Shown: positions 1 to 64,000 of the stretch, in pieces
How positions within the stretch are numbered: position 1 is the first letter of the stretch
How the letters are laid out: every line of letters starts with the position of its first letter
Assembly (NCBI GenBank): GCA_964605525.1
Contig: CAZSCV010000006.1
Location: forward strand, 434 to 64,433
Reading direction: 5' to 3'
Source of the DNA: an uncultured Bdellovibrionales bacterium
GTDB taxonomy: Bacteria; Patescibacteriota; Minisyncoccia; Moranbacterales; UBA9337
Length of the DNA: 64,000 nt
Program-made: the position numbers and the translations under genes
Notes under the pieces: model-generated
What the model saw: the letters and a program-made list of their open reading frames with translations, nothing else
The model's database searches: none
Told to the model about the DNA's origin: nothing

Positions 1-511
1 CCTCTCCGAACGCAGCTTCTATACTGCGATTATCGTTGCCGTTAACCCTGAGATGGTTTGCTCCTCCTGAGGGCGATACGCCGCCAGTATAATAATCCGT
101 TGCTTCTCCCTCCCAATCCAGAGGAAATTTAGCGGCATATCTTATAAAAAGATCGTCACCGAAGGTCATTTCCCTTCCGAATACAGTATTCGGATCCACT
201 ACGAAGAAGGAGTCGGTATCGTAATCATTGAAGATATGTCCGTTCGGATCCATACTCCTGGCAGAAAAAGATCCACCGAACGGACTGTCTGAATCCGCCG
301 TAAACCTATCCTTTTTACCGGCAATATCCTGGATAAAACCTCTTTCCAGGTAATGGCTCCAGATGTTTTCATCCAGATTATCATCTTCCTCGAAATCTGC
401 GCATATTTTCATCCCATCCGCCATCGGATTCGGACAATCGGCTTTCGCGGAAAAAGAAAAAAAAGTTATCCAGAAAAATAGCGCGCAAAATATAGCTATC
501 TTATTTTTCAT
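1..511 (-). CDS. Secreted hypothetical protein, N-terminal part (runs off window start)
   Basis: Manual minus-strand translation from ATG at 511..509 gives MKNKIAIFCALFFWITFFSFSAKA... with a clear signal peptide and no stop before position 1. It is absent from the ORF track because it is incomplete. Confidence 0.5.
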   Translation of the reverse strand, partial: MKNKIAIFCALFFWITFFSFSAKADCPNPMADGMKICADFEEDDNLDENIWSHYLERGFIQDIAGKKDRFTADSDSPFGGSFSARSMDPNGHIFNDYDTDSFFVVDPNTVFGREMTFGDDLFIRYAAKFPLDWEGEATDYYTGGVSPSGGANHLRVNGNDNRSIEAAFGE

Positions 512-522
512 AAATTACAAAC

Positions 523-2283
523 CTACCGCACCCTCAAGACAACATATTTGGTGTCTTTGTTTCCAGCCTTGTCATAAGCCGTAAGGCGCATCGTATATAC
601 TCCGGAAGGGGCATTTGTTGGAATATTCATCGAACTGGATTTCGTTTCTTTTCCTTTTAACGGCCCGCTTATGAAAGAATATTTATAATGGTCGATTTTG
701 TTATTATCCTTAGCTTTCCACCAAAGTTTTTCCCCCTTTGATTTCGTCAGGAATGCAGGCAAATCATATACATCCGGATCCTCGGTATCAACCTTGACTT
801 CATATTTCAAAGATTCATCAATTTCATTTCCACTGGCATCATAAAATTTAAATTTAATTTCATAAGTATTACTTTTTTTGGTTTTTATGGAAATTTTCCA
901 CTCTCCATTTTTAACATCAGTATCATCATATTCATCACCGTCCACATAAGCAACCACTCTTCCGCCACTAAGACCATCGACATCTCCCTTAAACGAAAAC
1001 TTTTTATCTTTTGAATACATCTTTTTTGAAGACACGGCTTTCATTGATTCTTCGCTAGAAGATGACTTGAATTTCGGCTTATCAACATCAATATCAGTGT
1101 CATCTTGAACAACCTCAGCCTCTTCATCATCAACCACGACTTCATTAGAAACAGAAAAACTGATAGAAAAATCAGATGCATTGGCATTATCGGAACCATC
1201 TTGGCAACGGACATAATAATTATATGAGTTTCCATCAGTTAATCCACTAATGGTTTGGGAATGAGTTGTCCCCCCTGTAGTGGAAAAAATATTACTCATT
1301 GAAGTATACGCAACACTAGTAGAAGTTGAATATTTACAAGTTGCAGATTCATTAGTGGATACCCGAAGTGATGCGCTTGTGGTTCCTGCTGATAATATTC
1401 CATCAGATGACCCATTATCAGACACGACAGGAGCGGTAGTATCTGGAGTTTCGGAAACAGAAAAACTAATAGTAAAATCAGACAAATTAGCATTTCCGGA
1501 ACCATCCTGGCAACGCACATAATAATTATATGAACCCCCATCCGCTAGTCCTGTAACAGCTTGCGAATGAGTCGTTCCTCCGGTAGTGGAAAAAGTATTG
1601 GTCATCGAAGCATAAGCAACACCGGCAGAAGTTGAATATTTGCACGTTGCAGATTCATCAGTGGCAAGAGAAACTGTCGTTCCGGTAGTTCCAACCGCAA
1701 GAGATCCGGTAGGCAAACCATTTGAAAGGCTCGGAACGGTTGTATCCGGAGCTACCGGAAAAGAGATTTCCGCATCTGTTATTGTTCCAGAACTCAAAGC
1801 CACTCCTAATTCATCAGAAATCTCATTTACCCGCAAAGACAATTGAGTGGAACCGGAAGTAAATCCAGCCGTAGTTTTGGCGTAAATAGTAACCAAATGA
1901 ACATCACTTCCATTGGCATACCCAGAAGCTGTAATTCCGGCAAATCGCAGATGTCCATTTGCAATATCTGTGATATTGACAACCATCAAATAGCTAGAAG
2001 CATCCGCTCCTTTATCAACACCATCCGTTCCCTGCGTAGTATCAATTTCCACAAGATCGGGATCAAAATCGAAGTACATATTAAACGCGCTTAAATCTTT
2101 CCCTCCAGTATCCATATGAACCTCCATTTCAAAATTCGTATCACTTCCAACATCCTGGCTAACCGGAGTCAGCCAAATATCCCCTTCACTCGCCTTAACC
2201 CCCGTGGAAAATAAAATCAAACCTGCTGCTGCAAATATTGTCGCGACAGTAATCCTCCTTAAATTGTTCGTAATTCCCAACAT
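523..2283 (-). CDS. Secreted surface protein: signal peptide, cohesin-like domain, two repeated Ig-like modules, Lys/Asp-rich C-terminal region
   Basis: N-terminal signal peptide. The N-terminal domain has a cohesin-like signature (FEMEVHMDTGGKDLSAFNMYFDFDPDLVEIDT). Two near-identical modules (ATCKYSTS...YNYYVRCQDGSGNAN) follow, then a low-complexity C-terminus. Confidence 0.55.
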   Translation of the reverse strand: MLGITNNLRRITVATIFAAAGLILFSTGVKASEGDIWLTPVSQDVGSDTNFEMEVHMDTGGKDLSAFNMYFDFDPDLVEIDTTQGTDGVDKGADASSYLMVVNITDIANGHLRFAGITASGYANGSDVHLVTIYAKTTAGFTSGSTQLSLRVNEISDELGVALSSGTITDAEISFPVAPDTTVPSLSNGLPTGSLAVGTTGTTVSLATDESATCKYSTSAGVAYASMTNTFSTTGGTTHSQAVTGLADGGSYNYYVRCQDGSGNANLSDFTISFSVSETPDTTAPVVSDNGSSDGILSAGTTSASLRVSTNESATCKYSTSTSVAYTSMSNIFSTTGGTTHSQTISGLTDGNSYNYYVRCQDGSDNANASDFSISFSVSNEVVVDDEEAEVVQDDTDIDVDKPKFKSSSSEESMKAVSSKKMYSKDKKFSFKGDVDGLSGGRVVAYVDGDEYDDTDVKNGEWKISIKTKKSNTYEIKFKFYDASGNEIDESLKYEVKVDTEDPDVYDLPAFLTKSKGEKLWWKAKDNNKIDHYKYSFISGPLKGKETKSSSMNIPTNAPSGVYTMRLTAYDKAGNKDTKYVVLRVR

Positions 2284-2328
2284 ATTTTTTATTTTAAGAA
2301 ATAAGTTTTTATTTTAAATACATATTAT

Positions 2329-3567
2329 TTACAAACACCAATCAGTTCCGGACATATCCAATCCAATTGAATTTCTCAATATTAACATCGCGTCTGTTGT
2401 GTTGGTCGTATCATCACAATTCACATCCCCGGTATTAACAGAATCATACCAGCTAGTCAGACTCATATCCATTCCTACAGAACTTCTCAAAACTAATTGA
2501 GCGTCCGTAGTATTGCTCACTCCATTTTGATCAACATCGCTTCGTTCAGTAGCGACAATCGCGCTTTCAACAACAAAAGACGTAACCGGCAAAACATTGG
2601 AAACATTTCCGGCAGCATCAGTCACTGTAATTGTACAATCCGAATATGTTCCATCTGCCAAAGAACTGAATGTAGTGGTATTATTTCCCAAAACAGCTGT
2701 CGTATTAATACTACTGCACGATCCTCCAAAAGTAATAGTTCCTGCCTCTGTTGAACTGAAAACATAATTCGGGGTACTATCGCTGGTTGGAGTTGCAACC
2801 GGAGTAATTTCTTCCAAAACTGGAGCAGTTAAATCCAAAGGATTAACCGTGATGCTCGCGTCAAGGACGCTTTGCAAAATATCCGTTCCAGCACCATCAT
2901 CCGCAATCACATCACTATCGTCATAACTTCCAACTGAATTAAAACTTAGTGAGATACTCTTACTTTCAGCAGAACTTTGAAGCGCTTGGAAACTTACAGT
3001 AGCCACAACCCCGGAAGACAAATTAACTCCAGGAGTAGGTTTTGCAACTGTAATATCCAAAATTCCATTCACTGTATCATTACTGACTATCTCACAAGTG
3101 CGATCCGGGTCATCCACATCACTACAATCCAATCCATTATCAAAAACAGAATTGGTCAAATCCCATCCTGTCATCTGAAAAAAAAGCGGATCATATTCAA
3201 TTATGGCTCGCGCGACAACCGCATCACTGCCATTAGTATCAACAATGACATCCAAATCAAAAACATCCCCTTCTGTGACAGCAAGAGAGTTTTCTCCGCT
3301 CTGAGAATCCAGTAAAGAAAGAGAAACTTCGTCAGCGGCGCTGGACATATTTTGAATATCCAACGAAACAGTCAGAATAACACTAACAAAAGCTCCAGCA
3401 ATAAAAGCCAGCATAAAAACACCCTTCCATGTTTTTATTTGTGTTTTTTTGGTAAAAACATACGTTTTTCCAAGCCAGGAATATGTCTGCCCAGCCACTT
3501 CATCAATCTTTCTCTTCTTAGGAGAAGATAGAAATGGTCCATTTTCATCTTTGTTTTTTGTTTCCAT
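2329..3567 (-). CDS. Membrane-anchored protein with cohesin-like domain, Big-like domain and C-terminal type-I dockerin repeat pair
   Basis: N-terminal TM helix. The cohesin-like block is FDLDVIVDTNGSDAVVARAIIEYDPLFFQMTG and the Ig-like block is SLADGTYSDCTITVTDAAGNVS. The two C-terminal segments DVDQNGVSNTTDAQLVLR and DVNCDDTTNTTDAMLILR match the dockerin Ca-binding repeat D-x-N-x-D-G-x-V-N-x-x-D. Confidence 0.6.
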   Translation of the reverse strand: METKNKDENGPFLSSPKKRKIDEVAGQTYSWLGKTYVFTKKTQIKTWKGVFMLAFIAGAFVSVILTVSLDIQNMSSAADEVSLSLLDSQSGENSLAVTEGDVFDLDVIVDTNGSDAVVARAIIEYDPLFFQMTGWDLTNSVFDNGLDCSDVDDPDRTCEIVSNDTVNGILDITVAKPTPGVNLSSGVVATVSFQALQSSAESKSISLSFNSVGSYDDSDVIADDGAGTDILQSVLDASITVNPLDLTAPVLEEITPVATPTSDSTPNYVFSSTEAGTITFGGSCSSINTTAVLGNNTTTFSSLADGTYSDCTITVTDAAGNVSNVLPVTSFVVESAIVATERSDVDQNGVSNTTDAQLVLRSSVGMDMSLTSWYDSVNTGDVNCDDTTNTTDAMLILRNSIGLDMSGTDWCL

Positions 3568-3598
3568 ATTTATACTTTTTATTTTTAAAAAAAAGAAA

Positions 3599-4051
3599 CT
3601 ATATTTTTATCATTCGAATCAAATCGGAACGAGCAATGATTCCTTTTATCTTCCCTTCAAAATTAACCACAGGAATAATATGTAAATTCTTCTCTTTTAT
3701 TAAATCCAAAACCTTCTCGATGCTATCTTCCGGCAAAACGGTAATACATTCTTTTGTCATTATATCCGCCGCCGTTGAATTAACAATCTCTTTTATTTTA
3801 TCTTTTTCTTCGCTGTCTATTTTGCCTGAAAATTTTGTTTTCTTGATAAAATTTATATATGATGGCAAATGCAGATTGAAAGAATCCTTGATGAAAAAAT
3901 CTGTTTCAGTGATTATTCCAACCAAAACCCCGCCCTCAACTACCGGAACACCGTGGATTTTTTTTTCCGTCAGAATAGATGCCACTCTGTCAATTCTTTC
4001 TTCTGGAAAAACAGAAACCACTTCCGCCGTCATCACATCTCTTACAAGCAT
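3599..4051 (-). CDS. CBS domain pair protein
   Basis: Two CBS-like modules (VMT..V..V.....V...I...G.PVV; IARSDLIR). Confidence 0.75.
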   Translation of the reverse strand: MLVRDVMTAEVVSVFPEERIDRVASILTEKKIHGVPVVEGGVLVGIITETDFFIKDSFNLHLPSYINFIKKTKFSGKIDSEEKDKIKEIVNSTAADIMTKECITVLPEDSIEKVLDLIKEKNLHIIPVVNFEGKIKGIIARSDLIRMIKI

Positions 4052-4129
4052 AAAAAAATATTACAAATTATCAATTATCAATTATCCACTACTTAAATTA
4101 TATACCAAAAACACATTTTTTCCAACAAG

Positions 4130-5287
4130 CTAGAAAAAGTTCTTTATCTTTTCAAAAAAACCCAGATTTGAAATATCCCGAAATGTAATGACGACCATAA
4201 GAATAATCAGAAATAAAAATCCTGCCGTATGCGCCAATTGCTCGAAATTTTTACTTACTGGAGACCCTTTTATTTTCTCAATAAGGATAAAAAATACCCT
4301 TCCGCCGTCCAATGCCGGAAAAGGAAGCGCGTTTATGATTCCCAAATTTATACTCAAGATAGCCGCAAATTGCAAAACATATACCAAGCCCAAAGCGGCG
4401 ACTTGCTTGGTAATAATCGCAATCCCAACCGGACCGGAAATATCCAAAGGAACGGATGATTTCACGAAAAGCATTTTCGCCAAAGCAAACAGAGCGCCCA
4501 AAATCATCATCACGAAATCAATAACTGCCATAAATCCTTTTGTGATAGACTGATACCATGGATACTTCACCATTGCAGTCCTGGCAAGAGAAATTCCTAA
4601 TGAACCCTGATCCGCCGGATATTCCATTCGAGGAACTCCTTTCAATTTCAAAATCTCATCTCCCCTTTTTATTTCCATTAAAATTTCCATTCCTTTACTG
4701 GCAGAAATAAAATCCTGGACTTGGACTGTTTTTTCAACCGAAATACATCCAGACCCGCTCGCCGCACAAAGTTTCGAAATTTCATCCCCCACTTTCAAAC
4801 CCATTTCCATTGCCGGAGTATTTTCCAAAACTTGGGAAATTTGCACTTTGGGCGAAACAACACTTGCGTCATCGCTAATGGATTCCGGCGCTCCCATCAC
4901 AAAAATTGCAGAAAATAGAAGCCATGCCAACAAAAAATTCATTATCACTCCAGCAGACAAAACCTTGATTCTTACCCAGGCAGATTTTGCAGAAAAACTA
5001 TCTTTTTCATTTTCTCCCTCCCCGTTTTCTCCTTTTATTTTCACAAATCCTCCCAAAGGAATCCAATTAATGGAATAAACAGTATTTACAGATTCAATCT
5101 TTTTATTTCCAAACACCAATTTAAATCTTCCCGTCTTCTCACTGCGCACGAATCCAAAAATTCTCGGAGGAAACCCAAATCCGAATTCATCTGCTTTGAT
5201 TCCGTTGCGAATCGCCATTACAAAATGTCCCAATTCGTGCACGAAAATCAAAACTCCCAATATTATGATAAAAATTAAAATATTCAT
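4130..5287 (-). CDS. rseP: RIP metalloprotease RseP (site-2 protease, M50 family) with PDZ domain
   Basis: HELGHF zinc motif in the first TM, multi-TM architecture and the LDGG motif. Confidence 0.85.
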   Translation of the reverse strand: MNILIFIIILGVLIFVHELGHFVMAIRNGIKADEFGFGFPPRIFGFVRSEKTGRFKLVFGNKKIESVNTVYSINWIPLGGFVKIKGENGEGENEKDSFSAKSAWVRIKVLSAGVIMNFLLAWLLFSAIFVMGAPESISDDASVVSPKVQISQVLENTPAMEMGLKVGDEISKLCAASGSGCISVEKTVQVQDFISASKGMEILMEIKRGDEILKLKGVPRMEYPADQGSLGISLARTAMVKYPWYQSITKGFMAVIDFVMMILGALFALAKMLFVKSSVPLDISGPVGIAIITKQVAALGLVYVLQFAAILSINLGIINALPFPALDGGRVFFILIEKIKGSPVSKNFEQLAHTAGFLFLIILMVVITFRDISNLGFFEKIKNFF

Positions 5288-5450
5288 TGTAAAAAAATTT
5301 CTAATTATTAATTTCTAATTTCTAAACAAATCCCAATTATCCAATGTTTAAATTTCAAAACATTGAAACATTTTAAAATTAAAAAATTGATTTAAAATTG
5401 GAAATTAGAAATTAGAAATTTATAAAAATTATGCCCAACATAATTTTTAT

Positions 5451-6008
5451 CTACACCGTCATAATGTCCTTCTCTTTCTTTTCCCGCAATTCTTCCAATT
5501 TTTTGTTATATTCATCAATAATTTCCTGCAATCTTTCTTTTCCCCGAAACTTGTCATCCTCGGCCATTTTTCCATTCTTTTCAGCTTCCTGAATTTCCTG
5601 CCAAATTTCCTCTCTAATTCCGCGAACAGAAATCCTCGCATCCTCAGTTTTTTGATTAAGCGTTTTTACAAAATCTTTTCTTCTTTCTTCGGTAAGCGGA
5701 GGAATATTTATTCGAATAATTTTTCCGTCATTATTTGGATTGAAACCCAAATCAGATAATTTAATTGCCGCCTCAATATTCGTCAAACTATCCGTGTCCC
5801 AAGGAGAAATCACGATCAATCTTGGCTCGGGAGAACTGATATTTGCCATTTGTTTGAGAGGAGTCTTACTTCCGTAATAATCAATCAGCAATCCTTCCAC
5901 GATCCCGGGATTGGCGCGCCCGGTTCTTATTTTTTCCGCTTCATTTTTGTAGTGTACTATTGCATTCTCCAGATCCCCTTTCTTCCTCTCTATTATTTCT
6001 TTATACAT
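5451..6008 (-). CDS. frr: Ribosome recycling factor
   Basis: Full-length similarity to RRF (185 aa; ...RTGRANPGIVEGLLIDYYG...). Confidence 0.9.
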   Translation of the reverse strand: MYKEIIERKKGDLENAIVHYKNEAEKIRTGRANPGIVEGLLIDYYGSKTPLKQMANISSPEPRLIVISPWDTDSLTNIEAAIKLSDLGFNPNNDGKIIRINIPPLTEERRKDFVKTLNQKTEDARISVRGIREEIWQEIQEAEKNGKMAEDDKFRGKERLQEIIDEYNKKLEELREKKEKDIMTV

Positions 6009-6030
6009 ATTTTTATAATTTATTTAATTA

Positions 6031-7101
6031 TTAAAAATCTCTCAGACCGGCATATATTTTACTCGGATCATTGATATTATATTTCAACGCGCTTATACTT
6101 TTTTTAGTATCCAGCTGAAAAACCGACCATTGCGTCCCGCCATCATTGGTTTTATATATCGCTTGCGCAGCTGCGTACACAATCTCATTGGAATTATTCG
6201 GATTAACGGCAATAGCATAAATGGGAAATTTCTTTGAACTCCCGATAACATTCACTTCGGCGATACTATCTCCGAAATTGGAAGATTTGAACATTCCTTC
6301 CGACGTTCCGATATATGCGACTCCGGTATTACTTGGATCCGCAACAATAGATTTTACCGAGGAAGATGGAAAATTAACAATATCTTTTTTATCTTTATTT
6401 TTGTTTTTTCCCAAAAAAGCGAAACTAATTCCATTGTCTTTTGTTATCAAAGCTCCATCACCCAAAACAAGAAAATACACCGCATTCTCATTTTTCTCAT
6501 CAATAACTATTTTAGTTATCGGACTCGTTTCCGCATGAAAATCCTTCCAAGTATCCCCTCCGTCATAAGTTTTGATAATCGTCCCCTTACTTGTTCCGGC
6601 ATACACAATTTGAGGATCAACTTTACTAATCGCCAAAGAAATTATCAGTGTTCCGTCTGCCGGTTCGCTGTATATCTCCCGCCAGCTCGCCCCCCGGTCG
6701 TCTGTACGAAAAATTTTCCCACGTTTTCCCAAAACACCAGTTGCATAAATTGTTTCTGGTTGCTGGTGATTGATGGCAACTCCATATACTTTGGTTGCCA
6801 AAAACTCTGTATTTTTTGTCCATTTTTCACCGCCATCATTAGAAGAAAAAATTCCATTATCCGCACTTCCCAAATACACAGCCTCCGAATTAATCGGATC
6901 AACTGCCATCGTCAAAATATCAACACCAGAAATATTCGTTTTTTCATCATAATAATTTTTTGCTTCCCAATTATTTCCACCGTCAATATTTACCAAGAAA
7001 CCTCCCGTTGAAGTTTTTTTCACTCCGGACAAATCAAATGAACATCCGGAAAAAACAAAAACGACGGTTATTAACAATATAATTTTTATATAATTTTTCA
7101 T
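6031..7101 (-). CDS. Lipoprotein with BNR/Asp-box repeats (Ycf48/sialidase-like beta-propeller)
   Basis: Lipobox MKNYIKIILLITVVFVFSGCS. Five S/T-x-D-x-G-x-x-W repeats (DGGNNW, NDGGEKW, DDRGASW, YDGGDTW, NDGGTQW). Confidence 0.6.
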   Translation of the reverse strand: MKNYIKIILLITVVFVFSGCSFDLSGVKKTSTGGFLVNIDGGNNWEAKNYYDEKTNISGVDILTMAVDPINSEAVYLGSADNGIFSSNDGGEKWTKNTEFLATKVYGVAINHQQPETIYATGVLGKRGKIFRTDDRGASWREIYSEPADGTLIISLAISKVDPQIVYAGTSKGTIIKTYDGGDTWKDFHAETSPITKIVIDEKNENAVYFLVLGDGALITKDNGISFAFLGKNKNKDKKDIVNFPSSSVKSIVADPSNTGVAYIGTSEGMFKSSNFGDSIAEVNVIGSSKKFPIYAIAVNPNNSNEIVYAAAQAIYKTNDGGTQWSVFQLDTKKSISALKYNINDPSKIYAGLRDF

Positions 7102-7222
7102 ATTTTTATTCTAGCATATTTCAAGAAAAAACAAAAAACAATCCTCGTGGATTGCTTCATATATCGTGGTGCGTCGTGGGGGAATCCCAGTCCGCTGGTC
7201 CGCCCGTGGTGGAGAACCTTTG

Positions 7223-7295
7223 TGCGTCGTGGGGGAATCGAACCCTCGACCGTTGGCTTAAAAGGCCACTGCTCTACCGACTGAGCTAACGACGC
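7223..7295 (-). tRNA. tRNA-Lys (anticodon UUU)
   Basis: Reverse complement GCGTCGTTAGCTCAGTCGGTAGAGCAGTGGCCTTTTAAGCCAACGGTCGAGGGTTCGATTCCCCCACGACGCA folds as a cloverleaf with anticodon loop CTTTTAA and T-loop GGTTCGATTCC. No CCA is encoded. Confidence 0.7.
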
Positions 7296-7467
7296 ATATA
7301 CTATTTTAAATTAACTCTGACAAATTCCATCTTTTTGCGGGCTACGCTACCGAGTGCTTGTCCGCCTGTGGAGGAAGCTAACGACGCATATATTTCAAAT
7401 TTTCTGCATTTCATTGGTCAACTTAACCAACCTAACTATTATACTAATTCAAACGTATAAGTCAATA

Positions 7468-7983
7468 CTACTTCGATCTCTTGCTTAAGAAAAGTAAAAA
7501 TACCAATGGCAGAACCATCCAAAATATCTGCGCGTACAGCGAAGCAAAATAGCTCAGTGAACTTTCGGAAATATACTGCAAAACAATCTTTTTCGGCAAA
7601 TGAGAAATAATAATACTAAAAACCAGTCCCATCTCCAAAAAACTCATCACGAAAAGCCGCCAAAAAAAACCGCCTGGAACCGTGTTGGAAATATGAATAT
7701 CAAAAAGATAATCACCGATTATAGTTAAAAAAATAACTGCCGCCAAGAAAAAAACTGCCGGCAAAATACCGGAACTGCTCAGCCATTTTGCGGGAATAAC
7801 CCCCAAAAGCGCCACTGCAATGTAAATATTAATAAGCACATTCACCAAGCGAAACCTTCCAATATACATTCCCAATCCCACACTCACCACTGACAAAATC
7901 AAAAACATCGAAATATCTCCTGAAATTTTTTCCGGCAAACCCAAATCCACAAACAATCCTTGCATTCCCATATTTTTCAACAA
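7468..7983 (-). CDS. Hypothetical polytopic membrane protein
   Basis: ORF with several hydrophobic helices and no recognisable motif. Confidence 0.4.
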   Translation of the reverse strand: MLKNMGMQGLFVDLGLPEKISGDISMFLILSVVSVGLGMYIGRFRLVNVLINIYIAVALLGVIPAKWLSSSGILPAVFFLAAVIFLTIIGDYLFDIHISNTVPGGFFWRLFVMSFLEMGLVFSIIISHLPKKIVLQYISESSLSYFASLYAQIFWMVLPLVFLLFLSKRSK

Positions 7984-7989
7984 ATCAAA

Positions 7990-9207
7990 TTAATTCCTTC
8001 TCTCTACTAGATTATACAAAATATTTTCAAATTGGGAAATATATTTGCCTTTGCTGTATTTTTCCAGAGATTCTCTTTGAATCTTATTTTCATCAAAAAC
8101 ACATTTGCCGCCAGCGATTTTATTCAAAATATCAATCATTTCTTTTTGGCTATTTACAATAAATCCATTTCTTCCATTCTGAATTATTTCCCCATAAGCT
8201 CCGGCATTAAAGCCCACAAAAGGTTTTCCCTGTGAAATGGATTCCAGCGCCACTAGCCCAAAAGTTTCCGGCAATTTTGATCCGGAAACAACCACCTCCG
8301 CGTTTCTGATGTATTTTTTCAGCATTATCTGGTTGAGAAATCCCAAACGGACAATTTTTTCGTTTTCCGGAAAAACAAAACCGCCCTCAATCTCCCCCGC
8401 CAAATACAATTTCATTCCAAAAACTTCCCCGAAAACGGAAATCAAATTTTCAACACCCTTATTTCGGGAAATTCTCCCGGCATAAATCGCATATTTTTCC
8501 CGCGGGCTGTTCTCCTTTTCTTCTCCCGCGCAACCTTTCTCCTTTCCTGCTATAAAATGAGGGATTATTTTTATTTTATCCGCGCTGATTCCCCGCTTAA
8601 TCAAAATATTTCTCGCAAACTCGCTCGGACAAATATACAAATCAATATTTTTTCGATATGTCCCAAAAAAATCATGCCAATACGCTTCCAGCATTGCCAC
8701 CAAACTTTGGAAATAAGAATTTTTGAAACATTTATCTAAGAAACATTGGTAATATTTTCCATTCAGGCAACGGTCATAAATTTTTCCGTTGTAATACAAA
8801 TCATAATTCGGACTTACCAATTTGTAATCATGTACCGTCATCACAATCGGAATGCCACGCTTTTTTATTTCAAACAAAATCATCGGGGAAAGCTGGTGGT
8901 AAACATTATGAATATGGACGATATCGGGATTAAAATCATCCAGCAACTTATTGATTTTTCGCTTCGCCTCCAAAGAAAAAAACATCCGGAAAATTCCTTT
9001 GATTTTTTGCGCCCAAGAATAATCTGCCGTATATCCGACCAAAGAAACAAAATATTTTTCCCATTTGCTTTTTTTGTTTTTCGGATGCTTCATCGAAAAA
9101 ACCGCCACCTCGTGACCGACACTTTCAAGCAAAAAAACAACATCCAAAAAATGCTTGTCCGCTCCCCCTTTGGGAAAATAGAATTTATTTATTTCTAAAA
9201 TTTTCAT
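7990..9207 (-). CDS. Glycosyltransferase family 4
   Basis: GT4 C-terminal signature (PETFGLVALESISQGKPFVG...). The likely true start is MKILEINKFYFPKGGAD at 9207. The upstream in-frame extension to 9345 lies in a repeat and is probably not coding. Confidence 0.75.
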   Translation of the reverse strand: MKILEINKFYFPKGGADKHFLDVVFLLESVGHEVAVFSMKHPKNKKSKWEKYFVSLVGYTADYSWAQKIKGIFRMFFSLEAKRKINKLLDDFNPDIVHIHNVYHQLSPMILFEIKKRGIPIVMTVHDYKLVSPNYDLYYNGKIYDRCLNGKYYQCFLDKCFKNSYFQSLVAMLEAYWHDFFGTYRKNIDLYICPSEFARNILIKRGISADKIKIIPHFIAGKEKGCAGEEKENSPREKYAIYAGRISRNKGVENLISVFGEVFGMKLYLAGEIEGGFVFPENEKIVRLGFLNQIMLKKYIRNAEVVVSGSKLPETFGLVALESISQGKPFVGFNAGAYGEIIQNGRNGFIVNSQKEMIDILNKIAGGKCVFDENKIQRESLEKYSKGKYISQFENILYNLVERRN

Positions 9208-9238
9208 AATAATTTGCTCGATTGAATAATGAAGCTCT

Positions 9239-9347
9239 CGGTTTTCCGGAAAAATGTTTTTTTCGCAGCTGTCCGTGTCCCTCGAAAGGACCGGAGAAAA
9301 AAATATTTTTCCGGAAAACCATCTGGAGACTACCTGAATGCGCAAGT
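9239..9347. repeat. 108-nt intergenic repeat, copy A (copy B at 18490..18598)
   Basis: About 90% identity to 18490..18598 (cggttttc[c/t]g[g]aaaaatgtttttttcgcagctgtccg[t/c]gtccctcgaaaggaccggagaaaaaaata...acgcaagt). It contains a short hairpin GTCC-N7-GGAC. Confidence 0.6.
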
Positions 9348-9401
9348 CTCAAAAGAAAGAATAACATATTCAAAAGGGACAATTGGAAAAAGAAAAATTT
9401 A

Positions 9402-10862
9402 TTATTTTTTGGAATAACCCACAAAAAATCTTATTAGCCCCAAAATAATCCAGAAAAATATTCCCAACAAATTGGTTTCTAAATATGGTTGAAACAAAAA
9501 AACAATCAAATAATTTACTGCTAATGCAATTAATACAAAATCAATCCACTCTTTTTCTTTTTTTTCAACCAAACTTTTCAAAGTCAAAAACACAAACGCA
9601 ATCAACGGTAAAAACAAAATCAATCCACCTTGCAAAAGAATCGCCAAAAGTGAATTATGCACGTTGCGCACTTCAACCAAATCTTGATAATCCCCCAGCT
9701 CCAGTGAAAGCTTTTTCCCCAAACCAATTCCAACCAGCGGATTTTCTCTTATTTTCTCCCCCGCCTCCAACCACAACATTCCCCGCCAAAAAAAACTTTC
9801 ATCTTCCGAAAAACTGGAAAAAGAAGCTGTTCGCTTTCCCAAAACCTCAACGGAATAATCAATTCTCTGATCAATTTTTGAATTGGGAATAATCGCGGAA
9901 AGATAAAAAACAAAAACAATAACCGTCGCCGCACCAAAAATAATTTTCCCGGCATAATTTTTCAAAAATAGCCTTTTTTCTTTTGGCAAGAAAAAAATCG
10001 CAACAAAAGCAGAAAGAGCTAGGCCAATCCAAAGATGGCGCATCATCGATCCAATGATTCCAAAAATCCAAATCGGAAGCAACCAAAAATATTTGCGATA
10101 TTTTTTTGCCAAAGAAAAAACCAAAAATATTCCCAGCGTCAAAACCGCCATTGTCAAATAGAAAGCGTGCGGAAATGCCAACAAGCGAACCCCCTCGGTG
10201 GAAAGCGGAGTAAACTCCGACCACAAACCCTGCCCGGAAATAATTCCATAAATAATAAAAAATATAATACCGATTGCGCCTGCCAAAGCGAATTTCAAAA
10301 ATCTAACCAAATGTTCTTTTTTATTTAGCAAAATAATAACAGCAAAATACAATAGCGCGTAAAACCCATAATTCTTCCAAGCGGAAAAAGCCAAATCTTT
10401 GTCAGAATTCGGATCAAAAAAACTGGCTAGGAAATATATTGAAACCAAAAATATAAAAACAATCAAGAGCCAATCGACCGCTCTTATCCCCCTCTTCCTT
10501 TGGGAGAGGGTTGGGGTGAGGGTTCGTATGGAATGCGTATTTTTTAAATAATTAACCGCTATTCCCAAAATGACAGCCAAAAAAATCACGTCCAGCGGAT
10601 AAAATTTAATTTCACTACGCGACAGTACAATCGGCGCCAAAGTGAAAAATCTTTCAAAGACAAAAGTCAAAAACACAATCGCAAAAAGTCCACTTCGCGG
10701 ATGCGCCGCGACAATCGCAAAACTTGTCAGCATCAAAACCAAATACAAAGGCAAAGAAAATCCAAACGCAAAATTGGAAAAAATAAACAAAGAAACAGCC
10801 ACGATCACAAAAATTGCACTCACCGTTTCTCTATTCATTTTTTGCAACCAGACGTAAGACAT
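9402..10862 (-). CDS. O-antigen ligase / Wzy-like polytopic membrane protein
   Basis: 486 aa with about 10-12 TM helices and a periplasmic loop, a typical WaaL/Wzy architecture. The family call comes from topology only. Confidence 0.45.
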   Translation of the reverse strand: MSYVWLQKMNRETVSAIFVIVAVSLFIFSNFAFGFSLPLYLVLMLTSFAIVAAHPRSGLFAIVFLTFVFERFFTLAPIVLSRSEIKFYPLDVIFLAVILGIAVNYLKNTHSIRTLTPTLSQRKRGIRAVDWLLIVFIFLVSIYFLASFFDPNSDKDLAFSAWKNYGFYALLYFAVIILLNKKEHLVRFLKFALAGAIGIIFFIIYGIISGQGLWSEFTPLSTEGVRLLAFPHAFYLTMAVLTLGIFLVFSLAKKYRKYFWLLPIWIFGIIGSMMRHLWIGLALSAFVAIFFLPKEKRLFLKNYAGKIIFGAATVIVFVFYLSAIIPNSKIDQRIDYSVEVLGKRTASFSSFSEDESFFWRGMLWLEAGEKIRENPLVGIGLGKKLSLELGDYQDLVEVRNVHNSLLAILLQGGLILFLPLIAFVFLTLKSLVEKKEKEWIDFVLIALAVNYLIVFLFQPYLETNLLGIFFWIILGLIRFFVGYSKK

Positions 10863-10982
10863 AGGAATTAGGAATTAGAAATTTAATACACTGTTATTCT
10901 ACCAATAATTCAATAATAAAACCATCAAATACTCTCAAAATAACTCAATATAATAGTATATCACAAATCAGAAAAAAAATCA

Positions 10983-11012
10983 AGCCCTGATGTGAAATTT
11001 CACACCAGGGCT
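10983..11012 (-). terminator. Intrinsic terminator hairpin
   Basis: Near-perfect 15-bp palindrome agccctgatgtgaaa/tttcacaccagggct, followed on the minus strand by a T-run (A8 on plus at 10971..10978). Confidence 0.5.
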
Positions 11013-11040
11013 CGCCATCGGCAGCTGCCGAAGAAACATG

Positions 11041-11418
11041 TTATTTTTTGCGGACAATAATACATCCGCGAGAATCCGAGCATTCCGGTCTCAAACCCTC
11101 AAACTTGGAATACGGGTCGACAAGAAAATACCATGTCCCCTCCTTATCCTTCCAGGTATAGAGGAATCCCTCATCCGGATTTGCCGGGTCCAGCTTGAAT
11201 GAGTGGACAGGACCGAGGTCTGTGTTCCTCGTTCCCTTCCCGTCGCGGTGATACACCACGACATTCAAGAGCTCAGTCCCTGCCGGCATGGGCGGAATTG
11301 TCACCTCATCCCCCACGCAACTCGGCACGGCATTCACCCACTTGGGAGCCGCCTGCGCGATCCCTATCAGACAAAAAAACACTGCCACTGCCACGAAAAA
11401 ACCGATTGTCTTTTTCAT
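11041..11418 (-). CDS. Small secreted protein (GC-rich island)
   Basis: Likely start MKKTIGFFVAVAVFFCLIGIAQA (signal peptide). Local GC is about 50%, against about 35% in flanking DNA. Confidence 0.45.
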   Translation of the reverse strand: MKKTIGFFVAVAVFFCLIGIAQAAPKWVNAVPSCVGDEVTIPPMPAGTELLNVVVYHRDGKGTRNTDLGPVHSFKLDPANPDEGFLYTWKDKEGTWYFLVDPYSKFEGLRPECSDSRGCIIVRKK

Positions 11419-11594
11419 GATGCTTCCTCCTGTTGTTTGCCGACATATTATAGTCGGTTTTTTTGTTGAAAAAATTCTTTTCCCACAACCCAATGTTGCG
11501 GAAAAGTTCGTTCTTTCAAAATAAAAATAGAGATAAGTGGATCCTTCAATGAAGGACCCACCCATAAATAATTCTGCTCAATAATCAAACAGAA

Positions 11595-13154
11595 TCAATA
11601 TTGCAATAACTGATGATCGGCCGGTTTGACTTCTTCCGTCCTGATCACAGAATATTTTTTACGAACCTCGTGTTTCAATTCGAAACGAACGAAGGCTCCG
11701 TACGAATATCCACCAGCAGCACCTGCAACTGCCGATGCCAACGTATAATCAAAACTTGGACCAAACATCAACCACTCGCGATATCTGGCCTCCGCATTCA
11801 GATTCAGTCCCCAGCGATCTTCGTGAGGAGCAAATCCAATCTGCGCGCCAAGTCTCCCCGCCCAGTCCTCGGAAAAATACTTGTGAATTTTCGCTCCGAT
11901 AACAAATCCAGCGCGATCACTCACTTCATCTCCACTCCAACTGGAATTGATGGACCCGCTTACGTCAAACCATCCCTCCGCGTACAACACCGCCATAAGT
12001 TCAGGCGCAAATTGACGGAGATATTCGGCGTAATACCCCAAGAGAAAATGATCTTCGTCTTTGTGATAACCTGACGAAGAATTTTCCCCGTGCAAATGTT
12101 CCCAAAGCGTGCGGAACATAAACTGCACTTGATGGGGATATCCATTATCAGCAAGCCCGGTCCAAATAAAACCGATTTCTGGACCAATTCCCGCACTGTT
12201 CCACTCATAGCCGGCATCTGTTTCACCAAAGTCGCCCTTAGCAAAAACACCGACCTTCGGCACTAATGTGCCCCCAAAGATGTTGATGTTTCCATTCTCA
12301 CATCTTTGAAGAGTCAGGAGATACTGCGCGTACCACCAAAGGCCATGCACATCCCTCTCCTTATTCTGCCACGCGCCCATACCAGCATCTACTTCATGCT
12401 CGCACTGGACGCACTCCTTTTCTTCCACGACTTCTCTGAAAATCGGCGGGAGTTCCGGCGGAGTTTCCGGAATCACTTCCGGCACCACTGGAGCAGGCGG
12501 AATTTCCACTTTTTTAACCGGAACGGGAGGCTTCTCCCAAATGAGCCAGTTGGCGCACTCAGGTTTTGCATAAACGGATCCCACATAGCTTCCGTTTACT
12601 ATAATACCAAATCTTCCCACTTTCGCCTTTTCCGGCGAAAGCTCGGCTCGGTACCATTTCACCTTATTTTTTCCCGACACCATCTTAATGACGGCGCCGG
12701 AAGGCAAAATATCCATTCCCTCGCTGGCAAAATTCAGCCGGGCATCTTTTGGAATATCAAATCCCAAAAGTTTCAAACCTTCGACGAAAGTTCCCCTCCA
12801 AGGATCATCCCCGACCTCATCGTCGGAGTAAACTGCAGGATTTTCCTTAGTGCCAGTTACCACCTTTTTCGTGATAACAGAAAAAGTCTTTTTCGCCCTT
12901 TTGGTTATTTTGGGCGTAATCAACTTTTGTTGATTAGAAATTTTTTCAGGAATGATCACATTCTGTCCGACACGAATCGTGTACGGGGCAGAAATCTTAT
13001 TTTCCTCAGCGATGTTATGCCAGTCAACTCCCAGTTTAACGCCGATAGTTGAAAGACACTCACCCTTTGCGACCGTATGTGTCTGATCTGCCCAAGCGCT
13101 TGTTGCACACAAGGCAATCAGAAGCATTACCCATAAACCAACAATCCGCTTCAT
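11595..13154 (-). CDS. Secreted LysM-domain protein with Pro-rich linker and large C-terminal domain (GC-rich island)
   Basis: Signal peptide, then a LysM motif (HTVAKGECLSTIGVKLGVDWHNIAEENKI...IRVGQNVIIP), a PVPVKKVEIPPAPVVPEVIPETPPELPP linker, and a Trp/Gly/aromatic-rich C-terminal domain. Confidence 0.6.
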   Translation of the reverse strand: MKRIVGLWVMLLIALCATSAWADQTHTVAKGECLSTIGVKLGVDWHNIAEENKISAPYTIRVGQNVIIPEKISNQQKLITPKITKRAKKTFSVITKKVVTGTKENPAVYSDDEVGDDPWRGTFVEGLKLLGFDIPKDARLNFASEGMDILPSGAVIKMVSGKNKVKWYRAELSPEKAKVGRFGIIVNGSYVGSVYAKPECANWLIWEKPPVPVKKVEIPPAPVVPEVIPETPPELPPIFREVVEEKECVQCEHEVDAGMGAWQNKERDVHGLWWYAQYLLTLQRCENGNINIFGGTLVPKVGVFAKGDFGETDAGYEWNSAGIGPEIGFIWTGLADNGYPHQVQFMFRTLWEHLHGENSSSGYHKDEDHFLLGYYAEYLRQFAPELMAVLYAEGWFDVSGSINSSWSGDEVSDRAGFVIGAKIHKYFSEDWAGRLGAQIGFAPHEDRWGLNLNAEARYREWLMFGPSFDYTLASAVAGAAGGYSYGAFVRFELKHEVRKKYSVIRTEEVKPADHQLLQY

Positions 13155-13156
13155 AA

Positions 13157-14098
13157 CTACCTCCTTGGCGCGCTCAGCGCCTCTGTGAGTTGTTTCGCAT
13201 TGAATTGATTTCTTTTATAAACTTCATTTTGAGCAAGGATCAAAAGATATTCCATAGTGAACGCCATATTGCGACGATTCGGAATCTCAGAATTATAATC
13301 CCAACCGGTACTCGGGGCATTACCTGCTCCAATCAAATCCATCGCCACATTAATGGAATTGCAAATCGCAAATCCGGTCGGATCCGGGATAGGATTGATA
13401 CGGAACGTCCCCGTCCCAATAAGCTTCTGAAAATAGCTGTATTGCGGATTAATTCCGCGGATTTTCGCTACTTCATTCACTCCACAGGGAGACAAAAGAT
13501 ATCCTTCTGGATATTGAATTTGATTCCAAGTCTTAATGACATATTGAAACTTCTCAATCCGGGAAAGCGAACTCAGATTAAAAATGTTGCCATTTTCATC
13601 CGTGTTCACTTCTCTTATTTTTTCTTTCCGATACGCGGGATCAGCAAGAAACTTTCCCCGCTCTACGGGCAATTCTCTTCCGTATGGGCTGTAAATATAA
13701 TCCACAGCTGAAGAAAGAATCGCCGTCTGTCCGGAAGAAATTTGACCATCGATAACTTCCGTTCCGAAATACTGTCCCGAAGGATGCATTCCGGAAAAAA
13801 TCACTTGACCAAATCTCTCAGAATTATCATCCAAAATTGTCCACGTATTCCAACGCAGACGCCCTGGATAATATTCCCCAAACAGCTTAAGTGGAAAAAC
13901 TACCATAAAAGTAGAAATATCCCCTTTACTAATTGCCAGAGTCGGCTCCAACCCCAAAGACTGATGAGGCTGAACCAAAAGATTAACTTGATTTTCAGGC
14001 AAAGAAGCATTCTCCACCCGAAGCTCTTTTCCAGCGCACCCCGAAAGAAGCGCTACGACAAAAAATATAACAGTAAGACTTCTCAGAAAATTTTTCAT
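13157..14098 (-). CDS. Lipoprotein, hypothetical (GC-rich island)
   Basis: Likely start MKNFLRSLTVIFFVVALLSGCAG (lipobox). High-GC composition. Confidence 0.5.
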   Translation of the reverse strand: MKNFLRSLTVIFFVVALLSGCAGKELRVENASLPENQVNLLVQPHQSLGLEPTLAISKGDISTFMVVFPLKLFGEYYPGRLRWNTWTILDDNSERFGQVIFSGMHPSGQYFGTEVIDGQISSGQTAILSSAVDYIYSPYGRELPVERGKFLADPAYRKEKIREVNTDENGNIFNLSSLSRIEKFQYVIKTWNQIQYPEGYLLSPCGVNEVAKIRGINPQYSYFQKLIGTGTFRINPIPDPTGFAICNSINVAMDLIGAGNAPSTGWDYNSEIPNRRNMAFTMEYLLILAQNEVYKRNQFNAKQLTEALSAPRR

Positions 14099-14162
14099 CA
14101 CGCACCTCCCGATGCAGTTTTTTGATTTGGAATAATATTGGGAATTAACTTCCCATATATAT

Positions 14163-14202
14163 CTCATCATTACCATATTACGAAATATGGTAATGTTTAT
14201 AT
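14163..14202. promoter_or_regulatory. Palindromic operator-like site ATTACCATAT-TACGAA-ATATGGTAAT
   Basis: Perfect 10-bp inverted repeat about 70 nt upstream of the island lipoprotein gene. It shares the half-site ATTACCATAT with the repeats flanking the TrpR-like gene at 55.45 kb and 56.03 kb. Confidence 0.4.
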
Positions 14203-14411
14203 TGATTACCTATTAAATTGTCAAGGCAACTTATTTTATTACACATTTTCTCACGACCGTGAGTTAATGTGTGAAAAAAATATATCCAACGCTTGGGACT
14301 TCCAAGCGGAAGAGTGAGTTTTGGAAGAATACGTTTTGAAAAAACATACCGATCTCCAAACAACTCACCACTTCCACCAAGAATTATATTTATTGTTTCA
14401 TGTTTTATATC

Positions 14412-14457
14412 TGTCTTACGTCCTACATTTTACGTCTTATGTCTTACGTCTTACGTC
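14412..14457. repeat. Heptamer tandem repeat (GTCTTAC-like) x about 6
   Basis: ctgtcttacgtcctacattttacgtcttatgtcttacgtcttacgtct. Related to the (GTCTTAA)n array at 19788..19858. Confidence 0.6.
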
Positions 14458-14461
14458 TATC

Positions 14462-15157
14462 CTAAAGTTCATTCAAACTTTCCAAATATTCCTTTTCTTC
14501 CCGTGGCAATCCCATTGTTGCAAAATAATACGCCCACATCGCGCTTAAAATCACGCCAACCAAAAATCCTCCAACCACGACAGCAACTATTTCTTTGACG
14601 CTCGGATTCTTTTCCCAAATCGGTCCCGTCAAAATTTGCACATGCAAATCCGCCTTGTCTTGCAAAACACTTCCCCCATTTTCCATTACTTTTGCAATCG
14701 CGTTGGAAATTTGCACTGCCTCTTTTTGGCTATTGGCAAAAACTTCAAAACTCACGATTCCATATTGAAACTTTCCGCCTACTTTTACCATTTGCCCCCA
14801 CTCTTGCAATCTTTCCTTTCGATCAAAAGGAAGAAATTCAGAGTTCACCTCTCCGGTTTTGACAACTTGATCAATGAAAAGCTCGCTATACACAACTTCC
14901 CCCAAAACTCGGTTCACATATTCAGCTGATTTGAACACGGAATAAAAATCTTTTGAGTCCTCCCCGCCGGTCGGCACTACCAAATAATCAGTAGAAGCCT
15001 TGAAACTTTTTTGACTTACTACCAAAAAAAGAAACGACAAGGCCGCCACCAAAAATCCAAAAAGCAACAGCGTTCCGATTTTTTGCCTATTTTTAGCCTT
15101 TATTTCCCAATTAGACATATCATTATTCCATTTATTATTAATATGAGATTGTAGCAA
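14462..15157 (-). CDS. Wzz-like polysaccharide chain-length determinant / co-polymerase family protein
   Basis: One TM near the N-terminus (GTLLLFGFLVAALSFLFLVV), about 150 aa of periplasmic domain, and a C-terminal TM (IVAVVVGGFLVGVILSAMWAYYF). The start may be the internal Met at 15118. Confidence 0.45.
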   Translation of the reverse strand: MLQSHINNKWNNDMSNWEIKAKNRQKIGTLLLFGFLVAALSFLFLVVSQKSFKASTDYLVVPTGGEDSKDFYSVFKSAEYVNRVLGEVVYSELFIDQVVKTGEVNSEFLPFDRKERLQEWGQMVKVGGKFQYGIVSFEVFANSQKEAVQISNAIAKVMENGGSVLQDKADLHVQILTGPIWEKNPSVKEIVAVVVGGFLVGVILSAMWAYYFATMGLPREEKEYLESLNEL

Positions 15158-15216
15158 ATAATTCCGTTTCTGTCAAGCGGAAATTTTATCGAAAAATCCT
15201 CCCTCTGGTTTACTTA

Positions 15217-17040
15217 TTGCCCAAAACAATATATATTTTACTTATGGAAAATAATAATAAAAACACATCGCCGCTGTCAGACCGCAAAATATTCTCCCGT
15301 TTTTTTCTATTCTGGCTTGGATTGGGATGGATGGCATTTTTTTTAGCGCTATTTGGATTTTTTTATGAATATTTCTTTGAGGCATATCTCATCTTCGGTA
15401 TCTCTTTTCTTTTACGATTGCTCCTCAAAAAACGCTTTCACCTTTCGCGGGAAATGATTGCAATTCTTGCAATATCCCTGCTTGCCTCGATATTTTTTAC
15501 CGTTCCATCTGTTCCCACAATTTTTTCCGGACGCGACCAGGGGTCAATCAGTGAAGCTGCCATCCGTTTGGCGCAAAACCACCAGCTGGAATTTTCCACT
15601 CCCGCCAGCCAAGAATTTTTCAAAATCTACGGACCAGGCAAGGCGCTCAATTTTCCCGGATTCTATTACACCGATTCAGGAAATCTCATCACTCAATTTC
15701 CTCTGGCTTATATCAGCTGGCTGGCGGTTTTCTTTTCCCTATTCGGACTGGCAGGATTGACAATCGCCAATGCGCTTCTTTTTATTCTTTTTTTGACTTC
15801 ATTCTATTTGCTTTGGCGAATATTTGTTCCCTGGAGATGCGCCGCCATCGGGATGCTTCTTCTTTTGACCAGTTTTTCCTTCTCTTGGATTGCAAAATTC
15901 ACCCTCACTGAAAATATGGCGCTGGCGCTTCTTTGGTTTTCAATTCTAAGCTTGATTTCTTTTCTGCAAAAAAATGAAAAAATGGCTTATTGGTCATTTT
16001 TCCTTTCTTCCGCTCTTCTGATTTTCGTTCGCATTGAGGGAATAATCTTTTTCGCTTTTTCTTTTTTAGCCATTCTTTTTTCTCTTCCAACTCGCGAATA
16101 TCTCAAAAAAAATATTTTCAAATTATTTATTTTGTCCGTTATTTTTTTGGCCGCTATTTTTTTCATAAATTTCAGCATCAGTCTTGGATTTTACAAAGAA
16201 ATCGGAAAAGCCCTGTTTAATTCAACAGGGAATGGAATTATCGATATTGATACATCAATAAATCTTTGGGGAAAATATATTTATCCCGCCCTTTATATAC
16301 TCAAAATATATCTACTCTACGGATTGCTGGGATTTTTTGCCACAGGAATTGCGGGAATTATTTATTTCATCAAACAAAAAAAATATTTAATTCTCACGCC
16401 TCTACTAGTAGTCCTTCCTTCTTTTATTTATCTCATTGATTCCAATATTTCCGCCGACCATCCCTGGATGCTCCGCCGTTTTGTTTTTTCCATCCTGCCA
16501 GCCTTTATTTTTTACGCGGTTATTTTTCTCAGCCAACTCCGCGCAAATTCCAAAAAAGGCATTCGCAGTCTTGCGCTAATAATTGCATTCGTTCTCCTCT
16601 GCGGAAATATTCCCGCTTTCGCGCTGCACATTGATTTTCCTGAAAACAAAAATTTACTTGGGGAAACCGAAACAGTCAGCCAAAGCTTTTCTTCTACTGA
16701 TTTGATTTTGATTGACCGCCTAGCAAGTGGCGACGGCTGGGCAATGATTAGCGGACCAATGAACTTTATCTCCGGAAAAAATTCCATCTACTTTTTCAAC
16801 CCGCAAGACTTCGACAAGCTTAATTTGGAAAAATTTGATAGAATATATTTAATAGTCCCGGAAGAAAGCATTGATTTTTGGAAGCAAAGCGTTTTGTACC
16901 CAAGAATGCATTTTTGGAAAAATTATTCCCTGCAAACGCAAAGATTAGAAAATAATGAAGATGCTAAGAATTTGAAATTGAAATTTGCAAGTAAAAAATA
17001 TAAAACTGTTTCCGGCGCAATATTTGAGATTGAGAAATAA
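15217..17040 (+). CDS. Polytopic membrane protein, putative GT-C-type glycosyltransferase
   Basis: 607 aa, with about 12 TM helices and a soluble C-terminal domain. The first loop motif (SGRDQGSISEAAIRLA) resembles the ArnT/PMT loop of the 30536..32119 protein (YPDEAVNGQDALRF). Confidence 0.4.
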   Translation: MPKTIYILLMENNNKNTSPLSDRKIFSRFFLFWLGLGWMAFFLALFGFFYEYFFEAYLIFGISFLLRLLLKKRFHLSREMIAILAISLLASIFFTVPSVPTIFSGRDQGSISEAAIRLAQNHQLEFSTPASQEFFKIYGPGKALNFPGFYYTDSGNLITQFPLAYISWLAVFFSLFGLAGLTIANALLFILFLTSFYLLWRIFVPWRCAAIGMLLLLTSFSFSWIAKFTLTENMALALLWFSILSLISFLQKNEKMAYWSFFLSSALLIFVRIEGIIFFAFSFLAILFSLPTREYLKKNIFKLFILSVIFLAAIFFINFSISLGFYKEIGKALFNSTGNGIIDIDTSINLWGKYIYPALYILKIYLLYGLLGFFATGIAGIIYFIKQKKYLILTPLLVVLPSFIYLIDSNISADHPWMLRRFVFSILPAFIFYAVIFLSQLRANSKKGIRSLALIIAFVLLCGNIPAFALHIDFPENKNLLGETETVSQSFSSTDLILIDRLASGDGWAMISGPMNFISGKNSIYFFNPQDFDKLNLEKFDRIYLIVPEESIDFWKQSVLYPRMHFWKNYSLQTQRLENNEDAKNLKLKFASKKYKTVSGAIFEIEK

Positions 17041-17103
17041 TATTAAACAATTTTTATAATAATCAGAATAAAATATAATTTTTTATTCTAACTATAAGTC
17101 TAT

Positions 17104-18063
17104 ATGCAAGAATTACCGAAAAATTGGCAAAAAGCATATTGGATTTCCAGAGTAATTCTGGCAGTTGCTTTTTTACTTGCCGGAATGTATTTGTCATACC
17201 GCATCCTCCTACCTTCCAATAAATTCCTTTACCTTTATTCAAACCCCGCAAGCATTCAAAATAATCTTTCCGCTACGCCACAAAAAAACAATCTTCCGCT
17301 ACTATACGCCACGACAATTGATGATTTTTCCAGAATTTCCTCCGAAATTTCTCTTAAAAATAAAACTGAGGATTTTGATCTGTCGGGAAAAATTTCCGTA
17401 CGCAAATCATATCAGGCGTTCTTTTATCCTCAAGGGGAGGACATTACCGTTCCACTGGAGCAATCAGGATTTAATACGGAAGATGGAAAATTAATCTCAT
17501 CTCCGGAAGCGGTGTATGTCCTGGCGGGAAATCAAAAATTTCCGCTTGACAATCCGATTACATTTGAATCGCTGGGATACGACTGGAATAAAGTTTTTCC
17601 GCTTGATGAAGAAACGCTGTCTCAATATGAAAAAGGAAAACTGCTCAATATCCGCTCTCCGCATCCCGATGGAACGATTTTTCGCACCATAGATACGAAT
17701 AAATATTTTTATATTTCCAATGGAGAGAAAAGAGAAATAAAAGGATCGCAAGAATTAATCGCATCCTACACAAAAGACAAATCAATTGTTTCCGTCTCTG
17801 AAAAATCACTGTCTGATTATCAAAAATGTTCTCTTGAAAAAACCGGCTTCTTTTTCACCTCCTACAGCTGTCTGATTGACGCCTCTTTCTTAACAGAATA
17901 TCCGGGAAAAAATTATGAATTTTCTGTCGAAACAAAATCATCCCAAGTCCAATATATAAACGACATTCAGATAGAATTCAAAAGGGATATTACTTGGAAA
18001 AACATCCGCTCCTCTTTGTCATTGATCAAAAGTAGAATAATCCTCAAATATTCCAAAAAATAA
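17104..18063 (+). CDS. Hypothetical membrane-anchored protein
   Basis: N-terminal TM helix, then a 280-aa soluble domain with no recognisable motif. Confidence 0.4.
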   Translation: MQELPKNWQKAYWISRVILAVAFLLAGMYLSYRILLPSNKFLYLYSNPASIQNNLSATPQKNNLPLLYATTIDDFSRISSEISLKNKTEDFDLSGKISVRKSYQAFFYPQGEDITVPLEQSGFNTEDGKLISSPEAVYVLAGNQKFPLDNPITFESLGYDWNKVFPLDEETLSQYEKGKLLNIRSPHPDGTIFRTIDTNKYFYISNGEKREIKGSQELIASYTKDKSIVSVSEKSLSDYQKCSLEKTGFFFTSYSCLIDASFLTEYPGKNYEFSVETKSSQVQYINDIQIEFKRDITWKNIRSSLSLIKSRIILKYSKK

Positions 18064-18461
18064 TGAAAATACTTTCTGATAAAAATTTAACCATATTGCT
18101 GTCAAAACTTTCAGGGGATTTTCTGGTTCTTTTTATGTTTGCCTATGGAGCAATTCTGCTGGCGGAAGCAATTCTGCCGGGAATCGTTTCAAATCGCTTG
18201 AGCATGCTCACCCTCACATGGATACTGTCCGGCGCGTTGGTATTATCCGCGTATTTGGCAAAAAAATCGAAAATTGATATGCCTGCCGAAAAAAATATTA
18301 CCGCAAAAAAAAGCGCTCCTTTTTGGATGCTTCTGGTTTTTGCGGCAACAATAATCATCCTTTCTCTTTTTGGATTTTCCGTTTGGGAAATCACACTCAT
18401 AACAGCAATTTCTCTGGCCATCATTTTCTATGCCAAAAAAGAGTTTGCCCGAGATATATAA
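18063..18461 (+). CDS. Small hypothetical membrane protein (4 TM)
   Basis: Start overlaps the stop of the upstream gene (ATGA). Hydrophobic helices. Confidence 0.35.
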   Translation: MKILSDKNLTILLSKLSGDFLVLFMFAYGAILLAEAILPGIVSNRLSMLTLTWILSGALVLSAYLAKKSKIDMPAEKNITAKKSAPFWMLLVFAATIIILSLFGFSVWEITLITAISLAIIFYAKKEFARDI

Positions 18462-18489
18462 AACCTGCATAATTAAATGACAAGACTCC

Positions 18490-18598
18490 CGGTTTTCTGA
18501 AAAAATGTTTTTTTCGCAGCTGTCCGCGTCCCTCGAAAGGACCGGAGAAAAAAATACTTTTTCGGAAAACCATACGAAAATTACCTGGATACGCAAGT
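18490..18598. repeat. 108-nt intergenic repeat, copy B
   Basis: See copy A at 9239..9347. Confidence 0.6.
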
Positions 18599-18614
18599 TG
18601 TGATGCTAACAAAT

Positions 18615-19733
18615 TTAACATTTCAACCAATCCAAAGTTTCCTTCGCGCATTTTTCCCAAGAAAACTTTTCCGCCTGGATTGCCCCCTTTTCAATCATCG
18701 TTTTTCGCAAATCCCCATCAGAAAGGATTTTTTTTATTTTTACAAACAATTCTTCCGAATCAAGCGCATTAAAATACTCCGCTGCTTCCCCTCCTGCCTC
18801 ACGCAAGCTTGAATTATCCGCAGCAATCACAGGAATCTTTGATGCCATCGCTTCCAAAATGGGAATTCCAAATCCTTCATACAAAGAAGGAAAAACAAAA
18901 ATGCCGGCATTGCGAAACAGCACCGCCAAGCTGGAAAAATCAACTCTCCCGGTCAAAACAATATCCTCTCGGAAAGGGCTTTTCTCCACTTTCTCAATCA
19001 CACCCTCCCACATCCACGCCTTGCTTCCTGCCAAAACCAACTTAATACTGCTATTCGTTTTATTTTTATATTTTTCAAATGCGCAAATCAAAGTCTCCAA
19101 ATTCTTACGAGGCTGAATAGCACCGACATACAATAAATAATCCTTGGATTGTAAATTGTGAGTTTTCAATATTTCCTTTTTTTTATTTTCAGAAATTTCG
19201 TTTTGAAATAATTTTCCGTCAAAACCATGATGAACCACTTTTATTTTTTTCTCATCAAAATGAGGATAAAATTTCAAAATATCCCTTTTCGTTGAATGAG
19301 AAATCGCAATTAATTTATCAGCATTTCCAACTGCCATATCCGTCAAAAAATTAATCTGCCTCAAATCCTTTTTCGGGAAACTTTCCGGAAAAATCTTGAA
19401 AGCCAAATCATGAATTGTTACTACCGTTTTCAGTCCAGATTTTCGAACCAAGGGAATATTATGCATCGGCATCCACAAAACATCCGGATTATCCCGCCAA
19501 AGAGATCCAGCGAATCCGGTTTGTGTCCAAAGACAAGGAGAGAAAACTTTTTTTATTTTGTAATTGGAAAAATTTTCCGGAACCAATTCCGGATTAAACT
19601 CCCGACGATGATAAATATCAAAATCATCGCCAAACCCCAATTTCCCAAAATATTTAAGCAAATTCAAAAGATAAACCCTTGTCCCGTCTATCCGTTTATT
19701 ATCCAAATCCGCCGCCTGAATCGCAATTTTCAT
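18615..19733 (-). CDS. Glycosyltransferase family 4
   Basis: GT4 motifs (GSKAWMWEG...EGFGIPILEAMASKIPVIAADNSSLREAGGEAA). Probable start MKIAIQAADL. Confidence 0.75.
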   Translation of the reverse strand: MKIAIQAADLDNKRIDGTRVYLLNLLKYFGKLGFGDDFDIYHRREFNPELVPENFSNYKIKKVFSPCLWTQTGFAGSLWRDNPDVLWMPMHNIPLVRKSGLKTVVTIHDLAFKIFPESFPKKDLRQINFLTDMAVGNADKLIAISHSTKRDILKFYPHFDEKKIKVVHHGFDGKLFQNEISENKKKEILKTHNLQSKDYLLYVGAIQPRKNLETLICAFEKYKNKTNSSIKLVLAGSKAWMWEGVIEKVEKSPFREDIVLTGRVDFSSLAVLFRNAGIFVFPSLYEGFGIPILEAMASKIPVIAADNSSLREAGGEAAEYFNALDSEELFVKIKKILSDGDLRKTMIEKGAIQAEKFSWEKCAKETLDWLKC

Positions 19734-19787
19734 ATTACTAATTACTAATATATACAAATTTACGAATGATACTTATACCCTAAATTT

Positions 19788-19858
19788 AAGTCTTAAGTCT
19801 TAAGTCTTAAGTCTTAAGTCTTAAGTCTTAAGTCTTACGTCTGTCTTACAACCCCAGT
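19788..19858. repeat. Heptamer tandem array (GTCTTAA)7 plus GTCTTAC variants
   Basis: Seven perfect tandem GTCTTAA units followed by GTCTTAC units, immediately 5' of the GT4 gene start on the minus strand. Confidence 0.8.
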
Positions 19859-20052
19859 CCGGAATATGCCGAGCTCATCGTGCTCAAAAACCACGGAATA
19901 ATCGCAATCAAACCAATAAGCGGAAGCAAAACCGCCCCGATGGAAATTATCATCGTCCAAAGAAAATACTTGCGCGTTTTTTCCACAGAAACAAAAATCT
20001 GTTCCAATTTTTCATCTTGCTGTTTGAATTTTTCCAAAATATCTTGTTCCAT
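19846..20052 (-). CDS. Small hypothetical membrane protein
   Basis: 68 aa with a charged N-terminus and one TM helix. Weak. Confidence 0.25.
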   Translation of the reverse strand: MEQDILEKFKQQDEKLEQIFVSVEKTRKYFLWTMIISIGAVLLPLIGLIAIIPWFLSTMSSAYSGLGL

Positions 20053-20115
20053 ATTTTTGTTTTGAATAAATTATTTATATCTATTTTACAAACTTCAATT
20101 TTCCGAAAAATAAAA

Positions 20116-20260
20116 TCATTCTGGCAAGGACAAAATAATAAAATATTTTTCTTACACTGTCTTTGTGCAGTCAGGATAAATTATTTTTGCGCAAACCAAC
20201 CGAGCGTTTAAAATATATATCTACTAAATCCAAAAGGGACACTTGGAAGAAAAATATTTT
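20116..20260. mobile_element. MITE-like element (145 bp) with 27-bp terminal inverted repeats
   Basis: ggacaaaataataaaatatttttcttac at 20116..20142 matches the reverse complement of 20234..20260 (ggacaaaacaataaaatatttttcttcc). Internal blocks (tgtctttgtgc, caaaccaaccga, ccaaaagggaca.ttgga) are shared with the element at 53157..53309. Confidence 0.45.
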
Positions 20261-21026
20261 ATTGTTTTGTCCGGTTTAATTTTTCCGATCCTACATTCAG
20301 GTTCAGTTTCTGCAAAAATTCCGCCAATTCTTCGCCAACAAGCTCCCTCTTTTCTCCTGCATGCAAAGCGCCCAATTTAATACTCATTACTCTCGTCCTT
20401 TTCAAATCAAGCACCCGATAATCCAGCGCACTGCACATTCTCCTGATCTGATGGCGTTTTCCTTCAGAAAGAACAATACTAAAAGTATAATCATCTATTT
20501 TCCGAGCCTTGCACGGTTTGGTAATTTCTCCGCCCTCCAAATCCATTCCCCCGCAAACAATACGGAAAAACCGGTCCTTCAGTTTTTTGTCCACACGCAC
20601 TCGATATTCTTTTTCGTGGTCATATTTCGGATCAAGAAGTTTTCCTGTAATCCTTCCGTCATTAGTTGCGACAATAAGCCCGTGCGAATCCTTGTCGAGT
20701 CGCCCAACCGTAAAAACTCCCTCGGGAAAATCCGCAATATCTGCCACGCTTTTTTCTCCTTCAGCAGGACTCACTGTTACAATCCCTATGGGCTTGTTAA
20801 AGACAAAATATTGCAATTTCTTGAAATTTTTAACTTTCTTACTCACATCCACCTGGTCGCCTTCGGAAACCTTGTCCCCCACTTTGGCGTTTCTGCCGTT
20901 GATTTTTACCAACGAACGCGCCACCAAGACGTCTGCCTCCCGCCGGGAACAAATTCCTTTTTGCGCCAAATACTTGTTAATCCTCATCGGATACTCGTTT
21001 TTTTCTGCATTTTTAATTTCATTCAT
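20259..21026 (-). CDS. rluB: rRNA pseudouridine synthase (RsuA/RluB family) with S4 domain
   Basis: S4 domain (RINKYLAQKGICSRREADVLV) and the catalytic motif VGRLDKDSHGLIVATNDG. Confidence 0.85.
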   Translation of the reverse strand: MNEIKNAEKNEYPMRINKYLAQKGICSRREADVLVARSLVKINGRNAKVGDKVSEGDQVDVSKKVKNFKKLQYFVFNKPIGIVTVSPAEGEKSVADIADFPEGVFTVGRLDKDSHGLIVATNDGRITGKLLDPKYDHEKEYRVRVDKKLKDRFFRIVCGGMDLEGGEITKPCKARKIDDYTFSIVLSEGKRHQIRRMCSALDYRVLDLKRTRVMSIKLGALHAGEKRELVGEELAEFLQKLNLNVGSEKLNRTKQ

Positions 21027-21103
21027 ATAACAAATACTACACTAAACAGAGATTTATGCAAAGAGAAAATATCCAACGAAATAAATTGGTTTTTTATTTA
21101 ATG

Positions 21104-21174
21104 TTGGGGATGAGGGATTCGAACCCCCGATGCAAGGACCAGAACCTTGTGCCTTACCGCTTGGCTAATCCCCA
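21104..21174 (-). tRNA. tRNA-Gln (anticodon CUG)
   Basis: Reverse complement TGGGGATTAGCCAAGCGGTAAGGCACAAGGTTCTGGTCCTTGCATCGGGGGTTCGAATCCCTCATCCCCAA. It has the U1-A72 pair typical of bacterial tRNA-Gln, anticodon stem CAAGG/CCTTG and loop TTCTGGT. Confidence 0.75.
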
Positions 21175-21429
21175 ATATTCAATTTTCAACACTTAATAAA
21201 TACTATACCAAACTTTTTCAAAAATCAAGAAAAAAGACAAATAAAAAATGCTACGGGATTTTCCAATAGCATTTGCTCGCTTGCGCGATAAGAAGACGAA
21301 TTGCCTTCTTTATGAAAAAGAACAAATTCTTTGCCTATATTTTCAGGATTTGTTTTTCGAGAGAAAAACAGGAATAAGATTCATTTGAACCTATTTCTTT
21401 CCTTTTTTCCTTTTTGAAAAAATAGACAA

Positions 21430-21880
21430 AGAGACCTGGGTCCCTTACTTTTCTAATCGATCAGCAAGGGACCCAACCCAGATAAGCACCGACAACAAGA
21501 GGGGGCAGTTTTTCGGGAGCACCAATATCTAAGCCCAATATCGATATTGGTTTTTACCCATAAAACTTCTATGGGGCTCCTAGCATCCGACCTTAGTCAT
21601 TTAACCTCCCCGCGGAAAATTTTCCGCTTTCTTCATCAGACATTGTCAGCAGTTGGTCTTGACCAGGCGAAGTGGTGAGGTCGCACAACATGAGCAAGTG
21701 ATCAGATAGGGTACTGGTCTTTGATGAACAACAACCATTTTTTCGGGTCGTCCGCGACAGGACGACCGGGGGGGAGGAACGAGATGCATCATATCACATT
21801 CTCCTTTGCCGGTAACGGCGGTTAAGGGTCCGGCTCCGGGCATTTACTCCCAGAGCGCAAACAAAACAAGGTACTTCGAC
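21430..21880. ncRNA. Unassigned GC-rich, hairpin-rich non-coding region (candidate large ncRNA)
   Basis: About 450 nt at about 52% GC in a 35% GC genome with no credible ORF. Hairpins include the perfect palindrome GCCCAATATCGATATTGGGC, GGGTCCCTT..AAGGGACCC, GGTCGTCC-N6-GGACGACC and CCCATA..TATGGG. No tmRNA T-arm (GGTTCGA) is present, and RNase P lies elsewhere. Confidence 0.3.
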
Positions 21881-21932
21881 TTGCAACTTAATAATAATCA
21901 CTTTAAAAAAATCTGTCAATATCAAGACAAGG

Positions 21933-22379
21933 TTATTGCGTTTTGTATTTTTTTTCGCCTTTGTCCATTATGACGGCGTAATCCCGCTCTATTCTTTGGA
22001 CACGTTTTTCCAAAATTTCCAATCTTTGAACATCTGCTTTACTTTTCAATTCCTTGCGCAGAATTTCGATTTCCTTTTTCACATCCTTGATCTCATCTTC
22101 AATCCTTTCTACATAATCAAAAACCATTCTGAACCCTTGAGCCATTTCATTCCTGATTTCTTTCAATTCACCGTCAAATCCGTCCATTCGTTTTTCCATA
22201 CTGCCCATCTTATCTTTCAATTCATCAATTCCTCTTGCTAAAATAGAATGACCTTCAGCTATTATTTTTATCTCATCCCTCATCTCTTCCAAAACAGCCA
22301 AAAACTTGCCCTCGGTAGAAATATTCAAAGGTTTCAATTTTTTCGCAACTTTTTTTCGTGCTTTTTTACTTTCCGACAT
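21933..22379 (-). CDS. Coiled-coil protein, hypothetical
   Basis: 148 aa, lysine-rich N-terminus, heptad-rich Glu/Lys/Arg sequence. Confidence 0.45.
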   Translation of the reverse strand: MSESKKARKKVAKKLKPLNISTEGKFLAVLEEMRDEIKIIAEGHSILARGIDELKDKMGSMEKRMDGFDGELKEIRNEMAQGFRMVFDYVERIEDEIKDVKKEIEILRKELKSKADVQRLEILEKRVQRIERDYAVIMDKGEKKYKTQ

Positions 22380-22383
22380 TTTT

Positions 22384-23304
22384 TTATATTTTCAAATACC
22401 TTCGAATTGCAATAAAACTGCTGATCACTCCCAACAAAATTCCAAATGCCAAGACCGCTCCCGAAATCATCCAGAGATATTGAAAATAGAAAACGTGCAG
22501 GCTTTGCTCGGAAATTATTCTTCCCGCCAAAGAAGAAACAAATTTCGTTGTAAGCGGTAAAAGCGCAAGCGCAATCAAGGAACCGAAAAATCCGTACAAA
22601 ATTCCTTCAAAAATCATCGGCATTTGAATATACATATTTGAAGCGCCAACCAAGCGCATAATCTCAAACTCCTGCTTGCGGGAATACATCGACAAACGAA
22701 TCGTGTTGAATGTTATAAGTACTGAAATCAAAATAAAAATTCCTCCCAAAATCATTCCCGCTTTTCCCGCATCTTCCACCGCCACATTGATTTTTTCAAT
22801 ATCTTCTTTGTTTCTGGCATAATTAATTGAATTCACCTTATCCGCAAAAGAAGAGCTTTCCACGCGGGAAACAATTCCATCATATTTATTCGTATTATTT
22901 GCGGTTACAACCAAAGAAGAAAACAACGGATTATCTCCGATTTCATTAATAGCATCCAAAATAACCGGATCATCTCCGGTATTATTGATAAAATTATCCA
23001 GAGCTTGATCATTTGAAACAAATTCCACCGAAGCAACATCCGGAATACTTGCTACTTCTTGCCGAATCAAGTCCACATCCTCGGTAGAAACATCCGGATT
23101 CAAGTAAATACTGATATTGATATTATTTTTAATATTATTAACAATTGAATTTCCTGTTATTCCCAAAAGAGCCGTCGCACTTACAACATATAGCGACAAC
23201 GCCAAAATACTCACAGTGGCAAAACTGAGCCAAAAATTGTGAAAAAAATTATTCAATCCCTCCCTGAAAGTCCTCCCTAATTTTAAAAATTTTTCTTTAA
23301 GCAT
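22384..23304 (-). CDS. ftsX: Cell-division ABC transporter permease FtsX
   Basis: FtsX topology (N-terminal TM, large periplasmic loop, three C-terminal TM helices). Adjacent to ftsE. Confidence 0.8.
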   Translation of the reverse strand: MLKEKFLKLGRTFREGLNNFFHNFWLSFATVSILALSLYVVSATALLGITGNSIVNNIKNNINISIYLNPDVSTEDVDLIRQEVASIPDVASVEFVSNDQALDNFINNTGDDPVILDAINEIGDNPLFSSLVVTANNTNKYDGIVSRVESSSFADKVNSINYARNKEDIEKINVAVEDAGKAGMILGGIFILISVLITFNTIRLSMYSRKQEFEIMRLVGASNMYIQMPMIFEGILYGFFGSLIALALLPLTTKFVSSLAGRIISEQSLHVFYFQYLWMISGAVLAFGILLGVISSFIAIRRYLKI

Positions 23305-23352
23305 TTTTTTATTTTTATAACTTACGCCGCGTATTTCCTATTCTTGCATTTT

Positions 23353-24033
23353 TCAACAAACATATTTTCCTTTTTTGCAATCACTCACAATCTTTCCCTT
23401 TTCCAGAGCCACCACTCGCTTGTTCAATTTGTCCACCACTTCTCGGTCATGAGTCGCTAAAATCACCGTCGTACCGAGATCGTTTATTTTCATCAATAAT
23501 TTAATAATATCCCAGCTGGAATTCGGATCCAAATTTCCCGTCGGTTCATCAGCCACGATAATTACCGGTCGGTGAATCAAAGCGCGCGCCAATGAAACTT
23601 TTTGGCGCTCTCCTCCGGAAAGTTGGTTGGGATATTTTTCCATTTTGTCAGCCAAGCCCACAATATCCAAAATTTCCGGAACTTCTTCATTGATCTCTTG
23701 TGTTGTTTTTCCAACCACTTCCAGAGCGTAAGAAACATTCTTAAAAACAGTTTTCTCGCTGAGCAATTTGAAATCTTGAAAAACCGTTCCAATGTTCCGC
23801 CGGTAATATGGCAAATGCTTTTTTTTGATTGTCGCCAAATCGCGCCCGTCAAAAAGAACTTGTCCGGAAGTCGGTTGCTCCTCGGCATACAAAAGTTTGA
23901 GCAAAGTGGATTTTCCCGCCCCGCTAGGACCGATTATTGTGACAAATTCCCCTTTCTCAATTTTTAAATCAATCCCGTCCAACGCCATAAAATCTCCGGG
24001 AAAAATTTTTACAATATTTTCATATCTAATCAT
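23353..24033 (-). CDS. ftsE: Cell-division ABC transporter ATPase FtsE
   Basis: Walker A GPSGAGKST, signature LSGGERQ, Walker B IIVADEPTGNLD. Confidence 0.9.
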   Translation of the reverse strand: MIRYENIVKIFPGDFMALDGIDLKIEKGEFVTIIGPSGAGKSTLLKLLYAEEQPTSGQVLFDGRDLATIKKKHLPYYRRNIGTVFQDFKLLSEKTVFKNVSYALEVVGKTTQEINEEVPEILDIVGLADKMEKYPNQLSGGERQKVSLARALIHRPVIIVADEPTGNLDPNSSWDIIKLLMKINDLGTTVILATHDREVVDKLNKRVVALEKGKIVSDCKKGKYVC

Positions 24034-24061
24034 ATTTTTATATTTTAATTATACCATTTTT

Positions 24062-25157
24062 TTATTTTCCTGCAACCGCCGAAAAACGCAAATAACTTTC
24101 AATAAATTCTTCCAGCTCACCATCCAAAACCTTCTCCGGCTCGACAGTTTCAAACTTCGTTCGATGATCCTTGACCATCTTGTATGGATGCAAAACGTAA
24201 GATCGAATCTGGCTCCCCCACTCGGCACTGCGATACTCTCCTCTCAGTTTCTGCTTTTCAATTTCTTTTTCTTCCAAATATTTCTGATGAAGTTTGGCGC
24301 GCAAAATTTTCATCGCTTTTTCCTTATTCTGCAACTGCGACCGTTCGTTCTGACAAGTCACCACTATCCCGGAAGGGATGTGCGTAATTCTCACCGCACT
24401 ATCAGTCGTATTTACACTCTGTCCGCCGGCACCCGATGAACGATACACATCCACTCGAGTATCAGAATCTTTAATTTGAACCTCTTTTATCTCTTCAATC
24501 ACCGGCAGAACCTCCACCAAAGCAAAAGAAGTTTGACGCAAATTATCCGAATTAAACGGAGAGAGTCGCACCAACCGATGCGTTCCAGCCTCTCCTTTGA
24601 GCTTTCCATATGCCCACGCTCCATCAATTTCCATTGTTGCACTTTTGATTCCCGCCTCAGCGCCACGCGACTCATCAATTATTTTTGCCTTAAAGTTATT
24701 CTTTTCCGCAAACCGCAAATACATTCGAAGCAACATCTCAGTCCAATCCTGAGCATCAACTCCTCCGGCACCGGCATGAAGCGCCAAAATAACGTTATTG
24801 CGGTCATATTCACCGGAAAGCAAAATTTGAAATTCCAATTTTGCAAGTTCTTTTTCTAATTTTCCCAATTCTTTTTCAATTTCCTCTTCTTCTTCCTTGC
24901 CATGTGCGGCTAATGAAAATTCCCCTAAATAATCCACCCATTGTTCTATTTTTTCAAAATCATCCACTTCCTTTTTTAGATTTTCCGATTCTTTCATAAC
25001 CTCCCCGGCAAAGCGCGCATCATCCCAAAAATCAACCTGCGCCGATTTTTCTTCCAATTCAAGAATTTTCTGTTTTTTTTGTGGCAAGTCAAAGATATTC
25101 CCGAAGTTTCGGGATTTTATTTTGCAACTCTTCTAATTTTTGTTTAACATTATCCAT
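24062..25157 (-). CDS. prfB: Peptide chain release factor 2, with +1 programmed ribosomal frameshift
   Basis: SPF and GGQ motifs. The upstream frame-0 leader MDNVKQKLEELQNKIPKLREYL ends at the CTT TGA C shift site (plus 25088..25094), and the +1 frame continues DLPQKKQKILELEEKS into the annotated ORF. Confidence 0.85.
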
Positions 25158-25161
25158 AATT

Positions 25162-25908
25162 TTATATTTCTAAATATAACAATCCAAACATCAGAATAAC
25201 ACCCGCAATAAGAAATATCAAATGACCTAGGGATTTTTTTGTATCATCTTCTTTGTGCAGCTGTGGAATCAAATCTGAAGCGGCAATATATATAAAACCG
25301 CCCGCAGTAAAAGGAATCAGAAATGAAACTATGTTCTCAGAAACATTACCGACAACCAAAATTAAAATAGCTCCGAGAATCGCTGTCAAAGCTGTGAGAA
25401 AATTAAAAAACAAGGCTTTTGCCCTTGAAAAACCTCCGTAAACCAAAGATCCGAAATCTCCAATTTCTTGGGGAATTTCATGAAAAATAATCGCAACCGA
25501 TGTTGCAATTCCAACCGGAACACTTACCAAAAAACTGGCAGCTACCACCATTCCGTCAACGAAATTATGCAACGAATCGCCGACTAAAATATTATACGTG
25601 AAAGGATGCGGGTGATTCTCGCAAGCTCTCCGATGGCAATGACGCCAATGTACAATCTTTTCCAAAATAAAAAATATTAAAATCCCCAAAAGAACATATA
25701 CAGAAACTGAAACCGGACTTTTTGCATTATCATAGGCTTCCGGAATCAAATGGATAAAAGCATCACCCAAAAGCGTTCCGGCAGAAAAACTCACTAAAAA
25801 CAAGAGCCGGCGATACAGCTTTTCCTGATTCCAAGATAAAGTAAAAATACCGACAAGGGATATCAGGCTAATAATCAATACTGAAGCTAAAACATAAATC
25901 CAAATCAT
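25162..25908 (-). CDS. ZIP family metal (Zn/Fe) transporter, ZupT-like
   Basis: HEIPQEIGDF motif, a His-rich loop (WRHCHRRACENHPHP) and eight TM helices. Confidence 0.8.
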   Translation of the reverse strand: MIWIYVLASVLIISLISLVGIFTLSWNQEKLYRRLLFLVSFSAGTLLGDAFIHLIPEAYDNAKSPVSVSVYVLLGILIFFILEKIVHWRHCHRRACENHPHPFTYNILVGDSLHNFVDGMVVAASFLVSVPVGIATSVAIIFHEIPQEIGDFGSLVYGGFSRAKALFFNFLTALTAILGAILILVVGNVSENIVSFLIPFTAGGFIYIAASDLIPQLHKEDDTKKSLGHLIFLIAGVILMFGLLYLEI

Positions 25909-25999
25909 ACAGATAATTTACAATTTTCAATTTTCAATTTTCATTGAATTTTTAATTGATCAATTTTTCAATTTTAAAACTCAATAAATAATTAATACT

Positions 26000-26521
26000 T
26001 TAAAAAATATAGTTTTTGATTAGTTCAATATGCTCCGCTTCAACTTTTGCAAGTGCGGTAAAGAAAATTTTTATTTTTTGTTCATCCGCTTCTTTGGCAA
26101 ATTTGGAATATAATCCTGTTGCATGTTCCTCGAGTTCAATTGTTTTTTTGAAATTTTCAAGATCTTTATCCGAACATTGTTCGGTCAAACCTTCAGGCAT
26201 CGCGATTTTCAAAAATTTCGTCGCGATTGTTGCGTGTTCAAGCTCAACTTTTGCCAACCGCTTGTACATTTTTTCAATTTCATAAGAGGATGCTTTTCCT
26301 GCCATGCAAAGATAAATCGCATTAGCTTTCATTTCCAAATCCAGCGTTTCCATTAGATTTTTTTTTGAAGCTTCGCCGATTTCACCTTCTCTTTTGAAAA
26401 AAGGCTTGGCTTCACTGCCAGGTTTGATATAATAGTGATCTGCTCCGCAAAAAGGACACTTCGACGGCGCCTCCGTGCCCAAATAAGCATCTCCGCAAAT
26501 TTCACAAACAAATGTTTTCAT
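26000..26521 (-). CDS. Reverse rubrerythrin (N-terminal rubredoxin-like Cys4 domain plus ferritin-like diiron domain)
   Basis: CEICG...CPFCG at the N-terminus, followed by E..H diiron motifs (VELEHA, VEAEHIEL). Confidence 0.7.
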   Translation of the reverse strand: MKTFVCEICGDAYLGTEAPSKCPFCGADHYYIKPGSEAKPFFKREGEIGEASKKNLMETLDLEMKANAIYLCMAGKASSYEIEKMYKRLAKVELEHATIATKFLKIAMPEGLTEQCSDKDLENFKKTIELEEHATGLYSKFAKEADEQKIKIFFTALAKVEAEHIELIKNYIF

Positions 26522-26569
26522 CTTGATTATATTGCTATATTGTTATATTGTTAAATTGTTTTAATTTTT

Positions 26570-26642
26570 GCCACCTTAGCTCAGTTGGCAGAGCAATGCA
26601 CTCGTAACGCATAGGTCCGGAGTTCGATTCTCCGAGGTGGCT
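26570..26642 (+). tRNA. tRNA-Thr (anticodon CGU)
   Basis: GCCACCTTAGCTCAGTTGGCAGAGCAATGCACTCGTAACGCATAGGTCCGGAGTTCGATTCTCCGAGGTGGCT, with anticodon loop CTCGTAA and T-loop GTTCGATTC. Confidence 0.8.
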
Positions 26643-26668
26643 CATATTCAAAAACTTTACAAAAAATA

Positions 26669-27574
26669 TTAAACGCCTGCCGTTTTTTTCAGATCCTCCC
26701 ATTTTTTATCAATATTATTCTGGATCATTTCGATTATTTTTTTGTTTTCCGGCTTGAAAAGATGCTTGAATCTTTTTTGTGTTTGCAAAAAATCTTCAAT
26801 CGGTTTTCTATTTTTCACTTCCAAATTAATTTTATAATCACCATTTTCTATTTCAAAAAGTGGCCAAAAATTCGTTTCAGTTGCCAATTTTCCAATACGC
26901 ACATACTGCGAAGTTGGATATTTCCAAACATTGGTGCAAGGTTGCAGTACGAGTAAAAATGAAGGACCGTTTGTTTCGAAAGCTTTTTTGGCTTTTTTGG
27001 CGAGATCTTCAATATACGCCACATTGGATTGCGCCAAATATTTCACATGGTGCGCCGCTACAATTTGCATAATATCCTTGCGTTCCGTTTGATTTCCAAA
27101 AGACTCTTTCCCGGCTGGAGTAGTTTCCATATTTGCCCCCATTGGAGTTGCTCCTGATCTTTGTCCGCCGGTATTCATATACCCCTGGTTATCATACGCC
27201 ACATATAAAACCTGATGACCGCGCTCAAGCATTCCGGAAAGCGCTTGCAATCCAATGTCATATGTTCCACCATCCCCTCCGAAAGCCACAATTTTAACAT
27301 TATCCTTCACCACTCCTTTTCTTTTTAAGACTTTCAGTGCCGCCTCTACCCCGGAAGCTGTCGCGCCGGCATTTTCAAAAGCATTGTGGATGTAAGGAAC
27401 TTTCCAGGCTGAATATGGGTGAAGCGTTGTAGTCACTTCCAAACAACCGGTTGCATTAATCACCACCACCGGATCATCGGTTGCGCCCAAAACCGTCCGC
27501 ACAATCGCCGGAATCCCACACCCCGCGCAAGTAGAATGTCCCGGCGCCAATTTTTCAGTTAGTTTTTTATTCAT
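26669..27574 (-). CDS. porB: Pyruvate/2-oxoacid:ferredoxin oxidoreductase beta subunit (TPP-binding)
   Basis: CAGCG...GDGG TPP-binding motifs typical of PorB/KorB. Confidence 0.85.
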   Translation of the reverse strand: MNKKLTEKLAPGHSTCAGCGIPAIVRTVLGATDDPVVVINATGCLEVTTTLHPYSAWKVPYIHNAFENAGATASGVEAALKVLKRKGVVKDNVKIVAFGGDGGTYDIGLQALSGMLERGHQVLYVAYDNQGYMNTGGQRSGATPMGANMETTPAGKESFGNQTERKDIMQIVAAHHVKYLAQSNVAYIEDLAKKAKKAFETNGPSFLLVLQPCTNVWKYPTSQYVRIGKLATETNFWPLFEIENGDYKINLEVKNRKPIEDFLQTQKRFKHLFKPENKKIIEMIQNNIDKKWEDLKKTAGV

Positions 27575-27642
27575 ATCCCTACAAAATTACAAATCAATTA
27601 CAAATATACAAAAACTATTCCCCTATCTCTCTTCCAAAATTA

Positions 27643-28836
27643 CTAATTACTTTTTGCATTCAAATATCTCACTCCTTCAAATTTTTTACTTTTAATCATA
27701 TCCTCAAAAACACTTTCAATATTTTCTGCAAAAATATCACGCCCACCCAAAGCATAGACATACGACGACACCGAACATGGAATATGAAACATGGAACATG
27801 AATTTACTATTTCAGAATATAAAGGAGAAACGGAACCAAAAGAGATGGCGCGATCCATCACTGCCACATTCTTGGCGTTTTTCAAAATTTCAGCAACCTC
27901 TTTATATGGAAAAGGGCGGAATAATTTTATCTTAAGAAGTCCGACCTTCTTTCCTTGCTCTCGCAACTCGTCTACCACATTTTTGACAGTCCCGGCAGTC
28001 GATCCCATAAGAACAATAATCTGCTCAGCATCTTCAGTTTTGTATTTTTCAAAAATATCATACCTTCTGCCAGAGATATCCGCAAAATCCGCCATAATAT
28101 CTGCGTATTTTTTCGCCGAATCCTTTATTGTATTGCTTTGCTCGATTTTGAATTCGAAATATGAATCCGGCAAACTCACCGGTCCGAAAGTTACCGGATT
28201 ATCCAAATCCAAAAGACTGCGACTTGGCTCAAATTTTCCCACAAATTTTCCCACGATTTCATCCGGAAGTATTTCTAAAATTTCCACACTGTGCGAAGTA
28301 GTAAATCCATCCATAATCACCATTACCGGCACTTCTGCTTTCTCCGCCAATTTCATTCCGATAATCGTGTTGTCATATACTTCTTGCGCATTCTCGGAAA
28401 AAATTTGAATCCATCCGGTGTCCCGCGCTCCCATCACATCGCTATGGTCGCCATGAATATTAATCGGAGCGCCAAGCGCCCGAGCGGAAATAAGCATTAA
28501 AATTGGAAGCCTTGTTCCGCTGGCAATGTACAAAACCTCATTCATCAGTGCCAACCCTTGCGAGCTGGTTGCCGTGATGGTTCGCGCTCCCGACGCGCTT
28601 GCTCCAATCGCCGCGCTCATAGCACTATGTTCCGACTCGACGGTAATAATCTCCGTATCCACCTTTCCATCCGCCTCAAATTTGGCAAATCCTTCAATAA
28701 TCGGAGTTTGCGGAGTAATCGGATATACTGGCGCCACATCAGGATTGATTTGACGCAAAGCCTCAGCAGCCGCCATTCCACCCGTGAGAGCAATTTTTCT
28801 TCTATTTGTCATATTGGTCTTATTCGACATATTCAT
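27643..28836 (-). CDS. porA: Pyruvate:ferredoxin oxidoreductase alpha subunit
   Basis: PorA-like sequence throughout (GARTITATSSQGLALMNEVLYIASGTRLP...). Confidence 0.85.
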   Translation of the reverse strand: MNMSNKTNMTNRRKIALTGGMAAAEALRQINPDVAPVYPITPQTPIIEGFAKFEADGKVDTEIITVESEHSAMSAAIGASASGARTITATSSQGLALMNEVLYIASGTRLPILMLISARALGAPINIHGDHSDVMGARDTGWIQIFSENAQEVYDNTIIGMKLAEKAEVPVMVIMDGFTTSHSVEILEILPDEIVGKFVGKFEPSRSLLDLDNPVTFGPVSLPDSYFEFKIEQSNTIKDSAKKYADIMADFADISGRRYDIFEKYKTEDAEQIIVLMGSTAGTVKNVVDELREQGKKVGLLKIKLFRPFPYKEVAEILKNAKNVAVMDRAISFGSVSPLYSEIVNSCSMFHIPCSVSSYVYALGGRDIFAENIESVFEDMIKSKKFEGVRYLNAKSN

Positions 28837-28848
28837 CTTATATGTTTT

Positions 28849-29139
28849 TTATTCTTTCTCCATTTTTATCGCTTTAAACGGACATTCCACCGCGCACACT
28901 CCGCAACCTTTGCAAAAATCCATATCAACATTGGCAAGTTTTTTGAATTTTGAATCATCTCGCCTTTCCCGCAAATTAATCACCGCTTCCGGACAATACT
29001 TAACACAAGTGCCACAACCGGTACACTTGTCCTTGTCCACTTCCGGACGCACATTCCGCCAGTTCCCAGTCTTTGGCGCCTTCGAAAGATCATGCTTTAT
29101 TGTCGCTCCAGCAAGTTTTTTGTTCATTTTAGAATTCAA
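28849..29139 (-). CDS. porD: Pyruvate:ferredoxin oxidoreductase delta subunit (2x[4Fe-4S] ferredoxin)
   Basis: Two CxxCxxCxxxCP motifs. Confidence 0.8.
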   Translation of the reverse strand: MNSKMNKKLAGATIKHDLSKAPKTGNWRNVRPEVDKDKCTGCGTCVKYCPEAVINLRERRDDSKFKKLANVDMDFCKGCGVCAVECPFKAIKMEKE

Positions 29140-29191
29140 AAATTTAAAATTGTTTAGAAATTAGAAATTGAAAATTAGAAATTACCTATTC

Positions 29192-29764
29192 CTATAGGCT
29201 ATCATACCCTCTTTCAATCGCCAAAATATTCTTTTCTGTCATTTCTTTTCCGATTTTTTCCTCGAATATTTTCCTGAATTCTTCCTTCAAGCTATCCAGT
29301 TTTACTACTCCTACCACCTGGACAATCTTTCCAAGAATAACCGAATTTGAAACCGGTAGTCCCACCGCCTTCATAGCGATATCTGTCGCATCAATAATCT
29401 TCAAATTTCCCTCAAAACCACCCAGTATTTTCAAAATTTCTTCTTTGCTTTTTTTAGTATTAATAATCAAATTTTCATTTCTGGTAATATTTTCCGCCAC
29501 ACCCGCGCTTTCAAGTAATGTATCATCCAGCACCACTGACAAATCCGGATCAACAATCGGTTCATGCGTACGAATTTCCTTGTTTGATATGCGAACATAA
29601 GTTTTTGTCGGCGCTCCGCTTCGCTCAGGTCCAAAATACGGAAAAGCCTGAATATATTTTCCTTCATTCATTGCCGCCTGCGCCAAAATCTCCGCCGCAC
29701 TCTTGGCTCCTTGTCCCGCGCGCGCATGAAAAATTATTTCAAATGTATCTTTTTCCGATTTCAT
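29192..29764 (-). CDS. porG: Pyruvate:ferredoxin oxidoreductase gamma subunit
   Basis: PorG signature IIFHARAGQGAKSAAEILAQAA...PYFGPERSGAP. Confidence 0.8.
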   Translation of the reverse strand: MKSEKDTFEIIFHARAGQGAKSAAEILAQAAMNEGKYIQAFPYFGPERSGAPTKTYVRISNKEIRTHEPIVDPDLSVVLDDTLLESAGVAENITRNENLIINTKKSKEEILKILGGFEGNLKIIDATDIAMKAVGLPVSNSVILGKIVQVVGVVKLDSLKEEFRKIFEEKIGKEMTEKNILAIERGYDSL

Positions 29765-29912
29765 AATTGAATTATATCACAAAAATATGAAAAATAAAAA
29801 AAACCGGCATCTTGAATTTTCAAAACACCGGAATTTGCCGAATAATATCGGCTAATATCGAACAACCACGCAATCTTTTAAATTTGTTACGATTGCAACA
29901 AGATGACAAGAT

Positions 29913-30128
29913 TTAAAAATCCGCATCGCAATCAATAATTTCGATTTTAGAAATCGTATCAACAAACATAGAAAATTCTTTGTTATCTGAAAAAATACGA
30001 CTACCATCATCCGAGACTCGCAACTCACTTGCCGCAAAAGTTTTTCTCAAAAAACCGCGACAAATAGCCAACATGGCTCCGGGATACATTCCATTCTTAA
30101 TTCCTTCCACCTTCTTCTTCACAGTCAT
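29913..30128 (-). CDS. Small hypothetical protein
   Basis: 71-aa ORF with plausible composition and no motif. Weak. Confidence 0.2.
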   Translation of the reverse strand: MTVKKKVEGIKNGMYPGAMLAICRGFLRKTFAASELRVSDDGSRIFSDNKEFSMFVDTISKIEIIDCDADF

Positions 30129-30172
30129 AATATTCTCCTTTCTATCCTTGTTATATGAATTTTACTTTCAAC

Positions 30173-30326
30173 ATCCAAAATATAATTTTTATAAAAATTT
30201 TTGGAGGGAACCTTGCAGAATTTACAAACTTATTTGAGGTTTTATTATTGGGAATATATTTCCGCATAAACCATAAAAATCGTGACCTGGTACCGGAAAT
30301 TTTTATAAAAATTATATTTTGGATGT
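30173..30326. mobile_element. Inverted-repeat element: 28-bp perfect terminal inverted repeats flanking about 97 nt (MITE-like or large stem-loop RNA)
   Basis: catccaaaatataatttttataaaaattt at 30173..30200 is the exact reverse complement of 30298..30326. Confidence 0.4.
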
Positions 30327-30355
30327 AGTGCTATTATCTTCATAATTTAAAAGAA

Positions 30356-30390
30356 CAAAAAAACCGGTCCGAAGACCGGTTTGTTTTTAT
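30356..30390. terminator. Bidirectional intrinsic terminator
   Basis: A7-ACCGGTC-CGAA-GACCGGT-T(G)T5. Confidence 0.6.
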
Positions 30391-30535
30391 TGAGAAGTCT
30401 TGAACTTATCCGCAAAAACAAATCGACCTTCTTGGTCCGGTAAAGAAGAAAAAGAAAAACCAATTTGTTGTCATTTTTACTGTTTTCATAGCCCCTTAAT
30501 CATAAATCATCCCGCAAAAAAGGTCAAGGTTACCC

Positions 30536-32119
30536 CTATTTTTCCAAAACATAATATTCCAAGCTATTTTTGTCGGTTATTTTTTTCAAATTCATTTTTC
30601 CAAAACGCGCTGATAATTTTTCAATAATCTCATCCTTTCTATAATCCGTAAAAACAAAAACCTTATTTCCATCGCCGCCGAAATCAAAACCATCCAATTC
30701 AGCCGGATTCAAATCATGAAAATTCAAGCGGTTCCAATTGAAAATCCGCATAACCACCCTCTGCATATTTCCCAAAATTGCATATACTTGTTTATTATCC
30801 GGCAAATCTTCTGCATAATAAGCCAAATCGGTAACATTTTTTTCAAACGCTCTGGCAGTCTGCCCATTATTCGCCCAAAAAACAAAATACTTGGCAACAT
30901 CAAAAACTCCAATAAACAAGAAAAGGACGATAAAAAATCCATAAATAGTTTTCTTTCCGAATTTGAAAAATTTTTCCAAATTTTCCTGCAAAAAAACAGC
31001 AAAAGCGGCAGAAAAAATAAACACCGCCGGCAATGCCCCAATAGAACGCAAAGCATGCGGATTGCCTTCCGCACTCATAAATTCCGGTGCCAGCATGCCA
31101 AAAAACCAAAGCAGTAAAAAAGCGCAGGTAATCAAATTTTCTGATTTTATTTTCCGAAATATCCGCAAAAATAAAAATCGGGAAAAAATCACCATCGTGC
31201 CAATCAACCCGCCCAAAAAAAACACCCCCTCAATAAAATTAAGAATAGGATATGGCGGAAAATTGTCCCGCCAATTCATATCTCCGACAAAATTATACTT
31301 AAGAAGACTCAATCCGAAATTACGAGCAAGAATCCTCCATTGATTTCCTGTATCGAAATGAGAAGAGAAAATCGAAATCTCTCCCGTTCGCGACCAAAAA
31401 TACTCCGGATGGGAGTAGAAAGTAAAAAACATCGGCGCAGAAATTATTACAAAAGAAAAAACAAAAATCAAAATTTGCTTCCAAAATTTTTTCAAAAACT
31501 CATCCATTGAAATAAACAGGAACGGAAAAAGACCCAGAAAAATCAAAGGTGCGGCGCGAAAAGCGATATAACTATGCATTCCCAAGCCAAAAATTGCTCC
31601 AGCAATTGCAAAATGGCTGCTTTTTCGGGATTGGATTCCTGCGAAAAAAAAGTAAAAAGACCAGACTAAAATAAAAGGCAACATGCTTGCGCGAAAAGAA
31701 ATCCGGCTAAAAATAATCGCCCCGAAAGAAATCGTATTTAAAAAACCTGCCAAAATAGCTATCTTTTCATTTTTAAAAAGAATTTTGGCGAGCGAATAAG
31801 TACCAAGAATAGTCAAAGTGCCAAAAATAATCGCTGGCAATCTGAGTGAAAACGCACTAACACCAAAAATTGAAAAACTCAAAGCGATCAAATTTATGAA
31901 AAATCCCTCCCGTCCATCATTATCCGGATAAAACCATTGCCAACCAGCCCCATCCAAAAACCTCAAAGCATCCTGTCCATTTACCGCCTCATCCGGATAT
32001 ATCCCGGGAGGGGCAGTGTTTATCGCATAAACCCGCAAAAACAGTCCCAGTAAGGTCAAGCCTGCCAAAATTATCAAAATGATGTTTTGTTTATTTTTCA
32101 TCTTTTTGTTATAATTCAA
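30536..32119 (-). CDS. GT-C family glycosyltransferase (ArnT / PMT-like, polyprenyl-phosphate-sugar dependent)
   Basis: About 12 TM helices, a first periplasmic loop with YPDEAVNG, and a C-terminal soluble domain. Confidence 0.65.
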   Translation of the reverse strand: MNYNKKMKNKQNIILIILAGLTLLGLFLRVYAINTAPPGIYPDEAVNGQDALRFLDGAGWQWFYPDNDGREGFFINLIALSFSIFGVSAFSLRLPAIIFGTLTILGTYSLAKILFKNEKIAILAGFLNTISFGAIIFSRISFRASMLPFILVWSFYFFFAGIQSRKSSHFAIAGAIFGLGMHSYIAFRAAPLIFLGLFPFLFISMDEFLKKFWKQILIFVFSFVIISAPMFFTFYSHPEYFWSRTGEISIFSSHFDTGNQWRILARNFGLSLLKYNFVGDMNWRDNFPPYPILNFIEGVFFLGGLIGTMVIFSRFLFLRIFRKIKSENLITCAFLLLWFFGMLAPEFMSAEGNPHALRSIGALPAVFIFSAAFAVFLQENLEKFFKFGKKTIYGFFIVLFLFIGVFDVAKYFVFWANNGQTARAFEKNVTDLAYYAEDLPDNKQVYAILGNMQRVVMRIFNWNRLNFHDLNPAELDGFDFGGDGNKVFVFTDYRKDEIIEKLSARFGKMNLKKITDKNSLEYYVLEK

Positions 32120-32212
32120 ATATTAGAAATTATACCATAAACAATGCCATATTATCAAAAAAATGGCTTATTTTTTATATAACGATAAAAACTATAAACT
32201 TTTACCACTCAT

Positions 32213-33649
32213 ATGATAAAAGAAAAAATTTCCATAATTATTCCTTGTTTTAATGAAGAAAAAACAATTTCCAAGAATATTCGAACAATCTATGAATACA
32301 TCAAAGAAAGCTATCGTTTTTTCGAGATAATCGTTTCTAATGACGGATCCACTGACAATACTAGATTTGAATTGGAGAAAATAAAAAAAGAGATTCCGAT
32401 AAAAATAATCTCTACGCCAAAGAATGAAGGCAAAGGTGCTGCAATAAAAAAGGGAGTGTTTGCTTGCGATAACGAAAGCGATGTCATAATGTTTTTAGAT
32501 GCCGATTTAGCTATTCCTATTTTCGAATTGGAAAAATTTCACACCGCGCTTAAAAAACAAAATCTTGATATAGTTATCGCTTCCCGTTTCGTGCCGGGTG
32601 TTAAAGTGCTTGAGCCGGTTTTGCAATACCGAAAAATTATGGAAATAATTTTTCGTTTTTTAAGAGCAATCATTCTTAATGACTGGAAAATACGAGATTC
32701 GCAATGCGGTTTCAAAATATTTAAAAGTTCAACTGCCAAAAAAATATTCCAATTAACCACAATTTCACGTTTCGCTTTTGATTCAGAAGTGATTTATTTG
32801 GCAAAAAAAATGAATTCTTCAATAAAAGAGCTCCCGATTACTTTGTGCAATTCCAAAGAAAGTCACATCCGCATACTTATCGACCCCGTAAATATGTTTT
32901 TTTCACTTTTTAAAATTAGACTCAATGATTTGCAAGGATTATATAAAATTAACACAAAAAATATTAAAAATGAGGTTGTTATTTCAGTTGACGATTTTGG
33001 GGAAAGTTTTGAAAAAAATTCCAAGATTCTGAAACTGGTAAAAAAGGATAGAATTGATCGCGTAGCAGTAATGATAGAAAGGAATTTATCCAAAGAAGAG
33101 ATAGCCTTTCTAAAACAATCCGGCGTTAAAATCGACTTGCATCTAGAGACATTCGAGCGCCAAGAGGTTGAATCACAAAGCGGAGCTTTTCAGCGCGGAA
33201 TAAATTTTGGGATTGATTATTTCTTTCAAAAGAAATACGCATCCTCTGAAATTGAAAAAATGTGGGATGGGCAAATCCGGCATTTTGAAAAAATATTCGG
33301 ACAAAAACCTGATGGACTAAATTCCCACGAACACGTCCACCTCTTTCCATATTTTTTCCAAATAGCTTGTCTTTTGGCGGAAAAACACGAAATTACATAC
33401 ATTAGACTTGGAAAAAAAGGATGCCCTTTTGTTCATAAAATAGTCCGCCATATTCTGCATTTATTTCATTTCAAAAATAAAAAGATTTTGCACAATTTCA
33501 AAAATATCCGCTCTTCGGAATACTTATTAAGTTTGGATTGGATATTGAACAAAAATAATCCGGAAAAATATCTCAAACCGAAAACGGAAATCGTTTGCCA
33601 TCCGAAAAGAAAAAAAGAATATGCTTTTCTTGAAAACATATCCGCATGA
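32213..33649 (+). CDS. GT2 glycosyltransferase (Dpm1/ArnC/GtrB-like) fused to a C-terminal YdjC/ChbG-like carbohydrate deacetylase domain
   Basis: The N-terminus has IIIPCFNEE, SNDGSTDNT and LDADL, typical of polyprenyl-phosphate sugar synthase GT2. The C-terminus has ISVDDFGES...NSHEHVH, typical of YdjC. Confidence 0.65.
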   Translation: MIKEKISIIIPCFNEEKTISKNIRTIYEYIKESYRFFEIIVSNDGSTDNTRFELEKIKKEIPIKIISTPKNEGKGAAIKKGVFACDNESDVIMFLDADLAIPIFELEKFHTALKKQNLDIVIASRFVPGVKVLEPVLQYRKIMEIIFRFLRAIILNDWKIRDSQCGFKIFKSSTAKKIFQLTTISRFAFDSEVIYLAKKMNSSIKELPITLCNSKESHIRILIDPVNMFFSLFKIRLNDLQGLYKINTKNIKNEVVISVDDFGESFEKNSKILKLVKKDRIDRVAVMIERNLSKEEIAFLKQSGVKIDLHLETFERQEVESQSGAFQRGINFGIDYFFQKKYASSEIEKMWDGQIRHFEKIFGQKPDGLNSHEHVHLFPYFFQIACLLAEKHEITYIRLGKKGCPFVHKIVRHILHLFHFKNKKILHNFKNIRSSEYLLSLDWILNKNNPEKYLKPKTEIVCHPKRKKEYAFLENISA

Positions 33650-33705
33650 AAAAAATTTCCATAAGACACCGGCGTCAAGTCAAATAAATTTACCTAATGA
33701 AAAAC

Positions 33706-33742
33706 CCCGACCTTCCAAAAGAATCGGGGTTTTTTAATAGAA
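33706..33742. terminator. Bidirectional terminator between convergent genes
   Basis: AAAAACCCCGA-N-TCGGGGTTTTTT. Confidence 0.55.
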
Positions 33743-33769
33743 GAAAAATCAATTCAATAATGATATAAT

Positions 33770-34858
33770 CTATTTCTCTAATTGTTCATCAATAACCTTC
33801 TTAAGCGCATCAACGGAAGATGCTCCCGGCTGGAATTGATCATTAATAAACAACGCTGGAGTTCCGGAAATTCCAAACTCTTGCGCTTCAGCCACATTAG
33901 CTTGAATTTTTTCTTGATATTTTGAGCTACTCAAACATTGATTAAACTGTCCGACATTAAGACCAACCTGGGCGGCATAGGCTCCAAATTTTGCATTACT
34001 CGCGTCCTTGCTCCAATCCGCCTGATTTGTAAAAAGCTTATCCGCATATTCCAAGAATTTTCCCTGTTCATTGGCGCACTCGGAAGCCATCGCGGCATCC
34101 ATAGCCTTAGGATGAATGGAAGTCAAAGGAAATTGTTTGTAAACAAAAGTAACTTTATCTCCATATTCTTTCAATATTTCATCGACTGATTGCTGAAATT
34201 TCTGGCAATATGGACACTGAAAATCGGAAAATTCAATCAAGGTCACTTTGTTATCCCTTGAACCGATAACAATATCATTTTCTCCTACGGTAGGAAGCTC
34301 TAAATATTTTCCTGCTGGAATCCCAACCTGGGCAGTATCGATAGAATACATCTCCCCTTCTTTTTTGAAAATAGGAGCTGCTTGACTGAAAAGTCCCGTA
34401 TCTTTGATATTCGCATCAAAAACAAACGCTGGAAGAGTTTTAATCTTAAATTTCTCAATCAAATCTTTTCCTTCAGTGGAATCATACACAACAGATGAAG
34501 TGGAAATTGTCGGCAAGGCACTTCGAAGTTGAAGCAAGAAATCATCTGCCTTACAAGCCTCACAGGATTCATCCGTAATAACCTGGACATTAACAATCGG
34601 ATCCTCATACGCCACCCAGGTTTTTCCATTTAAACTGAACACGTCCTTTCCATTAAGAACTCCCTGGGAAATACCCCCTCCTTTAATTAATTGTCCAGCA
34701 TCAACAAAAAGACTTCCAATCAATAGTCCGCCCAGTAAAATAGAGAGTGAAATTAAATTTTTGATTTTCTTTTTTTCATCACCAGGGACTTCCTGTAATT
34801 GACTTTCATCGTTTAAGCTTTCCACCGAAGCTTCGTTTGCAATCTTTTCCTCTTCCAT
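33770..34858 (-). CDS. Membrane-anchored DsbA-like thiol:disulfide oxidoreductase (tandem thioredoxin-fold domains)
   Basis: N-terminal TM. The CPYC active site sits in the second domain (FSDFQCPYCQKF), and the first domain has a degenerate CEAC. Confidence 0.7.
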   Translation of the reverse strand: MEEEKIANEASVESLNDESQLQEVPGDEKKKIKNLISLSILLGGLLIGSLFVDAGQLIKGGGISQGVLNGKDVFSLNGKTWVAYEDPIVNVQVITDESCEACKADDFLLQLRSALPTISTSSVVYDSTEGKDLIEKFKIKTLPAFVFDANIKDTGLFSQAAPIFKKEGEMYSIDTAQVGIPAGKYLELPTVGENDIVIGSRDNKVTLIEFSDFQCPYCQKFQQSVDEILKEYGDKVTFVYKQFPLTSIHPKAMDAAMASECANEQGKFLEYADKLFTNQADWSKDASNAKFGAYAAQVGLNVGQFNQCLSSSKYQEKIQANVAEAQEFGISGTPALFINDQFQPGASSVDALKKVIDEQLEK

Positions 34859-34888
34859 ATATTTTTATTATTGTTATTTATTTATAAA

Positions 34889-35254
34889 TTATTGTTCATT
34901 CTCTATGCATGAATCTCCCTCGCAATCTTGATTCTGCGATTCATCCACATTTCCAGATTGATCTTGTTGGGCAGATTCGCCTGATTGTTTCATAGCCTCC
35001 TCTTGCTCTTTCCTTTGGGCTTCTTGCTCTGCCATCGCATCCTTTTGAATTTGATTGATATCTATTTCATTCTCAACCGCCGTTACCAGGTAATCATTAA
35101 ACCCGATGGTTATTTTCTTAACAGCTTCCGTTTTTAACATTACTCCAAGTAAAAATCCCAAAATTAAGAAAAGTGCCAATTCAACTTTTCTGTCATTTAA
35201 TTTACCTGCTTTTCTCTTGGGATTAAAATCATTTTTTTCCATTTCTGTTTCCAT
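34889..35254 (-). CDS. Small acidic membrane-anchored protein, hypothetical
   Basis: One TM, and a Glu/Gln-rich low-complexity tail. Confidence 0.35.
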   Translation of the reverse strand: METEMEKNDFNPKRKAGKLNDRKVELALFLILGFLLGVMLKTEAVKKITIGFNDYLVTAVENEIDINQIQKDAMAEQEAQRKEQEEAMKQSGESAQQDQSGNVDESQNQDCEGDSCIENEQ

Positions 35255-35350
35255 ATATTTTTTTGAAAAATTAATTTCTTTTTACAAGTATACCAATTGG
35301 GAAAATATCGCGCAATATTGACATATTCCATTTTTATGCCATTTGCGATA

Positions 35351-36604
35351 TCATTCTTTTCTCAAGGCTTCCATTGGACTCAGCTCAGATCCTCTTCGCG
35401 CCGGATACATTCCAAACAAAATTCCCGTCACTAAAGAAAAAATCCCCGCAATCAAAATCGCATCCATTCCAATCTGAAATTCAACTGAATATCCATACTG
35501 TCCAACTACATAAGTTGCCAGCCAAGAAACCAGTAAGCCAAGGACCACTCCGATAATTCCGCCAAATAGAGTCAAGAATATCGATTCGAACAAGAATTGT
35601 TTCAAAATATCCGATTTTTTTGCGCCCACCGCTTTTCTCAGCCCGATTTCCGCCGTCCTCTCCGTTATTGAAACATACATAACATTCATGATTCCCACCC
35701 CTCCGACAATTAACGAAATTGAGGTAAGTGCCAAAAGTAAAATATTTATTATGAGAAAAACCTTATCCAAAATAACCTTAAATTCCTCAATGGAACTAAC
35801 CGCAAAATCATCATCGCTTGGATCGGTAATATCATGCTGATCGCGCATAATCGCAGTCACATCGGAAACAGTCACATCCGTAGCGCTAGCATCTTTAAGT
35901 TTGAAAATTGCAAACTGAATATAATCAATTCCCATTAACTTTTTCTGCAAAGTCTGAATAGGCATATATATCACATCGTCAAAATTAAAAAAACCAACCA
36001 ACCCTCTCTCCTTTAGAACTCCCACGACCCGATAACTTTGATTTTTTATTCTTACCGTTTTTCCAACAGCATCTTCTTCTCCGAAAAAAGTATTTTTTAC
36101 CTCACTTCCCAGGACAACAACCTGTTTTAAATTATCATCATCCTCTTGAGAAAACATCACTCCTGATTCAATTTCCATTTTTTCATCGGAATCCAGCACG
36201 CCCGCAGTTGTTCCGAAAATTATCGCCTGCTTATTTATTCCTTCATAAGAAATGAGTTGTTGACCCATCATTCCGGCATACCAAGACCCGATATTCCCCA
36301 ATTTAGAAATTTCTTCCGCATCTTCAATTTTCAGAGTGGTGATTTGCATTCCACCAGCAATCCCTCCAGCATTTTGAGTCGATGTCTTAGAAACATTCGG
36401 GACTTTCACTTCAACTTCAATAATATCGCTTCCAAAAGCCTCGATTTGACCGACGACAAAATTTTTCAATCCCGCCCCCAATGACAAAACAATAATCACC
36501 GCCGCCACGCCGATCACAATTCCAGTTAAGGATAAAATTGTCCGTCCGATATTTGAATGCAAATTCCTTATTGCCAATCTAATCGAAGTTAAAATTTCTC
36601 GCAT
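35351..36604 (-). CDS. MacB/FtsX-family ABC transporter permease (orphan, no adjacent ATPase)
   Basis: N-terminal TM, a MacB-type periplasmic domain, and three C-terminal TM helices. Paralogous to 59657..60904. Confidence 0.75.
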   Translation of the reverse strand: MREILTSIRLAIRNLHSNIGRTILSLTGIVIGVAAVIIVLSLGAGLKNFVVGQIEAFGSDIIEVEVKVPNVSKTSTQNAGGIAGGMQITTLKIEDAEEISKLGNIGSWYAGMMGQQLISYEGINKQAIIFGTTAGVLDSDEKMEIESGVMFSQEDDDNLKQVVVLGSEVKNTFFGEEDAVGKTVRIKNQSYRVVGVLKERGLVGFFNFDDVIYMPIQTLQKKLMGIDYIQFAIFKLKDASATDVTVSDVTAIMRDQHDITDPSDDDFAVSSIEEFKVILDKVFLIINILLLALTSISLIVGGVGIMNVMYVSITERTAEIGLRKAVGAKKSDILKQFLFESIFLTLFGGIIGVVLGLLVSWLATYVVGQYGYSVEFQIGMDAILIAGIFSLVTGILFGMYPARRGSELSPMEALRKE

Positions 36605-36623
36605 ATTTATTCAATCTATAAAA

Positions 36624-37793
36624 CTAACTTTTTCTTTCTGTTTCTAATTTTTTAATTAATTTCAAGAAGGATTCTGCCGTTTGCTTCCAATCAAATCTCA
36701 TTGCCTGGCGAAGCCCTTTTTGCCTGAGATTCTCCTGCAAATCACGACTAGCTAAAATTTCTCTCATCGCCAGGCATATTTCATCCGGCTTGTGCGGATC
36801 GATCATTATACCTCCTGATCCGATAATTTCCGGGAAAGAAGAATTATTAGAAACGATTACCGGCGTTCCGCATTTGGCAGCCTCCAAAGGAGGAAAACCA
36901 AATCCTTCAAAAAGCGATGGGTACACGAAAATCGAAGACAAATTGTACAATGCCGGCTTATCATCATCCTCAATAAATCCGGTTAAAATAATGTCTTTGC
37001 GAAATTTGGACATACGTATAGTTCTGAAAATATCTTTCGCTTTCCATCCCTCAACTCCCGCAATGACCAATTTGTATTCTCCGAACTTTTCCGCTGAATC
37101 CTCGCGAAGCTGATTATACGCCGTAACTATGGCTGAAATATTTTTTCTTGGCTCTATTGTTCCTAAAAAAAGAATAAATTTGAAGGGCAATTTGTATTTT
37201 TCCTTTACTTCGATCAACTTCCAATCATTACGATTCATTTGAAAAAACTTGTCTGAAACCGCACTGGGAATAATTTTTATTTTGTCTTTCTTGACTCCAT
37301 AAATCCCCCTTAAGTCTTCTTCTGTCGACTGGGAAATCGCCACTATTTGATTCGCTTCTTCTGCTATTGCGCGCAAATTGATAAACCCGTGCCACATTCT
37401 CCGCACGATAGAAAAAGTTTCAGGATAATATTCAAATGACAAATCATGCACAGTCAAAAGAGTTTTTGCTTTTTTGGAAACGGCGGAAAAAATCATATTT
37501 GGCATAAAAAAAATATCCACTCCGCCAAGAAAGCGATCAATTTTTGGCCACCGAAAATACCAAAGAAGAAAATTAATCAACTTATTCGGGAATCGAAAAA
37601 TTTCCAATCTTACGTTGGGATATTTTTTCGTCCAGCCAAAATCAACAACAGGCTTTTTCCAAGAATTGAAAAAAAGCACATATTTATTTTTTTTGTCCCG
37701 AGAAAACAGCTCCTCAAGAATCCGCATTGTATATTCTTCAACTCCGCTAACTCTCCCTCTGGAAAAACAGCGGGCATCAATTCCAATTTTCAT
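36624..37793 (-). CDS. Glycosyltransferase family 4
   Basis: Start MKIGIDARCF. GT4 motif EGFGFPPLEAAKCGTPVIVSNNSSFPEI. Confidence 0.75.
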   Translation of the reverse strand: MKIGIDARCFSRGRVSGVEEYTMRILEELFSRDKKNKYVLFFNSWKKPVVDFGWTKKYPNVRLEIFRFPNKLINFLLWYFRWPKIDRFLGGVDIFFMPNMIFSAVSKKAKTLLTVHDLSFEYYPETFSIVRRMWHGFINLRAIAEEANQIVAISQSTEEDLRGIYGVKKDKIKIIPSAVSDKFFQMNRNDWKLIEVKEKYKLPFKFILFLGTIEPRKNISAIVTAYNQLREDSAEKFGEYKLVIAGVEGWKAKDIFRTIRMSKFRKDIILTGFIEDDDKPALYNLSSIFVYPSLFEGFGFPPLEAAKCGTPVIVSNNSSFPEIIGSGGIMIDPHKPDEICLAMREILASRDLQENLRQKGLRQAMRFDWKQTAESFLKLIKKLETERKS

Positions 37794-37810
37794 ATTGATA
37801 TTATAGCACA

Positions 37811-38401
37811 CTACCGCGCAAAATAATGCCGGACAAAAACCATCCAAAATCCAAAAAATGCTCCCAGCATAAACGCAGCGGCCATAATTTTATTAAAGTT
37901 GATCTTATCCGCTTCAATAAAAGGATAATTTCCCAAAACTTCAAACCAATTTTCGTTCTTTTGACTCAAATTCAGATTTCCTGTTTCTTTGGCAATCACA
38001 TTCACCAAGGATTGGGCTATTTTGCCAGAATCTTTCTGGTTAGGATTCACATACACGACTTGCACCAATTGAGCGGAAACTTTTCTGGCTTCATATCCAC
38101 TTGGGCAAGAAGTTGCTCCGGATGAGTTGCAAATTTCAGAAATTACTCGCGGGGAATTCAACCAGCCGACCACTGTTTCTGAAAAAATATCATCGGCTTG
38201 AAGGCGATAAAAATAATCATGCTCATTCTTTTCCTCCGCGGACGCAACTCCAGTCCGGCTAATATTTAAATCCATCGTTGATTTGTATTTTTCCGGAACA
38301 GTTCGATAAAAAATCGCTCCAGCCGTCCAAAAAACCAAAATTGTCATCAAAAAAATCCAAATATTTTTCTTAAAAATCGCAATATATTCTTTAAGTTCCA
38401 T
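37811..38401 (-). CDS. Wzz-like chain-length determinant family protein
   Basis: An N-terminal and a C-terminal TM flank a 150-aa soluble domain, the same architecture as 14462..15157. Confidence 0.45.
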   Translation of the reverse strand: MELKEYIAIFKKNIWIFLMTILVFWTAGAIFYRTVPEKYKSTMDLNISRTGVASAEEKNEHDYFYRLQADDIFSETVVGWLNSPRVISEICNSSGATSCPSGYEARKVSAQLVQVVYVNPNQKDSGKIAQSLVNVIAKETGNLNLSQKNENWFEVLGNYPFIEADKINFNKIMAAAFMLGAFFGFWMVFVRHYFAR

Positions 38402-38426
38402 GTTTTTATATATAATAAAAAATTAT

Positions 38427-39527
38427 TCAGTTATTAGCTCGCATCGCGCTTTCAACATATTCCTTGATTTTCTTTTTAAATATTTCCCGGTCGAATTTGA
38501 GAACTTTACTGCGGATATATTTTCCGTCAAACTTTTCACCTTTAAACCTTTCTATCGCCTCCATTATCGCTTCAGGAGTCTGCAGATTGAAAAATATTCC
38601 GCTTTTCCCCTCTTCCATATGTTCCGGAATATCTCCTCCGCGATAAGCAATGAGCGGTCTTCCTGATGCCATCGCTTCAATAGCCGTAATACCAAAATCC
38701 TCTTCTTGGGGAAAAATAAACGCTTGGCATTTTGAATAATGCTCCAATAATTCATCGTCCGAAAGCCTGCCTAAAAATTCAATATTACTATAACCATCAG
38801 ATATTTTTTTCAATCTTTCCGCGTCCGGTCCCCGACCGATAATTTTTAGCTCCAGTCCTAATTGTTTGAAAGCCTCAATGACAATGTCAAATCGCTTGTA
38901 TATCATCAATCTTCCGACCAATAAAAAATAATCCTCTGGCTTATCGCTCACATAAAAATTATTCACACTTACCGGAGGATTGATGACAATTGAATCTCTC
39001 TTGTAATATTTCTTGATTCTTTTGGAAATAAATTTTGAATTGGCAATAATCTTGTCCGGCCTTTCCGCACTCACCCTGTCCCAAATCCGGATATAATTCA
39101 TAAAAAAAGGCACCAGTTTTTTCACAAATCCCGGAAAATAAAAATCCTTTGTGTACTTTTGGCAATCATCCCAGGCAAAGCGCATTGGCGTATGCATATA
39201 ACAAATATGGAGTGTTTCCGGACCAGTAATAATTCCCTTGGCAAAGCTAGATGAATCGGAAAGAACCACATCATAATCAGAAAAATCAAATTGTTCAATT
39301 GCAATCGGCATCAAGGATGGAAACATTCGATGGCGAGTGAGCGCAAAGGGAATTTTCTGTAAAAAAGAAGTTCTAATATCTTTTTTTTCAAAATGCCCGT
39401 GCATAGAATTTTTGTCGTATGCAATCGTATAAATCGGCGCCTCGGGAAAAAGCTCGCAGAAACTTTCCAAGACTCTTTCCGCCCCTCCATATTGAACCAA
39501 ATAATCATGCACCAAAGCAATCCGCAT
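38427..39527 (-). CDS. Glycosyltransferase family 4
   Basis: MRIALVHDYLVQYGGAERV...EDFGITAIEAMASGRPLIAYRGGDIPE. Confidence 0.8.
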   Translation of the reverse strand: MRIALVHDYLVQYGGAERVLESFCELFPEAPIYTIAYDKNSMHGHFEKKDIRTSFLQKIPFALTRHRMFPSLMPIAIEQFDFSDYDVVLSDSSSFAKGIITGPETLHICYMHTPMRFAWDDCQKYTKDFYFPGFVKKLVPFFMNYIRIWDRVSAERPDKIIANSKFISKRIKKYYKRDSIVINPPVSVNNFYVSDKPEDYFLLVGRLMIYKRFDIVIEAFKQLGLELKIIGRGPDAERLKKISDGYSNIEFLGRLSDDELLEHYSKCQAFIFPQEEDFGITAIEAMASGRPLIAYRGGDIPEHMEEGKSGIFFNLQTPEAIMEAIERFKGEKFDGKYIRSKVLKFDREIFKKKIKEYVESAMRANN

Positions 39528-39619
39528 AAAAGTTCTTATTTATTTACAATATTTTGATTATACCAAAAAGCCGCCAATCTGGCGACTTTACAAAAAGATG
39601 AAATTATTACGAAATGCGC

Positions 39620-41053
39620 CTAGCTATTGTTTTTCCTTCTTCGCAGCAAAACACCGACCGTTTTGAGAATTATTTGAATATCCAACGCCAATGACCAGTT
39701 TTCGATATAAAACAAATCAAGCTTATATTCATCTTCAAAATCCAAATCACTGCGACCAGAAACTTGCGCCATTCCGGTTATTCCCGGCTTGATCGTGAGC
39801 AATCTTCGATGATATTCCATATATTTTTCCACTTCCCGTTTTTGATGCGGACGCGGTCCAACCAAACTCATCGAACCAAAAAGCACGTTAAAAAACTGCG
39901 GAAATTCATCAATGGAATATTTTTCAATGAAATTTCCCACTTTGGTTTTTCGCGGATCATTCTTAATTTTATACAAAGGCCCTTGGCGCACGCTTTTTTC
40001 AGCAATTAGCTGTCTTTCAAATTCCAGCGCTTTTTCAAAGTCCGGATTATCTTTTGAAATATTATATTCCCATTTCATATAACGAAATTTGTAAGCAAAA
40101 AATTTTCTTCCATCTGCCCCAATTCTTTCATTTTTGTAAATTACCGGTCCCTTCCGATCCTCTAATTTAATCAAAAGCGCGACAATCAACATAACCGGCG
40201 AAGTAAAAATAATAAAAATAATTGAAAAGATAATATCAAAAACTCTTTTGGCGATTCTTCCCCATCCATCCAGCGGAGTATTCATAACCTCAATTATCGG
40301 CTCTCCATTAAGTACGCCTACTTTGTATTTCGAAGTTTGCAAGGTAGTTGGAATAAATTTATAAGCAATATTATTAATAGCGCAAAAATCAATTAATTTT
40401 TCCAACTCATCATCCGGAATAGAAGGAGAACATAGGATTATTTCATCAACCCCTTTTTCTTTCCTAATCTGTTTGATCACCTTAAGCTGTGCCGTGTTGA
40501 TAATATCCACAATGCGATATCCGAGGTTGCGGTTTAATTTTATTGTCCGGCAAACCTCATCCACTTTTCCGTTATGTCCAATCAAAAGCACTCGATGGAT
40601 TCCAATTCCGCGGCTGCGCAAAAGCCAAAGCTGAATTTTGTGCAAAATATAACGAGCCAAAACAACATAAAAAACAGCGATAAACCATGCTGCTAAAATT
40701 ATAAAACGGGAAGAAAACCATTCCCTTTTGAGAAATATCGCGATAATTATAATCACTAAGCCAATTGAAGTGGCGGTAAAAACTTTGAAAGTTTCTTTCC
40801 AAAATTTACGCGTCACCCGAATATCATACAACCCCTCCAAAGCATAAATAACTAAGAAAAAAGGAGCTGCACTAAAAGCAAGTCGGATGTAATCTTGGAA
40901 ATGGACATCGTGGAATTCAAGTGGCTGGAGACTAAAAAATTTTGTCACTTCCGGATTTTCTCGAATAAAAAAAGCGGAGAGAGCCGCCAAAACTATCATT
41001 ACAAAATCAGCCGGAACTTGAATAGCGCTAAAGAATAATTCAGATCGTTTCAT
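39620..41053 (-). CDS. Polyprenyl-phosphate glycosylphosphotransferase (WbaP/WcaJ-like initiating sugar transferase)
   Basis: C-terminal bacterial sugar-transferase domain (GPRP...DEFPQFFNVLFGSMSLVGPRP...PGITGMAQV). Confidence 0.85.
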   Translation of the reverse strand: MKRSELFFSAIQVPADFVMIVLAALSAFFIRENPEVTKFFSLQPLEFHDVHFQDYIRLAFSAAPFFLVIYALEGLYDIRVTRKFWKETFKVFTATSIGLVIIIIAIFLKREWFSSRFIILAAWFIAVFYVVLARYILHKIQLWLLRSRGIGIHRVLLIGHNGKVDEVCRTIKLNRNLGYRIVDIINTAQLKVIKQIRKEKGVDEIILCSPSIPDDELEKLIDFCAINNIAYKFIPTTLQTSKYKVGVLNGEPIIEVMNTPLDGWGRIAKRVFDIIFSIIFIIFTSPVMLIVALLIKLEDRKGPVIYKNERIGADGRKFFAYKFRYMKWEYNISKDNPDFEKALEFERQLIAEKSVRQGPLYKIKNDPRKTKVGNFIEKYSIDEFPQFFNVLFGSMSLVGPRPHQKREVEKYMEYHRRLLTIKPGITGMAQVSGRSDLDFEDEYKLDLFYIENWSLALDIQIILKTVGVLLRRRKNNS

Positions 41054-41103
41054 AATTATTTTTATTATACTACACAAACACTTGCAATAAAAATTCAACT
41101 TCG

Positions 41104-41517
41104 TACCAAGGCAAATCTATAAGCCGGATTCTGTACTCCGACGCGAGGTCGGAGTGGCAATCATTTATCTAGCTCCGGCGTTACCGTCGGAGTCAAGCGG
41201 CACCCCCCGGCAAAATGCCGAGGTACGGCCTTGCATTCAAGTAAGGATTTAGCCGTTTCACCTCTTATATTACTATAAGAGCTTATCCCCCGTGAGGGGG
41301 ATATTTTATTTCTTTCGAAATAAAACGTCTCTGCTCGCACCTCTTGGGTTTCCCCATGACGGGCGTTACCTCCGACGATTTTTCAATGTCGGAGCTCCGC
41401 ACCCTTTAGAGCGTCGGAGCCGCTACCCTGCTCCCTGGTACAAAACCAGGGGAATGTCCGGACTTTCCTCTCCGCCGATGCAAAGCATCAGCAGAGCAAT
41501 TGCCCAATTTGCCTTGA
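41104..41517 (-). ncRNA. rnpB: RNase P RNA (bacterial type A)
   Basis: The minus strand carries GAGGAAAGUCCGG (P4 5' strand, plus 41458..41470), ACAGAAUCCGGCUUA (P4 3' strand, plus 41120..41134), AGGGUGCGGAGC, and a P1 pairing CAAGGCAAAU/AUUUGCCUUG. The region is about 410 nt and GC-rich. Confidence 0.8.
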
Positions 41518-41655
41518 TATAAAGCCAAATTTTCAATGTTATATCTACTACTACTCCAAACAATATTAATACTTTTTTACCATTTTGTCAATAAAAACGT
41601 AAAAAACCTTGCCAACAATAGTTAGCAAGGCTAAGAAAACCCGCTTAATATTATG

Positions 41656-41901
41656 CTAAGAGAAAAGAGATTTTAACCAAAAGTATAAACTCTTCCTTGA
41701 ATCACACATCAAGAACAAATATGCAAATATCGATATGGTTGCAAGTTGTCCGCATAAAGCATTCGCTTGCTCTTTCGGAATATAGTTGGCTAGAAAAAAA
41801 TAGCCGCCACACCAAAAGAAGCATTTTAAGAAAATAGTTACCCCAACAACATCAACAGCGTATACTGCGATAGCATCAGAATAAGGATCCCTATTTTTCA
41901 T
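41656..41901 (-). CDS. Small hypothetical membrane protein
   Basis: 81 aa with two hydrophobic helices. Confidence 0.3.
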   Translation of the reverse strand: MKNRDPYSDAIAVYAVDVVGVTIFLKCFFWCGGYFFLANYIPKEQANALCGQLATISIFAYLFLMCDSRKSLYFWLKSLFS

Positions 41902-41943
41902 ACCATCACCTCTCTCTTTTTTTATTTTTAAAAAACTATCTTC

Positions 41944-43086
41944 CTATCTCAATAAAGCTTCCAGTTCCTTTTCAGTTTTTGCGCGGATCTTCGCCTGTAT
42001 TTCATTAATTTCTTCATTGGTCAAAGTTCTTTCAGATGAACGATAGACGATACGGAAAGTGTAGCTTTTTTTATTTTTACCGAACTTTTCATCATTTTCA
42101 TATTCATCCAAAAGTTTCACCTCCTCGATCAGATTGTCTGCATAGTCTCGAACGATTTCATAATAATTATTAATATTTATATCTTTATCAATAATAAACG
42201 AGATATCCCTGATAGTTGCGGGAAATTTGCTAACCTCGGTGAATTTACTATTGATATCCTTGAATTGGCTTGTAATCCTTTCGTTATTCGACCAAAAAAT
42301 TCGAATATCCGGTATCTCGAATTTGACCATAGCCAATCTCTCTATTCCAAAGCCAAATGCCCAACCATTATAAACCTCCGGATCAATATTTAAATTTCTT
42401 AATACCTGAGGATGCACCAATCCAGAACCGACAACCTCGATCCAGTCATCATTAAACTTCATTTCAATTTGAACAGATGGATCGGTAAAAGGAAAAGCAT
42501 CAACTAAAAACCTATATTCTATATTTTCTCCGAAAATGCTTTTTGTCATCTCTATCTCTACTTCTTTCAAATCATCCAGCGTTATTATTTTTTTATCTTT
42601 CTTGCAGAGCAAAAGACCATCAATCTGATGGAATGCCGGAAAATGCTTCCTGTCTATCTCATCCTTTCTATAAACAAGACCTGGCGCAAGCGCCATAACC
42701 TCCCCATCTCGCTCGAGTTTTTCCAAAATTTCCTTGTTAGTCAAATAATATGACCACATCACTGTCATCTGGGTGCGCAAATGATTTGTATTATCTAAAA
42801 AGAAAGTGTCGGTTTCTTTACGTGAAGGATGATCTTTGGGAGAATTTAAGATATCAAACTCTCTTTCCACTGTTGTTATTTTGGGAATTTCAACGATATC
42901 AAAATTGGAAAATCTCGGAATATCCAAGATCTGATCAACTAAAATTTTTATGGGCGAGTTATCTTTTTTTGTCAGATCAGGCAAGGCTACAAATCTTTTT
43001 ATACGCTCAGCCTTAATATCGCTTCTTTTATTTACTTCTTCAATCAGAGCCTTTTCATTTGGATCCTCAATAACAATCTTTCGCAT
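41944..43086 (-). CDS. pheS: Phenylalanine--tRNA ligase alpha subunit with C-terminal FDX-ACB (anticodon-binding) domain
   Basis: PheS motifs FPFTDPS and GWAFGFGIERLAMV. A 110-aa C-terminal extension (...KFPATIRDISFIIDKDI...YTFRIVYRSSERTLTNEEIN) resembles the FDX-ACB/B8 domain normally found on PheT or on the mitochondrial monomeric PheRS. Confidence 0.8.
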   Translation of the reverse strand: MRKIVIEDPNEKALIEEVNKRSDIKAERIKRFVALPDLTKKDNSPIKILVDQILDIPRFSNFDIVEIPKITTVEREFDILNSPKDHPSRKETDTFFLDNTNHLRTQMTVMWSYYLTNKEILEKLERDGEVMALAPGLVYRKDEIDRKHFPAFHQIDGLLLCKKDKKIITLDDLKEVEIEMTKSIFGENIEYRFLVDAFPFTDPSVQIEMKFNDDWIEVVGSGLVHPQVLRNLNIDPEVYNGWAFGFGIERLAMVKFEIPDIRIFWSNNERITSQFKDINSKFTEVSKFPATIRDISFIIDKDININNYYEIVRDYADNLIEEVKLLDEYENDEKFGKNKKSYTFRIVYRSSERTLTNEEINEIQAKIRAKTEKELEALLR

Positions 43087-43107
43087 ATTTTTATTTACTT
43101 CACTGAG

Positions 43108-43533
43108 TTATTTATTTAAATTGATATATTTTGCAAATTTCATTCCAACTTCGGCGTTTTTATCCAGAATAAAAATTCCGGAATGATCATCCCCCAAACC
43201 TAACTCGTCCTTGGCGCACAACATCCCGAAAGATTTTTCTCCGCGAATCTGGGCTTCTCTTATCTCTAATCCATTTGGAAGTTTTGCGCCAACCAACGCA
43301 ACCGGAACCTTTTGTCCAACTTCGATATTTTTTGCGCCACACACGATTTGTAAAATTTCTCCGCCGACATCTGTTTTTGTAATTTGCAGCCTATCGGCAT
43401 TCGGATGTTTTTGGATTTCCAAAATTCTTCCCACCACAACATTTTCAAAACCAATCGCCGACTTTCCGGTTTCTTTTGCGACCAGTTTTTCACCGGACAA
43501 TATATTTTTAAGCCAATCAAATAAAAACTTCAT
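43108..43533 (-). CDS. Stand-alone tRNA-binding domain protein (PheT N-terminal B1 / Trbp111-like OB fold)
   Basis: MKFLFDWLKNI... matches the PheT N-terminus. VVGRILEIQKHPNADRLQITKTDVGG...QIVCGAKN is the tRNA-binding OB fold. It is only about 140 aa and lacks the B3-B7 domains. Confidence 0.7.
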   Translation of the reverse strand: MKFLFDWLKNILSGEKLVAKETGKSAIGFENVVVGRILEIQKHPNADRLQITKTDVGGEILQIVCGAKNIEVGQKVPVALVGAKLPNGLEIREAQIRGEKSFGMLCAKDELGLGDDHSGIFILDKNAEVGMKFAKYINLNK

Positions 43534-43602
43534 ATGCATTATTCTATTATCCCGAAATCCGCCCATGGCGGATACCCGAAATTCAAAACTAAAATACTTA
43601 AT

Positions 43603-44808
43603 CTAAAAAACTATTTTTACAAAATCTTTTTTGCCAACTTTGATTATTTTTCCGGAAAAAGAAATATCTAAAACTTTATTCGGGTCTGTTATTTTTTCTC
43701 CATCAATCGAAACTCCGCCTTGTTCGATTTTCCGGCGCGCATCCCCCTTGCTTGTTGCCACATTTGCCAAAACCAAAAAATCAATCAGATTTATATCTCC
43801 TCTTGCTTTCACCTCTCGCACTTCCTCCGGAATTTCTTTTTTGGAAAAAGTGTTCACAAAATATTCTTCCGCCTCTTGGGCTTTTTCTTCCCCATGATAA
43901 ATTTTCACAATCTCATGCGCCAACCGCACCTTCGCATCCCGCGGATTTTCCAATTTCATCAATTCTTTGATTTCATCCAAAACAATTCTGGTGCAACCCA
44001 AAAGCAAGGGATGAATCATTCCATCCGGTTGCGACATAATCGCTCCAAACAAATCATTGGAATCCAAATCAAGAAAAATTCCGGTTCCATTGGATTTTGA
44101 CATCAACATTCCGGTTTTATCATCAGCAATCAATTTAGCAGAAATCACAAATTTATCTTTGTTTTTCAATTTTTGCATCAAGGTTCTTCCGGCCAACGCG
44201 TTGAAAATCTGATCAGTTCCACAAAGCTCCACATCCACATCCATTTCCACGCTGTCATATCCCTGCATCAAAGGATACAAAAATTCATGCAGATGAATCG
44301 GCTTTCCTTCTTTCATCCTGTTTTCAAACATATCCCGTTCAAGCATTTGCTGGACCGTAAAATTACTGGCGATATCAATCACCTGCTCGAAATTTAATTC
44401 AGAAAGCCACTCGGAATTATATTTTACTTTTACCGGATTATCTTTATCATCAAAAGAAAGAATGTTTTTCGTTTGCTCAAGCCAATTCTTGAAATTCTCC
44501 TCAACACCTTCTCGTGTCTGCCGCACCCTAGCCGCGCCTTTATCAGTCGGATCCCCAATCATTCCCGTAAAATCTCCGATAAGAAAAATCACTTCGTGTC
44601 CCAACTTTCGAAAATCTTCCAATATCATCAAATTTTGCGCATGCCCCAAATGAAGCGCTTTAGCAGTTGGATCGGCGCCGATATAAAATCGAAGATTTTC
44701 ACCAGAAAGCAACTTCTCTCGAAATTCTTTTTTAGTCGGCAAAAATTCCACCAAAACCCCGCGTTCCAAAATCTCATCCACCTTTTTTTCAAGTTCTTTT
44801 TTGTCCAT
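43603..44808 (-). CDS. tyrS: Tyrosine--tRNA ligase
   Basis: HIGH-like motif (ALHLGHA), KMSKS-like motif (LMSKS) and a C-terminal S4 domain. Confidence 0.9.
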   Translation of the reverse strand: MDKKELEKKVDEILERGVLVEFLPTKKEFREKLLSGENLRFYIGADPTAKALHLGHAQNLMILEDFRKLGHEVIFLIGDFTGMIGDPTDKGAARVRQTREGVEENFKNWLEQTKNILSFDDKDNPVKVKYNSEWLSELNFEQVIDIASNFTVQQMLERDMFENRMKEGKPIHLHEFLYPLMQGYDSVEMDVDVELCGTDQIFNALAGRTLMQKLKNKDKFVISAKLIADDKTGMLMSKSNGTGIFLDLDSNDLFGAIMSQPDGMIHPLLLGCTRIVLDEIKELMKLENPRDAKVRLAHEIVKIYHGEEKAQEAEEYFVNTFSKKEIPEEVREVKARGDINLIDFLVLANVATSKGDARRKIEQGGVSIDGEKITDPNKVLDISFSGKIIKVGKKDFVKIVF

Positions 44809-44862
44809 AATAATTAAAGTTTATCCGATTACCGCCTCGCGGTCAAATGCCGACCTTTGAAA

Positions 44863-45294
44863 CTATTTAAAACAACTTGACTTCACATAACCCTTGTTTT
44901 CCGCTTCTTGCTCGCTAGAAAAACAAACCTTGTTTTCCTTTTTTATTTGGTCTGCCCAATGACAATTTGTCGCCGGATGATATTTGTCTGAATTCTTGCT
45001 TGCCACAAAAAGGCACTTTTCCAAGTTTTCATTTCCCGCGTCTTGCTGATTGTTATTCTCAATCTCCTTCGCGCCATCATTAATTTCCGAATCAGATTGT
45101 CCACTCGCCACTGCTACTGCCGGAACTTCGACAATCATCGGACTTTGCTGCCATTTCTGCCCCTGTAAAATACCCATCTCAAAAGCAATTACTGCCACCA
45201 AAATCATACCCAAAAAAATCACGATTTTTGATTCATATTTCGAAAAAATTTCTTTTATTCTCTTTTTCCATTTTTTCTCCGAAGTCATTGACAT
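44863..45294 (-). CDS. Membrane-anchored protein with C-terminal Ada-like zinc-ribbon motif
   Basis: One TM. The C-terminus YHPATNCHWADQIKKENKVCFSSEQEAENKGYVKSSC resembles the Ada_Zn_binding pattern (C...N.V.F.S..EA...GY...C). Confidence 0.35.
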   Translation of the reverse strand: MSMTSEKKWKKRIKEIFSKYESKIVIFLGMILVAVIAFEMGILQGQKWQQSPMIVEVPAVAVASGQSDSEINDGAKEIENNNQQDAGNENLEKCLFVASKNSDKYHPATNCHWADQIKKENKVCFSSEQEAENKGYVKSSCFK

Positions 45295-45377
45295 ATTTCC
45301 CTATTTTGTTATACTAAATTCCGTACCTGATCTTATTATACCAGATACGTAATACTTAATACATAACACCTAAAAAT

Positions 45378-45671
45378 ATGGCACATCGTAAAGCTGGTGG
45401 ATCTACCCAACTGGGACGCGATTCAATTTCCAAACGACTGGGAGTAAAACTTTTCGGAAGTCAAAAAGTGAAAGCTGGCAATATTATTATTCGCCAAAGA
45501 GGAACCAAATTTCATCCTGGAGAAAATGTAAAGAGATCAGAAGATGACACCTTGTTCGCCCTCAAAGATGGAATCATAGAATTCACCAAAAAGAAAATGA
45601 TGAGTTTTACCGGAAAATTGGAAAAAAGACGCTTCGTTCACGTAATAGAAGAAAAAGCAACAAAAAAATAA
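45378..45671 (+). CDS. rpmA: 50S ribosomal protein L27
   Basis: [24 protein letters not shown]...[10 protein letters not shown]. Confidence 0.9.
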
Positions 45672-45696
45672 TCTTTTCGAAAGTTTGATAAAAAAA

Positions 45697-45727
45697 TTCC
45701 AGCCACTTGGCTGGAATTTTTTTTATC
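45697..45727 (+). terminator. Intrinsic terminator after rpmA
   Basis: TCCAGCCA-CTTGG-CTGGA followed by T9. Confidence 0.6.
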
Positions 45728-45759
45728 TGAATAGAAAATTCAGCTTTCCGAAAAAATTG

Positions 45760-47394
45760 CTATTTTTCCATTGCTATTTTTATAAATTCCAAAAATAAAG
45801 GATGGGATTTAATCGGGCTTGATTGAAGTTCTGGGTGAAATTGCGTTGCCAAAAAAAATGGGTGTTCGGATTTTGGAAGCTCGACAATCTCCATCAACTT
45901 TCCATCCGGAGATTTTCCGGAAAATACCATTCCCCCTTTTTCAATCTGATCAATATATTTCGGATTAACTTCCCAACGGTGCCTGTGCCGCTCAGAAATC
46001 TTGCCTTTCCCATATGCTTTTTGCGCAATCGTCCCTTTTTTGAGGATTGCAGGATAACCTCCCAATCGCATCGTCGCTCCATAATTTCTATCCTCCAGAT
46101 TCTTCTTTTGCTCCGGCATAATATCAATAACCGGATTCTTCGTATCACGATCAATTTCAGTCGTATGCGCATCTTTTATTCCCAGTTTATGGCGAGAAAA
46201 CTCAACCACCGCCAATTGCATTCCATAACAAAGACCCAAAAATGGAATCTTATTTTCCCGGCAAAATTCAATCGTTTTTATTTTTCCTTCAACTCCTCGC
46301 GAACCGAATCCCCCCGGAACAACCACGCCGTCATATTGTCTGAGTTGCTCAATTTTTTCCGGCTCTTTTTCGAATTGTTCGCTGTTGATCCAATCCAATT
46401 GCGGTTTCACTTTATTTGCATAACAAGCATGCTTTACCGCTTCAATAACACTAAGATACGCATCGCTAAGCACAAAATCTCCAGTTCCAAAATATTTTCC
46501 CACTAATCCGATCCGTATCGGTTTTTTGGATTTTTTAATATTATCCACCAAATCATACCATTGTTTCAAATCGCTCTTGCGAGTTTTGAGTCCCAATTTC
46601 TTCAAAATCAACCGACTCAAATCATCCCGCTCAAAATTAATCAAAACTTCATAAATTGAATCAATATCCGGAGCGGAAATGACATAACGCTCAGGGACAT
46701 TACAAGAAATAGCAATTTTTTCTTTTCGTTTTTTATCCAAAAATGTTTCGCTTCTGGCAACAATCACATCCGGCTGGACGCCATATGAATTGAGGGTGCG
46801 TACTGCATATTGAGTAGGCTTAGTTTTCATTTCCCCTACCTTGGACGGGATCGGCAAATAACTCACCAAAACAAACATCACGTCGTCAGGATTCTTGAGG
46901 TGCATCATTCTAGCCGCCTCAATAAAGAGAATATTTTGATATTCTCCAACTGTTCCCCCAATTTCAATTAAAGTAATATCAGCGTCCGCTTTGCGCGAAG
47001 CTTTTTCAATTCTTCCGATTATTTCCTGCGGGATATGCGGAACCGCCTCCACGCAACTTCCGCCATATTCCAAATTGCGTTCCTTGTTGATTACTGATTG
47101 ATACACCATTCCGGAAGTCATATAATTTTCCGGGGGAAGAGCATCAATTCCCAAAAATCTTTCGTAATTTCCCATATCCTGATCGCATTCCATTCCACTA
47201 TCAAGAACAAATGTTTCTCCATGCTCGGTTGGATTCATTGTCCCGGCATCCACATTCAAATACGGATCAATTTTCATAGCTGTCACATTATACCCGCGCG
47301 CTTTCAGGATAGCCCCGATCGAAGAAGTGGTAATTCCCTTTCCTACTCCGCTCATCACCCCACCAATCACAAAAATATATTTTCTTTTTTTCAT
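45760..47394 (-). CDS. pyrG: CTP synthase
   Basis: Full-length PyrG, with the N-terminal synthase domain (GGVMSGVGKGI) and the glutamine amidotransferase domain (GLCYGMQ). Confidence 0.9.
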   Translation of the reverse strand: MKKRKYIFVIGGVMSGVGKGITTSSIGAILKARGYNVTAMKIDPYLNVDAGTMNPTEHGETFVLDSGMECDQDMGNYERFLGIDALPPENYMTSGMVYQSVINKERNLEYGGSCVEAVPHIPQEIIGRIEKASRKADADITLIEIGGTVGEYQNILFIEAARMMHLKNPDDVMFVLVSYLPIPSKVGEMKTKPTQYAVRTLNSYGVQPDVIVARSETFLDKKRKEKIAISCNVPERYVISAPDIDSIYEVLINFERDDLSRLILKKLGLKTRKSDLKQWYDLVDNIKKSKKPIRIGLVGKYFGTGDFVLSDAYLSVIEAVKHACYANKVKPQLDWINSEQFEKEPEKIEQLRQYDGVVVPGGFGSRGVEGKIKTIEFCRENKIPFLGLCYGMQLAVVEFSRHKLGIKDAHTTEIDRDTKNPVIDIMPEQKKNLEDRNYGATMRLGGYPAILKKGTIAQKAYGKGKISERHRHRWEVNPKYIDQIEKGGMVFSGKSPDGKLMEIVELPKSEHPFFLATQFHPELQSSPIKSHPLFLEFIKIAMEK

Positions 47395-47471
47395 AAAATA
47401 AAGAGCCGCACCCCCTGCGACTTAAAAAATTATTAAAATTCCACAAAAATAAAAATGATTATTCCTTGCTT

Positions 47472-47912
47472 TCAAACGCTTATAACCTCCACTAAAATCT
47501 CACGATATACCCCTCCGCCCAGATTAATTTTCACCTTATGCTCTCCGACTTCTTTTATCACCTTGTCCAGTATAACACCTTTTTGATCAATTTCAAATCC
47601 TTCATTTTTTAACGCCAAAGCAACCTCTTTACCACTCACAGAACCAAAAAGTTTTTCTCCGCTACCCTTGGACCGAATAATAATCCGTTTGCCTTTCAGC
47701 TCGTTGGCAGTTTCTTGAATCTTTTTCTGTTCTGCTTTTTTTCTTTCTTCTTGTTTTAATTTGACCTGACTAATGTTCTGTATCACACCTTCAGTTGCCG
47801 CCTCTGCCAATTTTCGCGCAAACAAAAAATTGCGCGCATATCCTTCAGCCACCTCTTTGACTTCCCCAGCGCGTCCCAAATTTTTCACATCCTTTAATAA
47901 TACAATCTTCAT
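47472..47912 (-). CDS. rplI: 50S ribosomal protein L9
   Basis: [30 protein letters not shown]. Confidence 0.85.
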
Positions 47913-47942
47913 ATTTTAAGATATTATAGCCACAAATAAAAA

Positions 47943-48599
47943 CTATTGCAACCCATCATCTTTACTTTCTTTATCTGGACATACATCTTTAAAACAAATT
48001 TGATTTTTGACAAAAAACAACATTATTATTCCCAGAACGGACAAAACTGCAATAGAAATAAAAACAGGAGCAAAACCAAATTTATCAGAAATCACCCCGC
48101 CAAAAAAAGCGGCGGCGGCACTTCCTAATCCCACAGAAGTATCATATACCCCCCACTCCAATCCTTCGTGCTGGCTGTCGACATTTTTCATAAAAACCGA
48201 CATCCAAGCCGGAACAGCTATCGCCGCTCCCAACCCATACAAAAACTGAACTAAATATAACTGCAAAGGACTAGACACTATTAAATATGAAAGAGAAACT
48301 ACGGCATACAACGAAACACCGACAATAATTGCCCAAAAATTGTCCTTATCTCCTTGTATCCTATCAATCAATGAAGCTGCCGGAATCTGAAAAAAACTTC
48401 TGGTAAAAAGATATATCGCCTCGGCTATTCCTAAAACTCTCAAATCCGCTCCTTCAATGGATCCGGTTATGTAAATAGCAAAAATAGGAGCAATTAAAGC
48501 GAATCCTCCAACAATAAACAAATCAGAAATAATTAAGAATCGAATTATTCTATTTATCTTTACAAATTTAAGATACAAATTTTTCATAAATACTTTCAT
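47943..48599 (-). CDS. Half-size MFS-like membrane protein (6 TM; possible truncated transporter)
   Basis: MFS-like helices (GLGAAIAVPAWMSVFMKN...). The long ORF to 48746 overlaps the GH1 gene by 140 nt, so an internal start is more plausible. Only about 6 TM are present, against 12 for a full MFS. Confidence 0.4.
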   Translation of the reverse strand: MKVFMKNLYLKFVKINRIIRFLIISDLFIVGGFALIAPIFAIYITGSIEGADLRVLGIAEAIYLFTRSFFQIPAASLIDRIQGDKDNFWAIIVGVSLYAVVSLSYLIVSSPLQLYLVQFLYGLGAAIAVPAWMSVFMKNVDSQHEGLEWGVYDTSVGLGSAAAAFFGGVISDKFGFAPVFISIAVLSVLGIIMLFFVKNQICFKDVCPDKESKDDGLQ

Positions 48600-48606
48600 T
48601 AAAAGA

Positions 48607-49866
48607 TTAGTCCACTTCAATTTCATTGTTTTTGCAAATCTTGGCGTATTCCAATGCGCTGGAGCGGATTTTGCGTTCAAGTGTTTTATAATCCATTTCA
48701 ATAAGTCCAAAGCGGGGCCAAAAACCACGAACTTCTGGAAATTCATAATTATCCAGCAGAGACCAATGCAAATATCCTCTCACATCGACTCCTTCACTAA
48801 TCGCTTTATATACCTGAACAAGATGATCCTTGATAAACTTTTCTCTTTTTCGATCATTAGCATCAGCAATACCATTCTCAGTTATATAAACAGGAAGATC
48901 ATATTTTTTCAAACCAATCAAAACCTTATAAATTCCTTCTGGATGAATTTCCCAACCAAGATCATTTCTTTTTTCATCTAATAATTCCCTAAACATGTCA
49001 GGAGAAATTAATAAACGCGTATAATAATTGCAACCAATGAAATCTTCATAACCATTTGCCTTCTTAGTAAAATAGTTTGAAAAATATGTTGGGATTGCAG
49101 AAATAAATTTATCCAATGGCTTAAATAATTTTGATTCATATACATAATAACTATGAGCAAGACCAACATTTGCAGCTTCATCTATTTGATGAATAAGAGC
49201 ATAAGATTTTTTATAAACAGACAGAAGATTAAAATATGCCTTTAAAAAAGTTATGAGATTTTTCTTTGCTGGTGGCTGAGCCCCAGTCAAATATCCAAAA
49301 CCCAAACCCACATTAGGTTCATTAACAACAATCCAAAATTTTACATCGTTTTTTAATTCACTAACAATCTTTTCAACAAATCTTAAAAAATATTTCTGAG
49401 ATTTTTTATTTATCCATCCTCCTTTTTCGTTGAACCAAACCGGCTCCGTCCAATGCCAAAGTGTCACAAAAGGCTCCATCCCTCGTTCTTTTAGAGCAAG
49501 AATGACTTTGCGATAATGCTCAATTTCTTTTTCATCAAATTTCCCCTCTTCGGGTTCAATACGCGACCATTCGATTGAAAATCTGTGCGCATTATGACCA
49601 AGTTCTTTGGCAATTTCAAAATCCTCTTCGTAGCGGTTATAATGGTCGCAAGCGCGGCCGGAAATATAATTTTCTTTTTCAAACATTTCCGGAAATTTTT
49701 CTTGTTGCCATTTTTTCCATTTTTTCCCAGCTTCTTCCGCCAATCTTTCGGCATTTTCTTTTTCCCACTCAGTCCAATTATTCCTCAAACCACCTTCAAC
49801 TTGATGTGCCGAAGTAGAAGCCCCCCACAAAAAACCTTTTGGAAATTTGAGTTTTTTAGTTTCCAT
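48607..49866 (-). CDS. Glycoside hydrolase family 1 (beta-glucosidase-like)
   Basis: FLWGASTSAHQVEG, the catalytic nucleophile ITENG, and YLHWSLLDNYEF. Confidence 0.8.
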   Translation of the reverse strand: METKKLKFPKGFLWGASTSAHQVEGGLRNNWTEWEKENAERLAEEAGKKWKKWQQEKFPEMFEKENYISGRACDHYNRYEEDFEIAKELGHNAHRFSIEWSRIEPEEGKFDEKEIEHYRKVILALKERGMEPFVTLWHWTEPVWFNEKGGWINKKSQKYFLRFVEKIVSELKNDVKFWIVVNEPNVGLGFGYLTGAQPPAKKNLITFLKAYFNLLSVYKKSYALIHQIDEAANVGLAHSYYVYESKLFKPLDKFISAIPTYFSNYFTKKANGYEDFIGCNYYTRLLISPDMFRELLDEKRNDLGWEIHPEGIYKVLIGLKKYDLPVYITENGIADANDRKREKFIKDHLVQVYKAISEGVDVRGYLHWSLLDNYEFPEVRGFWPRFGLIEMDYKTLERKIRSSALEYAKICKNNEIEVD

Positions 49867-50488
49867 TTTTATTTTTTACCAATCGATTATATATTCCGTA
49901 TTTCGAAACCACTTCCCGCAAAATCAAAGTTATCGCAAAAGAAACTGCAATCGCCAGACCCGTATTGATATTTTTCAAAAGATAAAAAGACAACGCGCCC
50001 CAAAATGCCGAAAAAACATAATTTGATCCGTGCGTGAGCGAAAGCGGAACACCTCCCATAATCGCATCGCGAATCAAACCCCCGCCAAATCCGGTGAGCA
50101 TCCCCAAAAAAACCGAAACCAAAAGCGAATTCAAAGAAAAATGATTACCTCCGAACAAAAAAGAATTGGAAATTGAAACTCCAATAATCACAAACGCCGC
50201 CAACCCGACCGAATCAATAAAACGAAAAAAGGAATATTTTTTCTCAAAAAATGACGGTGCCGCATAAATCACAACTCCCGCCAAAATCGCCACCAATAGA
50301 TAATTTGGATCTTTGAAATAAAAAAGCGGAGTCCTGCCGATTGCCACATCACGAAAAGTTCCCCCGCCAACCGCCGTAATAATTCCCAAAAAAATCACAC
50401 CGAAAATGTGCAATCGCGCACCCTTAGCCTTGTACGCCCCCGTCACCGCAAATGCAAATGTCCCTAATAAATCCAAAAAATACAGCAT
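49856..50488 (-). CDS. UPF0126 / TRIC-like (YadS/YicG family) membrane protein
   Basis: Two repeated GGG..RD motifs (GGGTFRD, GGGLIRD) in a 7-TM protein. Confidence 0.65.
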   Translation of the reverse strand: MLYFLDLLGTFAFAVTGAYKAKGARLHIFGVIFLGIITAVGGGTFRDVAIGRTPLFYFKDPNYLLVAILAGVVIYAAPSFFEKKYSFFRFIDSVGLAAFVIIGVSISNSFLFGGNHFSLNSLLVSVFLGMLTGFGGGLIRDAIMGGVPLSLTHGSNYVFSAFWGALSFYLLKNINTGLAIAVSFAITLILREVVSKYGIYNRLVKNKNGN

Positions 50489-50502
50489 ATGGTTTTTAAT
50501 TC

Positions 50503-51138
50503 CTATCTTTTCTCCAAAATTTCCAGAATTCTGCCAATTTTTTCCCTATCCAACTGTTCCAATTTTTTCGAAATGGCGCAGATTTCTCTTTCTGCCTTTT
50601 TGTCCGTCGCCAAATCCATTTCCCATTTTTTCCGATCCCGCTCCGCATCCCGATTCTGGCTCATCATAATAATCGGCGCTGCATACGCCGCTTGAAAACT
50701 AAGCGCCAAATTCAAAAGAATAAACGGATATGGATCCCAATGATTCATCCAAGCCACTACATTCAAAACAACCCAAATTCCAAAAATAATACTCTGAATT
50801 ATGATAAACTTCCAGCTTCCAATTACTGCCGTTATTCTGTCCGATGCCTTTTCTCCAAAACCAAGCTTACTATTTGAATGTCTGGGCGCGATATTGTTTT
50901 TAACAATCGGATTATTTTTTCCAATCGCACAGCAACACGCCCACTTTTGAATCAATTGAAATAAGAAATAAACAAAATTGGCAGATACAACGAAAATGAA
51001 AAATGCCACAGACACCAAAGCTAGTGTAAAAAAGAAAAAATCCTCCGCTCCAAAAAAGGCATAAATAATATTGTGCAAAAGCAAGGAAGATATGAAAACT
51101 GCCAATGACCACCAAATTATGCTTATTCTTTTTTTCAT
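50503..51138 (-). CDS. DUF1003-family membrane protein
   Basis: PFILLNLALSFQAAYAAPIIMMSQNR followed by a charged coiled tail. Confidence 0.5.
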   Translation of the reverse strand: MKKRISIIWWSLAVFISSLLLHNIIYAFFGAEDFFFFTLALVSVAFFIFVVSANFVYFLFQLIQKWACCCAIGKNNPIVKNNIAPRHSNSKLGFGEKASDRITAVIGSWKFIIIQSIIFGIWVVLNVVAWMNHWDPYPFILLNLALSFQAAYAAPIIMMSQNRDAERDRKKWEMDLATDKKAEREICAISKKLEQLDREKIGRILEILEKR

Positions 51139-51251
51139 TTTTATTTTATTTTATTTTTACTACATTTGCATAATACCACAATAATCTGAATTTTTCAAAA
51201 TTTAAAATCAAAAAACCGCCTGATTTTTCAGGCGGCTTAAGCAGTGTCTTC

Positions 51252-52568
51252 TTATTTTTTCTCAATTTTTTCCATATTATTCGGCATCCATTTTCGCAGC
51301 GCCTCCGGGATTATGACGCTTCCATCTTGCTGTTGATAATTTTCCAAAATGGCGATTATTATTCTTGGGGAAGGGATGGCAGTATTGTTAATCATATGGA
51401 CAAAATTCTTTTTCCCTTCGCTGTTTTTGTACCGCACATTCAACCTTCTCGCTTGCCAATCCAAAAAATTCGAAGCTGATCCTGTTTCCCCCCAGCGGTT
51501 CATTCCCGGCATCCACGCTTCCAAATCAAACATTTTGTATTTTCCAGCACTCATATCCCCGGTACAAATACTCAAAACGCGATAAGGCAATCCCAAATCC
51601 CGATGAAGCTCTTTGGAAATCTCCACCATCTCCAAGTGCATTTTATTTGAATCATCAATATTATTTTTCGTAAGGCAGACCTGTTCCACTTTCATAAATT
51701 CATGCACGCGATACAAGCCTTTGGTATCTTTTCCATAACTTCCAATCTCACTGCGATAGCACTGAGAAAACCCGCAAAATTTTACCGGAAGCTGGGACTC
51801 ATCCAAAATTTCATTAGCATAATACGCCAACAAAGAAGGCTCGGCTGTGCCCACTAGAAATTTATTCTCTTTATTTATTCCGCCTTCTTCATTTTTATCT
51901 ATATTTTCAATTTTATATATCTCATCAACTTCAGGATCGAAATTCTTTCCGGAAAAATATCCCGTCCCGAAAAGCACGAATTCTTTTACCAGAGTTGGAG
52001 GAATAATCGGAGCAAATCCTTTTTGAACCAATTTTTCCAAAGTAAACATCATCAGTGCCATCTGCAAACTTGCTCCTTCATTTTTCATATAATAACCCCG
52101 ATATCCGGCAACTTTAGCCCCTCGTTCGAAATCAATAATATCCAAATCTTTCGCAATTTCAATATGCGTCTTGGGTTCAAAATCGAATTTTAAAATTTCT
52201 CCTGATTTTTCAATTTCAACATTATCCTTTTCATCTCTTCCAACTGGAGTATCTTCTGAAGGAATATTCGGAACTTTCACCATCATGTCATCAAAATTTT
52301 TCTGTGTTTTTTCCAATAGCGGTTCCAGCCTTAACAATTTTTCTTTTACTTCTTTTCCTCTTTCGATAACCGATTTTTTATCTTCAGCCCTCTGCATATC
52401 TTCATTAATTTTGTTTTTCTGAGCCTGAAGTTCTTCAATTTCTTGCATCATTTTCACGCGTTCTCTATCCATTTCCAAAAGACGATCCAAATCAAGATTG
52501 ATATTTTTGTTTTCAATAGCCTTTTTCAATTCCTGGCTATTTTCTCTGATAAATTTAATATCCAACAT
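51252..52568 (-). CDS. serS: Serine--tRNA ligase
   Basis: N-terminal coiled-coil arm plus class II core motifs. Confidence 0.9.
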   Translation of the reverse strand: MLDIKFIRENSQELKKAIENKNINLDLDRLLEMDRERVKMMQEIEELQAQKNKINEDMQRAEDKKSVIERGKEVKEKLLRLEPLLEKTQKNFDDMMVKVPNIPSEDTPVGRDEKDNVEIEKSGEILKFDFEPKTHIEIAKDLDIIDFERGAKVAGYRGYYMKNEGASLQMALMMFTLEKLVQKGFAPIIPPTLVKEFVLFGTGYFSGKNFDPEVDEIYKIENIDKNEEGGINKENKFLVGTAEPSLLAYYANEILDESQLPVKFCGFSQCYRSEIGSYGKDTKGLYRVHEFMKVEQVCLTKNNIDDSNKMHLEMVEISKELHRDLGLPYRVLSICTGDMSAGKYKMFDLEAWMPGMNRWGETGSASNFLDWQARRLNVRYKNSEGKKNFVHMINNTAIPSPRIIIAILENYQQQDGSVIIPEALRKWMPNNMEKIEKK

Positions 52569-52634
52569 AAAATCATTTTAACTTTTTAACATACTAGCAT
52601 ATTAGCATTTATTCCCTATTTTTGCAATAAAACA

Positions 52635-53114
52635 TTGACACATCCGACGCTTCGTCCTAAACTGAAACAACGTAAAAAATATTCCGCTAATCCTTCAAGA
52701 AAAAAAATAATGTCCCAAAAAAAATTTCAGGAAAAATTCAAAGTGAAAAAATCCGGCTCCGGACTCGGTCTTTTTGCCGAAAAAGATTTTAAAAAAAATG
52801 ACTTCGTAATTGAATATACCGGGGAAATTATTTCTGAAAAAGAAGCCGAGAAACGCCAAGGAAAATATCTTTTTACCATAAATTCAAAGTGGTGCATCGA
52901 CGGAAAAGAAAGAAAAAACATCAGTCGCTATATCAATCATTCTTGCCGACCAAACTGCGAAGCTCGCTTATCGGGAAAAAAAGTTTTTATTTATGCCAAG
53001 AAGAAAATCCTCCCGGGAGATGAGTTGACTTACAATTATGGAAAAGAATACTTTGACGAATTCATCAAGCCTTATAGTTGCAAATGCCAAGCTTGCCAAA
53101 AGATACCATTTTAA
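52635..53114 (+). CDS. SET-domain protein lysine methyltransferase (likely start at 52710, MSQKKF)
   Basis: GLGLFAEKDFKKNDFVIEYTGEII, the NHSCRPNC motif, ELTYNYG, and a post-SET CKCQAC. Confidence 0.75.
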   Translation: MTHPTLRPKLKQRKKYSANPSRKKIMSQKKFQEKFKVKKSGSGLGLFAEKDFKKNDFVIEYTGEIISEKEAEKRQGKYLFTINSKWCIDGKERKNISRYINHSCRPNCEARLSGKKVFIYAKKKILPGDELTYNYGKEYFDEFIKPYSCKCQACQKIPF

Positions 53115-53156
53115 AAAAAATACTCCCTTGGTCTTTTCAACTGCAATAAGCTTCAG

Positions 53157-53309
53157 TTTTAAAAAAAATAATAAATTTTTATTTTTACTCTTGTCTTTGT
53201 GCGTATAAAAAAAGAACTCCGTACTCAAACCAACCGAAAATTAGAAAAACAAGATAAATATAGCCAAAAGAGGCAATTGGAAAAATAAAAATTTATTATT
53301 TTTTTAAAA
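53157..53309. mobile_element. MITE-like element (second copy of the family at 20116..20260)
   Basis: The 30-bp terminal inverted repeats ttttaaaaaaaataataaatttttattttt (53157..53186) match the reverse complement of 53279..53309. Internal blocks are conserved with the other copy. Confidence 0.45.
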
Positions 53310-53319
53310 TTTATATTTT

Positions 53320-53760
53320 TCAAATATCAACCAAGAATAATTTATTTTTCAATTTCGAGGACTTATATATCTCTGATTTGTATGCTTTCAAGCGAAAAAT
53401 CTCCGTTTTATCCAATTCAAACTCCCTTAATTTTTCTTCCAACTCTTCAATAAAAAATTTCTGGTCATATCCCAAGCAAATCACGTCCGGTTTGTGCTTT
53501 TTTATGATTGCATATTTATCTCCCAAACCTCCCAAAACAACTTCGTCCGCCAAGGCGCTTTTCTGAATCATTCTCATTCGTGCTTGTTCCTTGTTTTTTG
53601 TATCTTGTTTTTTGAAAACTTTGACTGTTTTATCCCGCGCCACGACCACAATCAAATAATCCCCGAATTTCCTTGCCTGCCGCAAAAAACTCCGGTGCCC
53701 CGGATGGAAAATATCAAAAGTCCCGAAAACCATCACTTTCTTTTTTCCGCTCTTATCCAT
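53320..53760 (-). CDS. Cytidylyltransferase-family nucleotidyltransferase (HxGH; TagD/RibL-like)
   Basis: VMVFGTFDIFHPGHRSFLRQAR. The size of 146 aa is typical of glycerol-3-P cytidylyltransferase or FAD synthase (RibL-type). Confidence 0.65.
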   Translation of the reverse strand: MDKSGKKKVMVFGTFDIFHPGHRSFLRQARKFGDYLIVVVARDKTVKVFKKQDTKNKEQARMRMIQKSALADEVVLGGLGDKYAIIKKHKPDVICLGYDQKFFIEELEEKLREFELDKTEIFRLKAYKSEIYKSSKLKNKLFLVDI

Positions 53761-54347
53761 TATTTTTTAACACTGTCCAAATATTTTTTAATTCCCAATC
53801 CCCGATGGCTGATTTGCGCTTTTTCATCCTCGGAAAGTTCGGCATAATTTTTTCCAAAATGCAAAGAGTGGAAAATCTTATCATAACCGAAATCCGCTTC
53901 GCCACGAAATTCATCCGTAATGTATCCCTCCGCTTTGTTTTCAAATTCAAAAAAATCATCATTTTCAGGGCTATAAATCGCCAAAGCGCCGATATATCGG
54001 CAAGTCCTTTCCTTTTCCGGAATATGTTTCAATTTTTCCTGCAATTTCAAGCATCGATCCAAATCAGTTCCATGATGCCATCTTTTCGAATGAAGTCCCG
54101 GAGCGCCGGAAAGCGCATCGACAAAAAGACCCGTGTCATCAGACAAAGAAACCAGACCGGACTTTTTTCCAAAATACTCCGCTTTCTTTTTCGCATTTTC
54201 CATCAGCGTTTCAGCATCTTCCTCGACATCATCAAAAATACCAACATCAGAAAGTGAAACCAATTCAAAATCAGCCCCATGGATTTTGAAAATTTCTCGA
54301 AACTGGTCAAGTTTATTTTTATTGGTTGTCGCAATCAATAATTTCAT
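53760..54347 (-). CDS. rdgB: dITP/XTP pyrophosphatase (Ham1/RdgB)
   Basis: LLIATTNKNKLDQFREI...SGLVSLSDDTGL...HSKRW. Confidence 0.85.
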   Translation of the reverse strand: MKLLIATTNKNKLDQFREIFKIHGADFELVSLSDVGIFDDVEEDAETLMENAKKKAEYFGKKSGLVSLSDDTGLFVDALSGAPGLHSKRWHHGTDLDRCLKLQEKLKHIPEKERTCRYIGALAIYSPENDDFFEFENKAEGYITDEFRGEADFGYDKIFHSLHFGKNYAELSEDEKAQISHRGLGIKKYLDSVKK

Positions 54348-54778
54348 TTTATTTTGCTCAAATCTCCGTTAATAATAATCGGCTGCACCGCCTCGATTTC
54401 ATCCAAGTATCCACACTCTTCTTTTTTTGGATACGGATTATACATAAAAATCTTTTTATTATTTACATAAGCAAATCCCAATTCCATCAGTACGTTTCCT
54501 CCGATATAATTTTCCTTACCATTTTTTTCTAAATTAACAACCAAAACCGCATCACTAGAAACAATTGCATTGTAATACCATCTAATGTAATCATTTTCAA
54601 TCTTGGCTTTGGCATGTTCTCCATTTTCTACCAAACTCCAAATTTCCTGCCTCTTTCCTTGAACAAAATCCTCATAATGCGGATGAATCACAGCATCATG
54701 CCCCATTTCTATCAACTCTTTTTTAAGAGCAACTTTTTTTTCCTTAAATGCGCTACTCCCTAATATAGTAATCCTCAT
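54344..54778 (-). CDS. Nucleoside 2-deoxyribosyltransferase-like protein
   Basis: The pattern ILGSS...DAVLVVNL...GGNVLMELGFAYV is characteristic of the NDT/YtoQ fold. Confidence 0.5.
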   Translation of the reverse strand: MRITILGSSAFKEKKVALKKELIEMGHDAVIHPHYEDFVQGKRQEIWSLVENGEHAKAKIENDYIRWYYNAIVSSDAVLVVNLEKNGKENYIGGNVLMELGFAYVNNKKIFMYNPYPKKEECGYLDEIEAVQPIIINGDLSKIK

Positions 54779-54805
54779 ATGTATGTTTATTTTAAAAAAA
54801 AATTA

Positions 54806-55393
54806 TTATTTAATTTCTATTCCCATTTTCTTAAGCATCTCCACGACGCATTCGATTGGAATCCCCCGCGTCAGATTATTATAGCTGCCGGAAATATTTT
54901 TCACAAAAGTCGCGCTGTAATGCCCGAGCGGATCAAACCCAAGCGCATAAGTGCTGAATTTATCGTCTTGACTCAGATATTTTTCAATTTCTTTCTCATC
55001 AATATCTCGCATATTCACATCGGTTTTCACAACGGATTTCATAGTTCTCCCGTTTTCAGCATCAACTAAAAAAATTCCCGTGTAAAATTGAAACGACTTC
55101 CCGGAAAGATTTTTCAGCCTTTTTTCCGCGTCTTTTTTTGATTTTGGTTTTTCCAATATCTTTCCGTCAAACCACCCGACGGAATCAAAACCGACAACAA
55201 TCCCTTCGTTGACTTTTTCTGCCACCACCTGCGCTTTTTGCCTAGCAAGCTCTTGCACAAGTTCCTCAGGGCTATCAGGCCTTCCCTCAAATTTTTCTTC
55301 GATTTCACTATCCATTGCCTCAAAATCAATCCCAATTGAGCGAAATAATTCCTGTCGATAAGGCGAAGTAGTCGCCAAAATTATTTTTTTCAT
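54806..55393 (-). CDS. maf: Maf-like nucleoside triphosphate pyrophosphatase
   Basis: MKKIILATTSPYRQELF...GFDSVG...SATFVKNISGSYNNLTRGIPIE. Start at the internal Met. Confidence 0.8.
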   Translation of the reverse strand: MKKIILATTSPYRQELFRSIGIDFEAMDSEIEEKFEGRPDSPEELVQELARQKAQVVAEKVNEGIVVGFDSVGWFDGKILEKPKSKKDAEKRLKNLSGKSFQFYTGIFLVDAENGRTMKSVVKTDVNMRDIDEKEIEKYLSQDDKFSTYALGFDPLGHYSATFVKNISGSYNNLTRGIPIECVVEMLKKMGIEIK

Positions 55394-55445
55394 AACAAGT
55401 AAAAAAAAATCAGCTTTTATTGAAAAATAAACATAATTCAATTTA

Positions 55446-55488
55446 TCATATTACCATATTTTGAAATGTTGAAATATTGTAATATTTC
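55446..55488. promoter_or_regulatory. About 43-nt direct repeat with operator-like palindrome (copy 1, upstream of maf)
   Basis: tatcatattaccatattttgaaatgttgaaatattgtaatatttc is identical to 56026..56069 and contains ATTACCATAT-N13-ATATTGTAAT plus GAAATATTGTAATATTTC. Confidence 0.55.
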
Positions 55489-55547
55489 ACAATTTTATAA
55501 TTTTAACCGTACTATATATCTACTGCTTATTGCCTGCCTGTTTCATA

Positions 55548-55961
55548 TCAATTGAACAAATTTTTTATAAAACGATGATAAGGATATTTATCCAGCAAGC
55601 TTTCGGGATTATATGTCATTTTGTTTTTTGTCTTCTTGTTTTTACCTACTTCGTCCACTTTAGTCTTAATCAATTTTTCATAATCGCTCCCCTTGCTGTG
55701 CACCCATCTGTCAATTTGTTGAATTGTATTATTCCCAACATTCAATTTTTTCCTGATATTTTCATAATTCTCTCCTTCCAGTATCATTTTGGCGATTTGA
55801 ATTCTTCTGGCAAGCATTAACGATTCACTGGGCGTAAAAAGTCCCAAGAGAAAATCCACAATTTCCTTTTTGGTTTTCAATTTTGATATGACTTCAAACA
55901 TACCGTCAATAGCGACATATTTTTCTTTATGATCAATCTGATACGGATTAACTTTTGCCAT
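55548..55961 (-). CDS. TrpR-family (YerC/YecD-like) DNA-binding protein
   Basis: ...TPSESLMLARRIQIAKMILEGENYENIRKKLNVGNNTIQQIDRW matches the Trp-repressor-like HTH family. Confidence 0.55.
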   Translation of the reverse strand: MAKVNPYQIDHKEKYVAIDGMFEVISKLKTKKEIVDFLLGLFTPSESLMLARRIQIAKMILEGENYENIRKKLNVGNNTIQQIDRWVHSKGSDYEKLIKTKVDEVGKNKKTKNKMTYNPESLLDKYPYHRFIKNLFN

Positions 55962-56025
55962 CTTATTTTGAATTACTTTTTTATATTATCCGAATCTATC
56001 CCCACTATATATCCTCACTATATAT

Positions 56026-56069
56026 CATTATTACCATATTTTGAAATGTTGAAATATTGTAATATTTCT
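56026..56069. promoter_or_regulatory. About 43-nt direct repeat with operator-like palindrome (copy 2, upstream of the TrpR-like gene)
   Basis: Identical to 55446..55488. Confidence 0.55.
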
Positions 56070-56101
56070 TATTATCAACTATTTTTTAATTTCAATGAAT
56101 A

Positions 56102-56470
56102 TTAAATTCTTTTTAAGGATTCGAAATTTATTTTAGGGTCGTTTTTATCGAAAACATCGATGACTTTGTATTTTCCTTTTGTCCAAATTTCTCCGTTTTC
56201 CAAAAAATGGGTCGCTTCCAGGATTTTTATGCTGGCAATCGGACGGGACAATTTTTCATCGCCTCCGGTTTTGCAAAGCGGAATTTGACCGCCACCCCAA
56301 AACTCACTATCACTGAGCCAATACAATCTTTGACCTTTTTTGAGAAATTCAAAAACCTCTCCCACCTTGAGGTTCTCCGGTACACATTCTTGGATTTCCC
56401 TTTTTCCGGATTTATGCTCAGAAATATCCCTCAGCGCCAAATCCGGATTAAACTCAACAACAATTCCCAT
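56102..56470 (-). CDS. Hypothetical protein
   Basis: 122-aa ORF with no recognisable motif. Confidence 0.35.
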   Translation of the reverse strand: MGIVVEFNPDLALRDISEHKSGKREIQECVPENLKVGEVFEFLKKGQRLYWLSDSEFWGGGQIPLCKTGGDEKLSRPIASIKILEATHFLENGEIWTKGKYKVIDVFDKNDPKINFESLKRI

Positions 56471-56481
56471 AGTATTTTAAA

Positions 56482-57351
56482 TTAATTAGCACTATATTTT
56501 CCTTTAGTGAATCCATTATTAAAATATTCTAAATCATCACTTTCTAATAATTTTTCAATATTATAGCCCTCATTTATTTTATTTTCTTTAAAAATCTCTT
56601 TTTTAGGTGCCACTTCATGGTGTGTCAAAAGACCCATTTCTGGCCAATACATTTTTCTCTCCCAATTCCCATCTCCATTAATATGAGAATGTACAGGTTC
56701 TCTGTCTTTTAAAATAAATATTCTCTCAAAAGCTCTTTTTCTAGCTGAACCGCCAAATTTTTGCTCCCTTGCAATCGCTGTCATAAAACGCATCAACGTT
56801 AATTTCTCCAGCATTACATTTCCACCATTTTTATACAAAAACAATTCTCCGTATTTTTTATAAAACTCTCCATAATTAACAGGAAACATTTTATATTTTC
56901 TCGCCCATTTTAAATTAACAATAAAAAAATCAACTGCCATACCAACATCTTTTATATCATTTTTTTCAGCCACTCCCCAAGCGCAAGTAGTCAAAAGAAG
57001 CCCTTCCTTATCCATTTTATTTATAATATCCTTTAAATAATTTGGATTAATAAGCCATGTATCAGCAGCTAAGATAATTACATAATCAACATCATTTTTA
57101 AATTTTTTTATACCAACATCAATCAAATCTGATGCGCCTTGAAAATGCCAAGTATTTTTTGTTGTTATTAGATAATCTTCTAGATATCTTTCGGGATACC
57201 ACTCTTTTTTTCCGTTAAAAGAATGGATAATTTTTACGTTATCAAAAAAAACATCCTTTTGCCAAACATTTCTGATAATTTCCATGTTTATCCTGGCATC
57301 ATCCACTCTATTGTAGGTATAAATCAAAACTCCAATATTCTTGTTTTTCAT
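56482..57351 (-). CDS. Putative glycosyltransferase (GT-A-like)
   Basis: An N-terminal IGVLIYTYNR motif and an acidic DxD-like motif (ILAADTW). Weak. Confidence 0.4.
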   Translation of the reverse strand: MKNKNIGVLIYTYNRVDDARINMEIIRNVWQKDVFFDNVKIIHSFNGKKEWYPERYLEDYLITTKNTWHFQGASDLIDVGIKKFKNDVDYVIILAADTWLINPNYLKDIINKMDKEGLLLTTCAWGVAEKNDIKDVGMAVDFFIVNLKWARKYKMFPVNYGEFYKKYGELFLYKNGGNVMLEKLTLMRFMTAIAREQKFGGSARKRAFERIFILKDREPVHSHINGDGNWERKMYWPEMGLLTHHEVAPKKEIFKENKINEGYNIEKLLESDDLEYFNNGFTKGKYSAN

Positions 57352-57357
57352 AATAAT

Positions 57358-58848
57358 TTATGCCTTACTCCTCACTGGTGGAAAGATTACTGTTTCTCGG
57401 ACTGATTTGTTCATTAGGAAGGCGAAAAGGCGTTCGGAGAAGCCGAAGCCGAAGGCGGGGGGCATTCCATATTCCATCGCCTCGATAAAATCCTCATCCA
57501 GCATTTGCGCCTCCTTGTCTCCCGCTTCGCGAAGCTTTACCTGATCCTCAAATCTTTTTCTTTGTTCAATTGGATCATTAAGTTCGGAAAAAGCATTGCA
57601 AAGTTCAGATTTTCCCGCCACCAATTGCATACGCAAAACCTTTTTCGGATTATTTGGATCGCTTTTTGCCAAAGGAGAAACTTCGATCGGATGCCCGACC
57701 AAAAAACACGGCTGGATCATTTTTTGACGAACAGTTTTTTTGTAAATCGTATCAATCATTCTTCCTTTTCCATATTCTTTTTCATACTTAATTCCCAATT
57801 CATCCGCCTTCGCTTTTAAAGCTTCGGCGGACAAGTCCGCTTCATTTAAATCCAACCCTGTCTCTTTTTTGAAAGCGTCAAAATAATCAACTCTCGGAAA
57901 AGGTTTGTTCCAATCTATTTTATTGCCCTCGAACTCTGTTTCATACCCCCCGATAACATTAATAACAATAGTCTTGAAAAGCCTTTCGGAAAATTCCATT
58001 CCTTTTTCTAAATCCGAATAAGCCCAATAAAATTCCATATGATCAAATTCCTGGAGATGCTCACGATCCATTCCTTCATTGCGAAAAACCCTTCCAATTT
58101 CAAAAACCTTTTCATATCCACCCACTAAAAGCCTCTTGAGTGGAAGCTCCAGAGAAATGCGCAAATACAAATCTTCATCCAACGCGTTGTAATGCGTGAC
58201 AAAAGGATCCGCCTCCGCTCCGCCGGGAATATGTTCCAAGACCGGAGTTTGCACCTCCAGAAAATCTTCATTCACCAAAAAATTACGGATAGTTTGCCAA
58301 AAGATATTTTTCTTGCGAAAAAGTTTTCGCGTTTCGGAGTTAGAAAGCAAATCCAAATATCTTCTTCGCAAAAGCTCTTCCGTATCTTTGATGCCAAAAT
58401 GTTCAGTCGGAATTGGACGGATATTCTTACTCAGAACTTTCCAATCATGCACTTCCAAACTTTTTTCTTCCTTTTTTGTTTTGAAAAGTTTTCCACTTAC
58501 TTGGACAAAATCCCCCAGCTCAATATTTTTTACAAATAACTTATATTTGTCTTCGGGAATATTTTTCTTATTTAAAAATAATTGCATTCTTCCTGTTTCA
58601 TCTTCGATATGCGCAAATGCCGAACCGCCCATTGGTCGCAATGAACGGACACGTCCAACAAGAAAAATTTCATCTGTTATCGTGTCGAATTCATCCAGAG
58701 CCTCTCTATTGCTCATTGAACGCTCGGATTTTTCCGGAAATATTTCCATTCCGGATTCTCTCAAATTATTCAATTTTTCCAATTTAGTTTGCAAAATATC
58801 TTCTCTCATATTGATTTTTAGATTTTGATTAAGAAATTTATTAGACAT
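57358..58848 (-). CDS. lysS: Lysine--tRNA ligase (class II)
   Basis: N-terminal OB domain and class II motifs (GRVFRNEGMDREHLQEFDHMEFYWAY; GFGFSERL). Start MSNKFL. Confidence 0.9.
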   Translation of the reverse strand: MSNKFLNQNLKINMREDILQTKLEKLNNLRESGMEIFPEKSERSMSNREALDEFDTITDEIFLVGRVRSLRPMGGSAFAHIEDETGRMQLFLNKKNIPEDKYKLFVKNIELGDFVQVSGKLFKTKKEEKSLEVHDWKVLSKNIRPIPTEHFGIKDTEELLRRRYLDLLSNSETRKLFRKKNIFWQTIRNFLVNEDFLEVQTPVLEHIPGGAEADPFVTHYNALDEDLYLRISLELPLKRLLVGGYEKVFEIGRVFRNEGMDREHLQEFDHMEFYWAYSDLEKGMEFSERLFKTIVINVIGGYETEFEGNKIDWNKPFPRVDYFDAFKKETGLDLNEADLSAEALKAKADELGIKYEKEYGKGRMIDTIYKKTVRQKMIQPCFLVGHPIEVSPLAKSDPNNPKKVLRMQLVAGKSELCNAFSELNDPIEQRKRFEDQVKLREAGDKEAQMLDEDFIEAMEYGMPPAFGFGFSERLFAFLMNKSVRETVIFPPVRSKA

Positions 58849-58889
58849 TCCTAATTTACCGCATTTAAAGCAAAAATGCAATAAAACAA

Positions 58890-58925
58890 AAAAGAACAGA
58901 CTTTTAAAGTCTGTTCTTTTTTTAT
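58890..58925. terminator. Intrinsic terminator downstream of greA
   Basis: GAACAGACTTT-AA-AAGTCTGTTC flanked by A and T runs. Confidence 0.5.
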
Positions 58926-58941
58926 TATCCGCAGAGAATGC

Positions 58942-59397
58942 CTATTTCACTTCTAAAATTCTATATTTCACTTTTCCTCCCGGAGTTTCTACGACAACGT
59001 CATCTCCTTTGCACTTTTTCATAAAAGCTCTTCCCATCGGGGATTCATTGGAAATTTTCATTGATGCCGGATCAGTTTCATTGGATCCTACGATTTGAAA
59101 ATCCATTTCACTTCCATTAAATTTTACTTTTACCAAAGAACCCATCTCGACACAATCAGAATTGAATACCTTCTCAACAACTTCAGAATTTTTAATCATA
59201 ACTTCAAGTTGAACGATGCGTGTTTCATTTTCCGCTTGTTGACGCTTGGCTTCAGAGTATTCTGCATTCTCGCTCAAATCTCCCTGCTCTTTCGCTTCCT
59301 TGATTGCCTGGGCAATTTCCTGGCGAACAACTGTTTTTCTGTTTTCGAATTCATCTTGTAATTTCTTGAATCCTTCCTTTGTGATTAATCGTGCCAT
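58942..59397 (-). CDS. greA: Transcription elongation factor GreA
   Basis: MARLITKEGFKKLQDE...DLSENAEY. Confidence 0.9.
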   Translation of the reverse strand: MARLITKEGFKKLQDEFENRKTVVRQEIAQAIKEAKEQGDLSENAEYSEAKRQQAENETRIVQLEVMIKNSEVVEKVFNSDCVEMGSLVKVKFNGSEMDFQIVGSNETDPASMKISNESPMGRAFMKKCKGDDVVVETPGGKVKYRILEVK

Positions 59398-59656
59398 GTT
59401 TTTTGTTTTTCCTGCTAAATAATCAAATCAAGCAGAATTATAATTAGGTTAAATTACCAATAAAAAAGTACCACCCGAAAGCAGTAATTTGAGTTAAATT
59501 TTACAAAAACTTAATGCAATGATATCAGAATATCCATCAAAGTCAAGCTTCTGTATTAGAAGAGTACATCTTCTCTAAAATAAAGCTTTTCTTGAGTTTT
59601 ATACTTCAAGAATAACACCGCCTTTTTAACCAAAAAATTCAAACTTTTACACCACA

Positions 59657-60904
59657 CTATTCATATCGAAGTGCCTCCATCGGAGAAACCTGCGAAGCTT
59701 TGCGAGCAGGATACATTCCAAAAATTATTCCGATAATTATCGAAACCAATGCCGCTACAATCACCGACCAAAATGAAATTAAAAACGGCCAGGTATATCC
59801 AAGTGCTTGAACTATTTCCGAAATTACAAAAGAAAACAAAACCCCGATAATAATCCCGATCATTCCGCCTAAAAAGGATATCGTTGCCGATTCAACGAGA
59901 AATTGCCAGGCGATATCCAAATTTCTAGCTCCAATAGCCTTGCGGAGTCCCACCTCACGAATCCTTTGATTTACCGCAATCAGCATCACATTCATAATTC
60001 CCACCCCTCCGACAATCAAAGAAATAGTTCCGATGGATAAAAGAAAATATCTCAATACATCAGTAACATTGGAAATTGTTTCCACTGCCGCCGCCTGATC
60101 TCGCACGGAAAAATCATCATCGGCCGGATCGTCAATATCATGCTGGTCGCGTAAAGTTATCTTCGTATTTTCAATCGCTACGCCAATCAGATCACTGCTC
60201 CGCACTTTCAATCTCGCAAATCCAAGATGGTTTATTCCCAAGAGTAAATTTTGTGCAGTTCGAAGCGGAACATATATCGTATCATTCTGACTGGAAGTAC
60301 CGAAAGCTGCACTGCTCCTGTTTTTCAAAACCCCGATAACCGTGAAATTATTATCATCTATTTTTATTTTCTTATTCAAAGGATTTTCCGTCCCAAAAAT
60401 TTCTTCAGCCACAGAGTTTCCCAATACTGCCACTCTGGAAAGATTTATTTCTTCTTCTTCATTCAAAAATCTTCCTGTTTCTATTTCCGCATTTTCCACG
60501 TTAATATAACTTGCCGTCGTTCCTGTAAAAGAAAAAGAGGGATCTTCTTCCTCATATTTCACCTTGCCCGTTCCCATGACATATCCCGCAACATCCTCAA
60601 CTTCCGGGATATTTTTCCCATCTTTCATAGCTTGCAAATCATCATAAGTGAGAGTAGTAATAGAAATTCCCAATGCTGCTGCTGGCGGACCATCATCACT
60701 GGAAGCGCCCGGAAGAACTCCAATCAGATTCGAACCGATTCCGCGGATTTGATCAAGAATCAATTCTTGAGCAGAAAGACCCACTGCCATAATGATAATC
60801 ACTGAAGCTACTCCGATAATAATTCCCAAAATAGTTAAAAAAGAACGGAATTTCGCCGCTACCAAATTCTTATATGAAATTTTAATGGGATTCAAAATCT
60901 GCAT
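59657..60904 (-). CDS. MacB-family ABC transporter permease
   Basis: MacB topology. Paralog of 35351..36604. Confidence 0.8.
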   Translation of the reverse strand: MQILNPIKISYKNLVAAKFRSFLTILGIIIGVASVIIIMAVGLSAQELILDQIRGIGSNLIGVLPGASSDDGPPAAALGISITTLTYDDLQAMKDGKNIPEVEDVAGYVMGTGKVKYEEEDPSFSFTGTTASYINVENAEIETGRFLNEEEEINLSRVAVLGNSVAEEIFGTENPLNKKIKIDDNNFTVIGVLKNRSSAAFGTSSQNDTIYVPLRTAQNLLLGINHLGFARLKVRSSDLIGVAIENTKITLRDQHDIDDPADDDFSVRDQAAAVETISNVTDVLRYFLLSIGTISLIVGGVGIMNVMLIAVNQRIREVGLRKAIGARNLDIAWQFLVESATISFLGGMIGIIIGVLFSFVISEIVQALGYTWPFLISFWSVIVAALVSIIIGIIFGMYPARKASQVSPMEALRYE

Positions 60905-60924
60905 AACAGATTAATTTATAATTT

Positions 60925-61659
60925 TTATTTAAGCATTTCTCCATCTCGGGCAATTCTTCTTTCTTTGACAATTTCATCACTTGCGATTTTCCCGTCTTTC
61001 ACATATAAAATCCTCTTGGCATGCTGAGCGGTAAAAGTTTCATGGGTTACCAAAATAATCGTATGCCCTTCATTATTTAGTTTCTGTAAAATTTTCATTA
61101 TCTGCGTTCCGGATTTCGAATCCAAATTTCCCGTCGGTTCATCGGCAAAAATCAGGGCGGGATTATTTACCAAAGCTCTGGCAATCGCCACTCTTTGCTT
61201 TTCCCCTCCAGACAACTGATTGGAAAAATAATTCATCCGATGCTCCATCATAACCGAATTCAAAGCTTCTTTGATTTTTTCCTCATTACTCCGATCGCGC
61301 CCGATTATTTTTCGGTCGTATAACAAAGGTAATTCCACATTTTCAAAAACGGTTGTCCGCGGAAGCAAATTGAAAGTCTGAAAAACAAATCCGATTTTTT
61401 TGTTGCGCAAATCCGCCGAATAATCATCGGAAAAATCTTTAGTATTATTTCCATCAAAAAGATATTCTCCTTCGGTCGGTCGGTCCAGAAATCCCAAAAT
61501 TTGCATCAAAGTTGATTTTCCACTTCCGCTCGGTCCCATAATCGCCACAAACTCCCCTTTCTCCACGGAAAAATCAACCCCGGAAACCGCCTGGGTCTTT
61601 ACGCCTTCATTATCATAAGTCTTATAAAGATTTTTTACTTGTAATAGTGGAACTGTCAT
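60925..61659 (-). CDS. ABC transporter ATP-binding protein (MacB/LolD-type)
   Basis: GPSGSGKST, LSGGEKQRVAIARA, IFADEPTGNLD. Confidence 0.9.
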   Translation of the reverse strand: MTVPLLQVKNLYKTYDNEGVKTQAVSGVDFSVEKGEFVAIMGPSGSGKSTLMQILGFLDRPTEGEYLFDGNNTKDFSDDYSADLRNKKIGFVFQTFNLLPRTTVFENVELPLLYDRKIIGRDRSNEEKIKEALNSVMMEHRMNYFSNQLSGGEKQRVAIARALVNNPALIFADEPTGNLDSKSGTQIMKILQKLNNEGHTIILVTHETFTAQHAKRILYVKDGKIASDEIVKERRIARDGEMLK

Positions 61660-61667
61660 AAGAAAAA

Positions 61668-62663
61668 TTATTTCGAAAATGTTACCACTTTGTCGCCTTC
61701 ATTGATTCCGGAAATTATTTCGATCATCCCGCTATCGCCTTTGAGTCCCGTTTTTACTTCCACTTTTCTGGTTTTATTCTCTGCCAATAAAATTTCCACC
61801 ATCTTGACTCCATTTTCCGTTTTAACCGCCCGCTCGGGAATCATCAAAACATTTTCCTTTTTTGCCGTCAAAATATCCGCATCCAGACTCATTCCAATTT
61901 TTATTCTGTCATCAGATCCAATCAATTTCATTTTTGTTCTGTAATATACCACTCCTTGAATAACAGTCGAGGCAGGATCAATCTCCATCACTTCCGCTTC
62001 AAAAATATCCTCGTTGGAAAGCGCATCGAAAGTCGTTTCTGCTTTTTGTCCCGAACTCACTTCGGCAATATCCGACTCGGGAATATTTGATTCTATTTCC
62101 ATATTTCCTTCACCTGCAACAGAGATAACAGCCATTCCAACTGTTGCCACTTCTCCCTCCTCAATATCAACCGCTGTCACAACACCATTAAAAGGAGCAT
62201 AAATTTTGGTTTTTTCCATTTGATTTGCTACCGTCCTCACTGCCGCTCGCGCTTTTTCAGAGGTGTCTTTCTGGGCTTGTCTTTCTTCAGGCTTAAGAGA
62301 ATCCCAGTTTCTTCTGGCCAATTTTTCCGCTTCAACCTGAATGCTCAATGCCAACTTCGATTCTTCAAGTTGCGACTGCAAAACGCTGTCATCAACCTGA
62401 GCCAATAACTGCCCCTCAGTGACATTATCTCCAATTGAAACATCCACAAGGCTTGCCCGCCCAGAAAGTTCAAAAGCCAAATCGACTTGATTTTCAGAAA
62501 CCATCATTCCGGTAACTGACACTGTTCTTTTAATATCACCCCTTTTTACTTCTTCGGTAATATACTCGACGGCTGACTTCTTGGACTTTGAATACCAAAA
62601 ACCCCCTGCGATAATTATGGCAAACACAATAATCCAAATTATTCTTTTCTTTCCCTTTGACAT
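61668..62663 (-). CDS. HlyD/MacA-family periplasmic adaptor (membrane fusion protein)
   Basis: N-terminal TM, a coiled-coil hairpin and a beta-barrel domain. Confidence 0.8.
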   Translation of the reverse strand: MSKGKKRIIWIIVFAIIIAGGFWYSKSKKSAVEYITEEVKRGDIKRTVSVTGMMVSENQVDLAFELSGRASLVDVSIGDNVTEGQLLAQVDDSVLQSQLEESKLALSIQVEAEKLARRNWDSLKPEERQAQKDTSEKARAAVRTVANQMEKTKIYAPFNGVVTAVDIEEGEVATVGMAVISVAGEGNMEIESNIPESDIAEVSSGQKAETTFDALSNEDIFEAEVMEIDPASTVIQGVVYYRTKMKLIGSDDRIKIGMSLDADILTAKKENVLMIPERAVKTENGVKMVEILLAENKTRKVEVKTGLKGDSGMIEIISGINEGDKVVTFSK

Positions 62664-62717
62664 ATATTTTTTAAATTTTTTAAATTCTGCTTTCTGAAAT
62701 AAAATTTTTATAAAAAA

Positions 62718-63164
62718 TTATAGCAGTCTTACTTGTTTCTCTTTTTCATCCAATGCAAAATTAACCATCTCATCGGCAATTTTGTTTTTTTCTCTCGGCA
62801 CGTGAAAAAATGAAACTTTTCCAAAATCCAACATCAAATTCCAAATTTCAATAAAATATTTTTGAATTCTCTCTTCTTTTAATTTGTACTTGTGCGTGAG
62901 CTGTTTAACTACCAATTCGCTATCCAAAAAACATTCCAATTCTGTTTGTTTAGCCTTGGTTTTTCCCAACAGTACTTTTGTTTTTTGCAAACCCAAAATG
63001 AGCGCCTCATATTCCGCTTCATTGTTGGTTTTTTCTCCAATACATTCTCCGAATTTTTTTCCAAGAGTTTCTATCCAAACCCCCACTGCCGCCGGCCCAG
63101 GATTCCCCCGCGACCCGCCATCAGTATACATTACAATTTTTTCCATATGCAATAATTTTACCAT
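62718..63164 (-). CDS. rnhA: Ribonuclease HI
   Basis: YTDGGSRGNPG...NNEAEYEAL...D. The start is possibly the internal MEKIVMYTDGG. Confidence 0.85.
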   Translation of the reverse strand: MVKLLHMEKIVMYTDGGSRGNPGPAAVGVWIETLGKKFGECIGEKTNNEAEYEALILGLQKTKVLLGKTKAKQTELECFLDSELVVKQLTHKYKLKEERIQKYFIEIWNLMLDFGKVSFFHVPREKNKIADEMVNFALDEKEKQVRLL

Positions 63165-63239
63165 CCAAACGATTTACGGGCAAATAAAAAATCCCAACCC
63201 CTCTTTCGAGTGTCAGGATTTCATTTTACAAACCAAAAG

Positions 63240-63971
63240 CTAAACGGTTTCTTGGGATACAAACTTGCGCACATTCCAATAAATTATAATTATTAAAATC
63301 AACAACTGCAAAAAGCCCAACCAAATCCCAGAAATTATATTACCGTCCAAATAGGAAAAAATGCTACCAACCATAATAATAAACCATGAATCCCATGGCT
63401 CCATCCATGGCTGTTTTTCTTCCCTCATTAAATCTCGAATCAACGGAAGCGCAGCTATAGTCATTCCCACTAGCGAACAGATTAGCGCCCAAAATTTATT
63501 TTCAGCGAAAATAAATACAATGCCTGCTAAAAACACTACAACTGTCGTCAGTGAGTCCCATAATTTATCCCAACATATGTTTTTCCTCTTAAGAAGGACA
63601 AAGCAAATAAATGAGGTTCCAATCGTATAAGCTATCAACTGCAAGTTAAAATATCCTTGTTTAATTGATGCAATAGTTGCAATCACATCCAATAAAAACC
63701 ACAGCAACCACGTTGTAATTGAGGGGGGGAATTCTCTGATAAGAATTCTTTTTATATATAACCAGTAAACTAATATACTGGAAAGTATAATAAGAATTCC
63801 ATATCCACTAATCTTAACAGACAACTTATAGCCAAATACATCAATAAATGAATCAATGATACATTGGGATAATAGTTCCATAATTCTCTCCTTCAAAGAA
63901 TTGTTGGATGATTTATTGTAAAATGACTTCAATTTCCAGGATTTTTCCCAAAAAAATGAGATGTTTGACAC
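63240..63971 (-). CDS. Hypothetical polytopic membrane protein
   Basis: 243 aa with about 7 TM helices. Confidence 0.4.
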   Translation of the reverse strand: MSNISFFWEKSWKLKSFYNKSSNNSLKERIMELLSQCIIDSFIDVFGYKLSVKISGYGILIILSSILVYWLYIKRILIREFPPSITTWLLWFLLDVIATIASIKQGYFNLQLIAYTIGTSFICFVLLKRKNICWDKLWDSLTTVVVFLAGIVFIFAENKFWALICSLVGMTIAALPLIRDLMREEKQPWMEPWDSWFIIMVGSIFSYLDGNIISGIWLGFLQLLILIIIIYWNVRKFVSQETV

Positions 63972-64000
63972 ATCAATGAACAGTAGCGCATTTACACCAA

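What the first reader, a model, noticed from the sequence alone, without database searches (positions are those of the whole stretch)
523..3567. Adjacent cohesin-like and dockerin-bearing surface proteins: a candidate cell-surface assembly system
Two tandem secreted proteins each carry a domain matching the cohesin pattern (hydrophobic strand ... YDP..LE). The membrane-anchored one ends in two canonical type-I dockerin Ca-binding repeats (DVDQNGVSNTTDAQLVLR and DVNCDDTTNTTDAMLILR). Both also carry Ig-like modules, duplicated in the first protein. A dockerin on a membrane-anchored protein beside a multi-module cohesin protein suggests a self-assembling surface scaffold, which would be unusual in a reduced, non-cellulolytic CPR-like genome. 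A third secreted protein lies directly downstream at 1..511.
Basis: partly seen in the sequence, partly recalled or inferred. Interest (0 to 1): 0.7.

Follow-up and report, generated by a model that had tools for sequence, protein, structure and literature searches.

The report
Cohesin–dockerin surface assembly operon in CPR bacterium
A tiny-genome candidate-phyla-radiation (Moranbacteria-like) bacterium carries a compact gene cluster for a cellulosome-style "plug-and-socket" system, with a membrane anchor, an extension piece and plug-tagged secreted proteins, that most likely assembles proteins on its cell surface for a purpose other than cellulose breakdown.

Summary
Window 523-2283(-) (A, 586 aa, signal peptide) and 2329-3567(-) (B, 412 aa, one N-terminal membrane helix) each carry a cohesin-fold domain. 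Pfam misses both domains in the window proteins. AlphaFold models place them among solved cohesins only: A has pLDDT 95.7 and TM 0.78, and B's best match is E 1e-9. B ends in a two-repeat dockerin, supported by orthologues and by a profile search of solved structures (E 1.6e-6). Its fold was not resolved, and the "type I" label is untested.

New evidence strengthens the interpretation:
- An identical-strain contig shows that the truncated third gene, and a fourth, end in a Cys-knot plus a single-loop dockerin.
- Relatives carry up to four such dockerin-tagged cargo genes, with beta-helix or lyase-like domains.
- In related CPR genomes the anchor is one chain: membrane helix, cohesin, stalk, then A's C-terminal tip. 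It lacks exactly B's dockerin and A's cohesin.

So B and A look like a split stalk re-joined by dockerin B binding cohesin A. B's own cohesin would then receive the cargo. No binding has been shown. This is a new variant of the known non-cellulosomal cohesin–dockerin kind, and I found no description of it in CPR.

The parts
2329..3567 (-). Gene B: membrane-anchored scaffold, 412 aa. Order: cytoplasmic tail, membrane helix, cohesin B, Big_13, dockerin B.
   Evidence: ORF. 100% identical to P0001 of Parcubacteria group bacterium Athens0714_25. Conserved in 9 orthologues.
3361..3423 (-). Single membrane helix of B (residues 49-69), preceded by a Lys/Arg-rich, conserved cytoplasmic N-terminus (residues 1-48, nt 3424-3567).
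   Evidence: Kyte-Doolittle maximum 2.46 at residues 49-67, the only hydrophobic segment. The motif RKID..YSW..KTWKG is conserved across the whole anchor family.
2830..3336 (-). Cohesin B: cohesin-fold domain of B (residues 78-246), directly after the membrane helix. Contains the invariant Cys148/Cys158.
   Evidence: AlphaFold model. Foldseek top hits are all cohesins, E 9e-10. The profile hits only cohesins in the PDB, best SdbA 2bm3 at E 0.003. Pfam Cohesin in 3 of 9 orthologues.
2563..2820 (-). Big_13 Ig-like spacer of B (about residues 250-335). Contains the invariant Cys284/Cys311.
   Evidence: Pfam Big_13, E 5.3e-5, residues 261-333. Confident beta-sandwich in the model.
2332..2547 (-). 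Dockerin B: two-repeat dockerin (residues 341-412). Repeat 1 is nt 2449-2538 and repeat 2 is nt 2338-2427. Cys384 and Cys411 are invariant.
   Evidence: Pfam Dockerin_1: 19.7 bits here, 8 of 8 complete orthologues, best 7.3e-8. Profile vs PDB: 1ohz_B E 1.6e-6, with dockerins ranked above calmodulins. The two repeats are 17/30 identical. Fold not resolved.
523..2283 (-). Gene A: secreted extension piece, 586 aa. Order: signal peptide, cohesin A, two FN3-like repeats, linker, Big_13, PKD-like tip.
   Evidence: ORF. Orthologues. Always the gene after a dockerin-B-bearing anchor wherever the contig continues.
2191..2283 (-). Signal peptide of A (residues 1-31, cleavage VKA|SEGD).
   Evidence: The only hydrophobic segment in A. 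A31, E33, G34 and D35 are invariant in orthologues.
1750..2190 (-). Cohesin A: cohesin-fold domain of A (residues 32-178).
   Evidence: Model pLDDT 95.7, pTM 0.90. Top 50 PDB matches are all cohesins, best 6kgd_A at E 4.4e-9, TM 0.78. hhalign to cohesin B: 79% probability, E 1.6e-5.
1144..1749 (-). Two tandem FN3-like modules of A (residues 179-280 and 281-380), each containing ..ESATCKYSTS...YYVRCQDGS.
   Evidence: 68/99 identical to each other. Pfam Pur_ac_phosph_N, DUF7800 and fn3. PDB profile hit to the chitinase A1 FN3 domain 1k85.
526..1143 (-). Distal 'tip' of A: acidic and Lys-rich linker (residues 381-424), Big_13 (425-500) and a PKD/DUF4625-like domain (501-586).
   Evidence: Pfam Big_13 31.4 bits, DUF4625, K319L-like PKD. 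The same module ends the single-chain anchors L012, L015, L019 and P0020-22.
1..511 (-). 5' part of cargo gene 3. The window holds residues 1-170 of 367. Residues 1-24 are a signal peptide. The C-terminal Cys knot and single-loop dockerin lie beyond the window end.
   Evidence: Translation. Contig L004 is 511/511 nt identical over this part and gives the full protein, ending ...CTDNIQNQDETGIDCGGVCDAC...NFISAITNWLQIGNETSDVNSDGVVNTRDLGVMMSGWEN. A fourth gene has the same C-terminus.
3599..4051 (-). CBS-pair protein. It is the conserved gene immediately upstream of the anchor in every related locus. Whether it belongs to the system is unknown.
   Evidence: Synteny in L001, L003, L004, L007 and L008.

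Best explanation
The locus encodes a small, non-cellulosomal cohesin-dockerin system that displays proteins on the cell surface of a Moranbacteria-like CPR bacterium.

Shown:
- B is held in the membrane by one N-terminal helix. Outside the cell it carries, in order, a cohesin, an Ig-like spacer and a two-repeat calcium-loop dockerin.
- A is secreted, has no anchor of its own, and starts with a second, divergent cohesin followed by FN3, Ig and PKD-like modules.
- The next genes are secreted proteins ending in a Cys knot plus a second kind of dockerin. This kind has one calcium loop, and its first repeat is reduced to a helix.

Inferred mechanism:
- Dockerin B plugs into cohesin A. This hangs A on the end of B and rebuilds a long stalk that related bacteria make as a single polypeptide.
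- The membrane-proximal cohesin B is the socket for the single-loop dockerins of the cargo proteins.
- The cargo domains look like polysaccharide-lyase jelly rolls here and like beta-helix proteins in relatives.
- The likely purpose is to hold glycan-acting or adhesive proteins at the surface of a cell that depends on other organisms. Cellulose breakdown is not indicated.

Confidence is about 0.65 that this is a cohesin-dockerin assembly anchored by B. It is about 0.45 for the specific pairing of dockerin B with cohesin A and of cargo dockerin with cohesin B.
For: Domains.
- Cohesin folds are confirmed for A and B.
- The cohesin B profile hits only cohesins in the PDB. The two cohesins are remote homologues of each other.
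- Dockerin B: Pfam in 8 of 8 complete orthologues; PDB dockerins at E 1.6e-6.
- Cargo dockerin: its profile hits PDB dockerins, 6kg9_A at E 2.9e-7; Pfam Dockerin_1 is weak but recurrent in 7 proteins.

Topology and operon.
- Membrane helix in B and signal peptide in A.
- Gaps between genes are 31, 45 and 11 nt, on the same strand, with no terminator-like site between genes on that strand.

Cargo.
- The identical-strain contig L004 shows genes 3 and 4 with Cys knot plus dockerin.
- L001 has three such cargo genes and L011 has four.
- Cohesin-B-type genes neighbour dockerin-tagged genes in L016, L017, L026 and L027, which lack dockerin B and cohesin A.

Split-protein argument.
- P0020-22, L012, L015 and L019 are single chains of membrane helix, cohesin B, stalk and A's C-terminal tip.
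- P0020 residues 16-328 align to B residues 19-335 at 51% identity. P0020 residues 333-642 align to A residues 283-586. This omits exactly dockerin B and the signal peptide, cohesin A and first FN3 of A.
- L003 and L007/L008 have the same flanking genes but carry the two-gene and one-gene forms respectively.
- Wherever dockerin B occurs and the contig continues, the next gene starts with cohesin A: L001/L002, L003, L004-006, L009-011, L032 and L033.

Different specificities are plausible. Dockerin B has TT at loop positions 10-11 and LR at positions 17-18 in both repeats. The cargo dockerin has TR and MS at those positions (read from the sequences; the role of these positions is from my own knowledge of type I complexes such as 1OHZ).
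Against:
- AlphaFold left dockerin B unfolded (pLDDT <40).
- Neither window protein passes Pfam's own thresholds for Cohesin or Dockerin_1.
- The fused-form loci L007/L008 still encode a protein with cohesin A, FN3 and a cargo-type dockerin, but no dockerin B is visible on the contig. Cohesin A may therefore have another partner, possibly the cargo dockerin.
- More distant relatives (L021, L024, L025, L028) carry a cohesin-B-like domain and a cargo-like dockerin in one chain. In classical scaffoldins this usually means the two are not partners.
- The cargo function rests on weak hits only: Polysacc_lyase E 7.7e-4 in 2 of 10 relatives; Beta_helix and DUF5123 below cut-off.
- The families are small, about 23 species loci for cohesin B, so the co-occurrence statistics are thin and phylogenetically correlated.
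Confidence: 0.62

Rival explanations
1. The modules are the same but the wiring is different. Dockerin B binds cohesin B of a neighbouring B molecule, giving membrane-bound multimers or a lattice, as with the self-recognising Amy4 of the Ruminococcus bromii amylosome. Cohesin A of the secreted protein A is then the socket for the single-loop cargo dockerins, so A acts as a free or wall-associated enzyme-collecting scaffold.
For: - Proteins with a cohesin and a dockerin that recognise each other are documented (PMC4611034, read).
- In L007/L008 a protein with cohesin A and a cargo-type dockerin persists without any dockerin B in the locus. This fits cohesin A binding the cargo dockerin.
Against: - The single-chain anchors lose dockerin B and cohesin A together and keep cohesin B. 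Under this wiring cohesin B would be orphaned in those genomes.
- Many loci have cohesin B plus dockerin-tagged neighbours but no cohesin A or dockerin B.
- A has no anchoring module, so cargo bound to it would not be retained at the cell.
Confidence: 0.17
2. The cohesin-fold and dockerin-like modules do not bind each other. They are structural beta-sandwich spacers and calcium-binding modules in ordinary surface adhesins or envelope proteins. They may bind host glycans or proteins directly, as has been suggested for non-cellulosomal dockerins in other ultra-small bacteria. On this view the gene adjacency only reflects co-expression of surface proteins.
For: - Non-cellulosomal dockerins have been interpreted as adhesins (PMC10066038).
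- A dockerin-domain protein is essential in a cultivated Patescibacterium, with proposed glycan targeting (PMC10633639).
- No interaction has been demonstrated here.
- The window proteins score below Pfam thresholds.
Against: - Two cohesin classes and two dockerin classes are concentrated in one operon and occur nowhere else in the 64 kb window.
- A shared dockerin tag sits on otherwise unrelated secreted proteins next to cohesin genes in many genomes.
- Dockerin B and cohesin A are lost together in the covalently fused forms.
- These are the signatures of a tag-and-socket system.
Confidence: 0.18
3. A chance resemblance or annotation artefact: low-complexity Asp/Asn/Thr-rich sequence that mimics dockerin loops, and a generic beta-sandwich mistaken for cohesin.
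For: - Pfam finds no Cohesin match and only a sub-threshold Dockerin_1 match in the window proteins.
- Single-sequence PDB searches are insignificant.
Against: - The fold search returns only cohesins among the top 50 hits, with TM up to 0.81.
- Family profiles reach dockerins and cohesins specifically.
- The modules are conserved across orthologues with invariant calcium-ligand positions.
Confidence: 0.02

Closest known systems
Bacterial cellulosome (e.g. Clostridium/Acetivibrio thermocellum CipA with the SdbA/OlpB anchoring scaffoldins and dockerin-tagged enzymes)
   Same: - The same two module families: the cohesin beta-sandwich (Foldseek matches to CipA, SdbA, ScaA-C and OlpA/C cohesins) and the EF-hand-like dockerin (best PDB match is the Xyn10B dockerin 1ohz_B).
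- A hierarchical layout: a cell-bound anchor, an intermediate piece joined by one cohesin-dockerin pair, and cargo tagged with a second dockerin class.
- The genes are clustered.
   Different: - No cellulose-binding module and no recognisable glycoside hydrolase.
- One cohesin per protein instead of arrays.
- Anchoring is by an N-terminal membrane helix rather than SLH domains or sortase.
- The dockerin sits on the cell-bound protein and the cohesin on the secreted one, the reverse of the usual anchor-to-scaffoldin link.
- The cargo dockerin has a single calcium loop and is preceded by a Cys knot.
- The host is a reduced-genome CPR bacterium.
Ruminococcus bromii amylosome (PMC4611034)
   Same: - A cohesin-dockerin system put to a non-cellulolytic use.
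- Few, single-cohesin scaffold proteins.
- One protein (Amy4) carries both a cohesin and a dockerin.
- Dockerins occur on proteins of diverse or unknown function, including membrane proteins.
   Different: - The amylosome interactions are shown experimentally; these are not.
- Amylosome cargo are GH13 amylases; here the cargo are lyase-like or beta-helix-like proteins of unknown activity.
- Sca2 is sortase-anchored.
- No split-stalk arrangement is described there.
Non-cellulosomal cohesin- and dockerin-like modules surveyed across the three domains (Peer et al. 2009, FEMS Microbiol Lett 291:1; cited in PMC10066038), including the Archaeoglobus fulgidus cohesin 2xdh
   Same: - Isolated cohesin and dockerin modules in organisms with no cellulosome, often in the same protein, with unknown partners.
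- 2xdh is among the best structural matches to cohesin A (TM 0.75/0.80).
   Different: - Here the modules form a coherent operon: an anchor, an adaptor and several cargo genes, with an evolutionary fusion/fission record that suggests which modules pair.
- The survey paper itself could not be read, so the comparison with it rests on my own knowledge.
Dockerin-domain surface proteins noted in Patescibacteria and Omnitrophota (SEML1_0315 in Southlakia epibionticum, PMC10633639; giant ORFs with nine dockerins, PMC10066038)
   Same: Ultra-small, host-dependent bacteria with dockerin-bearing envelope proteins that are suspected of host-glycan binding or adhesion.
   Different: Those reports mention dockerins alone. 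They describe no partner cohesins, no anchor and no cargo set. No homology between those proteins and A or B was tested here.

Membership tests
Cohesin domain (Pfam PF00963) | Significant match to the family profile at the curated threshold | tested here: inconclusive
   The window proteins give no Cohesin hit at E<=1. Orthologues do: 3 of 9 for B, best 7.3e-8; 2 of 9 for A, best 1.3e-4; P0244 at 27.5 bits, above the 24.1 cut-off. The cohesin B profile hits only cohesins in the PDB, E 0.003. The cohesin A profile has no PDB sequence hit.
Cohesin domain (Pfam PF00963) | Nine-stranded flattened beta-sandwich (jelly-roll) fold | tested here: met
   The A model has pLDDT 95.7 and about 10 strands. 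Its top 50 Foldseek PDB hits are all cohesins, TM 0.66-0.81. The B model's cohesin region has block-mean pLDDT of about 64-93 apart from a low-confidence stretch at model residues 131-160. Its top hits are all cohesins, E 9e-10, target-normalised TM up to 0.71.
Cohesin domain (Pfam PF00963) | Binds a dockerin through the 8-3-6-5 sheet face | not testable with these tools
Model coordinates could not be inspected.
Dockerin (Pfam PF00404 Dockerin_1) | Duplicated segment of about 22 residues, each with a 12-residue EF-hand-like calcium loop (Asp/Asn at positions 1, 3, 5, 9, 12) followed by a helix | tested here: met
   B residues 344-373 read DVDQNGVSNTTD+AQLVLR... and residues 381-410 read DVNCDDTTNTTD+AMLILR.... 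The repeats are 17/30 identical. The ligand positions are invariant in 7 orthologues.
Dockerin (Pfam PF00404 Dockerin_1) | Significant match to the family profile | tested here: met
   The window protein alone scores 19.7 bits against a cut-off of 22.9. All 8 complete orthologues match, best 7.3e-8. The module profile vs PDB gives 1ohz_B at 1.6e-6 and 2ccl_B at 3.1e-6. 5nrm_B aligns across both repeats, and dockerins rank above calmodulin.
Dockerin (Pfam PF00404 Dockerin_1) | Two- or three-helix calcium-stabilised fold | tested here: inconclusive
   AlphaFold2 with a 14-sequence alignment and no calcium left B residues 337-412 at pLDDT 29-38.
Type I (as opposed to type II/III) cohesin-dockerin pair | Phylogenetic or specificity class. 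Type II has an X-module next to the dockerin and helix/flap insertions in the cohesin. | tested here: inconclusive
No X-module-like domain was recognised; Big_13 precedes the dockerin. By sequence, cohesin B is nearest to the type II SdbA cohesin. By fold, both cohesins match type I, II and III alike.
Cellulosome sensu stricto | Scaffoldin with multiple cohesins and a cellulose-binding module, plus dockerin-bearing plant-cell-wall glycoside hydrolases | tested here: not met
   There is one cohesin per protein. No CBM or GH family appears in A, B or the cargo. It works like a cellulosome in assembly logic but is not one.
Bacterial lipoprotein (the name given to B in NCBI) | Signal peptide ending in a lipobox with an invariant Cys | tested here: not met
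   The first Cys of B is residue 148. The hydrophobic segment at residues 49-69 follows a 48-residue charged tail.

The most novel reading that the evidence does not exclude
CPR (Moranbacteria-group) bacteria possess a lineage-specific modular surface machine. It is a membrane-rooted stalk that evolution has repeatedly fused and split, with a dedicated orthogonal cohesin-dockerin pair acting as the 'snap-fastener' between the halves. A second pair loads interchangeable Cys-knot/dockerin-tagged glycan-attacking or adhesive proteins next to the membrane. On this reading the machine is the organism's tool for attaching to, or feeding on, the envelope of a host cell. That would be a cohesin-dockerin 'attack/attachment-some' central to the episymbiotic lifestyle.
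Probability: 0.25. Interest if true: 0.78.

Novelty: new variant of a known kind. Interest (0 to 1): 0.58.

Why it matters
CPR/Patescibacteria make up a large share of bacterial diversity. Most are thought to live attached to other cells, and how they build their interaction surface is largely unknown.

This locus offers a complete, compact parts list that is easy to test:
- two cohesins, two dockerin classes, a membrane anchor and swappable cargo;
- four small modules that can be expressed in E. coli, with pairing read out in a day by the standard cohesin-dockerin ELISA or native-gel assays.

The fused and split forms in relatives are a natural experiment on how non-covalent connectors replace covalent linkage in surface proteins.

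If the pairs are orthogonal and high-affinity, they would also be new, very small connector parts for designer protein scaffolds. If the cargo are envelope-glycan lyases, the system would link CPR surface architecture to host exploitation.

Tried and rejected
- Pfam and NCBIfam on the window proteins found no Cohesin and only a sub-threshold Dockerin_1. Taken alone this would have refuted the finding. Orthologue and fold evidence overturned it.
- Single-sequence PDB searches gave only noise, such as thermonuclease and nitrogenase.
- The cohesin A profile against PDB sequences found nothing, so the fold search was needed.
- BLASTP of A against B gave only a 47-residue match at E 0.01. Profile-profile comparison was needed to link the two cohesins.
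- The AlphaFold model of B did not fold the dockerin and gave no sign of intramolecular docking.
- The AFDB fold library was not available.
- Cargo domain identity: the representative-library search found only 10 relatives. Their profile has no PDB sequence match and only weak Polysacc_lyase hits. The cargo function stays tentative.
- The metagenome scan for dockerin-B-type modules found only 4 loci. Two belong to the same Moranbacteria lineage and two are unrelated generic dockerins, so it added little power to the co-occurrence test.
- Literature searches for cohesin or dockerin together with CPR, Parcubacteria or Patescibacteria found no description of such a system, only passing mentions. 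Peer et al. 2009 is not held.
- I rejected the NCBI name 'lipoprotein' for B.
- I rejected an intrinsic terminator between the genes. The only minus-strand candidate lies inside gene B.

Full report
**Source and layout**

The window is almost the whole of a 64.5-kb contig of 'Parcubacteria group bacterium Athens0714_25'. Protein B is 100% identical to P0001 from that MAG. The closest relatives are Candidatus Moranbacteria/Moraniibacteriota MAGs.

Nearly all genes lie on the minus strand. The region of interest holds three consecutive minus-strand genes:
- B = 2329..3567 (412 aa)
- A = 523..2283 (586 aa)
- a third gene starting at 511 and running off the window

The gaps between genes are 31, 45 and 11 nt. 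No terminator-like site on that strand falls between them.

**Checking the observation**

Topology. B has a 48-residue Lys/Arg-rich N-terminus and then its only hydrophobic segment at residues 49-69. It is therefore a single-pass, N-in membrane protein. It is not a lipoprotein as named in NCBI, because its first Cys is residue 148. A has a classical signal peptide with cleavage at VKA|SEGD and no other hydrophobic segment.

Profile searches on the window proteins. Pfam finds no Cohesin match in either protein, even at E<=1. Dockerin_1 scores only 19.7 bits in B, against a cut-off of 22.9. NCBIfam and single-sequence PDB searches add nothing.

Orthologues and structure reverse that.
- Nine B orthologues (54-85% identical) conserve the whole architecture.
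- Scanned individually, all 8 complete ones hit Dockerin_1 (best 7.3e-8), and 3 hit Cohesin (best 7.3e-8).
- A profile of B's extracellular N-terminal domain hits only cohesins among solved structures (SdbA 2bm3, E 0.003).
- A profile of B's C-terminal module hits dockerins first (1ohz_B at 1.6e-6, 2ccl_B, 4uyp_B). 5nrm_B aligns across both repeats, and calmodulin EF-hands rank below.
- AlphaFold2 on A residues 31-178 with 25 homologues gave pLDDT 95.7 and pTM 0.90. All top 50 Foldseek PDB matches are cohesins of types I, II and III and of non-cellulosomal origin. The best is E 4.4e-9, TM 0.78/0.79, rmsd 2.7 Å.
- The model of B residues 78-412 is confident for the cohesin-like and Big_13 parts. 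Its top matches are again all cohesins (E 9e-10).
- The two cohesins are remote homologues of each other (hhalign 79% probability, E 1.6e-5).
- The dockerin part of B was not folded by AlphaFold (pLDDT 29-38). Its identification rests on sequence alone.

The dockerin sequence itself. The two 30-residue repeats are DVDQNGVSNTTDAQLVLRSSVGMDMSLTSW and DVNCDDTTNTTDAMLILRNSIGLDMSGTDW. They are 17/30 identical. Asp/Asn at loop positions 1, 3, 5, 9 and 12 are invariant in orthologues.

- B has one Big_13 domain.
- A has two FN3-like repeats that are 69% identical (68/99), then a charged linker, Big_13 and a PKD/DUF4625-like end.
- The duplicated modules are therefore FN3-like rather than classical Ig.

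Local HMMs built from these modules find them nowhere else in the 64 kb.

**What lies downstream**

Contig L004, from another assembly, is identical to the window over the shared part of gene 3 (511/511 nt). It continues further.

Gene 3 is a 367-aa secreted protein made of:
- a domain of about 270 residues and unknown family;
- a 22-residue Cys knot, CTDNIQNQDETGIDCGGVCDAC;
- the C-terminal module NFISAITNWLQIGNETSDVNSDGVVNTRDLGVMMSGWEN.

Gene 4 has a different N-terminal domain but the same Cys knot and C-terminus.

This C-terminal module aligns to positions 20-51 of Pfam Dockerin_1 (E 0.005). Its profile hits solved dockerins (6kg9_A at 2.9e-7, 4fl4_A at 1.1e-5). When aligned with two-repeat dockerins, it looks like a dockerin whose first calcium loop is lost while the first helix (F..I..W) is kept.

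In the Moranbacteria relative L001, the genes after B and A are three paralogous ~655-aa secreted proteins. Each has an IPT/TIG-like N-terminus, a beta-helix-like core (weak Beta_helix/DUF5123), and the same Cys knot and single-loop dockerin. L011 has four such genes.

The DNA of this shared tail is about 90% identical between neighbouring genes. That probably explains why the NCBI contig breaks inside gene 3.

The gene 3 domain belongs to a tiny family of 10 representatives among 1.84 billion proteins. It has no PDB sequence match. Two of ten relatives give weak Polysacc_lyase hits (PF14099, 7.7e-4). The cargo function is tentative.

**Distribution and the fusion/fission record**

A scan of one genome per species with the cohesin B alignment found 23 loci. 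Most carry names from CPR groups: Moraniibacteriota, Parcubacteria, Patescibacteria, Falkowbacteria, Portnoybacteria and Saccharibacteria. Some MAGs are labelled Bdellovibrionales, Acidobacteria or simply 'bacterium'. I suspect, but did not test, that the Bdellovibrionales labels are mis-assignments.

Mapping my HMMs onto all loci shows three things.

1. The anchor family shares the conserved cytoplasmic tail, membrane helix and cohesin B. Everything after that varies.
2. Genes with the single-loop dockerin flank cohesin B genes in many loci that have neither dockerin B nor cohesin A (L016, L017, L026, L027).
3. Dockerin B occurs only in a narrow clade: L001/002, L003, L004-006, L009-011, L013, L032 and L033. 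Wherever the contig continues, the next gene begins with signal peptide plus cohesin A.

Several anchors that lack dockerin B run on covalently into the same C-terminal 'tip' that ends protein A. These are P0020-22, L012, L015 and L019.
- P0020 residues 16-328 match B residues 19-335 at 51% identity.
- P0020 residues ~333-642 match A residues 283-586.
- What is missing is exactly dockerin B together with the signal peptide, cohesin A and first FN3 of A.

L003 (two-gene form) and L007/L008 (one-gene form) share the same flanking genes: a cohesin A-FN3-dockerin protein and a CBS protein on one side, and UvrA on the other.

The simplest reading is that B and A are the two halves of one stalk protein, held together non-covalently by dockerin B binding cohesin A. 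By elimination, and from point 2 above, cohesin B would be the socket for the cargo dockerin.

The two dockerin classes also differ at the positions that contact cohesin in type I complexes. Those are loop positions 10-11 and 17-18. Dockerin B has TT and LR in both repeats. The cargo dockerin has TR and MS. The residues are read from the sequences. The role of those positions comes from my own knowledge of structures such as 1OHZ.

**Weak points**

- No interaction has been measured or modelled.
- The fused-form loci still encode a protein with cohesin A, FN3 and a cargo-type dockerin, without a visible dockerin B. Cohesin A may therefore bind something else, perhaps the cargo dockerin.
- More distant relatives combine a cohesin-B-like domain and a cargo-like dockerin in one chain (L021, L024, L025, L028). 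This fits either self-association, as shown for Amy4 of the R. bromii amylosome (PMC4611034), or non-cognate modules.
- I therefore give about 0.62 to 'cohesin-dockerin surface assembly anchored by B', and less (~0.45) to the specific wiring.
- The rival wirings are B self-association with A as the cargo scaffold, and no mutual binding at all. They are listed with their tests.

**Comparison with what is known**

In assembly logic this works like a cellulosome or amylosome: an anchor, an adaptor, tagged cargo and two specificities.

It is not a cellulosome:
- there are no arrays of cohesins, no CBM and no glycoside hydrolases;
- anchoring is by an N-terminal membrane helix instead of SLH domains or sortase;
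- the dockerin is on the cell-bound partner;
- the cargo tag is a single-loop dockerin preceded by a Cys knot.

Non-cellulosomal cohesins and dockerins are known across all three domains (Peer et al. 2009, cited in PMC10066038; the A. fulgidus cohesin 2xdh is a good structural match). Dockerin-bearing envelope proteins have been mentioned for Patescibacteria and Omnitrophota. Full-text searches found no description of a cohesin-dockerin operon in CPR.

The 'type I' label is not established. By sequence cohesin B is nearest a type II cohesin, and by fold both cohesins match all types.

**Verdict**

This is a new variant of a known kind. Interest is moderate to fairly high, because the system sits in a poorly understood lineage and is directly testable with four small recombinant modules.

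Noticed in passing
window 2329-3567 (-): NCBI names this protein 'lipoprotein'. It has no lipobox: the first Cys is residue 148, and the hydrophobic segment at residues 49-69 follows a 48-residue charged tail. The name looks wrong.
   Followed up: yes
L004:8675-8760 and L004:9690-9760; L001 cargo genes (ends at 13049, 15045, 17035): A 22-residue Cys knot, C[ST]DNIQNQDETGIDCGGVC[DE]AC, always precedes the single-loop dockerin of the cargo proteins. It has no Pfam family. One relative gives a weak 'putative metal-binding motif' hit. Its role (calcium or metal site, or a rigid linker) is unknown.
   Followed up: partly
window 2332-2427 (-), B residues 384 and 411: Two Cys are invariant in all dockerin B orthologues. 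One is at position 4 of the second calcium loop and the other is the penultimate residue (..DWCL). They may form a disulfide 'clasp' that stabilises the dockerin. Each of B's other domains also has one invariant Cys pair (148/158 and 284/311).
   Followed up: no
L015, L016, L017, L019 (anchor genes); P0111: Relatives of the anchor carry 2-4 copies of a repeat of about 45 residues, C.SF.Y.DW..C.P..TQ.RT....P..C.GG.P.L...C, between the cohesin and the tip. I met no family name for it in these searches.
   Followed up: no
window 1-511 and the contig end: The window ends inside cargo gene 3, just before its C-terminal module. L005 and L006, two other assemblies of the same strain, also end inside gene 3. 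That module is about 90% identical in DNA between adjacent cargo genes. A repeat-induced assembly break is likely, so cargo genes are probably under-counted in MAGs.
   Followed up: partly
window 3599-4051 (-): A CBS-pair protein sits immediately upstream of the anchor gene in every related locus examined, including the fused-form loci where the other neighbours differ. The link between a cytoplasmic CBS protein and a surface system is unexplained.
   Followed up: no
L003:276-1256 (P0153), L007:8495-9457, L008:6739-7746 (P0161), L013:4602-5273: A family of short secreted proteins made of cohesin A, usually one FN3, and a single-loop dockerin is encoded just upstream of the CBS gene in some relatives, but not in this window. 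They could be adaptors or could polymerise head to tail.
   Followed up: partly
window 6031-14176 (-): The upstream neighbours are cell-envelope genes: a BNR/Sortilin-like beta-propeller (6031-7101), a GT4 glycosyltransferase (7990-9345), a Wzy_C O-antigen-ligase-like protein (9402-10862) and a LysM protein (11595-13154). This stretch has somewhat higher GC, 0.42-0.45. The BNR, GT4 and Wzy_C genes are syntenic in L001.
   Followed up: partly
window 41104-41515 (-); 7223-7295 (-), 21104-21174 (-), 26570-26642 (+): Bacterial class A RNase P RNA (113.7 bits) and three tRNA genes. Ordinary housekeeping content.
   Followed up: no
P0244, P0247, P0249 (relatives of cohesin A): Some short proteins combine a cohesin-A-type domain with DUF5648 (E 2.5e-24). 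This is another uncharacterised partner architecture for this cohesin class.
   Followed up: no

Follow-up and report, generated by a model that had tools for sequence, protein, structure and literature searches.

A GC-rich C-B-A cassette with a LysM-linked predicted β-barrel protein in a surface-glycan locus of Moranbacteria-related CPR bacteria

Gene content and control sites of the cassette

Within the window (the whole 64,000-nucleotide stretch of DNA analyzed), three minus-strand genes, designated here C, B, and A, were found to form a single transcription unit in the order C-B-A that is closed by a strong terminator. The encoded products included: (i) a 313-aa lipoprotein with the lipobox LLSGC (gene C, 13157..14098); (ii) a 519-aa exported protein with a signal peptide ending in TSAWA before DQ, followed by a LysM domain, a middle domain, a Pro-rich linker, and a predicted β-barrel (gene B, 11595..13154); and (iii) a 125-aa small secreted protein with a signal peptide ending in GIAQA before AP (gene A, 11041..11418). 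The signal peptides and lipobox were read straight from the translations. Genes C and B are separated by 2 nt, with the Shine-Dalgarno sequence of B falling within the final codons of C, and overlap by 4 nt in the relatives L001 and L005; as read from these sequences, C is translationally coupled to B. Judged by its strong ribosome-binding sites, the cassette is probably well expressed. Protein A displayed no Pfam, NCBIfam, or PHROG match, and its syntenic homologues were 34 to 83% identical. Protein C had 63 homologues, none annotated. It matched no Pfam or NCBIfam family apart from lipobox-type noise and a sub-threshold DUF7197 match, had no sequence relative among solved structures, and its model (pLDDT 78) resembled no fold in PDB or BFVD. 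In protein B, the LysM domain (residues 26-69, 12948..13079, minus strand; PF01476, E 2e-8) was the sole Pfam domain found; it also matched LysM-containing solved structures and is carried by 51 of the 97 family members. The middle domain (residues ~100-207, 12534..12857, minus strand) is mostly β in the AlphaFold2 model with no assigned fold, and the Pro-rich linker that follows (residues ~208-238, 12441..12533, minus strand) is modelled as disordered, with a pLDDT < 50 for residues 212-232.

Putative control sites were located at both ends of the operon and within it. An intrinsic terminator (10981..11014, minus strand; 15-bp stem then T8, dG -26.9 kcal/mol, z -7.4) closes the cassette and is kept in L001, L011, and L020. 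Overlapping its T-tract, a consensus scan detected a promoter-like site (10955..10983, minus strand; TTGATT, 17 nt, TATACT, with TG preceding the second hexamer), which is the conserved flank on the right-hand side of the cassette, displays no change across four genomes, and may serve as the promoter of the downstream Wzy_C gene. The B-A spacer, 176 nt in length and 97% identical to that of L001, contains two strong hairpins with U-rich tails (11479..11565, minus strand; dG -34.1 kcal/mol, z -4.5) that are candidate internal terminators or attenuators. At the opposite end, a promoter-like site for the cassette itself (TTGACA, 17 nt, TATAAA; 14196..14224, minus strand) was read from the sequence, as the consensus scan missed it because its -10 box ends in A. 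This conserved left-hand flank keeps its -35 box in L001, L011, and L020, and the intergenic region around it is 93% identical to those of L001 and L020. Immediately 3′ of the -10-like box is a perfect palindrome with 12-bp arms and a 4-nt loop (14168..14195, minus strand; dG -13.8 kcal/mol, z -2.2), a candidate operator or 5′ hairpin. The palindrome is the same in L001 and L020, with two compensatory pair changes and one G-U in L011; a search ahead of C in distant loci did not find it, and the comparison is thus limited to four sequences. A preliminary description of this DNA had proposed a palindromic terminator at 10983..11012, an operator-like palindrome at 14169..14198, a signal peptide or lipobox in all three proteins, and a LysM domain and proline-rich linker in B, and each of these was borne out.

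Composition, synteny, and exchange of the cassette

The cassette was found embedded among genes of surface-glycan synthesis. Upstream is a gene for a CpsC/Wzd-like polysaccharide chain-length protein with two transmembrane segments (14462..15118, minus strand; TIGR01006, E 1e-8, residues 6-194, a match below the curated cut-off), which displayed no pairwise similarity to the other Wzz gene in the window. Downstream are a Wzy_C gene (O-antigen ligase/polymerase-like; 9402..10862, minus strand; PF04932, E 2e-11) and, beyond it, a GT4 gene (7990..9207; GT4 families). Among the relatives whose surrounding genes were examined, C-B-A was positioned between the CpsC-like gene and Wzy_C/GT4 in L001, L003, L005-L011, L013, L014, and L018-L023; in L016, the B, A, CpsC-like, Wzy_C, and GT4 genes were present and tblastn with C gave no match. 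This synteny spans the full depth of the family, including members at profile E-values of 1e-16 and 1e-4.

The region 10980-14200 was 45.6% GC, the highest of the window and about +5.5 sd from the other non-overlapping 3.2-kb stretches (mean 37.3%, sd 1.5, maximum 40.6), and the discrete compositional island of the preliminary description was thus upheld by windowed GC. Its abrupt rise to about 50% GC was found for only part of the region: genes A and B (11041-13154) reached 47.5%, with 200-nt peaks of up to 58.5%, and the 3′ border displayed a steep step from 28.5% to 50% (10800-11200), whereas gene C was 42.4% and GC climbed more gradually on the C side. Decomposition of the cassette GC (observed.467; background.382;.433 expected if its own amino acids were encoded at background codon usage) attributed roughly 60% of the excess to amino-acid composition and 40% to synonymous codon choice. 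The cassette proteins are abundant in Gly, Pro, Trp, and Val and scarce in Lys, Ile, Leu, and Phe, while the synonymous part is a shift towards G/C-ending codons across most amino acids (GC3.466 vs.383 expected, an 8-point surplus over background codon usage), with gene A highest among the cassette genes (GC3 0.61) and gene C not elevated (GC3 0.39). Either expression-linked codon bias or GC-biased gene conversion may have caused this shift. The cassette GC was raised in every host and in both allele types, across hosts with flanking genes of about 28% to 48%. Cassette genes of 42-52% GC stood beside flanking genes of about 28-45%; in L009 these values were 51-61% and about 40-48%, and its other exported-protein genes were 50-56%. 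The raised GC is therefore intrinsic to the gene family, not a donor signature.

When comparing close relatives, the cassette was found to be exchanged between lineages. The L020 proteins flanking the cassette were highly similar to those of the window (CpsC 91% and Wzy 90% identity), whereas C and B were 28% and 35% identical and A had no match. By blastn, homology to L020 stopped at ~14034, within the stretch encoding the C signal peptide, and restarted at ~11014, at the terminator; the L020 site thus holds a divergent allele and is not empty, and a 70% identical patch is present in the middle domain of B. Against a baseline nucleotide identity of ~77% (housekeeping RRF, M50, and Sortilin-like genes, 75-80% vs L001, L011, and L020), L001 was 95% identical to the window in both the barrel and gene A, while L011 was 99% identical in gene A and 90-96% in the middle domain. 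The flanking CpsC and Wzy genes also displayed recombination tracts with L020. Protein B had 21 homologues. In an alignment of the family, different middle domains were joined to one barrel type, and vice versa; on this alignment, the middle domain recombines independently of the barrel. Overall, the sequence comparisons argue that exchange does occur between related CPR lineages, both as whole-allele swaps and as short gene-conversion tracts, though chimeric metagenome assembly of co-occurring strains could in principle exaggerate the mosaic identity. Independent assemblies from many samples repeat this gene arrangement, and on this ground contamination or mis-binning was rejected as a source of the island.

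The preliminary description had taken the compositional contrast to indicate recent horizontal acquisition from a higher-GC host or partner organism. Horizontal exchange was confirmed, within the clade (the L020 allele and the L001 and L011 tracts), and a foreign high-GC donor was not: the island was not absent from related genomes, as the same high-GC genes were syntenic in all relatives examined, and the named sources of homologues did not lead to an outside donor lineage. The sharp borders and GC deviation would suit a recent foreign island, as would the fact that the cassette is truly exchanged. Counter to this origin, synteny holds across deep divergence, GC is elevated in all relatives regardless of host GC, and the dinucleotide signature is merely +1.5 sd from the window mean and thus not strongly foreign. 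Among genomic-island features, deviating composition was found; absence from relatives or placement at another site was not, nor were mobility or integrase genes, meaningful flanking direct repeats, a tRNA target (the nearest tRNA is 3.7 kb off, past Wzy and GT4), or phage-family matches beyond LysM. The barrel family of B is also narrow: a set of 1.84 billion representatives contained 115 of its clusters, and the sources that have names are all Moranbacteria or Parcubacteria, the majority of members being unnamed metagenomic proteins. We consider a recent foreign import extremely improbable, and the cassette is best explained as a long-standing component, specific to the clade, of the Wzy-type surface-glycan locus that Moranbacteria-related CPR bacteria carry.

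A different account of the composition attributes the GC excess chiefly to a recombination hot spot, through GC-biased gene conversion, and not to protein function or expression. The locus carries several independent high-identity tracts in addition to the whole-allele swap, GC3 exceeds the background-codon expectation by the margin noted above across most amino acids, and recombining genes of bacteria tend towards higher GC3 (PMC4450053). However, the larger share of the excess resides in amino-acid composition, GC3 is not elevated in gene C, and the CpsC and Wzy flanks recombine with L020 yet are near background GC. Because these recombining flanks are not comparably GC-enriched, recombination alone does not account for the GC of the cassette, and we regard the hot spot as an unlikely main cause.

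A predicted β-barrel and its place in the envelope

A 12-stranded β-barrel is predicted with confidence for the C-terminal 270 residues of B (residues 239-508, 11631..12440, minus strand), based on AlphaFold2 modelling from an 18-sequence alignment and Foldseek comparison. The model of B had a mean pLDDT of 79, with the barrel mostly at 90-96 and its 12 strands long. All of the top 50 Foldseek matches to the barrel in the PDB were integral outer-membrane barrels, with Hbp (3aeh, E 4e-9) ranked first, and the probability was 1.00 for 12-stranded autotransporter barrels, OpcA, and NanC; TM-scores to known barrels were moderate (0.45-0.53, normalised to target). Alternation of hydrophobic and polar residues was clear in 7 of the 12 strands (b3 and b7-b12), with b1, b2, and b4-b6 weakly amphipathic and unusually long (14-26 residues). 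Loops are short at both ends of the barrel, and the protein ends 11 residues beyond the last strand. No sequence match to the barrel was found in Pfam or PDB; when searched alone against Pfam at E<=10, it gave only stray matches (Ago_hook in 1 of 14 members; DUF2490 in 1 of 14 at E 0.03). The family is without a Pfam model, and no description of it was found in the literature on Patescibacteria, Moranbacteria, and CPR that deals with β-barrel, porin, or outer-membrane proteins.

These data suggest a model, to which as a whole (an old clade-specific operon, a wall-tethered barrel module, allele exchange, and family-intrinsic GC) we assign a probability of about 0.6. The cassette would act as a self-contained operon of promoter, C, B, A, and terminator. 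Protein B would be exported by Sec and bound to peptidoglycan through LysM, with its C-terminus folding as an outer-membrane protein (OMP)-like 12-stranded β-barrel with a hydrophobic outer face, placed as a pore or anchor in an outer layer. The lipoprotein C is probably the partner of B and A may be a small secreted third component, such that the three would together make up a wall-tethered, exposed module of the envelope that probably serves or decorates the glycan produced by the neighbouring genes. The two conserved ends, with the promoter and signal peptide on one side and the terminator on the other, may act as homology arms through which whole alleles would be swapped and tracts of a few hundred nucleotides converted among related lineages. 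We propose that the module diversifies because it is exposed; conversely, the allele swapping would mark it as surface-exposed and under diversifying pressure.

CPR bacteria have been described as monoderm, with the outer membrane lost (10.1101/2021.05.31.446380; PMC10160955; PMC12857230), and therefore no known membrane or BAM machinery is available to receive the barrel of B. One tentative resolution, which we think unlikely, is that Moranbacteria-related CPR bacteria are not simple monoderms: an outer layer, lipid-containing or toga-like, would house peptidoglycan-tethered OMP-type β-barrels assembled without classical BAM, with the hypervariable module as its main exposed component and a determinant of phage or host specificity, or, in a variant, with a host cell's outer membrane as the site where the barrel is inserted. 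Alternatively, the predicted barrel may be a soluble or lattice-forming β-structure, such as an S-layer-like wall protein, that never enters lipid. The very long strands (up to 26 residues) with short loops on both sides and the weak amphipathicity among the first six strands are consistent with this alternative, and there is precedent in Thermotoga, where β-barrel trimers form an extended protein sheath carrying small lipid patches (PMC10160955). Yet the top structural matches are all integral membrane barrels, and strands b7-b12 alternate in the classic manner, with one face towards lipid and the other lining a polar lumen, such that we judge a soluble or lattice structure to be unlikely. 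A further alternative places the barrel outside the bacterium's own envelope: a Gram-negative host cell would receive it in its outer membrane, for epibiont attachment or as a nutrient pore, with LysM gripping the peptidoglycan. An epibiotic life is widespread among CPR bacteria, which are described as monoderm (PMC12857230), the predicted barrel of B is exported as a single chain and has a hydrophobic face, and hypervariability fits host-range evolution; however, the cassette lies within a surface-glycan locus belonging to the cell itself, B is coupled to a lipoprotein, and no delivery system is in evidence. Host delivery is thus considered quite improbable. For the role at a cell-cell interface that the preliminary description took LysM to fit, the results spoke neither for nor against.

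The wall-tethered module that we favor bears on the envelope architecture of CPR bacteria, for which very few organisms have provided data. In evolutionary scenarios, loss of the outer membrane is assumed for the entire radiation, and an OMP-like, peptidoglycan-tethered predicted barrel in a phylum regarded as monoderm, although its location and function are inferred, is a notable point; a clade-wide, position-conserved family could change this picture. The family also provides a cloneable handle to ask whether some CPR lineages keep or re-invent an outer layer and how β-barrels could be assembled without BAM, and in these as yet unculturable organisms the module is a candidate for a phage receptor or a determinant of host attachment. 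For genome scans, the cassette serves as a caution that a sharp GC island may be an old resident instead of a recent import, with its composition set by protein type and local recombination.

Relationship to known systems

The best structural matches of B were the β-domains of classical autotransporters (Hbp, EspP, AIDA-I, NalP, and BrkA; E 4e-9 to 1e-5, probability 1.00, ~260-290 columns), with which it shares a C-terminal barrel behind a linker. Sequence identity to these was 10-13%, the TM-scores were in the moderate range given above, and no Pfam autotransporter match was found. B also differs in that residues 239-264 are modelled as a β-strand and not a pore-filling α-helix, and its N-terminal part is a wall-binding LysM and a β domain of ~110 aa instead of a large secreted passenger. 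In domain order, B more closely recalls the inverse autotransporters (type Ve: intimin, invasin, and YeeJ, including 'beta-only' forms), which have a signal peptide, a peptidoglycan-binding N-terminal LysM, and a 12-stranded β-barrel (PMC4943183, PMC5595812), the barrel of B being predicted. By comparison, B is without a C-terminal passenger (Big or lectin domains), has the extra middle domain and Pro-rich linker between LysM and barrel, and in its barrel shows no match to IAT_beta or another Pfam family up to E<=10; its top 50 Foldseek matches included no intimin or invasin barrel, and its organism is without a known outer membrane.

A peptidoglycan-binding module combined with a β-barrel is likewise common to B and the outer membrane-peptidoglycan tethers (OmpM/SlpA with SLH, OmpA, and the Ompα/β-barrel toga of Thermotoga), in which a wall-binding module is joined to an outer-layer β-barrel within one system (10.1101/2021.05.31.446380; PMC10160955). 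B uses LysM and not SLH or an OmpA-like domain, has a smaller barrel, and is without a coiled coil, and CPR bacteria have reportedly lost the tether system along with the outer membrane (10.1101/2021.05.31.446380; PMC10160955). At the level of the locus, the cassette resembles the variable surface-antigen cassettes of polysaccharide loci, with divergent alleles between conserved flanks in close relatives, mosaic tracts, and a Wzy-type setting. O-antigen and capsule serotype switching proceeds by recombination in conserved flanks. In the locus described here, however, the unit that is swapped is a protein module of lipoprotein, barrel, and small protein instead of a glycosyltransferase set.

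Organization and base composition of the cassette

Three genes on the minus strand were found to constitute an operon with its own signals, including: (i) gene C (13157..14098), encoding a 313-aa lipoprotein with the lipobox LLSGC; (ii) gene B (11595..13154), encoding a 519-aa protein whose signal peptide ends in AWA before DQ; and (iii) gene A (11041..11418), encoding a 125-aa protein whose signal peptide ends in AQA before AP. Upstream of C, a promoter-like site (14224..14196; TTGACA, 17 nt, TATAAA) was read from the sequence, with a palindrome of 12-bp arms (14168-14195) directly after the TATAAA box and the ribosome-binding site of C, GGGAGGTG, located 3′ of the palindrome. Only 2 nt separate the stop codon of C from the start of B, whose Shine-Dalgarno sequence (AAGGAGGT) lies inside the final codons of C; in relatives, a 4-nt overlap of C and B replaces this gap. 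The B-A spacer spans 176 nt and carries two strong U-tailed hairpins (11479-11565), which may allow A to be expressed independently of C and B. The operon ends in a terminator (11014..10981, minus strand) with a 15-bp stem followed by T8 (dG −26.9 kcal/mol, z −7.4). Across 10955-11014, the T-tract of this terminator also serves as the −35 region of a promoter-like site of the extended −10 type that belongs to the downstream Wzy_C gene (9402..10862); four genomes with 75-80% identity elsewhere carry this site without a single base difference. Thus, the three exported proteins, the terminator at the 3′ border, and the palindrome at the upstream border proposed in the preliminary description were all found to be real. 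Short tandem motifs (TGTCTTACGTC-like and AGGAATT repeats) were also noted at intergenic sites along the outer edges of the regions flanking the cassette (14400-14460 and 10860-10885); in L011, the contig of a relative, a TCTTACG-type motif occupies the site of the AATTCCT type of the window.

The cassette also proved to be a discrete GC island, with 45.6% GC at 10980-14200 compared with a mean of 37.3% (sd 1.5, maximum 40.6) in the other non-overlapping 3.2-kb stretches of the window and 37.7% for the window as a whole. Genes A and B (11041-13154) reach 47.5% GC, with 58.5% in 200-nt peaks, and gene C 42.4%. Codon-level decomposition was performed by recomputing cassette GC from its own amino acids with background codon usage. 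The observed GC was.467, with.433 expected from the amino acids and a background of.382; therefore, about 60% of the excess is compositional and about 40% synonymous. Gly, Pro, Trp, and Val are enriched in the encoded proteins, while Lys, Ile, Leu, and Phe are depleted. The GC3 of the cassette was.466 (expected.383) and, relative to the genes of the window, was about 5 sd higher for A (0.61), about 2 sd higher for B (0.475), and not elevated for C. Two candidate causes of the synonymous shift are expression-linked codon bias and, at a hot spot of recombination, GC-biased gene conversion (PMC4450053). Elsewhere in the window, two large genes for Ig-like (Big_13) repeat proteins (523-3567) have the most deviant dinucleotide signature (delta* 0.13 vs a mean of 0.05), exceeding the GC island by this measure. 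A second GC-rich gene was found near the locus in the related contig L001 (15250-16380; 376 aa, 47% GC vs about 38% in its neighbors, without Pfam matches).

Synteny and recombination at the locus

Homologues of B, C, and A were few, and all of the named ones came from Parcubacteria or Moranbacteria; two of these, P0022 and P0085 (MAG 'Parcubacteria group bacterium Athens0714_25'), were 100% identical to the window proteins. The gene order CpsC-like, C, B, A, Wzy_C, GT4 was constant in every contig examined, including the most distant barrel-family members recovered (profile E-values 1e-16 and 1e-4), with one extra small gene in some relatives. The upstream gene (14462..15118) matches the CpsC chain-length family TIGR01006 at an E-value of 1e-8, under the curated cut-off, and glycan-assembly genes are plentiful in the window. 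Cassette genes were GC-elevated in every host examined (42-52% vs about 28-45% in flanking genes, and 51-61% vs about 40-48% in L009). The recent acquisition, possibly from a higher-GC organism, that had been proposed from the compositional contrast is contradicted by this shared synteny and GC elevation in every host. Direct repeats, mobility genes, and phage families were not found at the island borders, and RNase P RNA (class A; 41104-41515), tRNA-Lys-TTT (7222-7295), tRNA-Gln-CTG (21103-21174), and tRNA-Thr-CGT (26570-26643) are not adjacent to the island. In the relatives L005, L009, and L010, the locus is preceded by a conserved gene series consisting of DivIC, a SurA_N/PrsA-like rotamase, HtrA, ClpB, DUF5656, and a second HtrA, which puts folding and quality-control genes for exported proteins beside the cassette; the region upstream in the window is arranged otherwise. 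Two of the related MAG contigs, L011 (CAZRJL010000009.1) and L017 (CAZWWQ010000078.1), are labelled 'uncultured Bdellovibrionales bacterium' (binchicken co-assemblies). The former carries a CPR-type locus as in the window (72-99% nucleotide identity, including an identical tRNA-Lys stretch) and the latter was represented by a 3-kb fragment with a barrel match of 59% identity; this label is probably wrong.

Searching with the flanking Wzy_C protein turned up L020, a contig of 788 kb, together with two shorter copies. The flanks of L020 are close to those of the window in protein identity (CpsC 91%, Wzy 90%), compared with only 28% and 35% for its versions of C and B, and its A′ has no detectable similarity to A of the window. 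DNA homology stops at about 14034, just inside the signal peptide of C, and restarts at about 11014, the terminator stem, essentially coinciding with the island borders first described. This alternative allele is likewise GC-raised (.42-.49 vs.34-.41 in its flanking genes). As a baseline, L001, L011, and L020 are equidistant from the window in the RRF, M50, and Sortilin-like genes (75-80% nucleotide identity). Against this baseline, identity to the window was found to be patchy, with: (i) L001 at 95% in the barrel, 97% in the B-A spacer, and 93-98% in the 3′ part of A; (ii) L011 at 99% in A and 90-96% in the middle domain of B, yet only about 80% in the barrel; and (iii) L020 at 89-93% over CpsC, the promoter region, and Wzy. 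In addition, an alignment of B homologues (A1) revealed one middle domain with different barrels and one barrel with different middle domains. Based on this patchiness and domain shuffling, the locus is a recombination mosaic; the pattern could be exaggerated if co-occurring strains were joined into chimeras during assembly. The conserved regulatory ends of the cassette likely act as homology arms for exchange. The interpretation originally suggested is partly supported, in that genes are exchanged horizontally, but in the form of allele swapping within the clade; the GC excess is not a donor signature.

Predicted structures of B and C

The LysM domain previously noted in B was confirmed (PF01476, E-value 2e-8). 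In an AlphaFold2 model (18 sequences, mean pLDDT 79), LysM (residues 24-68) leads through a disordered region into a middle domain rich in β-structure (residues ~100-207), and a Pro-rich linker, again disordered, connects this domain to twelve long antiparallel strands (residues 239-508; pLDDT mostly 90-96). The best 50 Foldseek matches in the PDB were all integral outer-membrane barrels, led by the 12-stranded autotransporter barrels Hbp (E-value 4e-9), EspP, AIDA-I, NalP, and BrkA, with OpcA, FadL, AlgE, and NanC next. Hydrophobic/polar alternation as in lipid-embedded barrels was detected in strands b3 and b7-b12, and was less clear in b1, b2, and b4-b6. The barrel sequence matched no Pfam family or solved structure, and a barrel-only profile run against 1.84 billion representative proteins recovered only 115 clusters. 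LysM was the sole other domain in barrel-family proteins (51 of 97), and L010 encodes a barrel-only lipoprotein version. Overall, B, a predicted peptidoglycan-tethered OMP-type barrel, is the central protein of a conserved, recombining envelope cassette. For C, the model has a β-sandwich followed by long helices (pLDDT 78), with no fold relative in the structure libraries searched.

Proposed function and relation to known systems

B would be exported by Sec and held to peptidoglycan by LysM, with the Pro-rich linker giving the barrel access to a putative outer layer of lipid or protein. The probable partners of B are A and C, the latter anchored by lipid and coupled to B at the level of translation. 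That the cassette is hypervariable, has a promoter and terminator of its own, and lies among Wzy, CpsC, and GT4 genes suggests an exposed module, tethered to the wall, that serves or decorates the surface polymer. Phages or host specificity could be the source of diversifying pressure.

Classical autotransporter barrels are the closest structures to the B barrel, although B does not belong to them by sequence. The closest architecture is that of the inverse autotransporters, in which LysM precedes a 12-stranded barrel (PMC4943183, PMC5595812); unlike these, B has neither a passenger nor the sequence signature of that family. Our search of the CPR literature found no description of such a barrel family, and CPR bacteria are described as monoderms in which the outer membrane and its tethers were lost (10.1101/2021.05.31.446380; PMC10160955; PMC12857230). 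An OMP-type barrel tethered to peptidoglycan is predicted here in a phylum supposedly single-membraned. Functionally, B resembles the outer membrane-peptidoglycan tethers OmpM/SlpA and OmpA as well as the sheath that β-barrels form in Thermotoga (10.1101/2021.05.31.446380; PMC10160955).

Follow-up and report, generated by a model that had tools for sequence, protein, structure and literature searches.

Intergenic heptanucleotide repeats in a Moranbacteria genome: two related arrays, one upstream of a GT4 glycosyltransferase gene, that differ by whole units between lineages

The window, that is, the entire 64,000-nucleotide stretch of DNA analysed here, contains two arrays of a shared seven-base unit family that are intergenic heptanucleotide simple-sequence repeats, a known class found here in a lineage of the CPR: array 1, which precedes a GT4-family glycosyltransferase gene, and array 2, located 5.3 kb away. 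With a probability of about 0.6, array 1 is a neutral or weakly modulatory by-product of heptamer-biased slippage, with no dedicated on/off switch, given the whole-unit indels, the excess of period-7 arrays, the diversity of their units, the lack of a significant excess at GT4 genes and the lack of a promoter spanning the array. The strongest alternative, an unlikely one, is a true contingency locus, where frequent slippage of array 1 within populations would change GT4 expression and result in variable surface glycosylation, by way of either the 5'-leader structure or the length of the upstream promoter DNA, as for the (ATCTTTC)n repeats of hmw1A and hmw2A or the TTTTGAT heptads of ctxAB. We also consider retention of the repeats for a nucleic acid-binding protein and an assembly artefact.

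Known heptameric repeats

Mrazek et al. (2007), as cited in PMC4679880 and PMC4692102, found that in most genomes no long simple repeats are more abundant than heptanucleotide repeats, for which they proposed polymerase slippage with a preference for 7 nt. According to PMC4679880, repeats of 5-11 nt were most plentiful in that survey in genomes of Burkholderia, cyanobacteria, actinobacteria and Xanthomonas. The GGGAATC repeats of Xanthomonas and the GGGGAYT repeats of Nostoc are found between aligned ORFs, at most 50 bp from stop codons or overlapping them, are rare between divergent ORFs, sometimes form inverted pairs, and vary in length among close relatives (PMC4692102). In Beggiatoaceae, Cyanobacteria and Bacteroidetes, TAACTGA repeats have been amplified in a genome-specific manner, and protein binding has been proposed for them (PMC4679880).

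The assignment of arrays 1 and 2 to this class follows from the match of their anatomy to that of the published heptameric repeats, namely, co-oriented ORFs, stop codons, rarity between divergent ORFs, and variable length. As with the cyanobacterial STRR and the GGGAATC, GGGGAYT and TAACTGA repeats, a 7-nt unit is tandemly repeated in intergenic DNA, mostly between co-oriented ORFs and close to or overlapping stop codons, several loci share a unit family, decayed units stand beside perfect runs, closely related genomes differ in the length and sequence of the arrays, and period 7 is in genome-wide excess (here, in the 64 kb and in related loci). The differences are the unit, KTAAGAC, which is A+T-rich and lacks G-quadruplex potential, and the host, a member of the small-genome Parcubacteria/Moranbacteria. 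The 2007 survey reportedly tied such repeats to large-genome free-living bacteria. In our literature search for heptamer or microsatellite repeats or contingency loci in CPR or Parcubacteria, each of the papers listed dealt with one side of the pairing only.

Sequence and placement of the arrays

All genes around both arrays are encoded on the minus strand, so the arrays are best read as KTAAGAC (Table 1). On this strand, array 1 is GTAAGAC AGAC GTAAGAC (TTAAGAC)6 TTAAATT, and on the plus strand, positions 19790-19849 read (GTCTTAA)6 GTCTTAC GTCT GTCTTAC; in the phase TTAAGTC, there are 7.4 perfect copies. TRF places the array at 19786-19842 (period 7, 8.1 copies, 98% matches) with a score of 107, the highest in the window, and its length is 50-64 bp. 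With at most one mismatch, GTCTTAMGTCTTAM has nine matches, all inside arrays 1 and 2, compared with 0.05 expected (100 dinucleotide shuffles). The perfect tract of array 1 (6 TTAAGAC units, or 7.4 perfect periods) has a length sufficient for hypermutability, and six perfect units in a row suffice for a mutational hot spot, which speaks against the by-product reading and is in line with a contingency locus.

Array 1 is non-coding and lies between co-oriented ORFs, its first unit holding the TAA stop codon of a 68-aa ORF. The distance from its end to the GT4 start codon is about 50-53 nt (50 nt to the ATG when the decayed TTAAATT is counted), and the last perfect unit stops 57 nt before the ATG. 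The first-pass annotation had given the repeat as 19788-19858, of which the 7-base tandem repeat is confirmed and the last nine bases (19850-19858) are coding sequence of the small ORF; its location of the repeat upstream of a GT4 gene was correct, the gene being on the minus strand with clear Pfam domains (Glycos_transf_1, 5e-29; Glyco_transf_4, 2e-10). The homologues of the GT4 protein come mostly from Moranbacteria and Parcubacteria.

Array 2, a related (GTCTTAC)n array that had been noted near 14412..14457, is present, shifted by one position, as (GTCTTAC)6.6 with 79% matches by TRF; it is non-coding and flanked by minus-strand ORFs. Arrays 1 and 2 share the unit family and the orientation, and each starts at a stop codon, which does not fit a mere by-product easily.

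Table 1. Coordinates of the arrays, neighbouring genes and promoter-like elements in the window
Feature	Position	Strand	Basis and remarks
Heptamer array 1	19783..19849	-	Sequence, TRF, comparison with L209 (28-nt = 4x7 gap, other unit variants)
68-aa ORF, predicted membrane (hydrophobic) segment, no Pfam family	19846..20052	-	Upstream of GT4 also in L209 and L134
GT4-family glycosyltransferase gene, 372 aa, ATG at 19733	18615..19733	-	Pfam; downstream of array 1
Weak promoter-like elements, 3' edge of array 1	19766..19796	-	TTAAGA-19-TATCAT; TATAAG at 19772-19777, where L209 has a perfect TATAAT
Promoter-like TTGAAG-17-AATAAT upstream of the 68-aa ORF	20070..20098	-	Kept in L209
Heptamer array (GAAAATT)n	25915..25975	-	91-nt rubrerythrin-like/ZIP spacer; TRF
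Intergenic spacer with (AATTTCT)4.3, (AAATTAG)3.7 and an 8-mer array	5296..5420		TRF
Heptamer array (TAGGAAT)3.1, directly upstream of a 486-aa membrane protein ORF	10862..10883		TRF
Heptamer array 2, decayed (GTAAGAC)6.6	14413..14458	-	TRF; starts 4 nt past the TAG stop codon of the 231-aa ORF
231-aa ORF, N- and C-terminal hydrophobic segments, stop codon just before array 2	14462..15157	-	ORF, Pfam search

Copy number within the clone and in the nearest relative

Three further assemblies containing the locus were identified by exact-protein look-up (GCA_007376775.1, ERZ27284377 and ERZ27284374). Over 9 kb the contigs match at 100%, except that one of them has two unrelated deletions, and the four assemblies therefore represent one clone and display only its stable majority allele. 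Both arrays are identical in the consensus sequences of the four assemblies, from at least three samples, with no length polymorphism among them at either array; such constancy argues against a contingency locus. The two deletions, in GCA_007376775.1, are either population variants or assembly errors: 23 nt are missing inside the 231-aa ORF (~14904-14932), causing a frameshift, so that 69-aa and 143-aa ORFs are called, and 25 nt of intergenic DNA are missing as well (window ~21249-21273).

The nearest relative, a contig of a Candidatus Moranbacteria MAG (hereafter L209), was found via a 90%-identity protein cluster (member P0121); a protein search for closer strains found no GT4 homologue between 78% and 100% identity. 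L209 is syntenic with the window over 15 kb, with a GT4 protein (P0121) 95% identical and DNA identity of about 86-94%. Its version of array 1 is GTAAGAC AGAC GTAAGAC GTAAGAC ATAAGAC GCAAGAC, which is 28 nt shorter and lacks the TTAAGAC run, and its version of array 2 is 28 nt, or exactly four units, longer, so that the differences at the two arrays run in opposite directions (4.6 and 10.6 copies, respectively, in L209 by TRF). Only three indels exceed 3 nt within a collinear block of 6.1 kb with 92% identical DNA, and two of them are those at arrays 1 and 2. The third is a 48-nt G+C-rich segment (~18510-18557) between the GT4 stop codon and a convergent 132-aa gene that is absent in L209.

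Because L209 differs by exactly 28 nt (four units) at each array, whole-unit slippage on an evolutionary time scale is evident at both, as judged from the alignment. This bears out the earlier proposal that the arrays are substrates of slipped-strand mispairing, and the length variation among strains that it entailed was found in the comparison with L209. By the same comparison, both arrays predate the split from the L209 lineage, and the perfect TTAAGAC run is a recent expansion of a variant unit in the window lineage. Both arrays have kept their position across ~10% DNA divergence, which could reflect constraint and to that extent speaks against a mere by-product; array 2 also contains 44 nt without a substitution, with a chance probability of about 0.1. 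The whole-unit difference at array 1 would be expected of a contingency locus, too.

The (GAAAATT)n array fills the 91-nt spacer between the rubrerythrin and ZIP genes in the window, and in L209 the array is absent and the spacer is 3 nt long. A ~195-nt segment (~20102-20296) with GAAAnTGAA-like direct repeats on either side, present in the window and absent in L209, is a possible small insertion element; it replaces the C-terminal end of a pseudouridine synthase gene (255 aa vs 245 aa). The loci with GT4 identities of 53-78% mostly have other genes upstream and no homologous array. In another species (locus L134), the spacer between the small ORF and the GT4 gene holds a different simple repeat, of the GTAA/ATAA type, an observation that favours a contingency locus.

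Heptamer arrays in the window and in related genomes

Of all repeat periods, 7 shows the strongest enrichment in the window, with 15 arrays compared to 2.67 in shuffled sequences (64 kb of genome). We selected 72 non-redundant metagenome loci of related CPR (463 kb, Parcubacteria/Moranbacteria) by their GT4 protein, irrespective of repeats; they contain 39 arrays of period 7, where 0.3 would be expected, a ~130-fold excess, and period 14 is in excess as well. Intergenic DNA, which makes up 9.7% of the bases, accommodates 44% of the arrays with periods 7, 14 and 21, a concentration of about sevenfold, and the larger arrays of the window occupy short spacers between co-oriented genes. The heptamer units are diverse, and their sequences differ completely between related genomes and between spacers.

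True contingency loci adjoin surface-related genes, as array 1 does, and by this analogy its position might count against the by-product reading. A strict count, however, gives heptamer arrays upstream of 2/15 GT4 orthologues vs 6/96 other spacers (p=0.29), and a specific association of such arrays with GT4 genes was rejected. Since heptamer arrays occur throughout the lineage and are not significantly enriched at GT4 genes, the proximity of array 1 to a surface-glycan gene is no evidence of a contingency locus.

By eye, several CPR orthologues of the GT4 gene are directly preceded by heptamer arrays of unrelated units (L146, 3890-4000; L157, 2283-2366; L179; L160; and L135 and L137, upstream of 4001). 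Some of these are inverted pairs, (TTACGAA)n ... (TTCGTAA)n, that could form hairpins, and others are of the (TATGCTA)n type. In the window itself, two identical intergenic copies of CCATATTTTGAAATGTTG are located 580 nt apart (55454-55486 and 56034-56066), each with a (TTGAAATA)3.2 array.

Promoter geometry, transcription and RNA folding of array 1

The first-pass annotation held that steps of 7 nt alter promoter spacing and so give phase-variable expression. This model was rejected: no -35/-10 pair spans array 1, which at 50-64 bp is too long for a spacer. The array is periodic and lies upstream of the -10 element, so that, however many whole units are gained or lost, an identical -35-like hexamer stands at an unchanged distance, a point that also weighs against a contingency locus. 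As for promoter elements overlapping the array, the window and L209 differ. A consensus scan (at least 9/12 matches, 16-18 nt spacer) found no -35/-10 pair overlapping array 1 in the window, whereas in L209 it detected AAGACA-18-TATAAT (10/12), with the -35 inside array 1 and the -10 element 36 nt before the ATG. The degraded homologue of this promoter in the window, AAGACT-18-TATAAG, scores 8/12 and fails at the conserved last T; under a relaxed hand scan, the best candidate in the window is TTAAGA-19-TATCAT, its TTAAGA being the last unit of array 1. Thus, hexamers touching the array do exist, and the location of array 1 directly upstream of, and overlapping, a -35-like element of the GT4 gene favours a contingency locus. 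Because the -35 of the L209 promoter is inside the array, array 1 can supply a -35 element, and changes in its units can affect transcription, which runs against the by-product reading; it is the unit sequence that matters for the -35, not the number of units.

The promoter-like TTGAAG-17-AATAAT is a likely source of a bicistronic small-ORF/GT4 transcript carrying array 1. As this site is conserved and no terminator-like site was found in the spacer between the small ORF and the GT4 gene, in the window or in L209, array 1 is probably also transcribed. In the predicted fold of the array 1 RNA, CUUAAG palindromes self-pair with A-A mismatches (MFE -26.2 kcal/mol), and the predicted stability of the hairpin rises by ~3.3 kcal/mol per unit; if the array is transcribed, such scaling with copy number would suit a contingency locus. 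However, the fold is no more stable than those of shuffled sequences (z = -1.19), so a stable RNA structure was rejected, and this, too, weakens the case for a contingency locus. Searches with the Rfam 15 covariance models gave no match at or near the arrays at the gathering score or at E<=1.

In the mechanism that we favour, both arrays gain and lose whole 7-nt units by replication slippage, as seen in the comparison with L209. Array 1 occupies a spacer that extends from the stop codon of the small membrane-protein gene to the -35 region of a weak GT4 promoter and is probably also carried within the bicistronic mRNA; changes in copy number leave the -35/-10 spacing unaltered, and any effect on GT4 would be quantitative. 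Possible routes for such an effect are the length of the A+T-rich DNA upstream of the GT4 promoter and the imperfect CUUAAG-based RNA or DNA hairpin with its predicted gain in stability per unit.

Comparison with regulatory repeats

A contingency role for heptamer repeats has been established experimentally elsewhere. The (ATCTTTC)n repeats of hmw1A and hmw2A of Haemophilus influenzae comprise at least 11 units in a mapped 5'-UTR, an RNase III substrate arises by the pairing of 10 repeats with a G-rich arm, and both within-population variation and an inverse relation between length and expression have been demonstrated (PMC12721329). Array 1 resembles the hmw repeat in being a heptanucleotide repeat upstream of a surface-related gene, with whole-unit changes and hairpin potential, its transcription as part of the leader being inferred, but its copy number is constant in the clone and no complementary arm is present in the small-ORF/GT4 spacer, a further point against a contingency locus.

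In the ctxAB promoter of Vibrio cholerae, the copy number of TTTTGAT heptads differs among strains and the heptads recruit transcriptional regulators (preprint 10.1101/2021.05.14.444153). Array 1 likewise consists of tandem heptamers in front of a promoter, and its copy number varies between lineages. The ctx heptads abut or overlap the -35 element, and their regulators are ToxT and H-NS. The poly-G tract of porA of Neisseria lies within the promoter (PMC3639595). Like these promoter repeats of Neisseria and Haemophilus, array 1 is a simple repeat in the promoter region of a surface-structure gene, but unlike them, it is upstream of the -10 and too long for a spacer. In Haemophilus, hifA/B have a (TA)n promoter repeat, and the porA and hif tracts are located between the -35 and the -10, so that their length sets the spacing.

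Array 2 weighs against a contingency locus as well: it has the same unit family as array 1 and no plausible target gene. It is upstream of no promoter, being located 3' of a stop codon, and 286 nt separate it from the next gene, which is preceded by hairpins and has a TTGACA-17-TATAAA promoter of its own.

KTAAGAC repeats as possible protein-binding sites

Under a different explanation, which we consider very unlikely, sense-strand KTAAGAC repeats would be kept for a DNA- or RNA-binding protein, for example, a multimeric RNA binder on 3'-UTR or intercistronic RNA. The occurrence of one unit in one orientation at two loci, each starting at a stop codon, the retention of both arrays in L209, including the unsubstituted 44 nt of array 2, and the analogous proposals for the TAACTGA repeats (PMC4679880) are all compatible with such a role. 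On the other side, isolated KTAAGAC sites are not enriched, with 8 outside the arrays compared to 9.1 expected for the whole window, so that a regulon of dispersed sites was rejected; units decay freely, as in array 2, and unit sequences are wholly different between related genomes and between spacers. No candidate protein binding KTAAGAC repeats was found.

Two further points in favour of protein binding come from other phyla. A scan of representative genomes for (GTCTTAM)3 yielded at least 120 stretches in many phyla. In the 120 loci among the matches listed, 60 of the arrays lie between co-oriented, 30 between convergent and 14 between divergent genes, a placement like that of the published heptameric repeats and one that supports the by-product reading; the arrays in the matches listed are located near the 3' ends of genes, and the KTAAGAC strand is sense in 40 and antisense in 20 (p=0.013; loci not independent). 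This count was made with the arrays masked, given that ORFs can cross the stop-free GTCTTAC strand. The bias is modest and confounded with replication-strand composition, and it was set aside as a sign of function. Also among the matches listed, further GTCT-type arrays are present in 13/79 genomes with GTCTTAM arrays vs about 4 expected. A count of at least 120 is expected from the general heptamer phenomenon (about 1,200 heptamer classes) and hence is not evidence for GTCTTAM in particular; as a special cross-phylum motif it was rejected, the matching genomes being rich in heptamer arrays of many unrelated units.

Very long GTCTTAM arrays were observed in unrelated phyla (L029, L081, L105, L036 and L113). 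The first of these, in Latescibacterota OZ242010.1, comprises 18 perfect copies in a degenerate array of several hundred nucleotides, beside (CTGACAA)n. At three loci (L063, L017 and L115), an array is followed by its inverted copy.

That the repeat was made or collapsed by an assembler is hardly credible: short-read assemblers can miscount repeats, with nothing specific pointing to it here, but array 1, at about 64 bp, falls short of the length of the final k-mer (k119, according to the contig names), four assemblies gave an identical sequence, and an independent MAG, L209, contains a homologous array at the same place.

Implications

The curious preference for seven-base repeats that is known from many bacteria is also strong in these streamlined genomes, which extends the puzzle of why units of 7 are preferred to a distant lineage. 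Within intergenic DNA that is otherwise conserved, heptamer repeats are responsible for the greatest differences in length between close relatives, which is useful for strain typing and for judging assemblies.

A bolder combination, in which heptamer repeats are pervasive and so far undescribed in the intergenic DNA of Parcubacteria/Moranbacteria and (TTAAGAC)6 is, in addition, a working GT4 contingency locus that tunes surface glycosylation by whole-unit slippage, is decidedly unlikely. If true, (TTAAGAC)6 supplying the -35 region and leader of GT4 would be the first case of repeat-driven phase variation in the CPR radiation. If array 1 tuned a surface glycosyltransferase, ultra-small, host-dependent CPR bacteria would share a bet-hedging trick of host-adapted pathogens.

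Surroundings of array 2

The 231-aa ORF that ends just before array 2 had been labelled Wzz-like, a label that Pfam does not support: the ORF has no Wzz match there, and its sole match is a sub-threshold one to ABC2_membrane_3. The island reported beside array 2 does have a higher G+C content (0.42-0.45 at 10001-14000, compared with 0.36-0.39 in the flanks). This region starts right past array 2, and its genes, for a LysM protein and lipoproteins, show little conservation in L209, as would those of a variable or acquired segment.

Downstream of array 2, a 290-nt non-coding stretch (14100-14461, minus strand) is strongly structured as RNA (z = -4.57), contains the terminator-like hairpins and the TTGACA-17-TATAAA promoter, and is ~95% identical to L209. 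The lipoprotein gene that follows (13157-14098, minus strand) retains the signal peptide in the comparison with L209 (12225-13499 there for stretch and gene together), and the mature part is only 29% identical; a body this divergent behind a conserved 5' region points to a variable surface lipoprotein. Just upstream of this gene, at 14173-14190, there is an 18-bp palindrome, CCATATTACGAAATATGG, which may be an operator; a nearly identical palindrome is found upstream of the GT4 orthologue in another species (L134, 3958-3975).

Follow-up and report, generated by a model that had tools for sequence, protein, structure and literature searches.

The window, by which we mean the whole 64-kb stretch of DNA that was analysed, has a G+C content of 38% and a plus-strand GC skew of -0.24, and carries nearly all of its genes on the minus strand. 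RNase P RNA and three tRNAs were the only RNAs found in it with Rfam and ARAGORN (Table 1). Genomes of the candidate phyla radiation (CPR) are about 1 Mb in size, streamlined and usually called poor in mobile DNA. The window belongs to a CPR bacterium of the Moranbacteria lineage and corresponds essentially to one contig of "Parcubacteria group bacterium Athens0714_25": protein P0121 is 100% identical to its SerRS, and its RluB occurs in GCA_007376775.1. At three places in the window we found a short repeat, named family A, at or beside the stop codon of a gene. The 3' arm of copy 1 contains the last four codons and the stop codon (20259-20261) of rluB. Copy 2 lies between a convergent SET-domain gene (stop at 53114) and the cytidylyltransferase gene (stop at 53320), and its end is 10 nt from the latter stop. 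The third copy, a 3' half copy or singlet, has the stop codon (9402-9404) of a Wzy_C-domain gene inside its arm. It comprises block iii with the preceding ~23 nt of core spacer and the 3' arm, lacks the 5' arm, and adjoins on its left a unit of a second repeat, family B.

The repeat had been noticed in a first-pass annotation, which placed both full copies directly 3' of minus-strand stops, as is indeed the case. Copy 2, given there as 53157..53309, was recovered at almost the same position, and the partial third copy is real and slightly larger than described. For copy 1 the annotation recognised the repeat correctly, but its coordinates (20116..20260) lie 12 nt too far left.

Table 1. Positions of the features discussed, in window coordinates unless another contig is named
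Feature	Position	Strand	Remarks
Family A, full copy 1	20128..20272	+	145 nt; covariance model 147.9 bits
Copy 1, closing stem	20128-20152 / 20248-20272		25 bp, one U.G
Copy 1, block i	20158-20168		TGTCTTTGTGC
Copy 1, block ii	20192-20203		CAAACCAACCGA
Copy 1, block iii	20231-20248		CAAAAGGGACACTTGGAA
Family A, full copy 2	53158..53309	+	152 nt; covariance model 148.2 bits
Copy 2, closing stem	about 53161-53185 / 53282-53305		
Copy 2, block i	53192-53202		
Copy 2, block ii	53226-53237		
Copy 2, block iii	53265-53282		
Family A, 3' half copy (singlet)	9348..9410	+	block iii at 9371-9388
Family A, full copy in L002	7470..7623		
Family B unit (108-nt repeat)	9221..9347	+	hairpin 9240-9320
Family B, second copy	18472..18598	+	hairpin 18491-18571
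Family B hairpins in L002	2038..2118, 2918..2998, 4553..4634		
Family-B-like hairpin in L087	1594..1682		
SET-domain gene	52635..53114	+	opposite strand; inserted between the cytidylyltransferase gene and serS
RNase P RNA, bacterial class A	41104..41515	-	Rfam, 113.7 bits
tRNA-Lys	7222		
tRNA-Gln	21103		
tRNA-Thr	26570		
Deletion site in GCA_007376775.1	53130..53244		
Deletion site in GCA_007376775.1	54181..54211		
Deletion site in GCA_007376775.1	about 21249..21273		
Deletion site in GCA_007376775.1	about 14908..14932		

The family A unit, 145-154 nt overall, consists of an A/T-rich closing stem of 25-30 bp around a core of ~95 nt. The core runs TGTCTTTGTGC, 23 nt, CAAACCAACCGA, 27 nt, CAAAAGRGRCANTTGGAA, with identical spacings in both full copies; the shared internal blocks listed by the first-pass annotation are exact. 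Within the window TGTCTTTGTGC and CAAACCAACCGA (exact matches) each occur twice and CAAAAGRGRCANTTGGAA three times, against 0.17 expected for the last, and none of 100 shuffles attained the counts of CAAACCAACCGA or CAAAAGRGRCANTTGGAA. The arms of copy 1 (20128-20156 and 20244-20272) are 29 nt long and 93% complementary. Those of copy 2 measure 29-39 nt and are 76-87% complementary, varying with the register, and the fold of this copy has 24 contiguous pairs, with a single A bulged out.

Family A is small, non-coding and multi-copy, with two full copies and one partial copy in the 64 kb. Short open reading frames within it are not alike from copy to copy. A conserved small core ORF was rejected: the minus-strand mini-ORFs have 23, 11 and 11 codons and lack a ribosome-binding site, and the plus-strand frame is interrupted in copy 2.

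Searches for further copies, mobilising genes and signals

A scan of 185,579 GTDB species genomes with the exact two-block pattern gave three hits, one of which is real, a full copy in a contig (L002) of a Candidatus Moraniibacteriota MAG. The looser three-block pattern gave 55 hits in JGI metagenomes, all of them chance matches in coding DNA, and more divergent relatives may escape this pattern. Every hit from two scans of IMG/VR was rejected by the covariance model, and blastn found no match in phage and plasmid collections. The covariance model was built from the three full copies, recovers them at 148-162 bits, and detected no further member of family A, whether in the window, on L002 or among some 200-300 kb of DNA from congeners and more distant Moranbacteria. 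The tally is 2.5 copies in 64 kb and only three full copies among all collections searched. No Rfam family matched the element at gathering thresholds over the whole window; at E <= 10 per locus only miRNA-precursor-like hairpins appeared, scoring 26.7 and 26.4 bits against thresholds of 140 and 83. A literature search on such repeats in Patescibacteria or CPR bacteria returned nothing relevant.

No transposase, recombinase, HUH or reverse-transcriptase domain was detected in the sizeable ORFs of the window, which were scanned or were covered by precomputed Pfam calls on overlapping contigs. This agrees with the first reading, in which the window held no transposase. Nine window ORFs had no Pfam hit, and NCBIfam added only a weak glycosyltransferase-like match among them; PF01797 (RAYT, Y1 HUH transposase) had no hit in the 64 kb. 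That reading had also envisaged more copies and a parental insertion sequence (IS). One further full copy was found, in L002, and no IS with matching ends was found in the window, in L002 or in the related loci scanned with the covariance model (about 300 kb). Target-site duplications, which it had proposed to look for, are likewise absent: no direct repeat flanks any of the three full copies (left and right flanks ggcaa/ggttt, ttcag/tttat and ttcag/caaac).

Transcription signals and known RNA classes were also considered. An intrinsic terminator was rejected, neither strand having a G+C-rich stem followed by a T-run. A promoter-like AAGACA-N17/18-TATTAT points outward on the minus strand at the left end of both window copies, with a match frequency equal to chance, and no convincing promoter or terminator was predicted on the plus strand of family A. 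The genes downstream of the elements are unrelated (a 68-aa membrane protein, an M32 peptidase, none), and a riboswitch or leader was therefore rejected. Resemblances to retron, 6S, SRP and Y RNAs were dropped for want of a reverse transcriptase, an Rfam signal and conserved synteny. The attC motifs R'/R'' (GTTRRRY / RYYYAAC) are absent from both strands of all three full copies.

Folding, covariation and strand of the hairpins

Compared with shuffled sequences, the native folds of copy 1, copy 2 and the L002 copy have z-scores of -7.5, -4.9 and -6.9, and in none of the three did any of 200 shuffles reach the native stability. We examined covariation in these same three full sequences. Both sides of the pair have changed in 9 of the 36 predicted pairs, and standard pairs occupy 99% of the pair cells, compared with 88% when the partners were shuffled and 54-68% when the register was slid; the observed values were attained in none of 500 shuffles. 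Arm identity among the copies is 62-82%, and within each copy the stem is 96-100% complementary. The outermost 4-8 bp differ wholly among the three copies (GGAC / TTTTAAA / TTTTCTG), the ends being the least conserved part of family A and the core blocks invariant. The first-pass annotation described inverted termini; inverted arms are present, but conserved family termini are not, since the ends vary with compensatory changes.

Over their whole length copies 1 and 2 are 65.5% identical, and copy 2 and the L002 copy 81.6%. The copies in this genome therefore represent old, diverged subfamilies and no recent MITE burst. Terminal repeats that decayed independently would carry many mismatches at this divergence, indicating that something maintains the complementarity of the arms. 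Possible causes are selection acting on the single strand when folded, selection on the element as it is copied, and homogenisation from arm to arm. Perfect helices of 25-30 bp exceed what selection on RNA structure usually keeps, which favours the second or the third of these.

All ten elements (four of family A and six of family B) have one orientation relative to the adjacent co-directional genes. In all six family B copies the better-folding strand is the one antisense to the genes; its G.U pairs number 15, as opposed to 5 for its complement. In family A a second helix, P2 (UGUCUUU / AGRGRCA), is paired on the plus strand in 24 of 24 cells through G.U / A-U exchanges. The minus strand offers a bulged alternative P2 and has the lower minimum free energy (MFE) in two of the three copies, so that the predicted choice of the plus strand as the folding strand of family A is only suggestive. 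The favoured, wobble-tolerant strand is C-rich and antisense to the genes. By the usual skew rule the C-rich strand is the leading-strand template, and the favoured folding strand is thus probably that template.

Family B, orthologous sites and assembly variants

The family B unit has a stem beginning GGTTTTCCGGAAAAAT and a core, GCAGCTGTCCGTGTCCCTCGAAAGGACCGGAG, of 31 nt, unlike the ~95-nt core of family A, and its ends are conserved, again unlike those of family A. The first-pass annotation had called this 108-nt repeat unrelated to family A. However, its closing stem (GGTTTTCYGRAAAAAT...) aligns with the family A arms, most clearly with those of the L002 copy and copy 2, and the family A covariance model cross-hits every family B hairpin at 25-36 bits. 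The homologous stems together with the cross-hits indicate that families A and B belong to a single superfamily that shares its stem but not its cores. Several features of family B were observed in passing. In the 8-kb L002 contig it occupies almost every intergenic gap, in one orientation throughout; a G.T wobble is kept at a conserved stem position; and the outer 16 nt, GGTTTTCC/GGAAAACC, are a perfect palindrome by themselves. The left flank and 5' arm of copy 1 at 20121..20151 (CTGGCAAGGACAAAATAATAAAATATTTTTC) are 77% identical to 9281..9311 (CTCGAAAGGACCGGAGAAAAAAATATTTTTC), which is the 3' half of a family B core plus its arm; this likeness could reflect a chimeric origin or merely shared A/T-rich arm sequence.

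The window contains other intergenic repeats and hairpins. At 30171..30326 lies a candidate family C, in which an A/T-rich stem of 30 perfect base pairs (ACATCCAAAATATAATTTTTATAAAAATTT) encloses a core of 96 nt without similarity to A or B. This element has no Rfam match, and its MFE is -50.3 kcal/mol on the plus strand and -41.4 on the minus strand; a terminator-like hairpin (30355-30385) flanks it on one side and a small minus-strand gene on the other. Tandem heptamers GTCTTAA / GTCTTAC occur at 19769..19862 (about 10 units), between a GT4 glycosyltransferase gene and the 68-aa gene downstream of copy 1, and at 14413..14464 (about 6 units). Three A/T-rich blocks (5295..5425, 25911..25972 and 29126..29187) are made of AGAAATT / AATTTCT heptamers and match one another, inverted and direct, over 58-62 nt at 73-80%; they may be another dispersed intergenic motif.

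We compared the sites of copies 1 and 2 with those of relatives. In a genome with the same order of SerRS, SET and cytidylyltransferase genes (L089), the convergent stops are 33 nt apart, versus 205 nt in the window including copy 2. Where SerRS is 91% identical (L085), the site holds a 72-nt spacer and the SET gene is absent; where it is 83% identical (L087), the site holds a family-B-like hairpin. In the closest relative at rluB (L060, RluB 91% identical), the element after rluB is absent, RluB is 8 aa shorter, and the gene is followed by an ordinary G+C-rich terminator-like hairpin and by other downstream genes. Family A is therefore missing from orthologous loci of relatives with 83-91% identity in SerRS or 78% in the SET protein. 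It behaves as small interspersed repeats do, in being sporadic, leaving remnants and donating stop codons, and it is no conserved locus-specific gene. As a separate observation, the SET-domain gene is present in the window and in L089 and absent at that site in L085 and L087, and its last 30 nt (GCCAAAAGATACCATTTTAAAAAAAATA) resemble block iii and the 3' arm of copy 2.

Independent assemblies were compared at the same loci. Three ENA assemblies (L091, L093 and L094) are identical to the window at the copy 2 locus, and one ENA contig stops exactly at the left edge of the copy 2 hairpin. The orientation is the same in all five independent assemblies of that locus, and in L059 for copy 1. One NCBI contig, VMGV01000016.1 (L092), lacks 115 nt, comprising 27 nt of flank, the 5' arm and two thirds of the core; the 3' half that is left has its boundary no more than 3 nt away from that of the half copy at 9348. 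This deletion is reminiscent of the asymmetric excisions of REPINs (PMC3116915). However, relative to the window and the ENA assemblies, the MAG concerned (GCA_007376775.1) has repeat-less deletions of 115, 31, 25 and 23 nt (sites in Table 1), one of the small ones breaking the Ham1 gene, and the 115- and 31-nt deletions both begin directly after AAAATACTCC. Given the other small deletions in this MAG, and with three ENA assemblies intact, the 115-nt variant may be an assembly artefact and is not relied on as an excision product. The same contig also lacks exactly the 531-nt segment, with a Trp_repressor-family gene, that in the window lies between perfect 40-nt direct repeats (55449..55488 and 56029..56068).

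Nature of family A and its likeness to known systems

With moderate confidence, we regard family A as a small interspersed repeat of the same kind as REPINs, Correia and ERIC elements, non-autonomous and dependent on a hairpin. It is repeated, folds beyond chance and has co-varying arms; it occupies varied intergenic sites beside stops and is absent from the sites of relatives. In addition, half-copy remnants occur, stop codons and C-terminal residues are donated to host genes, and no mobilising gene lies in the 64 kb. Against this reading stand the low copy number and the lack of a target-site duplication, and against the likeness to REPINs the fact that invariance is found in the core instead of at the ends. 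Movement of the IS200/IS605 type is disfavoured in that the wobble-tolerant strand is the C-rich one, opposite to the rule. The "MITE-like" label of the first-pass annotation holds for a short, non-coding, dispersed and intergenic repeat with inverted repeats; it does not hold for conserved termini and target duplications, the two defining tests that family A fails as a classical TIR-MITE. A hairpin-dependent repeat of the REPIN/Correia type is the better fit.

A classical MITE would be an internally deleted derivative of a DDE-transposase IS, moved by cut-and-paste through its terminal inverted repeats (TIRs) and leaving target-site duplications. The size, the inverted ends, the intergenic sites in several contexts, the truncated copy and the lack of coding capacity all suit such an element, as do the common arms and different cores of families A and B, a pattern of MITE families derived from one IS. 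We nevertheless consider it unlikely. The termini vary in a compensated way that independently decaying TIRs would not show, direct repeats are missing from the flanks of the three full copies, and an IS with matching ends was found neither in the window nor in L002 or related loci. Cut-and-paste TIR elements normally insert in either orientation, and all ten A and B elements have one. A structured non-coding RNA, either a small RNA gene or a cis-acting 3' or 5' UTR element, on the plus strand or within the minus-strand operons, has somewhat more to commend it but is still rather doubtful. The long stem would then serve as a helix for RNase III processing or for stabilisation, with function residing in the conserved core, in keeping with the co-varying closing stem, the invariant core blocks at fixed spacing, the fully paired P2 on the plus strand, the better same-strand folding of family B with its excess of G.U pairs, and the strong z-scores. 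However, there is no Rfam match even at E = 10, the element is absent from the orthologous loci just described, and the neighbouring genes differ every time, which excludes a riboswitch or leader. The perfect stems are longer than selection on RNA structure normally keeps, the folding strand of family A is ambiguous, the plus strand has no convincing promoter or terminator, and with three sequences the covariation statistics are limited to the stem.

We consider it very unlikely that the element is a site for a site-specific recombinase, whether the promoter segment of an inverton or an attC-like folded site at the 3' ends of exchangeable genes. The arms remain identical to each other while the copies diverge, as if recombination homogenised them, and the elements lie directly after or overlapping stop codons, at synteny breakpoints beside variable genes (SET, glycosyltransferases, a Wzy-like ligase). 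Like the bottom strand of an attC site, the strand that tolerates wobble pairs is antisense to the genes and presumably lies on the leading-strand template, and a promoter-like AAGACA-N17/18-TATTAT lies inside the element. However, no recombinase or integrase gene was found in the 64 kb, the ends lack the attC R'/R'' motifs, and extrahelical bases are absent. Every copy and assembly shows the core in one orientation, with no inversion seen; copy 1 follows a housekeeping gene, rluB; and the promoter matches are at chance level. A broader version of this idea, in which families A and B together are strand-specific folded recombination or processing sites of an undescribed CPR system, seems slightly less improbable to us. 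Such elements might be single-strand sites similar to attC or structured antisense RNAs, and the locked orientation (10/10), the position at gene 3' ends and synteny breakpoints, and the proximity of variable surface-glycan and SET genes suggest that they may mediate gene gain and loss or transcript processing. Finally, the first-pass annotation named low-complexity AT-rich sequence as the alternative that would undo its claim, and the elements might in that case be ordinary bidirectional terminators. The arms are indeed A/T-rich, the genome has 38% G+C, and terminators with A- and T-tracts occur elsewhere. Yet exact blocks of 11-18 nt at identical spacing, with counts never reached in shuffles, together with the z-scores of -4.9 to -7.5, show that AT-rich low complexity is no explanation. 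A copy 82% identical in an unrelated MAG contig (L002) and the lack of a G+C-rich stem with a T-run also contradict it, and we regard a chance likeness as negligible.

For the favoured reading, a hairpin-dependent interspersed repeat, a mechanism can be proposed. New copies would arise from a single-stranded fold-back intermediate of DNA or RNA, copied by a trans-acting enzyme whose gene presumably lies at another place in the genome. Copying would be restricted to masters in which the hairpin and the core blocks, the latter being likely protein-recognition sites, are retained, and this would account for compensated arms together with old divergence between subfamilies. The uniform orientation might come from strand-specific insertion, or from selection on effects on neighbouring transcripts. 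Such effects could involve the long double-stranded RNA stem as an RNase III target or transcription block, or possibly the outward promoter-like motif at the left end.

Family A enlarges a class of bacterial repeats that is already well known, and it defines no new principle; to our knowledge, and as far as our literature search goes, such repeats have not been described before in this phylum. It belongs to a hairpin superfamily that comes and goes between close relatives in streamlined genomes and rewrites the 3' ends of genes, supplying the stop codons of rluB and the Wzy-like gene, and whose perfect stems of 25-30 bp persist despite 35% sequence divergence. Together, these properties point to a trans-acting copying or recombination activity. 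The elements offer a practical way to mark strain variation and probably cause breaks in contigs, as suggested by the ENA contig that ends at the hairpin.

Among known systems, family A works like REPINs or Correia elements, and it is no demonstrable member of either. REPINs, which depend on RAYT (TnpA-REP tyrosine HUH) proteins, are also short, non-coding and extragenic; their mobilising enzyme is not adjacent, and they likewise consist of two inverted arms and a spacer that form a long hairpin in single-stranded DNA or RNA. Several families with one architecture occur per genome, as here. Compensatory changes are frequent in REPIN hairpins, and REP singlets are remnants of REPINs (PMC3116915), so that compensatory changes and half copies are common to both. 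In contrast, REPINs have invariant 16-mers at their ends and a variable spacer, whereas family A has invariant blocks in its ~95-nt core and variable arms. REP-RAYT systems carry a conserved REP at both ends and number tens to hundreds of copies; the ends of family A are its least conserved part, its stems, at 25-30 bp, are longer and consist almost wholly of A/T, and its copy number is seemingly low. We know of no RAYT for this lineage. The strand expected to be active in single-strand transposition of the IS200/IS605 type is also opposite to the one favoured here.

Integron attC sites resemble family A in that structure is conserved over sequence in their stems, they lie at or over the upstream stop, and the folding strand is antisense. 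The folding bottom strand of an attC site also lies on the leading-strand template. Such sites have R'/R'' sequences, extrahelical bases and an integrase. In family A the R'/R'' sequences and extrahelical bases are absent, and no integrase was found in the window; its stems are fully paired and its neighbours include housekeeping genes. The imperfect palindromes of 100-150 bp known as ERIC/IRU, RUP and BOX occupy transcribed intergenic regions, are patchy among strains and sometimes supply stop codons or C-terminal extensions (reviews PMC2229807, PMC10969869). Family A differs from these in sequence and in phylum (candidate phyla radiation), and its orientation bias and fully compensated long stems are untypical of them. 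The Correia elements of Neisseria (CREE / NEMIS) are about 100-155 bp long, with ~26-bp inverted repeats around a conserved core, as in family A; they are intergenic, often co-transcribed and encode no transposase, and their hairpin is bound or cleaved by RNase III. Correia elements can also form outward promoters at their ends (PMC2649163). Their termini are conserved, with TA duplications and hundreds of copies per genome, whereas the termini of family A co-vary, its copies are few and no duplication is seen; the two have no sequence similarity and share the plan of a conserved core within long inverted arms.
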